From Aliivibrio fischeri ES114 (lineage in GTDB: Bacteria; Pseudomonadota; Gammaproteobacteria; Enterobacterales; Vibrionaceae): 32,000 nucleotides of DNA. Below the pieces are notes generated by a model. That model had not been told where the DNA came from. It searched no databases and worked only from the letters and a program-made list of their open reading frames with translations. The position numbers were made by a program, and so were the translations under genes. Shown here one piece after another: positions 1 through 32,000 of the stretch (positions within the stretch are counted from its first letter, which is position 1; every line of letters begins with the position of its first letter). The stretch is from the NCBI RefSeq assembly GCF_000011805.1, contig NC_006840.2; one strand, written 5' to 3'.

Positions 1-1
1 T

Positions 2-412
2 GCAAGTCCGCTATACCTGGCAAAGCAAGGGATCCCTTACCATCCTTATGACTTAAAAAAGCATAATTGCTTAACCTATATCAGTAGAGAGCGTAAAGAT
101 GACGTCTGGGGTTTTCATAAAGAGGATGAAAACCTCCAGATAAAAGTGTCTGGTAACTACCGTATTGACTCAGCTGATGCCATTCGTAATGCCACCATAG
201 CAGGTAATGGTATTGGTTATATTGCCACTTATCTTCTTTCTGATGAATTGCAAGCAGGTAAACTTGTTCAACTCTTGCCTGATTGGGAATTAAACCAATC
301 AATGCCCCTATATGCCGTTTATCCAAGACGAAAATTCTTGCCTAAGAAGGTACATGTTTTCATGGAATTTGTTCGTCAGCATATTAATGAAACACAAATT
401 GGTAAAATTTAA
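2..412 (+). CDS. LysR-family transcriptional regulator, C-terminal (effector-binding) part; 5' end lies outside the window
   Basis: The frame is open from position 2 to TAA at 410-412. The translation (ASPLYLAKQGIPYHPYDLKKHNCLTY...YAVYPRRKFLPKKVHVFMEFV) is typical of a LysR substrate-binding domain C-terminus. Confidence 0.8.
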   Translation, partial: ASPLYLAKQGIPYHPYDLKKHNCLTYISRERKDDVWGFHKEDENLQIKVSGNYRIDSADAIRNATIAGNGIGYIATYLLSDELQAGKLVQLLPDWELNQSMPLYAVYPRRKFLPKKVHVFMEFVRQHINETQIGKI

Positions 413-645
413 TCATTTTACTGATGGGATTATTAATCAAAAATCCACCACAATTGTTTCATATAATAAAAACTAACTTCTAAATATGTGATAAAAGCCT
501 CAATTAAGAGGTTTTTGTCTACTAATCCAACAAATAAGCCTTTTTTTGTTATCACGATGTTTTTAGCTTAACAATTTGATCCTTGTCACATTTTTATTTT
601 TGAATAGAATACCTCCGCAATCATTACACTAGATACTTTTGGAGT

Positions 646-1872
646 TTGACCGTGAACTTTTTGGTCAGTATTTTAGGCATTGTTTGCCTATTCGCGATTG
701 CAATTCTTTTCTCAGAAAACCGTCAAGCCATAAAATGGAGAACAGTATTAGGTGCTTTCCTAATTCAACTGTTATTTGCCGGTTTTATCTTATACGTTCC
801 TATTGGTCGAACTATTCTAAATAGTATTTCTATGGCAGTATCAAGCATTATTGATTATGGTCGTGTAGGTACAGAATTCCTTTTTGGTGATCTTGCACAG
901 TACAAACTGGGCTTCATTTTTGCCGTCAACGTTTTACCTACGATTGTATTCTTCTCTGCTCTTATCTCAGTACTCTATTACCTAGGTGTTATGGGTTGGG
1001 TTATTCGCACCATTGGTGGCGGATTACAACGCTTCTTAGGTACAACTCGTACAGAATCTATGTCTGCAACCGCAAATATTTTTGTTGGTTCTGTTGAAGC
1101 ACCACTGGTTGTTCGCCCTTTCCTTGCAAAAATGTCACGCTCTGAACTGTTTGCTGTTATGGTTGGTGGTCTTGCCTCTGTAGCTGGCGGTACAATGGTT
1201 GGTTACGCAGGATTAGGTGTTGAACTTAGATACTTAATTGCCGCAAGTTTCATGTCAGCACCTGCTGGCCTAATGATGGCAAAACTTTTGGTTCCTCAAA
1301 CAGAAGAAATCAATGAAGCAGAACAATACTCAGAAGATGAAGTTGATGATGCTCCAGTAAACATTATTGATGCCGCTTCACAAGGTGCATTAAATGGCTT
1401 ACAAATTGTATTTGCTGTTGGTGCGAGCTTATTAGCTATTATTAGCTTAATTGCACTACTAAATGGTGGCTTACATAAATTAGGATTATTTGTTGGCTTA
1501 GACAATTTAAGCTTAGAGTTAATCTTTGGTTACCTATTTGCACCTGTAGCATGGTTAATCGGTGTTCCATGGTCAGAGGCAACAATTGCAGCAAGTCTAA
1601 TCGGTAAAAAAATTGCGATTAATGAATTCGTAGCTTTTGCTGATCTAATGGCAGTAAAAGATCAATTAAGTGAACATTCTCAAGCTATCGTTACCTTTGC
1701 CTTATGTGGCTTTGCTAACTTAACCTCTATTGCAATGTTAATGGGTGGTTTAGGAGGTGTAGTACCAAGCCGTCGCCCTGATATCGCACGTTTAGGTATG
1801 AAAGCAATCTTTGCAGCAACATTAGCAAACTTAATGAGTGCAACCGTTGCAGGCATCTTCCTGTCTTTCTAA
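646..1872 (+). CDS. nupC: NupC/CNT-family concentrative nucleoside transporter
   Basis: 408-aa polytopic membrane protein with CNT-family motifs (SMSATANIFVG..EAPL, GGLASVAGGTMVGYA). GGAG at 641-644 favours the GTG at 652 over the TTG at 646 as the real start. Confidence 0.9.
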   Translation: MTVNFLVSILGIVCLFAIAILFSENRQAIKWRTVLGAFLIQLLFAGFILYVPIGRTILNSISMAVSSIIDYGRVGTEFLFGDLAQYKLGFIFAVNVLPTIVFFSALISVLYYLGVMGWVIRTIGGGLQRFLGTTRTESMSATANIFVGSVEAPLVVRPFLAKMSRSELFAVMVGGLASVAGGTMVGYAGLGVELRYLIAASFMSAPAGLMMAKLLVPQTEEINEAEQYSEDEVDDAPVNIIDAASQGALNGLQIVFAVGASLLAIISLIALLNGGLHKLGLFVGLDNLSLELIFGYLFAPVAWLIGVPWSEATIAASLIGKKIAINEFVAFADLMAVKDQLSEHSQAIVTFALCGFANLTSIAMLMGGLGGVVPSRRPDIARLGMKAIFAATLANLMSATVAGIFLSF

Positions 1873-1887
1873 TAGTAAGTAAGACAA

Positions 1888-1926
1888 TAAAAAGCCACTT
1901 GTGAGTAATCATAAGTGGCTTTTTTC
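1888..1926. terminator. Bidirectional rho-independent terminator between convergent genes
   Basis: Stem AAGCCACTT (1892-1900) pairs with AAGTGGCTT (1913-1921). It is flanked by an A-run on the left and a T-run on the right. Confidence 0.6.
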
Positions 1927-1943
1927 GTTAATGAAGAACGTAA

Positions 1944-2234
1944 TTACAGCTTAGTCATTCGATTTAGAACAAATGAGTCAATAGCTCCATCAACTGTTTT
2001 TACGTACTCAGCAATATGAACAGTGTTTAAATGATCTTGTAAATGCGCTTCGCTTTCCCATTGTTCATGAAATACAAATACATTTGGATTCTCATTATCT
2101 TGGTGAAGATCATACTGAATACACCCTACTTCTTTACGTGTAGGCTCCAGTAACTTAAGCATTGCTTCTTTTACAAATTCAGCATTACCATTTTTTGCTT
2201 CAATTCTTGCAACAATCGTTAATATCTTAGTCAT
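1944..2234 (-). CDS. ABM-domain (antibiotic biosynthesis monooxygenase / YgiN-like quinol monooxygenase) protein
   Basis: 96-aa protein with the size and pattern of the ferredoxin-like ABM fold (IVARIEAK...F.EQWES..HL..H). Confidence 0.7.
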   Translation of the reverse strand: MTKILTIVARIEAKNGNAEFVKEAMLKLLEPTRKEVGCIQYDLHQDNENPNVFVFHEQWESEAHLQDHLNTVHIAEYVKTVDGAIDSFVLNRMTKL

Positions 2235-2286
2235 TGTATAAATTCATTCTATTTAAAAAGCTTTGAATAACTATTAAAACACGTCT

Positions 2287-2943
2287 TTATTCAGGAAGTA
2301 CAATCAATCCTAACGGTTCTAACAATTGCTCTTGTTGCCATCCACAAATTTTCACACCAGTTAAGTCAATACGACGAGGATCTAAGCCTTCTAATTCACA
2401 ATGACATAAATCGCTCTCTTGAAACTTAAACTGTTCCCATGCATCTTCGGAGAAAGAGCCTCGACTCAAGTCTGAACCTTTAAAGGACGCCCCTTGTAAA
2501 TTCGCCCCATTCCATTTATTTTCAAACAAATCACACTTTTCAATGCATAAGCGTTCAAGATTCGCATACGATAAATTACAACCCGTAATGTAAGCGGAAC
2601 AAAAGTACATTTGATGATTAATTTGATTTGAAAAACTCGCTTGAGAAAAATTAGCGCCTTTCAAATCACACTCTCTAAACTCAATTCCAAATGCATTTGC
2701 GCCTTTAAAATTTGCCATTGCTATCTTACAACTCTTAAATGACGAATCTCGTAAGTCTGCATACTCAAAGTGGCATCCTTCAATTGCTCCTTGCTCAATG
2801 AAACTGCAATCAACAAACTGAGCATCTCTTAAATTTGCTCGAGAAAAATTACATAGGTAAAACTTACACCCTTCATAATATGCGTTACTCAGATCTTGAT
2901 GTGAGAAATTAACACCATCAAATGTTTCATTATAAATAGCCAT
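2287..2943 (-). CDS. qnr: Qnr-family pentapeptide-repeat protein (DNA gyrase protection, quinolone-resistance determinant homologue)
   Basis: 218 aa, the canonical Qnr length. There are pentapeptide repeats throughout. Long collinear matches to remembered QnrA sequence include CSFIE.GA.EGCHF.YADLRD.SFK.C, FGIEFRECDLKGANFS, MYFCSAYI.GCNL and the C-terminus KICGWQQEQLLEPLGLIVLPE. AAGGAG Shine-Dalgarno upstream of the ATG. Confidence 0.9.
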   Translation of the reverse strand: MAIYNETFDGVNFSHQDLSNAYYEGCKFYLCNFSRANLRDAQFVDCSFIEQGAIEGCHFEYADLRDSSFKSCKIAMANFKGANAFGIEFRECDLKGANFSQASFSNQINHQMYFCSAYITGCNLSYANLERLCIEKCDLFENKWNGANLQGASFKGSDLSRGSFSEDAWEQFKFQESDLCHCELEGLDPRRIDLTGVKICGWQQEQLLEPLGLIVLPE

Positions 2944-3171
2944 AGATACTCCTTAAGGTTATTAAGAAGAAGACTACCAGTAACCATAATAAACTCAATA
3001 AAAATAAAGCCTTTAATATCAACAACTTAAAAGTGCGAGTTTTAGCCTCTAAAACGAACCATATCCAATGCTAATCAACGATTATGTTTATAAACATACG
3101 CCAAGACTAAAAAAATAATTTCACAAGTTAGCGACGCATATAGCGCATTGATACATAGTTTTTTGCTCATA

Positions 3172-3546
3172 CTAAGAACATACAAACATTTTACTCTTTG
3201 CTCTTACAAACGCTGAAACTTGAATACTACGTGGTAAATTAAGCTTCATGATATTCTCACAGCATTTCATTAGAACTTCTGTCGCTTTCTCTTCCCATTC
3301 ATGTTCCGTCTCTAATGAGTGAAGAGATACGCAAGGCTCTGTCTTTGAGTTTGGCTGAAAAGTAGTAAAAGATTTATTAAAAATAACATCTTCACATGCT
3401 CTTGCCTGAGATTCAGAAACAAGTTTTTTTCTTAAAATTGTCTGCGCAGAGTTACTTAATGTAATCGTACAAATAAAGTCACGCTCATTAAAATAGAGAT
3501 CAATCGCTCTATTTAACTGATGTAATGCAATAGTCACACTGTCCAT
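3172..3546 (-). CDS. Hypothetical protein (124 aa)
   Basis: Clean ORF with a strong AAGGAGG Shine-Dalgarno 6-7 nt upstream of the ATG. No family recognised. Confidence 0.6.
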   Translation of the reverse strand: MDSVTIALHQLNRAIDLYFNERDFICTITLSNSAQTILRKKLVSESQARACEDVIFNKSFTTFQPNSKTEPCVSLHSLETEHEWEEKATEVLMKCCENIMKLNLPRSIQVSAFVRAKSKMFVCS

Positions 3547-3670
3547 AGTTACCTCCTTGTGGTTATAGATATATTCTAGGAAATTTTTTTAAAACAATGT
3601 GCCGTTGTGATCACTAATAAATGATATTGTTCACAAATTATTCAATTGTGTATTTTGTTGATAATAATAA

Positions 3671-4276
3671 TTATGTTAGATCTGCCCACATTTCATCAAG
3701 TTCATCGTCAGATGGCATGTCTGAATGGGTAATCGTCTTAATCACTCGACAAGGATTACCGACAGCGACACAGTCTGGCGGAATATCTTTTGTCACTACA
3801 CTTCCTGCACCAATCACACTTCGAGCACCGATTGTCACACCATCCAATATAACAGCGTTAGCACCAATCCAAACGTTATCTCCAATCTTAATTGGGTTAG
3901 CAGAAGCAATCGGTAATACTCGCTCCGCTAAATCAAAAGGATGCCCTGCTGTACTGATCACAACATTTGGGCCAACTTGAACATGTGCTCCAATAAAAAC
4001 AGGAGCAAGATCTAAGATCTTAACTCCTGAATTTAAAAATCCACCACACTCAAAATGTATGTTCTTTCCCATATCACAATAAAATGGAGGTACGATAGTC
4101 ACTCCCTTATATTGACCAAGGATAGATTGCAATACATCGGCTCTTAACTGATGTTCTGATGGTCGGGAGTGGTTAAAGTCATACAGTTGCTCTTTTACTT
4201 CATCCTGAAATGCGCACAGTTCTTTATTTATGGGAATTTGAACTGAAAAATCCGACAATTTATGACTCATAACCAC
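3671..4276 (-). CDS. Maa/LacA-type sugar O-acetyltransferase (left-handed beta-helix, hexapeptide repeats)
   Basis: Hexapeptide-repeat core ([36 protein letters not shown]...[11 protein letters not shown]) plus the N-terminal Mac-type region. AAGGAG Shine-Dalgarno. Confidence 0.85.
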
Positions 4277-4303
4277 TCCTTAGTTAATCTTACTCCCTAC
4301 TTA

Positions 4304-4729
4304 TTAAGCTACTTGTTTTACCTCATTAATAGGGAATGCTTTATCATAAGCTAAATTATAGACATACGCATAAAACAGATAGAAAACCACGAGACCGATA
4401 TCAAGAATAAAAGCTTCCAAGATACTAATATTTAAGAACCACGCCATAGCAGGAGTTGTCAGAATCAATAACCCGCCTTCAAACCCTAAGCTATGAACAA
4501 CACGGTTTAATGTTGATTTTACTGTGCTGCCTGTTTTTCTCAGCATGTACTTATCAAATAAGATGTTATAAACATAATTCCACCCAGTTGCGACAAGTGA
4601 AAATACAACACCCATAATACCAACATGACCCATTTCAAAGCCAAATTGACTTAAAACACCGACAATAAGAATAAGACCAATCAACTCAAACATAATAGCG
4701 TGACGAATTCGGTCAAAACGACTTCTCAT
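4304..4729 (-). CDS. PACE-family (AceI-like, tandem BTP domains) multidrug/polyamine efflux protein
   Basis: Two 'bacterial transmembrane pair' repeats with family hallmarks (R..HA..FE and H..GFEGGLL). I prefer the internal ATG at 4729 (MRSRFDRIRHA, GGAG upstream) to the track start at 4762. Confidence 0.8.
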   Translation of the reverse strand: MRSRFDRIRHAIMFELIGLILIVGVLSQFGFEMGHVGIMGVVFSLVATGWNYVYNILFDKYMLRKTGSTVKSTLNRVVHSLGFEGGLLILTTPAMAWFLNISILEAFILDIGLVVFYLFYAYVYNLAYDKAFPINEVKQVA

Positions 4730-4820
4730 AATGAAAACTCCAAAGGTTAATGTTGGCGTCATTATATAAAGAAAAATAGAGAGTAAAAGTTAGAACCTAT
4801 CCGCTTTACGTATACTAATT

Positions 4821-5357
4821 TTAAGTATGATTAAAAATATATTCATAAAATACAACCATAGGATGCTTTTCTTCTTTGGTTGTAAATCCAACTTTTTCTA
4901 GTAGCTTAGCAGAGGCAATATTATCTTTATCAACACCACCAACAAGTCTCTCTATAGATGGATGTTCATGCAGGTAATCTAAGAGGCCACCGAGTAATTC
5001 TGAACCATAGCCTTTATGCCAATACTCGTCACCCAATAAGTAACCTAAATGAACTTCCTTATTATCTGAACCTGATAAAAATAAAAAGCCGATAATATCG
5101 TTAGTATTCTTAGCAGATACCATAAATAGCTGACTTTCATTCGACATTTTTTTCAGCCATATCTCAGCCTCTTTTATCGTTTCTATATCATGGAAATAAG
5201 GAGGCAATCCTTGGGTAACTTGAGGTGTTAATAGCGCAACAATCTTATTCAATACGACTTGGCTTGCTTGCTCGGTTACTATCACAGAATCTAGATGTTC
5301 AATCATAAGGCGTGATGTTTTATAACTCAGTTCAGCCAACTGATCTTGATGGTGCAT
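4821..5357 (-). CDS. GNAT-family N-acetyltransferase
   Basis: 178 aa with an acetyl-CoA-binding region pattern (WHKGYGSELL..LLDY). It starts 24 nt downstream of slt on the same strand. Confidence 0.8.
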   Translation of the reverse strand: MHHQDQLAELSYKTSRLMIEHLDSVIVTEQASQVVLNKIVALLTPQVTQGLPPYFHDIETIKEAEIWLKKMSNESQLFMVSAKNTNDIIGFLFLSGSDNKEVHLGYLLGDEYWHKGYGSELLGGLLDYLHEHPSIERLVGGVDKDNIASAKLLEKVGFTTKEEKHPMVVFYEYIFNHT

Positions 5358-5381
5358 ACCTATAATGATTCCTATTGTTGG

Positions 5382-7307
5382 TTAAATCGAATTGGTCAAT
5401 TCGGAAGGTCTTAAGAAATCACCTTCTAGTTTTAAAATTTCTCGATAATACATTTCAAACATAAAAATATTCTTTACGTATACTCGAGTTTCTTTAAATG
5501 AAATAGATTCTATATAACCAAATATATCAATCTCTTTACTTGCCGCTCTTCGCCATACCATCACCATTGTTGGTCCTGCATTGTAAGCAGAAAATGCGTA
5601 AGCTCTATTGTTCTTATAGCGAGCAAGCAAATGACTTAAGTAACGACTACCTACGGCAACATTTTTATCTAAATCAAACAAGTCACTCGAATGTCGATAA
5701 TTTAAATTATACTTCTGTGCCATAAATGCAGCAGTACTTGGTAACACCTGCATCAATCCACGTGCACCAACAGGTGATTTAGTGGTTAGCTCTAAACCAC
5801 TTTCTTGTCTTGAAAGGGCTAATAATGTCACAGGATCCACATTATATTTAGTGCCATAGCGTGTAAATTCTTTCCAATAGCGAACAGGAAAACGTAGATA
5901 AATATAATCCCATAGTTCTCCTCGAATAGTGGCTTCATGTGTAAACAAATGCCAATGCTTCTTTTTAGCATAACAAGCTAAAACCGCACTCTTGGCTTGA
6001 TTCTCTTTTGCGACTACATGACGCCAATGTTTTCTTGCAGGATACGTTTTACCTAATGCTAGTAATTCCTCTACACGATCAATATCATCTTGATATGGTT
6101 CTAGTTGTTCTTTATTACACTCAACACGAGCAATAGGGAATCGAGGTTCTCTTTTTAGTGCAATAGATGCTGCAATACTATAAAAGTGCCTATTACCAGC
6201 GATACGCTTTAAGCGTGTTTCACCAGATTCGGTATCCCCTAATTTCATCTCACTACGAGCTAACCAATACTGCCATCGATATGATGCTTGTTCTTCACTG
6301 GTAAGCTTATTAATCCAAAATATAATTTCGTTCCATTCCGTTTTTCTAATCGCTAAACGAATTCGTTGCTCTAGAACGACACTATCGTTTGAGCGTTCAA
6401 AAACATCGTCTCTCCATTGGATTATTTCAGGATCTTTTGTATCCAGTAATCTAACGGCCAGAAACTCAAGTGTTGCTTGAAGTTCATTAACTTCAAATGA
6501 AAAATGACTCTGTACAAAGTCCACCTTTTCATAAGCGGAATTTATATTATGTTTTGCCAAATGTTTTAGCGCTGTTTGAGCATAATTACGATTAAATTGC
6601 GTGTCCTCTTTGGTTTCAAAAACCACGGTAAACTTTTCAGGCTGACGATACAATCGAAGCATTTCCGTTAAAGTGTCTTTGCTATCAACCGTAGAGGCTA
6701 ATTTTCGCAAATAGGTAATCAATCTGGGGTTCTTTGCATCAACAGCGTATAACGCACGCTCAAGTATCATGTTATCGGTTCGTTCACCGGCCTTATCCCA
6801 ATATGAAAAAAGGGAATTACAAGCGCTAGAGACACTCTCACCATCTAACCAGAGTAGCTTTGCCCCATCAAAGGCGGTGTCCAATTCATTCTCATGATAA
6901 AAAGCAGTGTAATACCAACATTGGTAATCTTGATCACGAGGTAACTCTGTTTGATAAGCGATTAAATATGGCCAATTTTTGGTAGCAATCAACGCATTAA
7001 GGTAGTCAGCACGAATGGAAACGGAGAATGGATAATCAGCAAACTTTTTTGAAAACTGATTTACTTCCTCTGGTGTTTTATTCTCTAAATCAAAAAGAAA
7101 GGCACGATAATCAGCATACCCAGATAATGGATAATTATCTAAATCTCCACGCTTCTTATGATAAACAGAAATGTCTTTTTTATTAAACCCTTGTTGAATC
7201 GCATCATAAGCGTAACGATCAAGCCATAACTCTGAAATCGCAAAAGCACTGTTTGAAACACACCCGAGTATTAACCCGACAAATCCTTTTTTCATTAGTC
7301 GCATCAA
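5382..7307 (-). CDS. slt: Soluble lytic murein transglycosylase (Slt70-like)
   Basis: 641 aa with a signal peptide, a long helical superhelix N-domain, and a C-terminal SLT catalytic motif (LSRQESGL...ARGLMQVLPSTA...AYNAGP). Confidence 0.9.
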   Translation of the reverse strand: MMRLMKKGFVGLILGCVSNSAFAISELWLDRYAYDAIQQGFNKKDISVYHKKRGDLDNYPLSGYADYRAFLFDLENKTPEEVNQFSKKFADYPFSVSIRADYLNALIATKNWPYLIAYQTELPRDQDYQCWYYTAFYHENELDTAFDGAKLLWLDGESVSSACNSLFSYWDKAGERTDNMILERALYAVDAKNPRLITYLRKLASTVDSKDTLTEMLRLYRQPEKFTVVFETKEDTQFNRNYAQTALKHLAKHNINSAYEKVDFVQSHFSFEVNELQATLEFLAVRLLDTKDPEIIQWRDDVFERSNDSVVLEQRIRLAIRKTEWNEIIFWINKLTSEEQASYRWQYWLARSEMKLGDTESGETRLKRIAGNRHFYSIAASIALKREPRFPIARVECNKEQLEPYQDDIDRVEELLALGKTYPARKHWRHVVAKENQAKSAVLACYAKKKHWHLFTHEATIRGELWDYIYLRFPVRYWKEFTRYGTKYNVDPVTLLALSRQESGLELTTKSPVGARGLMQVLPSTAAFMAQKYNLNYRHSSDLFDLDKNVAVGSRYLSHLLARYKNNRAYAFSAYNAGPTMVMVWRRAASKEIDIFGYIESISFKETRVYVKNIFMFEMYYREILKLEGDFLRPSELTNSI

Positions 7308-7584
7308 TCATCCTTTTTCTGCATTTAATGAGTGTGGTATAGAATGTTTAAAACGTCCATATAACGTAAAAAAATCACACAAATTCGACTATGCATACTT
7401 TGTTTTTTTGATACAAGAATAAAAAGAATCATTTATGAGAAACTAATAGTTAAAAGACTCAATTACATCGCAACATTATGAACGTCGCATTTATTCCTTT
7501 TCATCGCACAAGCTTTTCTTCCTTTTTTGTTTTCTTTCCCTCCTTTACTAGACTGCTATTCTCATTAACTAAAAGGAATTAATT

Positions 7585-8916
7585 ATGTACAAACCAAGAG
7601 GCTCTTTAGTCACCGCTTATCTTACTTTACTCATATCTACATCAGTTGTTGCGAGTAATACACCACTAAAAAAAGATAACGTGCCTCCATCAGAGTTGCC
7701 ACCAATTCAAATTAAGCATACACCCATGTTTATTAGTCTAGGCTTTGATGATAATGTCGAAAAAGATGGCCTAGAATGGGTTATTAAGGAATTGAAAAAG
7801 AACAAAAACCCAGATGGTAATGACCGCTTTGCTAACCTTCCCTTATCTGCTTCATTTTTTATGCATTGTGCTCCAGCACGTGAAAATACAGAAATAAAAA
7901 AGTTATGGCGTCAATTGGTTACGGATAATCATGATATTGGCAATCACACAGAAACACATCCTGACGATAAAGTGAATTATAATCCTTTAACATCATGGAT
8001 GACTCCAGAGCAATGGCACACAGAAGTTGCTGATTGTAATAAACTACTAATGGCAGCATCGGACAATGGTGGTCTAGGTATTGAACATGTTTCAGGTTTT
8101 CGTGCCCCTTACATGACATACAATGACAACACACTCAATGCATTAATTGAAAATAACATTGTTTATGATGTTAGCTTTCCTGCGGGAATTACACCTGAGC
8201 AAAATGGTCAAAACAACTACTGGCCATATACCCTAGATAATGGAAGCCCATCTCATAATGCAGCAGTCAGTGGTTGGTGGAAACCTGTTATAAATAACTA
8301 TCCCGGTTTATGGGAGATCCCCCTTCACACCTTAATTGTTCCGCCTGATGAACTATTAGAACAATATGAATTAAACTATTCTCTTAGAGATAAAATAGCG
8401 AGTCGTATTAGTTATTTCGATCCAATTTCTGGTAAAGGTGACAATTTTGATTGGAATTTATATTCAACACCTAATTGGGGAGCGGCCGGCCTTAATGAAA
8501 ATGATGTTGTTGCCATTTATAAATATAACCTAGATTTAAGAATACAAGGGAATCGAGCCCCACTTGTCCTTGGATTACATTCTGCATTCTATGGTTATAT
8601 TGGTGGTGAAGAACATATTGGAATGCCAGAAAGTAATGTCGATACACGTAGAAATGTTTTAAAACGTTTTATTAAATACGCTTTATCTAAACCTGAAGTA
8701 AGATTTGTAAACCATAAACAAATTATTGACTGGATGCGTACACCTGAACCTCTAACATTATGCCCACAGGAAGAATGGAAACCTCACCAAGTGTATATCA
8801 AAGGCGAAACCGTCAATTTCCAAGGCAAGATGTGGCAAGCGCAATGGTGGACTCAATTACAACAGCCAGGGCTGACTGAAAGCTCTCCATGGAAAAAAGT
8901 CACTTCTTGTACATAA
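7585..8916 (+). CDS. Secreted NodB-type polysaccharide/chitin-oligosaccharide deacetylase with a C-terminal chitin-binding (CBM5/12-like) module
   Basis: Signal peptide; NodB motifs (LGFDDN, GNHTETH); aromatic-rich C-terminal tail (YIKGETVNFQGKMWQAQWWTQ...PW) typical of CBM5/12. Confidence 0.8.
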   Translation: MYKPRGSLVTAYLTLLISTSVVASNTPLKKDNVPPSELPPIQIKHTPMFISLGFDDNVEKDGLEWVIKELKKNKNPDGNDRFANLPLSASFFMHCAPARENTEIKKLWRQLVTDNHDIGNHTETHPDDKVNYNPLTSWMTPEQWHTEVADCNKLLMAASDNGGLGIEHVSGFRAPYMTYNDNTLNALIENNIVYDVSFPAGITPEQNGQNNYWPYTLDNGSPSHNAAVSGWWKPVINNYPGLWEIPLHTLIVPPDELLEQYELNYSLRDKIASRISYFDPISGKGDNFDWNLYSTPNWGAAGLNENDVVAIYKYNLDLRIQGNRAPLVLGLHSAFYGYIGGEEHIGMPESNVDTRRNVLKRFIKYALSKPEVRFVNHKQIIDWMRTPEPLTLCPQEEWKPHQVYIKGETVNFQGKMWQAQWWTQLQQPGLTESSPWKKVTSCT

Positions 8917-8965
8917 CAAATACCAACGCCCCCTTTCTATTAGTAAAGGGGGTTCATTATCAAGG

Positions 8966-9514
8966 TTACACCCCTAGCGGATTAGGGAATTGCACTACTT
9001 TAATGTCATAAATTTTTGGTTTATACGTTTTACTGCCTTCCATTACATAAACGATTTCTACTTCACATTCCAAAACAGACTTAATGTTGGATAAACAAAT
9101 AAGCTCAGCTTCAGACAAGTGTTTTCCGGCCTTTTGTACTTTCACAAATAGCAAAGAACCATCCGGCTTAAATAAAAACAATTCAGGCTCACCAGCAGTT
9201 AACCCAGTTCTTATCCCTTTTAGTAAAGAAAGCTTCACAGGACAAATATACTGAGAAAGTAACACTCGGCCTGCATCATACAGAGAGTTCGACGTTGCAG
9301 AGTTACCTAAAGCATAAAACGCAGTCCCATACCATCCATTATCTAAATAATGTGTTAACGCATAGCACTCATGAAAATATTTATTAAAGTAGCTTTTACA
9401 GTCAACAAGCTCTGTTAAATCAATAGGTAACCAATCTTTGTTTCCTTTCTGCCACTCTTTTAATACCTGCTCTGGATACGTAATCACTTTTTCTTGTATC
9501 GTATAAATCATCAT
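8966..9514 (-). CDS. Hypothetical protein (182 aa), possible degenerate VRR-NUC/PD-(D/E)xK-like C-terminus
   Basis: Clean ORF. The C-terminal segment EPELFLFKPDGSLLFVKVQKAGKHLSEAELICL loosely resembles the VRR-NUC core (D/E...E/Q-V-K followed by L-S-x-x-Q). This is pattern-level only. Confidence 0.5.
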   Translation of the reverse strand: MMIYTIQEKVITYPEQVLKEWQKGNKDWLPIDLTELVDCKSYFNKYFHECYALTHYLDNGWYGTAFYALGNSATSNSLYDAGRVLLSQYICPVKLSLLKGIRTGLTAGEPELFLFKPDGSLLFVKVQKAGKHLSEAELICLSNIKSVLECEVEIVYVMEGSKTYKPKIYDIKVVQFPNPLGV

Positions 9515-9602
9515 AAATCCCTTTTATGAAATACTTAATATACGTACAAAAATATCATGAATTTTTAGCCTGATTTGTGAAGTGTTTTAAAATACGGCAA
9601 CT

Positions 9603-10946
9603 TTAATTCTCTATTTCCTGATAATGAGTTTTCACTCGTGCAATCGATATCAACAACTGCACTAATAACAAAATGCCCGTTACTCCTAAACCAATGCCAA
9701 TCCCTGCCCATATGCCACTTAATCCAAATATTGGCATTAAATACCAAGCAGCAGGTAAGCCACATACCCAGTAACCAATCGCGGTCATTACGGTAGGTAA
9801 GGAGACAATCTTCATTCCTCGTAATAAATTGATTGCCAACAATTGCCACGCGTCAACAACAAAACATAAAGCAACAACCCAGATTACCGAGGTAAGTAAA
9901 GCTGACATATTATTTTCACCATTATCTAACTGGAATAGATCCGCAATACTCTCTGGCCAAATGATAAAGACAGCAGCAATAAATACACTCATTACCGTAA
10001 CCAGTACAAAACTATGTTGTGACGTTTTCTTAATTCCATCCACATTGTTTGCACCAAAATCTCTTCCAACTAAGATTGCAGCAGCTTGCGAGAAACCAAA
10101 GTTAAAGTTCCAAGTAAAGCTCAAACATTGTAATAGGATTTGGTGCAAAGCTAATGAGGCAATACTAATGGTACCCGCCATTAAAGTACCACCATAAATC
10201 AATCCGTGTTCCAATAAGGCTGCAACAGCAATGGGTAATCCCATCACTAATAGAGGTGTAATCAACTTTATCGAGTACTCTTCTAGATTTAACCAAGGAG
10301 CAAACGGTTTGTACTCTTGTTGTTTAAAGACCCAAAGCCCATAACCTAGCATCACCATCAATGCAGCAACAGCGGTGCCTAACCCTAGCCCATACAATCC
10401 CATACCAAGCTGAAAAGTAAGTACATAACTAATAGGAACATTAAGAACAACCGTGATCACGGACATCACCATAATAGAACGAACATTGCCCAATGCGCTT
10501 GTTAAACCACGTAAAACCAACAGTATTAGTGACGGAAACATTGCCCACTTTAAAGCATCAACGTATTCCATCGCCAATGAAATCATTTCTTCTGGTTGTC
10601 CCGCTAAACGCAGCACGTTTGGAGCATAAGAAAAGGCAAATAATAAAATAACACTCAATATTACAGATAATAAAACCGCACCCTTTATAGCAAGTCTAAT
10701 TTGTTGATTCCCAAATTCAGGTCTCGCCAATCGTTGCCCATAAGCAATAGCAATCAAATTAGCGACGCAACCTACCGTGCTGCTTGCTACGATAAAAATA
10801 AAAAAGTAAACCGATGCCCCCAAGCCACCACCAGCTAATGCCGAAACACTTAATCGTGACATCATCCAAACATCAGTAAGAACTAACGCCATAGAAATCA
10901 ATTGAGAAACAATGAGAGGAAAAGCGAGCGTAAGAATTTTTTTCAT
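9603..10946 (-). CDS. MATE-family multidrug efflux transporter
   Basis: 447 aa with 12 predicted TM segments and a typical MATE N-terminus (LTLAFPLIVSQL..MAL...D). Confidence 0.9.
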   Translation of the reverse strand: MKKILTLAFPLIVSQLISMALVLTDVWMMSRLSVSALAGGGLGASVYFFIFIVASSTVGCVANLIAIAYGQRLARPEFGNQQIRLAIKGAVLLSVILSVILLFAFSYAPNVLRLAGQPEEMISLAMEYVDALKWAMFPSLILLVLRGLTSALGNVRSIMVMSVITVVLNVPISYVLTFQLGMGLYGLGLGTAVAALMVMLGYGLWVFKQQEYKPFAPWLNLEEYSIKLITPLLVMGLPIAVAALLEHGLIYGGTLMAGTISIASLALHQILLQCLSFTWNFNFGFSQAAAILVGRDFGANNVDGIKKTSQHSFVLVTVMSVFIAAVFIIWPESIADLFQLDNGENNMSALLTSVIWVVALCFVVDAWQLLAINLLRGMKIVSLPTVMTAIGYWVCGLPAAWYLMPIFGLSGIWAGIGIGLGVTGILLLVQLLISIARVKTHYQEIEN

Positions 10947-11052
10947 AAAAAAGATAGATTAAATAATTTCACATCACGTTATCGTTTAAAAAAGTAGTAT
11001 TCAATTAATTAATCCGTCAGACTGGCATTCCAAAAACTCATGCGAGAATCTA

Positions 11053-12009
11053 ATGACACCCTATCCAACATTACCTTACTCACATAACGGCTTTAAAGCT
11101 TTTGAATCTGTTGCAAGGTTGATGAGTTTTACCTCAGCGGCAAATGAGCTTAATGTGACTCAAAGTGCAGTCAGCCGCCAAGTAAAGCAACTTGAAGATG
11201 ATCTCAACGCATCTCTAATCATACGCAAACACCGTTCGATTCAACTGACGACACAAGGTTTAGAACTGTATAAAACGTTACAGGATAACTTTACTTCCCT
11301 CGAATCAGTGATTTCATCTTGGCAAGACCCAAAGCCTAAACGTATTGTTATCAAAGCAGCATTAAGCTTTGCTACCCGTGCTCTCTTACCTAAAATCAAA
11401 GAAATGAATGAGAGATATTCAGATTATGAAATCGTCATCATTCCTTCTTTAGAAGAAGACGAAGCCCTCAATACCACTGATTATGATTTATTGATTTTCC
11501 ATACAAGGTTAAGGAATCATTACGATAATAAATCTAATTTTTCTCTGTTACGTGAAGAATTTATGGCACCGGTTTGTGCAACCAGCATTACTACAAAAGA
11601 CACGGTGTTAGATGATGTTCTTCAATTACCAAGGTTGCATCCTACAGTTGATCATCTCGATTGGATTACTTGGCTAAATAATGAAAAATATGTTCCCCAT
11701 CAAAAAGTGAGAAACACCAGTTTTCACTCATTAGATCTTGCATTAAGTGCGTGTTTGTCAGGTCAAGGCGCAACCGTAACTGATCTCTTATTGATCTTAC
11801 CGGAATTAGAAAGAAACTTTTATTACTGCCCAAGGCACACCACACTTCAACACAGCGCATGGGTATATTATATCCATCAACACACGCATTCTTCAGCGAT
11901 TAACGAGCTTATCGAATGGTTACAGCAAGAGGCAAAACGTGAGATTGAATCATTAAAATGTTTAGCTAAAACGCATCATTGGGGAGGAATTATTAACCAG
12001 ATTAATTAG
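11053..12009 (+). CDS. LysR-family transcriptional regulator (GcvA-like), divergent from the MATE gene
   Basis: N-terminal wHTH (FESVARLMSFTSAANELNVTQSAVSRQVKQLE) plus a LysR substrate-binding domain. It shares a 106-bp divergent intergenic region with the MATE gene. Confidence 0.9.
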   Translation: MTPYPTLPYSHNGFKAFESVARLMSFTSAANELNVTQSAVSRQVKQLEDDLNASLIIRKHRSIQLTTQGLELYKTLQDNFTSLESVISSWQDPKPKRIVIKAALSFATRALLPKIKEMNERYSDYEIVIIPSLEEDEALNTTDYDLLIFHTRLRNHYDNKSNFSLLREEFMAPVCATSITTKDTVLDDVLQLPRLHPTVDHLDWITWLNNEKYVPHQKVRNTSFHSLDLALSACLSGQGATVTDLLLILPELERNFYYCPRHTTLQHSAWVYYIHQHTHSSAINELIEWLQQEAKREIESLKCLAKTHHWGGIINQIN

Positions 12010-12123
12010 GTAGATATTTATTGATAAAAAATAAATTTCAGAATACTCTGTAATGCTGCGTTGTTTTTACCGCACTAACTGATCATCAGTTTTAACATCG
12101 AATTCGATATAAAGGTAAAAAAT

Positions 12124-12921
12124 ATGAAATTCCCTAAAACTCTTCCTGAAACACACAAGGCTCTTCTTTCTACAATTGCTGATTCTTTTTCACAGGACAC
12201 AAGAATCGAAGGTATTGGTGTAAGTGGTTCATATGCATCTGACTCTATGGATAAATACAGTGATTTAGACCTTGTCATTGCTATTTCACCTACTCATTTT
12301 GAAGAAGTGATGTCATCGCGTTTTGAACTAATCAATAAAATAGAAGGAAAAGTCGCAGCTTTCACGGGTGAACATGTCGGAGAACCAAGACTTATCATTG
12401 CCTTGTTTAAACCTCATGCAATACATGTAGATTTTAAATTCGTTTCATTGCCTGATGCGGCAGTGCGAGTCGATGATACAAAAGTGATTTGGGATCGAAG
12501 TGGATTACTCACTAAAGTGTTTGATAACTCTACTCATCAATACCCTCAACCTTCTCCTCAATGGATAGAAGATCGTTTTTGGGTTTGGACTCATTATGCT
12601 GCAACCAAAATTGCGCGAGGCGAATACTTTGAAACTGTCGAATTTCTATCATTTTTAAGAAGTGTTGTTCTTTCACCATTAGCTTTGCAACAAAATGGAT
12701 TAACTCCATCTGGTGTGAGAAAAATAGAGCAACGCTTACCTGAATTTTCTCAACATTTAAAAGAGACCGTTGTTCCGCCTGAAAAAGACGCATTAATTAA
12801 TGCACTTCAATGTTGTATTTCGTTATATCTAAAATTAAGAGAAAACGAAATTGATGTAGATGTACAACTAGAAGCGCAACATCTTGCTCTGCATTATGTA
12901 GACCAAGAATTAATGAAATAA
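12124..12921 (+). CDS. Nucleotidyltransferase-fold protein (KNTase/ANT-like minimal NTase plus helical C-domain)
   Basis: Pol-beta-type NTase signature G-x-GS-x9-10-SD-L-D-L (GIGVSGSYASDSMDKYSDLDLVIA). The size (265 aa) is similar to aminoglycoside or lincosamide nucleotidyltransferases. The substrate cannot be inferred. Confidence 0.65.
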   Translation: MKFPKTLPETHKALLSTIADSFSQDTRIEGIGVSGSYASDSMDKYSDLDLVIAISPTHFEEVMSSRFELINKIEGKVAAFTGEHVGEPRLIIALFKPHAIHVDFKFVSLPDAAVRVDDTKVIWDRSGLLTKVFDNSTHQYPQPSPQWIEDRFWVWTHYAATKIARGEYFETVEFLSFLRSVVLSPLALQQNGLTPSGVRKIEQRLPEFSQHLKETVVPPEKDALINALQCCISLYLKLRENEIDVDVQLEAQHLALHYVDQELMK

Positions 12922-12932
12922 AGTGACAAGTT

Positions 12933-12958
12933 AAAGGGGGATATTTACCCCCTTTTTA
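12933..12958. terminator. Bidirectional rho-independent terminator
   Basis: AAAGGGGG-ATATTTA-CCCCCTTTTT hairpin between convergent genes. Confidence 0.6.
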
Positions 12959-13591
12959 TTACAACTCACTCTCTAGTTGAGTTAAGTAATCACGCATATA
13001 TTGAGTGCGTTTTTCGGCTTCAGCTACCGCAGATGTCGTTTTCATCGTATTCGCTAGTGTTAGCAACTTGGCATAAAAATGATCGATGGTATAAGCCTTA
13101 TCATTCGGCTCTCTATGATAACAAAATGGATCATCAATGGAGTAAAGTGGTGAATTTAATTTTGTACTGACTTGTAGGCAACGAGCGATGCCTATTGCCC
13201 CTAAAGCATCCAACCTATCTGCATCTTGAACGATCTTTGCTTCTAACGTTCTCGTTTCTACTTTAGCACTAAAACTATGAGCGACAATCGCATGGTGTAT
13301 CTCATCATAATACTCTGATGGATAGCCAATCTCCTTTAAAAATACCAACGCTTTATCCGCAGCAAATGCCGAGCTTTGAGAACGATTAGAATGATCTTTC
13401 GCAAAAGAAAAGCAATCATGTAAATAAGCTGCTGGAATAACCACCGCCTCTTTTCCCTTCTCTTCAACACATAAACGCTTTGCCATACTGACAACCCGCA
13501 ATACATGGTTAATATCATGCGCTAAGTCTTGAACCATCTCTTTTTGGATAAAACTCAAAAACTGAGGCTCAAAGTGTTCTATAGATTGCAT
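12959..13591 (-). CDS. HD-domain metal-dependent phosphohydrolase (YedJ-like)
   Basis: H...HD...D pattern (INHVLRV...AAYLHDCF...QDADRLDALGAIG). Confidence 0.85.
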   Translation of the reverse strand: MQSIEHFEPQFLSFIQKEMVQDLAHDINHVLRVVSMAKRLCVEEKGKEAVVIPAAYLHDCFSFAKDHSNRSQSSAFAADKALVFLKEIGYPSEYYDEIHHAIVAHSFSAKVETRTLEAKIVQDADRLDALGAIGIARCLQVSTKLNSPLYSIDDPFCYHREPNDKAYTIDHFYAKLLTLANTMKTTSAVAEAEKRTQYMRDYLTQLESEL

Positions 13592-14247
13592 TGTTGTTTC
13601 TCCAACTTAAGCTCAGCCGATACTTTGGTCACTCGAACTGAAATCGCAATACAAATTAAATAAGGGCTTAAATACCAGAATATCTCTTCAAGTGGGTGCT
13701 TCTTCGTTTCTTGTAGTGTGGTCTCATAAACCTGTTTTTGAGTTTTATAATTATCAAACATACCACGCAACCAAATCACATCGGATTCAATAATGCTTTG
13801 GCTAAACGTAATTGGCGGTAGACTTTCAAATCCAATATTGGGTAAATCATTAAATCGAACAGATTCTAAATATTTTGCTGAATCAAGAAACCAAGAACAC
13901 GATTGTTTTGATACAAGATCATCCTCTACCCCCGTCGCTCCAGAGCACAAATAGCTTTTTAATTGATTAACGGTATAACTATTAATGGATTCTAGGCTGG
14001 TTACTGCTCGTGTGTGTTCAGTTTCAGCCCAATCGGTAGCAACTCTTGAGCGAACCTCTGAGACCGTCCCCATCAACCCAATAGCGGCAACCAAAGGCCA
14101 AAGGTAATCCACTTTCTTCCATTGGATCTTCGTTAAATTTTTACCACACCATAATGGAATATGAAGAAACCCAGTCAGCAGCAATGTCATAAAGAAAAAG
14201 AAAGTCGAATGCGCAAGAATAATCTCACTACTAAAAAAACTATCCAT
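13579..14247 (-). CDS. Hypothetical membrane protein (222 aa)
   Basis: Hydrophobic N- and C-terminal segments. Its 3' end overlaps the HD-domain gene start by 13 nt, so the two are probably co-transcribed. Confidence 0.5.
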   Translation of the reverse strand: MDSFFSSEIILAHSTFFFFMTLLLTGFLHIPLWCGKNLTKIQWKKVDYLWPLVAAIGLMGTVSEVRSRVATDWAETEHTRAVTSLESINSYTVNQLKSYLCSGATGVEDDLVSKQSCSWFLDSAKYLESVRFNDLPNIGFESLPPITFSQSIIESDVIWLRGMFDNYKTQKQVYETTLQETKKHPLEEIFWYLSPYLICIAISVRVTKVSAELKLEKQQCNL

Positions 14248-14285
14248 AACTACCTAAATATGTTCATTTTTCTAAATATACAATC

Positions 14286-14326
14286 CAAAAAATAAGTAAT
14301 GGTGCCAGAATATGACACCATTACTT
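14286..14326 (-). terminator. Rho-independent terminator downstream of the acetyltransferase gene
   Basis: An 11-bp stem, AAGTAATGGTG (14294-14304) with CACCATTACTT (14316-14326), is followed on the minus strand by a T-run. Confidence 0.6.
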
Positions 14327-14392
14327 AAATAAAACTCAGTGATTTAGCCGAAAGTATTTAATTCAAAAAAATCCTTTCGCAAATAGCCCACA

Positions 14393-14938
14393 CTAAACGG
14401 ATTTGATGACTCTACAAGGATTACCCACCGCAACGCTATTATCAGGAATATCTCGGTTAACAACGCTTCCAGCGCCTATCACACAATTATTTCCAATACG
14501 TACACCTGGAAGAACGGATACATTTCCTCCTAGCCATACGTCATTACCAATAGAAATACTCGCCCCGAACTCCGTTTTTTGTCGCTCGATAGGATCAATC
14601 GGATGCGTACCAGTAGAAATCATCACATGTGGCCCAAACAGCACATTGTTTCCAATAGTAACCTTACATACATCCACAATCGTCAAATTATGGTTAGAAT
14701 AAAAATTACTTCCAATTTCAATGTTATAACCATAATCACAAAAGAAATTTGGCTCTATATGTGCTTTGTCCTTTATACACAGCAACTCACTTAAAATGGC
14801 CATTCTTTCATCAAGCTTAGTTGGGTCAGCTAAATTAAATTGGTGGCAAATCGCTTTGGCATTCATACGATCATTTAATAGCGTTTCTTCCCAAGCATCA
14901 TAAGGAAGCCCTGCTAACATTTTCTCTTTTTCAGTCAT
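14393..14938 (-). CDS. Maltose/galactoside O-acetyltransferase (Maa/LacA-type), second paralogue in the window
   Basis: Mac N-terminal motif (MLAGLPYDAW) plus a hexapeptide core ([47 protein letters not shown]). I prefer the ATG at 14938 (GAGG upstream) to the track start at 14992. Confidence 0.85.
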   Translation of the reverse strand: MTEKEKMLAGLPYDAWEETLLNDRMNAKAICHQFNLADPTKLDERMAILSELLCIKDKAHIEPNFFCDYGYNIEIGSNFYSNHNLTIVDVCKVTIGNNVLFGPHVMISTGTHPIDPIERQKTEFGASISIGNDVWLGGNVSVLPGVRIGNNCVIGAGSVVNRDIPDNSVAVGNPCRVIKSV

Positions 14939-15049
14939 TGAAACCTCAATACATAAAACAACTGAGGCTCTTATACCTATCTTCCACCACACATTCTGCT
15001 AGAAAGATCACTAATTTACGCTCTTTACTAAAAGTTTACACAGCCCTCA

Positions 15050-15679
15050 TCAATTTCGGCTAGCGGTAGACAATAAAGCCCCTGCTCCGACAAAAACAGT
15101 TCCGCTTAATTTGTTGAACCATTTAGCACGCCCTTTAACCATTAGCCAACGAGACGATGTAGAACCTAGATACGCATAAAACAGTAACCAAGAAAGCTCT
15201 AATACAATAAATGTACTCGCAAATATCAGGTATTGAGGAACGAGAACCGCAGATGGATCAATAAATTGAGGAAACAGAGCAGTAAAAAACAAAATCGCTT
15301 TAGGGTTACTGGCACCAACAATAAAACCACTTACAAAATGCGCTTTAAATCCTGTTTTAATCTCTGTATTTTCAGCCGTTGATGTATAACTTTCTTGTTT
15401 TGATAAAAAGGCTTTTATTCCCATATAAACGAGGTATGTCGCACCAATCCACTTAATGATTGTAAATACCAATTCAGATGAAGCGATAACAACCCCAAGC
15501 CCAGTAAAAGAAAGTGACAGGATAATAGTGATGGCACTTAAGCTACCTAACGCCGTAAAAAAACCGTGTTTCCATCCATGCGTCACCCCTTTTGTCATGC
15601 ATAATAATGAACTGGGCCCGGGTGAAGCCGTAAGAACCAAGACCGCTAACACATAATAAATCCATATTTCTAACGCCAT
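15050..15679 (-). CDS. LysE/RhtB-family amino-acid exporter
   Basis: 209 aa with six TM segments and the family N-terminus (ASPGPSSLL...). Confidence 0.85.
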   Translation of the reverse strand: MALEIWIYYVLAVLVLTASPGPSSLLCMTKGVTHGWKHGFFTALGSLSAITIILSLSFTGLGVVIASSELVFTIIKWIGATYLVYMGIKAFLSKQESYTSTAENTEIKTGFKAHFVSGFIVGASNPKAILFFTALFPQFIDPSAVLVPQYLIFASTFIVLELSWLLFYAYLGSTSSRWLMVKGRAKWFNKLSGTVFVGAGALLSTASRN

Positions 15680-15872
15680 AATAGAATCTCCTTATTCCAT
15701 TTTTTTATCCATAAAGGATCTATTAAAGCGTATATATGGAATTTTACAAATCACGCATCCCGCTCATCTTGCTTTAACGATTTAGAGATACCCAATAGTC
15801 AGCTAAAACTGATTGCAAATTACGTATAAAAATCTACTATCTAGCCATATTTCAAGTGATAAGGCTCTTTCT

Positions 15873-16331
15873 ATGATTGATCGTATCTATAATGCTTATC
15901 AAGGCGAAGTGTATGGCATTGTTTTTTTTACTTACTTCTCCGAACACTACTCTATGCTCAGCAAAAACGAGTTATGGAACACGTTAATTAACGTTGAGGT
16001 TCTAACAGCACAACTACTAGAACAGACACTCACAAGACATAGCGTCCAGTTTGATATCAAAGATCAAGCGATGTTAGTAAAAGGCGCTTCTGATGCAAAA
16101 AAATGGATTCATTTAGAATGGAATGCATTAGTGAATACGTTGACTCACTGGGTAGAACCTTATGAAGTGAAATACCGAGAATGGGCAGCAGAAGCCACAG
16201 AAGAAATGGAGGCGTTTCAACTCATTGCTGATCATGAAACCGCTATTTATGAGTGTTGGAAAGCAGAGCTTAATCAACAATCAGGATTACCTATTCTGCT
16301 CTCTTTTATTGAAAAATATCGTCAGCGATAA
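15873..16331 (+). CDS. Hypothetical protein (about 152 aa)
   Basis: Open frame. The track start at 15813 is a TTG, and I prefer the ATG at 15873. No family recognised. Confidence 0.45.
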   Translation: MIDRIYNAYQGEVYGIVFFTYFSEHYSMLSKNELWNTLINVEVLTAQLLEQTLTRHSVQFDIKDQAMLVKGASDAKKWIHLEWNALVNTLTHWVEPYEVKYREWAAEATEEMEAFQLIADHETAIYECWKAELNQQSGLPILLSFIEKYRQR

Positions 16332-16348
16332 ATTAGCTAAACGTATTT

Positions 16349-16376
16349 AGGCTTTATCACTCGATAAAGCCTTCTT
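16349..16376. terminator. Hairpin between convergent genes
   Basis: AGGCTTTATC (16349-16358) pairs with GATAAAGCCT (16363-16372). The T-tract is weak. Confidence 0.45.
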
Positions 16377-16380
16377 TACC

Positions 16381-16650
16381 TTACTGATTATTATCCCCTA
16401 ATAGGATATCTGAAAGTTTGCTTCCAATACTAAAACAAGCAATAAGCACAACTGAAATGATTAGTAGAGAAACGACATACCCCATAACAACAGATAAGCC
16501 AAATCCCCATACCACTGAAAACACTAGCCCTTGAAAGGCTTCATACGGCCATTCATAAACGGGAAAATGTGAGCCTCCCGCTAATAACCAGATAATCCCA
16601 GCTAAACCTAGCAAGGACGCCAACAACCCAAATAAAGTTGCTCTTTTCAT
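16381..16650 (-). CDS. Small membrane protein (89 aa)
   Basis: Three hydrophobic helices. No family recognised. Confidence 0.5.
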   Translation of the reverse strand: MKRATLFGLLASLLGLAGIIWLLAGGSHFPVYEWPYEAFQGLVFSVVWGFGLSVVMGYVVSLLIISVVLIACFSIGSKLSDILLGDNNQ

Positions 16651-16803
16651 TTTTCTTTCTCAGCACAAAATCGAAGATACTAATTTACCGCATAACTTCA
16701 AATTATCAGAGCTTTTTAAACGATTTAGATTGATGAGAAAGACACCAAAGCCTACAGTAGAAACGATATATTGATATGTTCAATCGTTGTTTTGGAGAAC
16801 ATC

Positions 16804-17565
16804 ATGAAACTGATCTTAAATGCTGATGATTTTGGTTTATCAGAAAGTGTAAATAACGGCATTGTTGAATGTTTTCAATCAGGCACAGTAAAATCAACAA
16901 CCGTTATGATGAATCAAGACGGCATCGATCATGCCATTCAACTCTATAAACAAGGTTTGGTACCCGACATTGGTTTGCATTTTACGGTGACCGCAGGCAA
17001 ACCCTTATCCAATCCAGAAGATGTGCCTAGCTTAATTGATGAGGATGGATATTTCCTCAATAGACAAACACTCATAACCAAACAGGTTTGCGAAGACGAA
17101 GTCTATTTAGAACTGAATACACAATATCAAGCGGCACTTAATGCAGGCTTTAATATCAATCACATTGATAGCCACCACTTTGCAGGTGTTTACCCGCCAT
17201 TAAAAAATGCGTTTATTCGCTTTGCTAATGACATTAACCTACCCGTGCGTAGAGTTGATAACATCGTTGCAGGTCAAGATACACTGACAGTGCCGACCCC
17301 AGATGCACTTGATATGCGCTTCTTTGATAGTGGCGCAACATTCGAAAATTTAAAAGCCATTCTTTTAGAATACAAACTCATGCACCCTAATGGTATCGTT
17401 GAGTTAATGTGTCATCCAAGCAGTGATAACACAAATGATCTTATTGAATTAAGCAGTTATAGTGAAATGCGCAGTATTGAAAGAAATATTCTAACCTCAC
17501 CTGAGTTATCTCATTGGCTAGAAGAACAAGACATTGAGTGTGTGGGATTTAATTATCTAAATTAA
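16804..17565 (+). CDS. chbG: ChbG/YdjC-family carbohydrate (chitooligosaccharide) deacetylase
   Basis: N-terminal hallmark MKLILNADDFG and the HIDSHHH-type metal site (INHIDSHHF). The ATG at 16804 matches the family N-terminus better than the track start at 16771. Confidence 0.85.
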   Translation: MKLILNADDFGLSESVNNGIVECFQSGTVKSTTVMMNQDGIDHAIQLYKQGLVPDIGLHFTVTAGKPLSNPEDVPSLIDEDGYFLNRQTLITKQVCEDEVYLELNTQYQAALNAGFNINHIDSHHFAGVYPPLKNAFIRFANDINLPVRRVDNIVAGQDTLTVPTPDALDMRFFDSGATFENLKAILLEYKLMHPNGIVELMCHPSSDNTNDLIELSSYSEMRSIERNILTSPELSHWLEEQDIECVGFNYLN

Positions 17566-17572
17566 GCACAAC

Positions 17573-17887
17573 CTAACGATAAAAAACAGCAAGCCACACT
17601 GTCGTCTCATTTGGTGCTGTGGCTTGCACCTTATGTTTTTCGTGCGCTTTAATATTAAGGTAATCCCCTTTATTTAGGGTAACAACACGCCCATCATCAA
17701 ACTCTATAACACCAAAACCAGATAAAACTAACACCCATTCGTTTTCATCTTGATCATACCAACCTTGTTCAGGGGAACTATGTCCATAAGATAAAATCCG
17801 TTCAATACGAATATTGGAGGTAGATAAAATATCTTCAAAGATCTCACTAGGTAACTCGTTTGGTATACCTGTAAACAAATTCGGCAT
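17573..17887 (-). CDS. Cupin-domain protein (104 aa)
   Basis: Cupin beta-barrel pattern (EWVLVLSG...GDYLNI.AHEKH.V). Its start overlaps the upstream stop codon by 1 nt. Confidence 0.7.
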   Translation of the reverse strand: MPNLFTGIPNELPSEIFEDILSTSNIRIERILSYGHSSPEQGWYDQDENEWVLVLSGFGVIEFDDGRVVTLNKGDYLNIKAHEKHKVQATAPNETTVWLAVFYR

Positions 17888-18393
17888 TAATCTTCTCCAA
17901 TTAATTCATGATTCAATTGCGTAGATATCGCTTCAAATTTATCTAGGATCTGTTTATAGCCATATTCTGAAGGCAATTCCCAATCGTGACAGCCTGAAAG
18001 ACTTGGTACCCCGGGCAAAAGCTTAAGTTGTAGCCGAGCTTTGTTGTCTCTCGCCATAAAACGAAAATCATACGCTGAGTAACAATATAAAGGCGTTGTC
18101 GGTGATATTTTCCACTTCACAATCCCTTTGCCAATAAATGACGCGTTAGCACGATCCATTACCCTGATCTCTGTTTGGTGCTGTTCATAATGATTCATCA
18201 AGTACTGGTGGGTTATCTCCCACAATTCATTCTGATTTTTATTCAGATCAGAGTAAGTATACATTTGAGCTTTTACATTAACGGGATCGATCTGCATAGT
18301 TAGTGGATCTGATGAGCTACACCCATTTAAAAACAATACAAAAACAGACATCATAATGTGTCTTTTTAGAATGATTACGCTCTGATTTTTCAC
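17887..18393 (-). CDS. Putative lipoprotein (hypothetical)
   Basis: N-terminal hydrophobic stretch ending in LFLNGC (lipobox-like). The start could be an internal Met (MMSVFVLF). Confidence 0.55.
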   Translation of the reverse strand: MKNQSVIILKRHIMMSVFVLFLNGCSSSDPLTMQIDPVNVKAQMYTYSDLNKNQNELWEITHQYLMNHYEQHQTEIRVMDRANASFIGKGIVKWKISPTTPLYCYSAYDFRFMARDNKARLQLKLLPGVPSLSGCHDWELPSEYGYKQILDKFEAISTQLNHELIGED

Positions 18394-18414
18394 AATAATT
18401 ACTACTCAAATTAA

Positions 18415-18882
18415 TTATAAAATTTGTCTTTCCATTACATAGTTGATTAACTGCTCGCCTCTCACATCAATACATTGAGGTTTAACAACCGTAAAACCAA
18501 AACGCTCATAAAAAGGTTTTGCTGTAATACTGACATGAGAATACACACGAGGCAGTTTTCGCTCTTTTGCAAGCTCAAGAATATGTGTCATTAAAGCACT
18601 ACCAACCCCTTTTCCTTGATGTTGGTAATGACAAAAGAAATGATCTATCAATCCATCGTCTTGCAAGTCTGAATAACCGACAATCACACCGTCTATCTCT
18701 GCAATAAAAGGATTCAACGATTGCATTTTGTTCTTCCAAACATCGGTATCAAAAGATTCAGGAGCCCAAGCAGTCACTTGCTCATTAGAATAATCTTTAC
18801 GATTTACTTTTCGTACCGTATTAAAAAACACATCCCACAAAGCTGATGCATTCTCTTCCTGATATGTTTTGATAACTATCAT
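18415..18882 (-). CDS. GNAT-family N-acetyltransferase
   Basis: Acetyl-CoA motif (YQHQGKGVGSALM). ATGA start/stop overlap with the upstream gene. Confidence 0.85.
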   Translation of the reverse strand: MIVIKTYQEENASALWDVFFNTVRKVNRKDYSNEQVTAWAPESFDTDVWKNKMQSLNPFIAEIDGVIVGYSDLQDDGLIDHFFCHYQHQGKGVGSALMTHILELAKERKLPRVYSHVSITAKPFYERFGFTVVKPQCIDVRGEQLINYVMERQIL

Positions 18883-19418
18883 TGATGGTTATCTTTTATT
18901 AAACCATAAATAGCATGGTCAATAATGCGGCCATTCAAGTTCTCACTGCTGGTGATAATCCCTTCTAATGTCATTCCGAGTCGTTCGCAGACCGCTCGGC
19001 TTGGTTGGTTATCTACCGCAGCAGATATTTGAATCTTATTTAGACCTAGTTCATTAAACGCCATATCAATAAGTTTAGATACACAACGAGTGATGATCCC
19101 TTTTCCTTGAAAATCCTCATTTAACCAATAACCAATTTCTGCCGTTTTCAGGTTTTGATTAATCGAATTAAAACTGATATTCCCAACTAATTCACCCTGA
19201 TAAATCATGCCGCAAACCATGCTTTTTCCTTCAGCATAATCTAATAAAGATTTAGTTATAAAAGAATGGAAGAAAACCTCTGAATCAGCATGTGGTGGCC
19301 AAGCCAACCATTGAGATAGATACGCTCGTTGCCTTGATACAATATCGAAGTACTTAGGCGCAAAAGAAGGTTCAATGAGGGCTAGATTTAATTCGTTATC
19401 CACTTTTAACGTAAACAT
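18879..19418 (-). CDS. GNAT-family N-acetyltransferase (RimJ/RimL-like)
   Basis: 179 aa with a RimJ/L-type pattern (IGYWL...QGKGI.T......AF...L.KI....DN..S). Confidence 0.85.
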   Translation of the reverse strand: MFTLKVDNELNLALIEPSFAPKYFDIVSRQRAYLSQWLAWPPHADSEVFFHSFITKSLLDYAEGKSMVCGMIYQGELVGNISFNSINQNLKTAEIGYWLNEDFQGKGIITRCVSKLIDMAFNELGLNKIQISAAVDNQPSRAVCERLGMTLEGIITSSENLNGRIIDHAIYGLIKDNHQ

Positions 19419-19471
19419 GGTGAGTTACCTTCCATTGGTCTTACTCTCTTTAAGAGATTTCAACATAAAAA

Positions 19472-19591
19472 ATCACACGCAACACGGTTTGCCATTGTTG
19501 GTTGATCCCAAGCACCGCATAAATCCTTTGAATTATTTGGCGTACGAGTAAACTGACGACACTGTCCGCATTTATAAATTTTCCCATCCAT
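19472..19591 (-). CDS. Unlisted small cysteine-rich ORF (39 aa): MDGKIYKCGQCRQFTRTPNNSKDLCGAWDQPNNGKPCCV
   Basis: Hand-translated and below the ORF-track size cutoff. ATG preceded by GGATGAGGA 7-8 nt upstream. Five Cys, including CxxC and a terminal CC. It lies 53 nt upstream of the GNAT operon. Confidence 0.4.
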
Positions 19592-19622
19592 TAGGTTATC
19601 CTCATCCCTGATTAGTTAGGCT

Positions 19623-19958
19623 TTAGGCTTTCTTTACAAACTGAGCCGTCACCATCATTTCGCCAACACCATCAACCTTACAATCTAATTGATGATCTTT
19701 TCCATCAACAATACGTTTGATAATCGCTTTTGTTCCCACTTTAATCACTAAAGAGCTGCCTTTAACTTTTAAATCTTTAGCTACCGTTATCTTATCGCCT
19801 TCTTCCAACAACGTACCGTTAGCGTCTTTGACGATCACCTTCTCTTCCATAAGTGCTTCTTCAGGGTTCCATTCATGAGCACACTCAGGGCAGATAAGAT
19901 GGTTTTGATCTGGATAAACAAATTCAGAGTTACATACAGGGCAAGGAGGAAGAGACAT
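19623..19958 (-). CDS. yjdM: YjdM/PhnA zinc-ribbon protein
   Basis: 111 aa with an N-terminal CPxC...CPxC zinc ribbon (PPCPVCNSEF...LICPECAHEW) and the conserved C-terminal SH3-like domain (KVKGSS..IKVGTK...IRLV-like). Confidence 0.9.
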   Translation of the reverse strand: MSLPPCPVCNSEFVYPDQNHLICPECAHEWNPEEALMEEKVIVKDANGTLLEEGDKITVAKDLKVKGSSLVIKVGTKAIIKRIVDGKDHQLDCKVDGVGEMMVTAQFVKKA

Positions 19959-20053
19959 ATTGGATTACTTCTTAGTTAATGAACGTAATCTATATAGTAA
20001 TAGGTCTATATAAAGAATGAAATGCCTTCATGAAGATCATTAAACCGCAAATA

Positions 20054-20082
20054 CAAAAACGCCCCATTCAAGATGAGGCGTT
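20054..20082 (-). terminator. Rho-independent terminator
   Basis: AACGCC pairs with GGCGTT, followed on the minus strand by TTTTTG, just downstream of the 20100 stop. Confidence 0.5.
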
Positions 20083-20099
20083 AATATTTAAAACGGCTT

Positions 20100-21131
20100 T
20101 TACGCTAATTGTTTTAGCTTATGCTCAACTAATGGATCATCTGGCACTAATAATTGCGCCATTTCTAAAAGCTGAATGGCATCTTTTGGATGCTCATCTT
20201 TGTGCTTAAGTGCGATATCAATTAAAGGCTGAACATCTATCTGCGCTTGATGCTCTTGTACGTGCGCTTCTTTCTCACCAATAACAATATTATGTGCTTT
20301 ACTCAATAACCCCAGACGGTGCTCAGAGCTTGAGTTCGCTTTATTAAGGCGTTTGTAATAATCTTCTTTAAAACGTAACGTTTTAGTTTGCTGACGAAAT
20401 TGAGCAATATCAACCTTTTGATGGCGCATAAAATCAACCGCCACCTGCTTATAAAAACCGAATTTATTAAGATAAGTAGCGTGAGTACCATGTCCCATAC
20501 CAAACACACGTAAATGCGTCAGCTCAGGATAACGTTTAGCGTGCAAACGATCGATGCGGTTTGTTGGGTCATAAATGATATAGCCCTTCGCTTTTCCTAA
20601 ATCAAGATCGTGATAATCGCCTTCCCAATCAAACTTCTGTGCAATTTCAGTGCTTGATCTGTCATCCCATGGCGCAATATTTTGGTTTTTCGTACTAACA
20701 GGATGAAACAACAAAACTTGGTCAAGTTGCAACAAATTAGCAAATGCACCAATAGCGAATCCACCACGACTTAATCCATACCCTAAACGATAAGTAAATG
20801 GTTCAAGCAAGGTAGATAATTGCTCTAAAAAGAAGATTAAGTTTCGACTACGGAACCAGTTACTTTGGCCCAGGTGCTGAAATGAAATCACATTCACGTC
20901 TTGTTTTCGTGCTAAATGATAGCCCCACGGCGCATAATCTTCATGAAGGTCTTGCTCTTTTAAGTTGGTTCCCGCAGGAGAAAACGTAAACAGTAGTGGC
21001 TTGTCCAAATCAACAAACTCATACTTAACAAACACATCGTCAAGTAAATCGCTGCCCGTCATCGGAAGTCGCGCTTGTTGTTGTGAACGTGAGTTGGTTA
21101 ACCACTCATCTAACCAATACAGTAATTTCAT
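20100..21131 (-). CDS. Hypothetical protein, alpha/beta-hydrolase-like core with a helical C-terminal tail
   Basis: 343 aa. A G-x-S-x-G nucleophile-elbow candidate (GYGLSRGGFA) follows a beta-strand, and a later GMGHGTH segment is present. No specific family recognised. Confidence 0.55.
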   Translation of the reverse strand: MKLLYWLDEWLTNSRSQQQARLPMTGSDLLDDVFVKYEFVDLDKPLLFTFSPAGTNLKEQDLHEDYAPWGYHLARKQDVNVISFQHLGQSNWFRSRNLIFFLEQLSTLLEPFTYRLGYGLSRGGFAIGAFANLLQLDQVLLFHPVSTKNQNIAPWDDRSSTEIAQKFDWEGDYHDLDLGKAKGYIIYDPTNRIDRLHAKRYPELTHLRVFGMGHGTHATYLNKFGFYKQVAVDFMRHQKVDIAQFRQQTKTLRFKEDYYKRLNKANSSSEHRLGLLSKAHNIVIGEKEAHVQEHQAQIDVQPLIDIALKHKDEHPKDAIQLLEMAQLLVPDDPLVEHKLKQLA

Positions 21132-21249
21132 TTAGCTCTCCTTTAAAACAAGCGCGAGATTGTATCAAAGATAACCGCTGAACGAAAATTTAGTTTGAAC
21201 ACTAATATTTATAACTGGAATGATTTTAATAAACAGTTGATACACAAAA

Positions 21250-21292
21250 ATAAAACAATAGCTTACATCCTCGTGATTTGTGCCGAGGATGT
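21250..21292 (-). terminator. Rho-independent terminator downstream of the subtilase gene
   Basis: A 10-bp stem, TACATCCTCG (21264-21273) with CGAGGATGTA (21283-21292), is followed on the minus strand by a T-rich run. Confidence 0.6.
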
Positions 21293-21323
21293 AAGGGTAT
21301 ATAATTTCAATTTATCAAAAACA

Positions 21324-23066
21324 TTATAACGTAGGTAAAGGCCCCCAATCCAATTCACCACAGAGTGTATCTAAATAACGTTCTGCGGCATAAGCATTTA
21401 CCATACCATAACCAGTCCTGTTATCACGGCCTACTTCGGCAATATCAATTGAGGTTTCGGTTAGCGCTCTACGTACTTGTGCTGCGGTACACGTTGGGTG
21501 ATAACTCCACACTAAGCTAGCAACACCCGCTACATGCGGCGTCGCCATTGAAGTACCACTGTAATACTCATAGTCTTTCCCCTCACTAGTCGAAACTGTG
21601 ACCTCTTTACCTATGTAGCCCAATAACGTCTGACCAAAGGGATGATCAACCGTTACTGAGACAATACGTGCTACATTTTTTTCATCTACAATAGAAGGAT
21701 TCTGTAAGCCTGGTAGTTTAGCGTTACTATACACAATCGCTGCGATTGCCCCAGCATCAGAACACGTTTTAATCAAGCGATTATCTAATGACATTTTATC
21801 CTGTTTTTTAACATGCTGGCGTTCAATCAAACAGATACTGTTCGACATATCACCACATTTGTAAGTGCCGTCAAACAACAAATCACAACGTTTTAAAATA
21901 CCCGTGATTGAACCTGTAACTAGGTCTGAAATGTATTGTTCATCCTTCATTATCCTACGCTTGTATGGCACGATACCACGCTTAAACTGACTAAGACCGT
22001 TTAAACTAATGTCTGAAAGCACACCTTCACCAACTGTAACGGTAGACAAAATTGCCACACCCGGAGCAGCTATTTCAACTTGGTCTGTTATTTGAGAAAA
22101 AGCTGCGTGTTCAAGATTACTATCCACTGCGGCAACCGACATTACGGAATCATAAGAAGCCGGGAAAGAGTAACTAGTATCACCATCATTACCAGCAGCT
22201 GCAATTAATAATACGCCTTTCTCATAGATAGATTGTAGCCCGTTTTTTTCGGTCATTGTCGATTTAGAACCACCTAAACTCATGTTGATAACATTTGCAC
22301 CATTGTCTACACAAGTTTGTACGGCTTTCACCAAATCTGATGAGTAGACCCAACCATTTTCATTCAACGCTTTCACGATGTACAAATTCACTTTTTGATT
22401 TGGCATGATCCCTTTGATACCTTCCGAGTTAGCAATCGCAGAGATCGTACCTGCTACGTGAGTTCCGTGGCTGTTATCTCCCCCAGGATCTGGAACACTC
22501 CAAGGAAAGTCAGAATTAGAATCGGAGACATTAGGCCCTGAAACGCGGTTACCACTCAGATCGTTGTGCTTTATATCGTAACCTGTATCAATGATACACA
22601 CTGTACGGTTACCTGCATTAAAATCATCAACAACCTGAGCCCCAACCACCTCATAGCCCCAAGGTGTAGTTTCACCACTCCATATATCAGGAGAAGCTCT
22701 TCTTAATAAAAAACGGGGTTGGTCAATTTCTACGTATTCCACATCGCTACGATTACGCAATTGCTCCAACTTCAAGTCTCCCATCTCCACACTGTAAATA
22801 GTACTGTTTCCTAACCTTTTCACTTCACGTGCTTTAAGCTTTTCTAAAACTAACTCTTCCGTTACATGCTGGTTTTCACTCATTTCACTCAACTCTGAAA
22901 AACTAGACGCATCTTCTTTAAATTTAACAATATATTTTTTCGGGAAGTTAGATTCGTCGACTTCCCTTAAGGAAGTAACCGCATTAACTTGCATTGAAAA
23001 AATCATAGCTACTACAATGATAGACAATGAAAATAAACTATTTAATTTAGCTGTTATACAATTCAT
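21324..23066 (-). CDS. Secreted subtilisin-like serine protease (peptidase S8) with an inserted PA domain
   Basis: Catalytic triad motifs (IIDTGYD, HGTHVAGT, GTSMATPHVAG). The ATG at 23066 gives a signal peptide (MNCITAKLNSLFSLSIIVVAMIFSMQVNA) and has AGAGGA upstream. The track's 23180 start adds an implausible extension. Confidence 0.9.
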   Translation of the reverse strand: MNCITAKLNSLFSLSIIVVAMIFSMQVNAVTSLREVDESNFPKKYIVKFKEDASSFSELSEMSENQHVTEELVLEKLKAREVKRLGNSTIYSVEMGDLKLEQLRNRSDVEYVEIDQPRFLLRRASPDIWSGETTPWGYEVVGAQVVDDFNAGNRTVCIIDTGYDIKHNDLSGNRVSGPNVSDSNSDFPWSVPDPGGDNSHGTHVAGTISAIANSEGIKGIMPNQKVNLYIVKALNENGWVYSSDLVKAVQTCVDNGANVINMSLGGSKSTMTEKNGLQSIYEKGVLLIAAAGNDGDTSYSFPASYDSVMSVAAVDSNLEHAAFSQITDQVEIAAPGVAILSTVTVGEGVLSDISLNGLSQFKRGIVPYKRRIMKDEQYISDLVTGSITGILKRCDLLFDGTYKCGDMSNSICLIERQHVKKQDKMSLDNRLIKTCSDAGAIAAIVYSNAKLPGLQNPSIVDEKNVARIVSVTVDHPFGQTLLGYIGKEVTVSTSEGKDYEYYSGTSMATPHVAGVASLVWSYHPTCTAAQVRRALTETSIDIAEVGRDNRTGYGMVNAYAAERYLDTLCGELDWGPLPTL

Positions 23067-23083
23067 TTTATTTATTCCTCTTT

Positions 23084-23107
23084 GAAAGCTGATTCGAAAG
23101 CTGATTC
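23084..23107. repeat. Perfect tandem duplication of a 12-mer (GAAAGCTGATTC x2)
   Basis: Read directly: 23084-23095 is identical to 23096-23107. It lies immediately upstream of the subtilase ribosome-binding site. Confidence 0.9.
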
Positions 23108-23477
23108 CTATTGCATCAAAGCAGCTCAAATCTAACTCCTTAAATACACTTGTGACAATAAAGCAACAATGCATCAACACAAGATGTAATAATTTACAGT
23201 AGCGGATTAGTTAAAAAATGTTAGTTAAAGCATTAAAGTCATTATTAAATATAAAGATGTATGCATAGTCTCATGATAATTAGGATAAAATGCTTAATAA
23301 TTGATCATCTTTTTTAAAAAATATGTCATTCAAAACAAAGTCATGTCACCGTCTTTATTTTCATCGATTACGTCACATAACAGCAAAAATACTCTCTCAA
23401 TAATAAGATCTGAGTGTATATTTATACTAATTCTATTGATAAAATAAATAATACTGATTTGTTTTTGATATTCCTGC

Positions 23478-25523
23478 ATGAACCTTAGGCTTTTAACAGC
23501 TTCGCTGATTTCTCTTATTTTAATTATTATTCTTTCTATTACCTTTTTATCTGAAGATGTATCTGTACATTCAACTAAAGAATCACCTTCAATTAAAAAA
23601 GCCATTGAATTAATCCTTAACATTCAATCAGCCCGACGTGGTGAACACCTAGATTATTTAGAGTCTGTTGTCTCTCAACACGCCAGGTTAAAAGCAAACA
23701 AATCAGAAACCTTCTATATAGAATTTCTTAAAGGTTATATCGCCTCTGCAAACAATCAGTTTGATTTGGCTGAAAAGCATTTTAATCATGCTCAACAATA
23801 CATCTACCCTGCACTTCCTTCGCATGTATTGTCTCGTTTTTATTATGAAAGAAGTTATATTGAAATAGAGCAAGATCAATACGAAAGATCGAAACTTAGC
23901 TACCAAAATGCAGAAAATTTATTTAATTCAAATCAAGACTATAGTCGTGCTTTCATTTCGATCTCATTAGGTCGAACGTATGATCTTGCACACGTAGAAC
24001 AAGGCAGTTTACTCAGCATTCAGCAAGCCCAAAAAACGCTCGAATTTGCACAAAAAATCAAATTTCCAGAAATGGAGAACGTTTATTTCATCCTTGGCCT
24101 TTCCTACTGGAACAATAACCAAACCATTCTAGGCATTGATTTTAAATTAAAAGCGTTAAATATTTACATAGAGAAGAAACAGTATAGCGATATCGTTTAC
24201 ACCTTAACGGATATTGGTATCGATTATCTGTTTTTAAAAAACTATGACGAAGCGATTCGCCAATTAACGCAAGCACTTGAATATCAGAATAAAAATAACA
24301 ACACAGAACCAGACGAAGCCTATTACATCGTATACAAACTATATAGTGCTTATCTTCAAATCAACGACATGGAAAATGCAAAGTATTATTTAGATGAAGC
24401 TGCGAGACTCCTAAGAATACAGAAAGACTCCATTGTTAAAGAGAATTTTCAAACAAACCAATTATTGCTAGAAGCTGAATACCTGTCGATTACAGGAAAA
24501 GCGAAAGAAGCACTCATGCTGCTAACTCAAGCTAATGAGCGCCATAAGAATGGACTTTCAAACAGCTTTTATCATTTTGATGTCACCTTATATAACACCT
24601 ATGGCAAGGTATACAATCACTTAGGTTTATATGATGACTCTATCTATCACCACACTTTAGCAAAAAAAGAAATTCAACAACGTAAACTCTTTTATCTAGA
24701 AGATGAAACGTATTTCTACTTATATGATGCTTATCAAAAACAAAAAGACTATCAAAAAGCGGCTTTGTATTTAGCAAAAAGCCACGCAGTAAAAACCAAA
24801 CAGTTGAATGATAATAACCAAGCACAAACGCAGTTTTTACTTCACTCTTTTGATAATAAAAAGAAAGAAAATAGAATTTTACAACTTGAAAGAAACGCCA
24901 GTAAGATCATGTTCTTCTCTGGTTTCCTTCTTTGTATTTTGATCGTTATTGCCGCTTTCGCTCGAATTTTGATGAATAAAAACAAAGAGATCAACGCACT
25001 TAATCTTAAATTACATGATCTTAGTTTAACGGACGGTTTAACAGCAGTACCCAACCGCAGAGCATTAGAACTTCATCTATTAGAGAATAAGCAAGATTTA
25101 ACGGTTCGCTCTGTCATGATGATAGACATTGATTACTTTAAAAAATACAACGACACCTATGGTCATAAAAAAGGTGATGAAGCATTAATCGCCGTCGCTA
25201 AGGCATTAAAAGAAAGCTGTAAAGAAAATGACTTCCTTACAAGATTTGGTGGTGAAGAATTTATTATTGTGATGAAAAATACCAATAAAGCAGAATCAAT
25301 ACAGATGGCCGAAAAAATTCAAGCCTGTATTACTTCTCTATGTATTCCTCACGAGAGTTCTGATGTCTCTTCCTTTATTACGTTGAGTATTGGTATTACT
25401 ACCTACTCTGTTAATAAAGACGATAAAGCAAACAATGAAAAGGCGATCATCGAAGCTGATAAGGCGCTGTACTATTCTAAAAATAAGGGCAGAAACCAGA
25501 GCAATCACTTTTATGATATTTAA
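23478..25523 (+). CDS. Membrane-anchored TPR-repeat sensor diguanylate cyclase (GGDEF domain, GGEEF active site)
   Basis: N-terminal TM helix, ~430-aa TPR-like helical repeats, a second TM (IMFFSGFLLCILIVIAAFA), and a C-terminal GGDEF domain (DGLTAVPNRR...DIDYFKKYNDTYGH..GD...RFGGEEF). Confidence 0.9.
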   Translation: MNLRLLTASLISLILIIILSITFLSEDVSVHSTKESPSIKKAIELILNIQSARRGEHLDYLESVVSQHARLKANKSETFYIEFLKGYIASANNQFDLAEKHFNHAQQYIYPALPSHVLSRFYYERSYIEIEQDQYERSKLSYQNAENLFNSNQDYSRAFISISLGRTYDLAHVEQGSLLSIQQAQKTLEFAQKIKFPEMENVYFILGLSYWNNNQTILGIDFKLKALNIYIEKKQYSDIVYTLTDIGIDYLFLKNYDEAIRQLTQALEYQNKNNNTEPDEAYYIVYKLYSAYLQINDMENAKYYLDEAARLLRIQKDSIVKENFQTNQLLLEAEYLSITGKAKEALMLLTQANERHKNGLSNSFYHFDVTLYNTYGKVYNHLGLYDDSIYHHTLAKKEIQQRKLFYLEDETYFYLYDAYQKQKDYQKAALYLAKSHAVKTKQLNDNNQAQTQFLLHSFDNKKKENRILQLERNASKIMFFSGFLLCILIVIAAFARILMNKNKEINALNLKLHDLSLTDGLTAVPNRRALELHLLENKQDLTVRSVMMIDIDYFKKYNDTYGHKKGDEALIAVAKALKESCKENDFLTRFGGEEFIIVMKNTNKAESIQMAEKIQACITSLCIPHESSDVSSFITLSIGITTYSVNKDDKANNEKAIIEADKALYYSKNKGRNQSNHFYDI

Positions 25524-25531
25524 ATATAATG

Positions 25532-25561
25532 TTTAAAGCCTGTAATTATACAGGCTTTAAA
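25532..25561. terminator. Bidirectional terminator hairpin
   Basis: A 13-bp stem, TTTAAAGCCTGTA (25532-25544) with TACAGGCTTTAAA (25549-25561), lies between convergent genes. Confidence 0.6.
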
Positions 25562-25568
25562 TCGTGCA

Positions 25569-25961
25569 TTATTTAGCAGGAGCAAAGTCTTCTGCAGCTT
25601 GACGGTGCGCCGTGTAAATTGCCTCACCATCACTCTCTGCATCAAAAATTACCGTTACATCAGGTGAGAAAAGAAGCACATCACCCACTTCTGCAACGTA
25701 TTTATTACCAGCAACGTCACGAACAACGATCTTGCCTTTAGTAATTACTTTGTATTCAACTGAATCATAAAAGTATTCAAACTCAACACCCGGAGACATG
25801 GTAAAGTGTCCCATCGTTAATGCGTTGGTGTTATTTGTTACTGCTACTTCTGCCATATCACTTTTTAAGCCTGGCTCATTTAATAATTGGCTAAGATCGT
25901 TCAGTTTAAAGCTACCAGATTTAATCAGCGTGATGCCTGATTTTTCTGTCAATGTTGTCAT
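25569..25961 (-). CDS. Cupin-fold protein (EutQ/DUF861-like)
   Basis: 130 aa from the ATG at 25961, with a beta-barrel pattern (YEY...GDVLLFSPDV). The track start at 26012 adds 17 aa with no ribosome-binding site. Confidence 0.65.
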   Translation of the reverse strand: MTTLTEKSGITLIKSGSFKLNDLSQLLNEPGLKSDMAEVAVTNNTNALTMGHFTMSPGVEFEYFYDSVEYKVITKGKIVVRDVAGNKYVAEVGDVLLFSPDVTVIFDAESDGEAIYTAHRQAAEDFAPAK

Positions 25962-26254
25962 ATTAATATTCTCTTTGTAATTATATCCAAACTTTACATA
26001 CCAGTAGGCCACTGATATTTAAAAGGTAATACCCTAAGGCATGGAAAAGAGTTTAACTATATTTAAAACACGAACAATATGACCAAAACGTAAAACATTC
26101 TTACGTAACCTGTTGTAATGACAAAGATAAGCTCAGAATACGAAAATGATGGCTAAACGAGCGATGTTTTGAGATTAAAAGCACTCACAATACCGCAAAT
26201 ACACAAAACACTTTTACAGTATTGATAGTAATGTTTTAGCTTCATTTTAAATAT

Positions 26255-26292
26255 AAAAAGCCGAACAAGTTACCCTGCTCGGCATTTTGAAT
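26255..26292. repeat. Left copy of a ~38-bp direct repeat; terminator-like hairpin (CCGAACA-AGTTACCC-TGCTCGG) with A/T runs
   Basis: AAAAAGCCGAACAAGTTACCCTGCTCGGCATTTTGAAT. It is nearly identical to 31811-31847 and sits downstream of the Nudix gene stop. Confidence 0.75.
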
Positions 26293-26316
26293 GCATTTCA
26301 GCAATAGAGTTTCTAC

Positions 26317-26769
26317 TTAGCTAATATCTACCCGATAAAGCGCATTAACGGGCTTTTCTACAAAATACGACCACACATGCTTAAACACTGCATGCTGATT
26401 TGGAAATGGAGCCAACTCCAGCGCTTCTTCTAAACTACACCACTTATATTCGGTATGTTCTTCATTTAGAACCACCTCTTGCTGTGGTGGACACATCACA
26501 ACAAAAACAGGGATGAGTTGAATAACATTAACACTGGCTTCGTAAAATTGTTCTAGATACTGAGCATTGTATAAATTTAAAACGTCAATTTGAGTCTCTT
26601 CCTTAAGCTCACGAACGATTGCATCAATGCCCGTTTCACCCTGTTCAATTGAGCCAGCAACATGACACCAAAAGCCACCCTTTACTCTTTTCATGAGTAG
26701 CATTTTAACTTCGCCATCAATTTTTGATAACGCCACGCCAGACACGACAGATGAACTTAGTGGGATCAT
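26317..26769 (-). CDS. NUDIX hydrolase
   Basis: Nudix box GSIEQGETGIDAIVRELKEETQI (G-x5-E-x7-REUxEExGU). GAGGT Shine-Dalgarno. Confidence 0.85.
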   Translation of the reverse strand: MIPLSSSVVSGVALSKIDGEVKMLLMKRVKGGFWCHVAGSIEQGETGIDAIVRELKEETQIDVLNLYNAQYLEQFYEASVNVIQLIPVFVVMCPPQQEVVLNEEHTEYKWCSLEEALELAPFPNQHAVFKHVWSYFVEKPVNALYRVDIS

Positions 26770-26805
26770 ATTTACCTCGAACTTAAAATGGTGAACAACA
26801 CAAGC

Positions 26806-26940
26806 CTATTTATCTTTTTCTTTGTTTTGTAAATATTCGGCATATTTTTTAGAAATAAACTTGTGTATATGAAGCCCTGTTTTACGAAGTAAATACCAAT
26901 CTATCGCAATTAATATGAGTAAACCTATTACCGTTCCCAT
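26806..26940 (-). CDS. Small single-pass membrane protein (44 aa)
   Basis: The ATG at 26940 is preceded by AAGGAGGG at optimal spacing. It encodes one TM helix (VIGLLILIAIDWYLL) and a basic tail. The track start at 27003 lacks a ribosome-binding site. Confidence 0.5.
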   Translation of the reverse strand: MGTVIGLLILIAIDWYLLRKTGLHIHKFISKKYAEYLQNKEKDK

Positions 26941-27096
26941 TTGAAACCCTCCTTGAACATAGAACCATAACTCTACCAAACCATTGGTAAAATTTATAAA
27001 CATGAAGGCGATTTATGCTAAGTAGCTATGATTTCAGGTAAGTTTAGTCTATTGAGGGAGAATGCTCGTTTGAAGTAGAGAGAAAAGATGCCGCTG

Positions 27097-27171
27097 CCAC
27101 GTTAAAAACTAAATGCAACGCATAGTAAAAATGCCATGCGTTGCGAATTACTTTTAAACAGATTGCTATAG
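27097..27171 (-). repeat. attC-like repeat R1 (degenerate copy)
   Basis: It aligns over ~75 bp with R2 and R3. The central stem is GCAACGCAT...ATGCGTTGC. The antitoxin stop codon (27166-27168) lies inside its gene-proximal end. The gene-proximal box reads CTATAGC rather than an ...AAC box. Confidence 0.5.
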
Positions 27172-27480
27172 TTCAGCGATGTGCGACAGAGTTTCGGGGT
27201 GGCGCTGAACCAACTTTAGAAGAGTAACAGCTTGCCCATTAGGTGCGCTGCGCCCCTGCTCCCAGTTTTCTAATGTACGTGATGATGTATGCAGTAAACG
27301 AGCGAATACACCACGAGACATATTGAATTGCTCACGAATACTCACAATTTCATCAGGCGAGATATCTAACTCACTGATGTCATTAACTTGGTGAGTTTTC
27401 AGGGTTACTTTACCCTCTGAATGCTCTTTAGCTTCAACAAGTGCTGAACTTAATTCAGTAAATAAGTCACGATTGCTCAT
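27166..27480 (-). CDS. HigA-2/COG2944-like XRE-HTH antitoxin (104 aa), no cognate toxin gene
   Basis: The N-terminal region MSNRDLFTELSSALVEAKEHSEGKVTLKTH is followed by an HTH (MSRGVFARLLHTSSRTLENWEQGRSAPNGQAVTLLKLV). The ATG at 27480 is preceded by GGAGG. The track's upstream extension to 27579 is a TTG read-through. Confidence 0.7.
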   Translation of the reverse strand: MSNRDLFTELSSALVEAKEHSEGKVTLKTHQVNDISELDISPDEIVSIREQFNMSRGVFARLLHTSSRTLENWEQGRSAPNGQAVTLLKLVQRHPETLSHIAEL

Positions 27481-27550
27481 TGCGCCACGCCTCCATAAAA
27501 GCTTAAACTCATTATCACTGGGGTATTCTTTCGATACTTTCCAGATACAA

Positions 27551-27579
27551 AGTATACGCAAGTAACGTACAGATAGCAA
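27551..27579 (-). promoter_or_regulatory. Candidate sigma70 promoter for the antitoxin gene (TTGCTA-17 nt-TATACT), flanked by ACGTA/TACGT palindromes
   Basis: Read on the minus strand: the -35 TTGCTA is at 27579-27574 and the -10 TATACT at 27556-27551. TACGTTAATCACGTA and GTACGTTACTTGCGTATAC half-palindromes overlap it. Confidence 0.3.
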
Positions 27580-27650
27580 AACTATACGTGATTAACGTAG
27601 TTATGAGTTTTGGGTCGGTAAATCTGACCTGAGCTATCGTCGCATTAAGT

Positions 27651-27736
27651 TGTAAACAACGCCTCCTTAAGCACTAAACGCAACGCATAGTAAAAATTCC
27701 ACGCGTTGCGAATCACTCTTAAACAAATTGTTAAAT
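27651..27736 (-). repeat. attC-like repeat R2
   Basis: In gene orientation it begins with ATTTAAC (fits RYYYAAC) directly after the TAA of the 462-aa ORF. The central stem is CGCAACGC...GCGTTGCG, with TTAAG/CTTAA and AACAA/TTGTT flank pairings. It ends in CGTTGTTTACA, a box shared with R3. Confidence 0.55.
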
Positions 27737-29125
27737 TTACACAGCAATCCAACTACTTTTCAGCCCGGTTGAGGAATCTTTTCTTTGAATCAAGCCTTTA
27801 TCTCTTAATTTAGAAAATTGGTACGTTACCTTTTCTGTTCGGTCTATACCTGTGAGATCTCGAGCTTGACGATTGTTAATTTCACCATTCGATTCGATGA
27901 ATTTCATGATTAAGGTCTCAGGATCATCATTGGAACTATGCCTTAATATAATCTTCACATAGTTTCCATCCTCCAGAATTTCAGGATCTCGAAGTCCCAT
28001 AGAACGCATACGTTGAAAAGCTGTATTCATGCCTTCACCTAAATCTTTATTTGGGGAGTCTTTATACTTGGATAAAATACGAACAATTTTCGAATTTCGT
28101 GAACATCTATTTTCGAGTATGTTTTCAGCAGTGACGAAACCAGTAAATCGACCTGGACTTTTAAACTCGATTCGGTTGTTGAAAATGCTAACCAACACAT
28201 TATCTGAGATTGCGTAATCACGATGAATAACAGTATTTACTAATATTTCCCAAATAGTTTCTTTCGGGTATTTAGTTTCTACTAATCCCTCTACTTTCCA
28301 TACCTTATTTTTAGATAAAAACAGCTCAATCTTAGAATATGCGTCCTGAATTTGTTGATATAAAGACCCTTCAATCGCGATATTGTCTTCAGTTAAAGCA
28401 TCTCTATCAATATCTTCACCATCTGTATCATAGCGGACAATCCGGATCGCACATTGCTTAGGTAGTTCTGCTGAAGGATTTTCCGCGAACAAAAGTACTG
28501 CAGCAACAGTTGGTGCCCATGTCTCAGAGTCGACCAACTTTTCTTTTAAAAGAAATGTTATAGGATCAGGTGCTCTAATTGGAAGCTCAGATAAGAACTT
28601 TGTAAGCTCAATACTAGAATCAAGCTCGTCTATTGAGGCAGAATTAACAAGAGAATCTTCTTCAGAAATTATTCCTTTCGCATGTGTTAACTCTAAGATC
28701 TTAATTGGCGCGGTTACTGGAAGAGACTGTGCCCCTTGTCGAAGAAAAATTTTTTTCTTCGCTGTTTCATGAACAGATAAACCTTTATTGATCTTAACCC
28801 TTAACACATAGTTCCGAGACTCATTAACTCTTGTTAAAAAATCAAAACGGAAATCAACAGAAGGTACAAGTTCACTCAACGCCTGAATAACCGAGTTATA
28901 AGCTTCTGTTGATTCTTGACCTTGCCATCTTTTTTCAGGAATAACTTCGTCTTTATCATCCGCAATTCCGACAAGTATTTCACCACCATCGGCATTAGCG
29001 AATGCAACAGCAATTTTTTGGACTTTTTCACCTTTTAGTCCAAATGCTTTTCTGTCGAAAAAATGGTCTTCATCTTTAGTACAATAATACAAAGATTCTT
29101 TTTCTTGTAATTCTACGATTTTCAC
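27737..29125 (-). CDS. AlbA_2 (Schlafen-like) + HATPase_c_4 + C-terminal wHTH protein (COG2865 architecture)
   Basis: N-terminal AlbA_2 pattern (E...DRKAFGLKGEKVQKIAVAFANADGGEILVGIADD). HATPase_c_4 pattern (WEILVNTVIHRDYAISDNVLVSIFNNRIEFKSPGRF). C-terminal HTH-like region (INNRQARDLTGIDRTEKVTYQFSKLRDKGLI). GTG start with AGGA 6 nt upstream. Confidence 0.8.
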   Translation of the reverse strand: MKIVELQEKESLYYCTKDEDHFFDRKAFGLKGEKVQKIAVAFANADGGEILVGIADDKDEVIPEKRWQGQESTEAYNSVIQALSELVPSVDFRFDFLTRVNESRNYVLRVKINKGLSVHETAKKKIFLRQGAQSLPVTAPIKILELTHAKGIISEEDSLVNSASIDELDSSIELTKFLSELPIRAPDPITFLLKEKLVDSETWAPTVAAVLLFAENPSAELPKQCAIRIVRYDTDGEDIDRDALTEDNIAIEGSLYQQIQDAYSKIELFLSKNKVWKVEGLVETKYPKETIWEILVNTVIHRDYAISDNVLVSIFNNRIEFKSPGRFTGFVTAENILENRCSRNSKIVRILSKYKDSPNKDLGEGMNTAFQRMRSMGLRDPEILEDGNYVKIILRHSSNDDPETLIMKFIESNGEINNRQARDLTGIDRTEKVTYQFSKLRDKGLIQRKDSSTGLKSSWIAV

Positions 29126-29160
29126 GGTAGTTCCTAATTAATTCACTCTTAAATACTTTG

Positions 29161-30426
29161 TTAAGCATTTCTTTTTGCTTTCTTACTAGCCCTGACTTCA
29201 TCAGCTATTGCTTTTAATGTTACTTCTTGATGCTTCAGGATATGCTGCAAATCATTGATAGGTAAAGTATACTGCTTTCTCATTTCCGATTCTTTATGCG
29301 AAGACTTACTTAATACCTCTTCAGACATACACTCATTTAATTTAATTTGAAAATGTAACTCATGGATACTTGCACTATGCATACGTTTTAATCTGTCATC
29401 TATTACAAGAAAGTTAATTTGATTTAACTTCAATATCTCCGAGAATTTATCATCGAACGAAACAAAGAAAGGCAAAAAAAACGAACCTAAAGCCGTAATT
29501 GTTGACATAGTTTCCAACGTTCGCATATGAGAAATGTCCCACGCCATTCCTTTTAGTGCTGTTTCAATATTTTTTGCAACATCGGCTACCGGACCAAAGA
29601 AACGTACACGCTTTGGTTTTTCTAGAAATTGAAGAGCTACAAGCAATTCATATTTTGGCAGTTTACCCAATTGCAACACACAAAAATCTATTAGTTTACG
29701 AAAGACCTCATCTGGTTTAGCTGGATTTTTTAACCACAAAATAGCTAATTCAAACAATATAATCTGAGTAAAAACAGCCTTATACTCTCGATTTTTAACC
29801 TCTTCATTGGTTACAAAACTTTCGTAATCCTCCTCCGACTCTTTTAGCAACTCTTGCTCGTTACACATGAATTTAGGCTTATAAGGATCTTTTTCAAAAC
29901 TTTCCCAGTCTATATGATCAAGTTTTTTAAAAGCTAAAATAGTGTTTAGGGGGCGAAGGTTTTTATTATCTTCACGTGACAACCTTAAATTCTCGAATAA
30001 AAATGGTACTAGATCCGTCTGAAGTGAGTACTCTTTTTTTAGCTTAATTAAAGTAATGATCCTATCTTGATCTTTCTTATTTATATTTTCATGATTCACA
30101 TAAGCTCTCACACGTTCACCAACATTCGAGTCAAAAGAGAAACTCCAATCGATCGGAACTGAAGATTGCCCACCAGTTAAATGACTTTGAAGAGCCGTAG
30201 AGGCAGAATTAAGGAATACCTTAGGTCCAATAAAAAGAGGTGTTATCCAAGGGGCTTTATTTGTTATATCTTCTAAATTAATATGCAAACCAGCTGCATT
30301 AGATGACTCTGTAGATATAACTGTCCGAATGTAAACTGCATCCTGAGGTCGAGAAATATTCTCCAACCTTTCTAAGTCACCATTTACCAGAATTTCATAA
30401 ATTTCATCTACTACAGGTCTTTCCAT
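29161..30426 (-). CDS. Hypothetical protein (421 aa), no recognisable family; weak PIN-like acidic motif pattern
   Basis: The ATG at 30426 is preceded by GAGGA, whereas the track start at 30525 would begin inside repeat R3. The protein is largely helical. The motifs are WSFSFDSNVG (D99), GMAWDISH (D297) and FFVSFDDKF (D325/D326). Confidence 0.7.
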   Translation of the reverse strand: MERPVVDEIYEILVNGDLERLENISRPQDAVYIRTVISTESSNAAGLHINLEDITNKAPWITPLFIGPKVFLNSASTALQSHLTGGQSSVPIDWSFSFDSNVGERVRAYVNHENINKKDQDRIITLIKLKKEYSLQTDLVPFLFENLRLSREDNKNLRPLNTILAFKKLDHIDWESFEKDPYKPKFMCNEQELLKESEEDYESFVTNEEVKNREYKAVFTQIILFELAILWLKNPAKPDEVFRKLIDFCVLQLGKLPKYELLVALQFLEKPKRVRFFGPVADVAKNIETALKGMAWDISHMRTLETMSTITALGSFFLPFFVSFDDKFSEILKLNQINFLVIDDRLKRMHSASIHELHFQIKLNECMSEEVLSKSSHKESEMRKQYTLPINDLQHILKHQEVTLKAIADEVRASKKAKRNA

Positions 30427-30466
30427 ATTTTCCTCAAACTTTGAAACGCTTAACGCTATGTTAAAA

Positions 30467-30571
30467 TGTAAGCAACGAAATATCGAAACTCCTGCATACC
30501 ACTTTAAACACAAAACGCAGCGCATATAAAAATGCTACGAGTTGCGAATCACTCATAAAAAATTGTTATAT
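30467..30571 (-). repeat. attC-like repeat R3
   Basis: In gene orientation it begins with ATATAAC (RYYYAAC-like) about 20 nt after the downstream ORF stop. The core aligns with R1 and R2. The distal box CGTTGCTTACA (30467-30477) matches R2, with ~21 nt of extra spacer. Confidence 0.55.
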
Positions 30572-30594
30572 TTCTGACTTTACACAGCTTCTTG

Positions 30595-31452
30595 CTATTT
30601 ATGTTTAAAACTTAGCTCATTATTTAGTTTATTTTCCAACGTTTGAACCTGCTTCACCATTGAATCTAGGGTTATCTCAGTTTCCTTAAGCTTCCAGCTA
30701 TTTTCTTCTGGGACACTCCCTTTAATTGCAATACCACTTTCCATCCACTTTATGAGAGTTTTATAGAACCCTAATATGCGCTATTGTTTCAGTATGTAAT
30801 CATCTAAATCGTCTGCCATTACCTGAAAAGGTCTGAATGCGTTATATCCTATGTATACAGCGGTGATAGATCCTTTAGGAAAACTATACATTGACATTAG
30901 TCGACCATTGATTAGCTCAGTTTTAAATAAGGAACGCTTCAACTGAAGCTCACCCACAACACGTACTTCTTCTTCGTAAGACCAATCTTGTGACTTGAAA
31001 AGAAATGTTCTTTTCAATATTTCTTCAGTGTTGTTTAGGAACTCACATTGATAAGAACTGGAATCATTATTTGTAGGCTTAGTTCTTGTATAAATCATAT
31101 CTCCTTTTGACGCTGGTATCACAAACTCATCCGAGTTTAATTGTGAAACTATAGAATCAAACTCAATTACAACACCCTCGTATGAGTTTGTATAATGAGC
31201 CCACATTAAAGGGTTTAGCGGTTCTCTTGTTAAAGATAAAACTCTATGATTTACTCTCGCTTTCAATAGGACTTGGCTTATTGTGGTCATAGCAGCACAA
31301 TCCGAATTATGGCTAGATTCCCATAACCCCGTAGCTCTCCCCTCGAAAGGATAATTAAAGTTATCAATTTGATTGAAACCAATTTTTAATGTTTCAATGA
31401 TTTTTTCAGCAGCACTAAATGAAGTGTACTTATATAACCCATTATGTAATTT
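30595..31452 (-). pseudogene. DUF2971-family gene, apparently disrupted (start-proximal frameshift plus in-frame TAG)
   Basis: The open frame from 31452 translates as KLHNGLYKYTSFSAAEKIIETL...NFNYPFE...LMWAHYTNSYEGVVIEFD, which are DUF2971 hallmarks. It has no in-frame start before 31290. An ATG at 31442 with one missing base would give M-G-L-Y-K-Y. After the TAG at 30781-30783 the same frame continues for 61 more codons to 30595. Confidence 0.55.
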
Positions 31453-31810
31453 CTACGTTTGAACTTTAGTGAAATATAACACTCTCTCTACGACAAAATG
31501 TCTTTTAGTTCCCTACCACATTTGTCGCTAGCTATTCTATTAAGGCATCTCGCCTTTTTCTAGGACTCAAACAAATCAACACTATAAGCTCGTCGGTCGA
31601 TATAGTTCGCTGCTTTCATACTTTGCGACAACCTGTCGCTTTGTGCTGTTAGCTCAAACTCTTCTTGCGCACATCATACCCTTTAATGGGTAGATTTCAT
31701 TTCCTTTTTTCTTGTTTTGCTTATAAGTTCTAATTTTTCATTAAATCCTAACTTATTGATAATATTAACTATAGATAGAAATATTTCTCTTTTACCAATC
31801 ATCAGACACA

Positions 31811-31847
31811 AAAAAACCGAGCAAGTTACCCTGCTCGGCTTTTGAAT
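31811..31847. repeat. Right copy of the ~38-bp direct repeat; terminator hairpin (CCGAGCA-AGTTACCC-TGCTCGG)
   Basis: AAAAAACCGAGCAAGTTACCCTGCTCGGCTTTTGAAT. It serves as the terminator of the partial gene at 31875-32000 and is near-identical to 26255-26292. Confidence 0.75.
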
Positions 31848-31874
31848 TTATGACAATAAAAGTGATTAACTTAT

Positions 31875-32000
31875 TTAGTCTACTTTCTTATCTTGTGGTT
31901 GGTTTTCAGGAAGGTCTTTCACTTCGTGATACCATAAGTCATGGTGCTCTTTTGCCCATGTCTCATCAACATCACCGGTTACCATGCCATCTAGACCCGC
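31875..32000 (-). CDS. 3' end of an unidentified gene (41 codons visible; the rest lies outside the window)
   Basis: Hand-translated: AGLDGMVTGDVDETWAKEHHDLWYHEVKDLPENQPQDKKVD*, with the stop at 31875-31877. It is followed by the hairpin terminator. Product not recognised. Confidence 0.55.
   Translation of the reverse strand, partial: AGLDGMVTGDVDETWAKEHHDLWYHEVKDLPENQPQDKKVD

Follow-up and report, generated by a model that had tools for sequence, protein, structure and literature searches.

Several lines of evidence indicate that the repeats at gene ends in a 32-kb window of Aliivibrio fischeri ES114 (the window being the whole stretch of DNA analysed, 32,000 nucleotides) are very probably attC sites (59-base elements) of the Vibrio chromosomal-integron type that end gene cassettes, and that they form a short integrase-less array (a CALIN) on chromosome I between the fdh operon and a cupin gene. 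CALINs, which are clusters of attC sites lacking an integron integrase, were defined by Cury et al. 2016 (PMC4889954) and have already been reported in Aliivibrio by IntegronFinder (PMC13603697). Applying a CALIN test that asks for two or more same-strand attC sites and for intI to be absent within 4 kb (default; 10 kb was also checked), we found three model matches and one remnant on the minus strand within 3.5 kb, and no intI in the window or in the 8 kb upstream. This agrees with the original prediction, which had proposed an integrase-less attC cluster or a detached piece of a chromosomal integron, and both the family matches and the co-oriented arrays found elsewhere support that proposal. 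Four sites were recognized:

30448 to 30571, minus strand: attC R3, full length, diverged (covariance model 93.6 bits, E = 6e-24; nhmmer 78.5 bits)
29143 to 29163, minus strand: fourth attC remnant, R'' and L'' only (TAACAAAGTATTTAAGAGTGA), found by pattern search
27634 to 27736, minus strand: attC R2 (covariance model 84.9 bits, E = 2e-21; three-way alignment with V. rotiferianus and V. ouci cassettes)
27087 to 27171, minus strand: attC R1, decayed terminal site (covariance model 54.1 bits, E = 5e-13)

Membership of the window sites in the attC class was judged by a family-specific covariance model made in this analysis, built from 139 copies in Vibrio cassette arrays. The model check that had been suggested for these repeats, when run with this family model, gave significant results for R1, R2 and R3, which were exactly the three matches in the 32-kb window, all on the minus strand and in one 3.5-kb stretch; an Rfam search of the window gave no match. 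A 23-nt degenerate core (ATTCGCAACNCRTRGNATTTTTA) likewise occurred three times in the window, always on the minus strand, versus 0.02 expected from shuffles, and the pattern search for the remnant gave two matches versus 0.02 expected. The three repeats described previously were thus recovered at their predicted places and align along the whole length assigned to them, and all three are attC sites, although the fourth remnant at 29163-29143 had been missed. Their extent had been put at about 75 bp; however, the unit is about 128 nt long and the repeats correspond to its 5' two-thirds, with homology continuing to 30448 in R3 and to about 27634 in R2.

Matches to the core motif were detected in more than 119 loci, nearly all from Vibrionaceae. 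The family unit of about 128 nt extends from TAAC to GTTA, both of which are (nearly) invariant, and conservation ends after GTTA. Within the 119 fetched loci we counted 657 family copies, which were co-oriented in all 95 loci containing more than one copy (median spacing 623 bp) and had an ORF end at the R'' box in 79% of cases; in 212 cases, the upstream ORF ends with the TAA of TAAC as its stop codon. IntI genes were found beside family arrays in four loci, two of which (L040 and L077) contain IntIA homologues divergent to the adjoining arrays, and IntIA homologues are also present in the other two (L010 and L037). The family thus shows the attC core boxes (R'' RYYYAAC and R' GTTRRRY, with conservation up to G|TT), both of which are present in R3, together with compensated L''/L' pairing, location at ORF ends in co-oriented arrays, and association with intI in complete integrons.

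The bottom strand of an attC site folds by pairing R'' with R' and L'' with L'; the integron integrase cleaves attC at the G|TT of R' and then excises or inserts a unit consisting of one ORF and its attC. For the L''/L' stem of the family, compensatory changes were observed in seven pairs altered on both sides (130 cells), a level of covariation reached by none of 500 shuffles, and in one alignment (A2) the L-box helix was 98% paired with both-side changes in 5 of 10 pairs. In the family alignment, AAA opposite GGC is also placed as an unpaired spacer. The '' arm has two additional bases, at column 17 and at column 21 or 22 (opposite column 110); this spacer and the additional bases would fit the canonical attC layout. 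Thermodynamic folding of single strands did not recover the R/L pairing, even in canonical copies, and R3 folded no better than shuffled sequence (z = 0.1 to 0.4); therefore, the structural support comes from covariation only.

The same data bear on the idea that the repeats are REP/ERIC/MITE-like intergenic elements dispersed in the genome and unrelated to integrons, which we consider extremely unlikely. The repeats are indeed intergenic imperfect palindromes, with a central hairpin that folds well in R1 and R2; however, copies in the 119 loci are always co-oriented with cassette-length spacing and with ORF ends at the TAAC box, intI adjoins family copies in four loci, conservation ends exactly at GTTA, and the window contains just three matches per 32 kb, in one 3.5-kb stretch on one strand. 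REP/ERIC-like scattering, named in the original prediction as an observation that would speak against attC sites, was not seen; in every locus examined, the copies form co-oriented clusters linked to ORF ends.

With regard to individual sites, an ORF lies 5' of each of the four, all on the minus strand. R3 covers covariance-model positions 1-131, keeps 7 of 10 L pairs, and is the only one of the four that still has both core boxes, R'' ATATAAC (30571-30565) and R' GTTAAGC (30454-30448); its predicted crossover G|TT is between 30454 and 30453. R2 has an intact R'' ATTTAAC (27736-27730) and a 21-nt internal gap, three of the pairs between its L'' (TTTGTT) and L' (AATGCG) are mismatched, and its R' is cut to G--ATAG (27638-27634) with loss of the TT of the crossover GTT; it looks like a fusion of two different attCs. 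R1 retains only family positions 4-89 (nhmmer), i.e., the first 85 nt, having lost L', R', and the 3' third, and its R'' is mutated to CTATAGC; the same decayed 3' part is conserved in six other strains, where it likewise lies at the distal array end. The remnant at 29163-29143 corresponds to family consensus positions 5-25 and lacks L' and R'. The R''-like boxes proposed earlier (ATTTAAC, ATATAAC, and a degenerate CTATAGC) were all found to be R''. All three repeats begin at or close to a minus-strand ORF 3' end: the CTATAGC of R1 contains a TAG stop (27168-27166), the ATTTAAC of R2 directly abuts the TAA stop (27739-27737) of the upstream ORF, and R3 starts 22 nt past the stop of a 49-aa ORF. 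In the remnant, the 421-aa gene terminates at the TAA within TAAC. Other details need correction: the proposed central stem (CGCAACGC/GCGTTGCG) is an internal hairpin of the variable region rather than the R/L stem, and the CGTTG(T/C)TTACA box taken for the crossover is actually a conserved GCGTTGCTCAC segment 5' of L', the true R' being GTTAAGC in R3, destroyed in R2, and absent in R1.

The palindromes could also be mainly operators or terminators, for example binding sites of a helix-turn-helix antitoxin, with a secondary likeness to attC. R1 and R2 flank a DNA-binding antitoxin gene, and hairpins at gene 3' ends can stop transcription, but in Vibrio arrays the same sequence is located 3' of hundreds of genes unrelated to one another, the hairpin is not followed by a T-run, and the hairpin of R3 is broken by uncompensated changes, yet the TAAC and GTTA cores are kept. 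Such a primary role is thus very unlikely.

The attC array appears to lack an integrase of its own. As stated in the original prediction, no intI is visible: Pfam scans of the large ORFs of the window revealed no integrase, and tblastn with an IntIA probe found nothing in the window at E <= 1. A complete integron would have intI, attI, and a Pc promoter next to its first cassette; for this array, neither intI nor a remnant of it was found. R3 is located 1.4 kb from the window end, on the side where an integrase would be expected, so the window might cover the distal portion of a complete integron, with the integrase just beyond it. However, the next 8 kb contain the formate dehydrogenase operon, with a terminator hairpin at its end, and no recombinase, this is also true of eight other A. 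fischeri strains, whose loci fetched for the same slot yielded no integrase, the IntIA search was empty, and the literature places the ES114 integron proper, which has VF_A locus tags, on the other chromosome (PMC11014356). An integrase just outside the window is therefore highly improbable.

In the order of the minus strand (5' to 3'), the integrase-less array contains DUF2971, 421-aa, Schlafen/AlbA_2, and toxin-antitoxin genes, followed by a 65-aa ORF and a NUDIX gene as fixed remains:

30781 to 31290, minus strand: first cassette gene, DUF2971 / PDC-S31-like, 169 aa (Pfam, PADLOC)
30595 to 30744: 49-aa ORF 3' of the DUF2971 gene
29161 to 30426, minus strand: second cassette gene, 421-aa protein of a rare family
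27737 to 29125, minus strand: third cassette gene, 462-aa Schlafen/AlbA_2 + HATPase_c_4 protein (Pfam, PADLOC)
27481 to 27534, minus strand: RelE/HigB-type toxin pseudogene remnant (alignment with intact cassettes in loci L014 and L051)
27166 to 27480, minus strand: MqsA/HigA-type antitoxin, intact, 104 aa, fourth cassette (Pfam MqsA_antitoxin)
26806 to 27003, minus strand: 65-aa ORF of cassette origin, attC gone (homology to a cassette in locus L096)
26317 to 26769, minus strand: NUDIX hydrolase gene (Pfam NUDIX; PADLOC PDC-S07)

The tblastn similarity of the DUF2971 gene continues upstream of its ATG, and this gene is probably degraded because the versions in other strains are 262-307 aa long. 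The 421-aa protein has 33 homologue clusters and no match in Pfam, NCBIfam, or PADLOC. Its unit shows 91% nucleotide identity to V. cyclitrophicus over 30454-29157, and this homology begins exactly at the G of the R3 GTT (30454) and stops at TAACAAA. The 462-aa protein matches AAW85849.1 of ES114 exactly, and proteins from Vibrio sp. Sgm 5 and V. chagasii fall into the same 90%-identity cluster. In the toxin remnant, ATG has changed to CTG and deletions of 32 and 223 nt have occurred, while RelE + MqsA pairs are intact in A. fischeri loci L125 and L127. Arrays of V. rotiferianus and V. ouci contain cassettes to which the antitoxin shows 97% amino acid and 88% nucleotide identity, and the G|TTATAGCTCAGG junction is common to all of them. 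Cassette homology breaks exactly at G|TT. The 65-aa ORF is 67% identical at the amino acid and 77% at the nucleotide level to a cassette between two attCs in locus L096.

The array is situated on A. fischeri ES114 chromosome I with the fdh (formate dehydrogenase) operon on one side and the cupin gene on the other. Three elements are located at or near the ends of the island:

31811 to 31843, minus strand: terminator-like hairpin 3' of the formate dehydrogenase cytochrome b gene (repeat family D8)
31477 to 31652, minus strand: 176-nt element with bounds CTAAC...GCGTTA (7-strain alignment and blastn block boundaries)
26255 to 26287, minus strand: hairpin direct repeat, distal copy, where the island ends

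The two hairpins are the proximal (31811-31843) and distal copies of one 33-nt direct repeat (family D8) that brackets the entire variable island, and both copies were found in identical arrangement in 9 of 9 distinct A. fischeri locus versions examined. The 176-nt element is kept in all strains, and strain sequences part directly after its GTTA in the 7-strain alignment and the blastn blocks. It may represent a long site, similar to attC or attI, at the array's proximal end; covariation in the 7-strain alignment was weak, and the family covariance model, run on strain MJ11 (L124) with filters off, gave no match at the junction of this element. In one locus (L128), a 119-aa acetyltransferase gene is inserted between the leader and the 176-nt element. 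At the distal end of the island, the NUDIX gene is present in 8 of the 9 locus versions and was not called in the remaining one (L131).

The same slot in eight other A. fischeri strains contains 3-8 attC matches each, with different cargo, including reverse transcriptase, TIR, NACHT, DarT, and toxin-antitoxin genes. Many of these cassettes lie beside well-formed attCs, and a single cassette was found behind five different attCs in different strains. The slot therefore probably turns over, whether by the chromosome II integron integrase acting in trans, by homologous recombination inside attCs following DNA uptake, or by a combination of the two. We tentatively suggest, as a possibility somewhat short of even, that the slot is a second, living cassette platform without its own integrase, which is stocked with anti-phage and toxin-antitoxin cassettes having Vibrio-type attCs foreign to the VFR-type integron of the host, and which is renewed strain by strain at the fdh-proximal 176-nt element (GCGTTA), via the chromosome II integrase in trans and/or transformation and attC recombination. 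If so, the ES114 version would be decayed and frozen, cassettes would indeed move between A. fischeri and other vibrios, and a CALIN could serve as an active hotspot of defence instead of being a relic. Judged by the decay of its sites, the ES114 array itself is probably a frozen relic from which individual cassettes can no longer be excised.

Comparison with known systems places the array in context. Like other CALINs, it has at least two co-oriented attCs flanking cassettes with intI absent within 4-10 kb, its cassettes are mostly of unknown, non-resistance function, and a complete integron is located elsewhere in the genome. Unlike them, the slot has a fixed position between two core genes, with a duplicated terminator hairpin bracketing it, the cassette content varies from strain to strain, and most of the ES114 sites are damaged, making the ES114 array a borderline CALIN by strict site count. 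The category is therefore not new, as CALINs are already known; the slot described here varies greatly between strains. The sites share the ~128-nt TAAC-AAA-L''...L'-GGC-GTTA architecture of attCs in Vibrio sedentary chromosomal integrons (VCR/VPR; V. cholerae, V. parahaemolyticus, and the V. harveyi group), with which a whole cassette is also held in common (88% nucleotide identity), but they reside in an Aliivibrio genome, away from an integrase, and are partly deleted; profile scores were 63-78 bits for the sites here versus 41-45 bits for published VPR and VCR examples.

The chromosome II integron of the same host, which has VFR-type attCs (PMC1382264, PMC11014356), also contains co-oriented cassettes, rich in toxin-antitoxin and unknown-function genes. 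According to the literature, its array has an integrase (PMC11014356, PMC1382264, PMC13603697), whereas the chromosome I array does not. VFR sites (TAACAAATGCATCAACACGATTT...) gave 1.9 bits or no match against the chromosome I site profile, and the VFR core was absent from every chromosome I locus; judged from these comparisons, the chromosome I attCs are of a different type from those of the chromosome II integron. Based on the chromosome II array, A. fischeri was thought not to swap cassettes with other vibrios (PMC1382264); in contrast, chromosome I has Vibrio-type cassettes and attCs (one cassette with 88% identity to V. rotiferianus and one with 91% to V. cyclitrophicus). The slot also resembles defence islands or hotspots in carrying strain-specific gene sets between two core genes, including reverse transcriptase, TIR, NACHT, DarT-NADAR, AAA_15, Schlafen-like, and DUF2971 genes. 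However, its modules are separated by attC sites and its cassette genes all have one direction, which points to cassette-type assembly. Recent work has described integrons as stores of defence cassettes (PMC12614218), and a slot that is variable in every strain examined and carries defence-type genes fits this view.

These results explain four intergenic repeats and the mosaic gene content from VF_1352 to about VF_1357 (numbers deduced from the order of protein accessions) in a squid symbiont that is widely used as a model. They also show, through the hybrid and truncated attCs, a route by which cassettes turn into ordinary fixed chromosomal genes.

The three repeats R1, R2 and R3 proposed in the original prediction are real. 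R1 and R2 form a 78-nt pair with 83% identity, and all three constitute a 36-nt family according to a repeat finder run on the window; they share about 75 columns in a three-way minus-strand alignment, and a degenerate 23-nt core matches the minus strand three times in 32 kb and the plus strand nowhere, where chance alone would give 0.02 matches. Their placement at ORF 3' ends also holds, as all genes flanking them lie on the minus strand and every repeat begins at or directly after the end of an ORF. An Rfam scan of the window gave no match at gathering thresholds. Single-strand DNA folding of 75-100-nt pieces and of full sites, on both strands, yielded only an internal hairpin, and the long-range R/L pairing of attC sites (integron recombination sites with the order R''-L''...L'-R') was not recovered by minimum-free-energy folding, canonical copies included. 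Because it fails on canonical copies too, such folding cannot serve as a diagnostic for attCs of this long type, and covariation was used in its place.

The core motif, run against a collection of species-representative genomes, matched more than 119 loci. Nearly all are from Vibrionaceae (V. harveyi, V. rotiferianus, V. owensii, V. furnissii, V. mimicus, Photobacterium, Grimontia, and Aliivibrio), and many of the loci are small contigs with several co-oriented copies. In these loci the core is the inner portion of a unit of about 128 nt with the consensus [C/A]TAAC-AAA-CTGTTTAAGAGTG-ATTCGCAACGCGTGGCATTTTTACTATGCGTTG...GCGTTGCTCACACCTTAACAG-GGC-GTTA, whose conservation begins at TAAC and ends directly after GTTA. 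An HMM scan of 119 loci identified 657 copies; multi-copy loci were co-oriented in 95 of 95 cases, with copies a median of 623 bp apart. An ORF end coincided with the TAAC box in 79%, and the TAA of TAAC was the stop codon itself in 212 cases. The outer arms CTGTT.AAG..TG and CA.CTTAACAG pair with each other, and this pairing is kept by compensatory changes (e.g., C-G to T-A at columns 12/118, T-A to C-G at 15/115, and T-A to G-C at 23/109); none of 500 shuffles reached the observed covariation, and shifting the partner columns abolished the arm pairing. In the family alignment, TAAC and GTTA are paired, AAA and GGC form an unpaired spacer, and there are two extra bases on the 5' arm; this arrangement matches the canonical attC layout. 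Homologues of the integron integrase IntIA lie divergently beside the arrays in two of these loci (L040 and L077) and are present in two more (L010 and L037). Since ORF ends and intI set the orientation of the family, the plus strand, on which GTTAAAT fits GTTRRRY, was ruled out as the attC top strand. Two details of the original prediction have to be reassigned: the CGTTG(T/C)TTACA box, taken for the crossover region (R'), corresponds to the conserved GCGTTGCTCAC segment on the 5' side of L' (family columns ~98-108), and what was proposed as a central stem is the attC variable region's internal hairpin.

A covariance model built from 139 Vibrio copies and run over the whole window with filters off gave three matches on the minus strand; no other match exceeded 10 bits. 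A fourth site, overlooked in the original prediction, is a remnant. The sites are as follows:

30572-30444, minus strand: R3, full-length match, 93.6 bits
30571-30565 and 30454-30448, minus strand: core boxes of R3, R'' ATATAAC and R' GTTAAGC
29163-29143, minus strand: attC remnant TAACAAAGTATTTAAGAGTGA, only R'' and L'' left
27737-27628, minus strand: R2, 84.9 bits, R'' ATTTAAC intact, 21 internal nt missing, R' damaged
27172-27053, minus strand: R1, 54.1 bits, R'' turned into CTATAGC

Three of the four ES114 sites are decayed. Damage to R3 affects the internal hairpin and three L pairs. In R2 the arms disagree (L'' TTTGTT, L' AATGCG) and the crossover triplet has lost its TT (GCGACG--ATAGCTCAGG in ES114 versus GCGGCGTTATAGCTCAGG in V. 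rotiferianus and V. ouci); because of the L''/L' mismatch and the internal gap, its sequence suggests two neighboring attCs fused by deletion. Homology of R1 is limited to 27171-27087 (profile positions 4-89), and six other strains keep its degenerate 3' part at their distal array end, implying that R1 is an old, fixed array end. The remnant sits exactly at the stop of a gene for a 421-aa protein, the TAA of its TAAC being that stop codon, and 17 nt before the start of a 462-aa gene; these genes are thus separate cassettes and not one two-gene cassette.

Homology between ES114 and other species breaks precisely at cassette boundaries. The antitoxin cassette (R2 to R1) has 88% nucleotide and 97% protein identity to array cassettes of V. 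rotiferianus and V. ouci, and its 5' junction is common to all three. The antitoxin is intact in ES114; its partner in this terminal toxin-antitoxin cassette, a RelE/HigB-type toxin (27481-27534, minus strand), is a pseudogene with ATG changed to CTG and deletions of 32 and 223 nt, and is intact in two other A. fischeri loci (L125 and L127). The 421-aa unit and a V. cyclitrophicus locus share 91% identity over 1298 nt, and the homology runs exactly from the G of R3's GTT (30454) to TAACAAA; a search found no attC beside the V. cyclitrophicus homologue. Downstream of R1, a 65-aa ORF has its counterpart in another locus (L096), in a cassette flanked by attCs on both sides.

The 421-aa protein itself (29161-30426, minus strand) belongs to a rare family of 33 clusters without annotation. 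V. cyclitrophicus has a 93% identical copy, which sits by itself between MatE and gcvP, and a 61% homologue in P. chlororaphis adjoins a Pycsar pair; the gene may be a defence gene. We also tested the 421-aa and 462-aa genes as a possible conserved pair and rejected this, since homologues of the 421-aa gene occur alone or beside the Pycsar pair and an attC remnant lies between the two in the window. The DUF2971 (PDC-S31-like) gene of the first cassette (30781-31290, minus strand) encodes 169 aa, compared with 262-307 aa elsewhere; similarity reaches upstream of its ATG, a separate 49-aa ORF (30595-30744, minus strand) follows, and the gene is probably degraded. We found no paper mentioning VF_1352 to VF_1356.

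Exact ES114 protein matches in the window are AAW85845, AAW85846, AAW85848, and AAW85849; the cupin gene is VF_1351, and we take the array to be carried on chromosome I. In gene orientation, a formate dehydrogenase (fdh) operon with a terminal hairpin terminator lies upstream of the array, and cupin and GGDEF genes lie downstream. The integron described for ES114 is on the other chromosome (VF_A0636-0659, 36 cassettes) (PMC11014356, PMC1382264). Neither an integrase nor an integrase remnant was detected in the window, in 8 kb fetched upstream, or in the corresponding slot between fdh and cupin genes of eight other strains. With three model matches and a remnant, the suggested cluster of attC sites lacking an integrase (CALIN) therefore stands, in agreement with the published definition (PMC4889954). 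For specialists this category is ordinary, and IntegronFinder reports CALINs in almost all Aliivibrio genomes (PMC13603697); what deserves attention is that the attC type is foreign, that defence-type cargo turns over from strain to strain in a model symbiont, and that some sites are hybrid or truncated.

Scored against the chromosome I family profile, two sites of the chromosome II array of ES114 (VFR type, from the supplement of PMC11014356) gave 1.9 bits or no match, compared with 63-78 bits for the window sites and 41-45 bits for published VPR and VCR sites. The VFR core motif was absent from every chromosome I locus examined, and a second attC type in the chromosome I array resembles V. 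parahaemolyticus sites. The attCs of chromosome I are thus of Vibrio type, plus a second, V. parahaemolyticus-like type. The chromosome II array was described as having V. fischeri sites that form their own clade without exchange (PMC1382264); the chromosome I array, however, differs in carrying Vibrio-type attCs.

In all nine strains, two directly repeated copies of the fdh terminator hairpin, 33 nt each, GCCGAGCAGGGTAACTTG[C/T]TCGG (31811-31843 and 26255-26287), bracket the whole variable island and may mark an ancient insertion. After the proximal (fdh-side) hairpin come about 170 conserved nt and then the following element:

31652-31477, minus strand: 176-nt element bounded by CTAAC...GCGTTA, conserved in all strains (window; L124, L127-L131)

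All strain sequences diverge directly after its GTTA, and in one of them (L128) an acetyltransferase gene precedes it. This element could represent either a long attC or an attI-like orphan site. It gave no match with the family model, which scored at most 7.4 bits at the proximal junction of strain MJ11, and the alignment of the element contains seven sequences, too few to show covariation.

The same slot in the eight other A. fischeri genomes, including MJ11, contains three to eight attC model matches each, all in gene direction and each directly after the end of a gene or gene pair. The cargo differs in every strain (reverse transcriptases, TIR, NACHT, DarT-NADAR, AAA_15, CTD10/MC6, GIY-YIG, Zeta toxin, and RelE-MqsA). 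Strain-specific cassettes are the fdh-proximal ones; the distal CSD-DUF1294, RelE/MqsA, and Zeta cassettes recur in constant order. AAC/GTT is kept in about 25 of 36 slot sites, and pairing is 81% overall versus 97% in Vibrio arrays, with covariation still present. The CSD-DUF1294 cassette occurs behind five different attCs with the joint at GTTA, which is evidence for integrase-type joints. Two sites in other strains (L127 4141-4271 and L129 7319-7451) have the L'-R' part in common and different 5' halves, and the L129 site has mismatched L''/L' like R2; such hybrids, with halves from different subtypes, suggest that recombination took place within attCs and not at G|TT. Excision depends on two functional sites, and since R3 is the only one left in ES114, apart perhaps from the proximal element, the array would now be inert. 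Renewal of the slot in the species might proceed through the chromosome II integrase acting in trans, through natural transformation followed by homologous recombination within attCs, or through both; integron integrases tolerate foreign attC types (PMC12614218, PMC4889954).

Elsewhere in the window, a subtilase (Peptidase_S8) gene beside the GGDEF gene (21324-23180, minus strand) is found in only some A. fischeri strains; it looks split in one locus (L120), and MJ11 and several other strains lack it. An 82-nt repeat with 71% identity (3738-3819 and 14403-14484) joins two hexapeptide-repeat acetyltransferase genes and looks like ordinary paralogy.

Follow-up and report, generated by a model that had tools for sequence, protein, structure and literature searches.

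VF_1355 and VF_1354 of Aliivibrio fischeri ES114, an orphan gene and a Schlafen-GHKL gene, are very probably independent integron cassettes fused by attC decay

Two adjacent genes in a small island of Aliivibrio fischeri ES114 chromosome I, VF_1355 (421 aa) and VF_1354 (462 aa), raise the question of whether they work together or simply stand side by side. Both are encoded on the minus strand and are separated by a gap of 35 nt (29126-29160). In a first-pass annotation of the window (the whole stretch of 32,000 nt of contig NC_006840.2 that was analysed), the pair had been read as an undescribed sensor/effector module whose two ORFs fill a single attC-bounded unit. The description of the ORFs (co-oriented, 35 nt apart, the second with a GTG start and an AGGA motif) is accurate, the flanking repeats are of the attC type and the defence character of the island is real, but the module itself did not survive the analysis: the two genes do not co-occur elsewhere, each has its own boundaries and its own attC, and the class of VF_1354 had already been named. 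It is very probable that VF_1355 and VF_1354 are independent single-gene cassettes fused by attC decay. The whole explanation, in which this fusion is combined with a Schlafen RNase identity for VF_1354 and a solo existence for VF_1355, is considered probable.

The island measures about 5.5 kb and is flanked by the fdn operon and a GGDEF gene. A hairpin is repeated directly at its two edges:

31811..31843, strand not assigned: 33-nt terminator-like hairpin at the fdn-side island edge, direct repeat of 26255-26287
26255..26287, strand not assigned: the same 33-nt hairpin again, at the opposite edge

Two neighbouring genes had been taken for an antitoxin and a DUF2971 gene, and Pfam agrees in both cases, the antitoxin being of the MqsA type. 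The DUF2971 gene matches the PADLOC candidate PDC-S31 and a NUDIX gene matches PDC-S07; with these matches and the Schlafen-type protein, the content of the island is defence-flavoured. Integron cassettes are described carriers of small phage-defence systems (bioRxiv 10.1101/2024.07.02.601719; PMC12614218). An integrase is absent within 7 kb on either side of the island, where the genes are fdnGHI-like, GGDEF and peptidase genes; the small, decaying cluster is therefore CALIN-like (attC sites lacking an integrase) and not a complete integron. It resembles integron cassettes and CALINs in its attC-bounded single-gene units, in the G|TT exchange, in the presence of the same cassettes in other Vibrio arrays and in its defence-like content. 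In contrast to them, the sites found here are decaying, one of them is truncated and two have a mutated R', and the cassettes are probably fixed in place. A promoter scan remained at background (23 found versus 19 expected), and a literature search returned no paper that mentions any of VF_1353 to VF_1356.

The first of the two genes is the one without annotated relatives:

29161..30426, minus strand: VF_1355, 421 aa, rare unannotated family (AF2 model, pLDDT 89)

That this protein belongs to no recognised family, as had been proposed, holds true for Pfam, NCBIfam, PADLOC, PHROGs and PDB sequences, in none of which a match was obtained. When 90 members of its family were compared with the PADLOC models, only two isolated matches appeared (E ~5e-3), and a homologue search with the family profile gained no annotated relative. 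The AF2 model (pLDDT 89) has no Foldseek match in PDB or BFVD. The family comprises 327 cluster representatives, nearly all of them of about 410-430 aa, and has a patchy distribution in Vibrio, Pseudomonas, Halomonas and Pseudoalteromonas, the members from the non-Vibrio genera being 56-64% identical to the window protein. Scans of genome contigs and of metagenome contigs gave 1 and 2 loci, respectively.

The model shows VF_1355 as a soluble protein of the alpha/beta type into which a helical segment is inserted. Conservation across the broad family centres on D99, E145, W296-D297, D325 and R383, which are near-invariant. The acidic and basic residues of this kind form a cluster, as might be expected of a metal-dependent enzyme whose substrate is phosphorylated or a nucleic acid; that it is specifically a nuclease is judged unlikely. 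A PIN-like nuclease, considered on the basis of an FSFDSNV motif and a D-E-D-D order, could not be substantiated. In the model, strands precede D99, D325 and D343, and E145 is part of a helix, an order compatible with the PIN fold; against it, D297 is found in the middle of a helix and the conservation of D343 does not extend to the broad family. No match to PIN-like nucleases was obtained with Pfam, either for full proteins of the family or for spliced cores; a profile search of the PDB gave no match, Foldseek detected no PIN, FEN or XRN similarity in either PDB or BFVD, and hhalign against an approximate VapC query sequence gave nothing significant. PD-(D/E)xK (D325-x-K327), HEPN, Toprim, DEDD and RNase H patterns, which were inspected by eye, were also rejected, their motifs being either unconserved in the broad family or misordered.

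The genomic habitats of the family bear on its possible role. The gene is always solo, with no conserved partner across some 16 contexts, and is found in integron arrays, in accessory positions of P2-like prophages, next to integrases and near defence genes. Among the P2-like prophages, it follows a C-type repressor and an integrase in one contig (L030), follows a CI repressor in another (L032) and is placed between the tail genes S and V in a third (L033). A defence hotspot located between cI and int has been published for the P2-related phages of Vibrionaceae (Rousset et al. 2022, PMC9122126), and the positions of the family in these three contigs are comparable to those at which P2-like prophages carry anti-phage genes as accessories (old, tin and the cI-int hotspot); the known cargo of such hotspots, in contrast, has neither sequence similarity nor detected structural similarity to the family. 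Within 5 kb of family members, the PADLOC matches included GajA/GajB, PD-Lambda-1, PycC, ShosA and REase_I, a count made without a matched control.

From such habitats, VF_1355 would act alone, in a single-gene anti-phage or inter-element competition role. A defence-related function is given a chance slightly short of even. The fuller proposal, that the family is a new single-gene anti-phage or inter-element competition enzyme with no detectable fold relative among solved or viral structures and carried as cargo by integron cassettes and prophages, is put forward only tentatively and is itself rather unlikely. The main competitor is that VF_1355 is unrelated to phage defence and hitch-hikes in variable regions, either as an enzyme with an accessory part in metabolism or maintenance or as a gene that serves mobile elements in anti-defence or addiction. 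Such a reading is a substantial minority possibility, since no defence model was matched, defence genes are missing from several contexts (those in Pseudomonas sp. B21-053, in V. cyclitrophicus, with matE on one side and gcvP on the other, and in a metagenome, with hydrogenase genes adjacent, are not defence-like) and integron arrays hold many non-defence genes, for instance acetyltransferases. It is weakened, on the other hand, by the recurrence of the family in prophage accessory positions, including lysogeny operons, by its adjacency to Gabija, Pycsar, ShosA and type I R-M genes and by its patchiness across four genera.

The second gene is far better connected:

27737..29125, minus strand: VF_1354, 462 aa, Schlafen/AlbA_2 nuclease + GHKL ATPase + C-terminal wHTH (Pfam, motifs and Foldseek)
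28715-29071, minus strand: AlbA_2 domain of VF_1354
27944-28201, minus strand: HATPase_c_4 domain of VF_1354
about 27743-27922, minus strand: wHTH of VF_1354

The GTG start codon occupies 29125-29123, with the AGGA 6 nt upstream, and the homologues use the same start codon position, which in V. cholerae is an ATG. The three-part architecture that the annotation had assigned to this protein stands. Pfam places SLFN_AlbA_2 (PF04326) at residues 19-137 (E 1.4e-16) and HATPase_c_4 (PF13749) at residues 309-394 (E 2.3e-12). No Pfam HTH model matched the protein, and the third part is read from the AF2 model, in which the helices 402-413, 418-425 and 430-442 are followed by the strands 446-448 and 458-461; three helices and a hairpin are consistent with a winged helix. 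Neither the Ex4DxK motif (E19-x4-D24-x-K26) nor the GHKL motifs (E293, N297, HRDY301-304, SPG323-325 and GEG363-365) vary among 30 homologues that reach down to 47% identity.

The structural comparisons lead to the same class. The best Foldseek match over the whole length is 3LMM (E 1.8e-19), followed by SLFN14, 11, 13, 5, 12 and the SAMD9 tRNase domain (1e-5 to 1e-4) and by histidine-kinase catalytic domains (3e-3 to 3e-2). The structure 3LMM is DIP2311 of Corynebacterium diphtheriae, a structural-genomics protein that also matches VF_1354 at the sequence-profile level (E 4.7e-11) with only 15-18% identity; it has no known function and therefore adds no mechanism. In PADLOC, a pAgo model is matched by VF_1354 over its N-terminal Schlafen-GHKL region (model positions 55-459 of 1121, E 1e-21), and this supradomain is what VF_1354 has in common with SLFN-pAgo (RzAgo). 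The two proteins differ in that VF_1354 lacks the Argonaute core and has a wHTH of about 60 residues in place of the guide-dependent sensor. Proteins of this kind have been described as the pSlfn class Slfn-HisKinase-HTH (Perez Taboada et al., Nat Microbiol 2026, PMC13056530) and, under the equivalent name 'Schlatpase' (SLFN + GHKL ATPase), with a C-terminal HTH (Kuzmenko et al., bioRxiv 10.64898/2026.05.29.728809). VF_1354 shares with them the three-part architecture, intact Ex4(E/D)xK and GHKL motifs, the match to the Schlafen-nuclease fold and the mobile and defence contexts; it is an ordinary member of this class.

Cleavage of tRNA or RNA together with phage defence has been shown for the relatives RorSlfn5, EcoSlfn7 and RzAgo, and in RzAgo the Schlafen-GHKL module binds ATP, which drives its tetramerisation, and cleaves tRNA. 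By analogy with these characterised relatives, ATP binding by VF_1354 would promote oligomerisation and assembly of the active Schlafen nuclease, which would then cleave tRNA and switch off translation in infected cells, while the HTH tail would be a likely sensor or regulator. That VF_1354 is a defence tRNase is, by analogy, somewhat favoured. A published phage-protection phenotype for the exact small Schlatpase-HTH architecture was not found in the literature on the class, in which the tested HisKinase fusions were negative.

The alternative for this gene is the one implied by its legacy COG2865 annotation, according to which VF_1354 would do no more than bind DNA as a transcription factor, its Schlafen domain being degenerate or without an immune role. 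The C-terminal winged helix would fit such a function, the Schlafen-HisKinase fusions assayed in E. coli gave no protection against the phage panel of the study and about 30% of the pSlfn genes are not near defence genes (Perez Taboada et al., PMC13056530). However, the catalytic and ATP-binding motifs are invariant, the homologous RzAgo module is an active enzyme and the gene itself is mobile: it moves as an integron cassette, and in V. chagasii the homologue is solo, beside ParE/Phd, in an apparently phage-derived region with PM2-type coat-protein domains and an M15 peptidase. A pure transcription factor is accordingly regarded as improbable, and the defence tRNase reading is retained at the strength given above.

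Whether the two genes belong together is best answered outside A. fischeri. By tblastn and gene tables, none of the 15 loci with a homologue of the 421-aa gene has a gene of the 462-aa type, and the reverse holds for the 9 loci with a homologue of the 462-aa gene (0/9); that is, in 24 related loci from other taxa the two genes are never found together. In the A. fischeri contigs sampled they are always together. The attC sites of the island, with one remnant of a cassette leader, are listed here in the direction of transcription:

30448..30571, minus strand: VCR-like attC, complete, belonging to the DUF2971 + 49-aa ORF cassette that comes before VF_1355; aligned with such sites from Vibrio sp. 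Sgm5 and V. cholerae
29141..29166, minus strand: truncated attC of the 421-aa cassette, with R'' GCTTAAC overlapping the TAA stop and the L'' start TTTAAGAGTGA
29126..29140, minus strand: leftover leader of the 462-aa cassette with the AGGA RBS (29135-29132), aligning with the last ~20 nt of the Sgm5 leader
27632..27736, minus strand: attC of the 462-aa cassette, homologous over its length to the site that follows this gene in Sgm5 and V. cholerae
27047..27171, minus strand: degenerate attC after the MqsA-like antitoxin cassette, with R'' TATAGC and R' AATAGA

The 421-aa cassette has a well-defined left boundary. In the preceding attC, R'' ATATAAC is found at 30571-30565 and R' GTTAAGC at 30454-30448, and the cassette starts at the TT of R' (30453). 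This boundary, G|TTAAGC, is common to four contexts, namely the window, V. parahaemolyticus, a Logan contig and V. cyclitrophicus, in the last of which the flank is not an attC. The mechanical ORF of VF_1355 reaches 30525 (454 aa), but the added part falls within the preceding attC; the start was set at 30426 from the boundary (30454-30448) and the leader GAGGAAAA.ATG, both common to the four independent contexts. The copy of the 421-aa gene in the V. parahaemolyticus array (93% identity) forms a cassette by itself.

The 462-aa cassette, too, is delimited. In V. cholerae, the gene (87% identity) has four different upstream neighbours, and each time a complete attC ending in ...GGCG|TTAAATTTA precedes it, while its own attC follows it; in Vibrio sp. 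Sgm5 (96% identity) the arrangement is the same. Across these four V. cholerae contexts and Sgm5, the homology of the cassette begins precisely at G|TTAAATTTA. The site that follows VF_1354 in the window has about 21 central alignment columns fewer than that of Sgm5 (105 nt by the present boundary reading) and a mutated R' (GATAGCT instead of GTTAGTC).

Between the two genes, the 35-nt gap contains half an attC, which had been missed when the two ORFs were assigned to one unit. It corresponds to the first ~24 nt of a site (GCTTAACAAAGTATTTAAGAGTGA, 29166..29143), directly after the 421-aa stop codon, where V. parahaemolyticus has a full attC. The half-site matches the pattern TAACAANNNNTTTAAGAGTGA with 0 mismatches; at up to 3 mismatches, this pattern gives 3 matches in the window versus 0.36 expected, all on the minus strand and right after stop codons. 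At the truncated junction, the remainder of the attC is missing, together with about 15 nt from the start of the following cassette. A deletion would have taken most of the attC of the first cassette (~100 nt) and the beginning of the second, leaving two genes 35 nt apart, probably co-transcribed and no longer separately movable by the integrase. Given the separate boundaries and attC sites elsewhere and the absence of the pair from the 24 loci, the "two-gene module" is best understood as two fused cassettes.

One sensor/effector defence operon, with the orphan as partner of the Schlafen-ATPase protein, is very improbable. The co-orientation, the short gap, the constancy of the pair in the sampled A. 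fischeri contigs and the defence-flavoured island speak for it, and since no terminator is predicted in the gap, co-transcription is plausible; to this extent the operon first proposed may be real. A co-evolved operon, in contrast, is opposed by the 0/24 loci with the pair, by the existence of each gene as a separate cassette and the half attC in the gap, and by the habits of the partners, Schlatpase proteins being mostly stand-alone and the 421-aa family lacking a conserved partner.

That the repeats are ordinary terminators or REP-like elements and the genes a native operon can practically be dismissed, because, although the site DNA folds no better than shuffles, an integrase is absent nearby and one repeat was flagged as terminator-like, the repeats align over their full length with the attC sites by which these genes are delimited in the arrays of V. 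cholerae, Sgm5 and V. parahaemolyticus, and the homology breaks precisely at G|TT. The repeats of the island are real, non-random and of the attC type. Folding of the bottom-strand DNA with ViennaRNA gave z-scores of -1.4 to +0.4, and the R boxes are paired in the MFE structure only for the V. parahaemolyticus site; the identification of the attC sites is one made by homology and boundaries, not by predicted structure.

The fused-cassette reading has implications beyond this island. It calls for caution with guilt-by-adjacency in cassette arrays, in which attC decay can make unrelated cassettes resemble an operon, and a half-site in an intergenic gap is the tell-tale of such fused cassettes. 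Judging from their present arrangement, the two genes may also have acquired a functional interaction in A. fischeri, since they are now probably co-transcribed. For the Schlafen field, VF_1354 belongs to a class already described, and it places a Schlatpase-HTH gene, of the commonest and still phenotype-less Schlafen architecture, in an organism open to experiment, since A. fischeri ES114, a symbiont of squid, is tractable. VF_1355, for its part, is a plausible new single-gene defence candidate, and its family is a reasonable choice for defence screens: it is solo, it has a confident model with no structural relative and a conserved charged site, and it recurs in prophage and defence-island contexts.

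The window corresponds, by exact-sequence look-up, to chromosome I of Aliivibrio fischeri ES114, where the 462-aa gene is VF_1354, the 421-aa gene is VF_1355 and the DUF2971 gene is VF_1356. The first-pass annotation had described the two ORFs, the 35-nt gap between them, the GTG start with its AGGA, the domains and the neighbouring genes, and had proposed the pair as a candidate undescribed sensor/effector defence module. The ORF coordinates, Pfam and PADLOC agree with all of this description, so the observation was correct; the interpretation, as detailed below, was largely wrong. The neighbours include an MqsA-type antitoxin (Pfam), the DUF2971 protein, which matches PADLOC candidate PDC-S31, and a NUDIX protein matching PDC-S07.

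The gene pair and the attC sites around it (window coordinates)
27737..29125, minus: VF_1354, 462-aa ORF, GTG start, AGGA 6 nt upstream
29161..30426, minus: VF_1355, 421-aa ORF
30571..30448, minus: attC 5' of the 421-aa gene, complete, with R' GTTAAGC at its end
27736..27632, minus: attC 3' of the 462-aa gene, about 21 central alignment columns of the Vibrio sp. Sgm5 site missing, GATAGCT in the place of R'
3' of the antitoxin gene: attC with both R boxes degenerate

On the minus strand the repeats open with (A/T)TAAC-AATTT-(G)TTTAAGAGTGATTCGCAACGC and align over their full length with the attC that Vibrio sp. Sgm5 and V. cholerae each have 3' of this 462-aa gene; by this alignment they are attC sites, as had been proposed, although the earlier tally was one short. 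The additional, partial site lies in the 35-nt gap, which opens with GCTTAACAAAGTATTTAAGAGTGA: an R'' that shares bases with the TAA stop, then the start of L'', after which attC homology stops. This sequence reads as the start of a fourth, broken-off attC. The pattern TAACAANNNNTTTAAGAGTGA matches in the gap with 0 mismatches; at up to three mismatches it has three matches in the window (0.36 expected), all on the minus strand and just 3' of stop codons. The junction is most simply read as the product of a deletion that took out some 100 nt of attC together with ~15 nt of the cassette that follows, and would thereby have welded two cassettes together.

Each gene is found elsewhere as a cassette of its own. 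A V. cholerae homologue of the 462-aa protein (87% identity) lies amid superintegron genes (DUF645, DUF3709) on four contigs with differing upstream neighbours, and the Sgm5 homologue (96%) amid ParE/Phd cassettes. In these five contexts a complete attC ending ...GGCG/TTAAATTTA (the slash marks the boundary) precedes the start codon by 25-35 nt, and sequence identity starts precisely at the TT; in the window the leader is reduced to its last ~15-20 nt (TTAGGAACTACCGTG), abutting the half attC. V. chagasii (L022-L024) also carries a 462-aa homologue without a 421-type gene, the 95%-identical copy at L022:6001-7389 being located just 3' of a run of small genes, among them an M15 peptidase gene and genes for PM2-type coat-protein domains (P2_N/P2_C), with ParE/Phd next. 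This region looks phage-derived; the 462-aa gene thus travels in such contexts as well as in integron arrays.

In V. parahaemolyticus the 421-aa homologue (93% identity) is a single cassette in an array that also has acetyltransferase, HIT and glyoxalase cassettes; the 269-aa gene that comes next is unrelated. Four contexts (the window, V. parahaemolyticus, V. cyclitrophicus and a Logan contig) have a common sequence that starts precisely at G/TTAAGC, 27 nt before the ATG, and are wholly unlike one another 5' of it. This common boundary puts the start codon at 30426, against the longer 454-aa ORF, whose start falls within the preceding attC. The 454-aa version appears in database records from 75 contigs; its extra N-terminus (window 30427-30525, minus) is almost certainly not real but translated attC of the preceding cassette. 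At the 3' end a full attC is present in V. parahaemolyticus, whereas the window keeps 24 nt. In V. cyclitrophicus (L002/L003/L004, about 7975-9280) the cassette lies between matE and gcvP with non-attC flanks, and homology sets in exactly at GTT/AAGC and stops just past the R'' core; it looks like a cassette at a secondary GTT site that has since lost its attC.

When both proteins were compared by tblastn with the 24 loci fetched by then, a 421-aa homologue was found in 15 and a 462-aa homologue in nine, and none of the 24 held both, in concordance with the gene tables. The pair occurs in A. fischeri contigs only, each time within this one island. Since the two genes are joined in this island alone, the two-gene module is refuted by the co-occurrence test that the first-pass annotation had itself named: the "two-gene cassette" came about by accident when an attC decayed within a cluster of fossil cassettes, and the orphan gene is not the partner of the Schlafen-type gene.

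The island lies between fdnGHI-like genes and a GGDEF gene, and no integrase was found within 7 kb of it, so it is a small attC cluster and not a working integron. Two 33-nt GC-rich hairpins, 91% identical and both terminator-like by score (window 26255-26287 and 31811-31843), enclose the entire ~5.5-kb island; they are the sole two copies in the window (0 expected) and may be the trace of an insertion that hit the terminator of the fdn operon and duplicated it. The cassette of the MqsA/NadS-like HTH antitoxin (window 27166-27480, minus) lacks a toxin gene, with only ~145 nt to the preceding attC; its 137-aa mechanical ORF (TTG start) is probably over-extended, a likely ATG start giving 104 aa. 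A 49-aa ORF (window 30595-30744, minus) shares the cassette of the DUF2971 gene, 5' of the intact attC.

VF_1354 is an ordinary member of an already named Schlafen class. Pfam assigns SLFN_AlbA_2 to residues 19-137 (E 1.4e-16) and HATPase_c_4 to residues 309-394 (E 2.3e-12), and the family exceeds 1,449 clusters at E<1e-20, under the database names "RNA-binding domain-containing", "ATP-binding" and, wrongly, "RecG". In 30 homologues, down to 47% identity, E19, D24 and K26, which form the Ex4(E/D)xK catalytic motif of Schlafen nucleases, are invariant, as are the GHKL nucleotide-binding residues E293, N297, HRDY301-304, SPG323-325 and GEG363-365. With the AF2 model (pLDDT 86.6), Foldseek retrieved the uncharacterised C. 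diphtheriae DIP2311 (3LMM) over the full length of VF_1354 (E 1.8e-19), the nuclease domains of SLFN14, 11, 13, 5, 12 and SAMD9 (E 1e-5 to 1e-4) and histidine-kinase catalytic domains (E 3e-3 to 3e-2). In PADLOC the protein aligns to positions 55-459 of the 1121-position pAgo model (E 1e-21), a region that corresponds to the Schlafen-GHKL head of SLFN-pAgo. Slfn-HisKinase and Slfn-HisKinase-HTH proteins make up 34.0% and 19.2% of a catalogue of 5,930 prokaryotic Schlafens; phage-triggered tRNA cleavage was demonstrated for other fusions, and the tested HisKinase fusions gave E. coli no protection (Perez Taboada et al., PMC13056530). The SLFN and GHKL pair has been named "Schlatpase", with 60,692 members, mostly small and with an HTH in >90% of C-terminal tails; in RzAgo, ATP binding leads to tetramerisation, an active Schlafen nuclease and tRNA cleavage (Kuzmenko et al., bioRxiv 10.64898/2026.05.29.728809). 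By homology, VF_1354 would act as these characterised relatives do.

VF_1355 had no match in Pfam, NCBIfam or PADLOC, and a word-indexed search returned only 33 clusters among 5.8 billion. Exhaustive HMMER searching gave 327 representatives (E<1e-3), nearly all of 410-430 aa, which argues for a single conserved architecture; none carries a Pfam domain, 90 diverse members had no consistent match in Pfam, PADLOC or PHROGs, and a search of PDB sequences with the family profile gave no match. D99, E145 (invariant), F276-F277, W296-D297, P319, D325 and R383 are near-invariant across the broad family. The model places D99 at a strand end, E145 in the helix after the next strand, followed by a ~125-residue helical insertion, and D325 at the end of another strand. 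A PIN domain, prompted by this residue pattern and an FSFDSNV motif, was rejected after all tests proved negative; what is retained is the weaker suggestion that the protein may be an enzyme that depends on metal and has a charged active site.

The family is a single gene in every context, with no recurring partner. Besides V. cyclitrophicus, it follows an integrase and neighbours Gabija in P. aeruginosa, neighbours Pycsar in P. chlororaphis and an integrase in Pseudoalteromonas, and is also present in Pseudomonas sp. B21-053, a marine metagenome and Halomonas (adjoining an IS3 element). Three P2-like prophages from IMG/VR carry it: after a C-type repressor and an integrase, with a 4-nt overlap at the integrase stop and at a contig end (L030); after a CI repressor and one small gene, also at a contig end (L032); and with tail genes R/S on one side and baseplate gene V on the other (L033). 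A cI-int defence hotspot is described in P2-related phages of Vibrionaceae (Rousset et al., PMC9122126). Elsewhere it adjoins an IS element and the hsdS/hsdR genes of type I R-M (L034), or has a zeta toxin, a DUF4041-T5orf172 protein and a ShosA-like homologue of DprA in its vicinity (L031). At L035:691-1931, on an IMG/VR contig that also carries a Zot-type gene of filamentous phage, the gene is broken into two ORFs (691-1005 and 1167-1931), which may reflect a pseudogene or a frameshift introduced by sequencing. Around the P. aeruginosa copy (L006, 1-7712 and 9329-17257) there is a dense defence island with Gabija, an SLFN-g3 helicase-domain protein, MazG-like and SymE genes, a 2,099-aa kinase-helicase-MTES protein, several DUF78xx genes and a strong PD-Lambda-1 PADLOC match, placed at locus level.

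A PADLOC scan of the surroundings of 16 family members (146 ORFs, up to 5 kb away), run without a matched control, matched GajA (3e-277), GajB (3.5e-232), PD-Lambda-1 (2.3e-232), REase_I (1.7e-158), PycC (1.5e-154), ShosA (2.6e-102) and others. Because of the missing control and since several contexts are not defence-like, a defence role for VF_1355 is possible, slightly on the doubtful side of even. Taken by itself, VF_1355 makes a fair candidate for a defence or competition function of an undescribed, single-gene kind.
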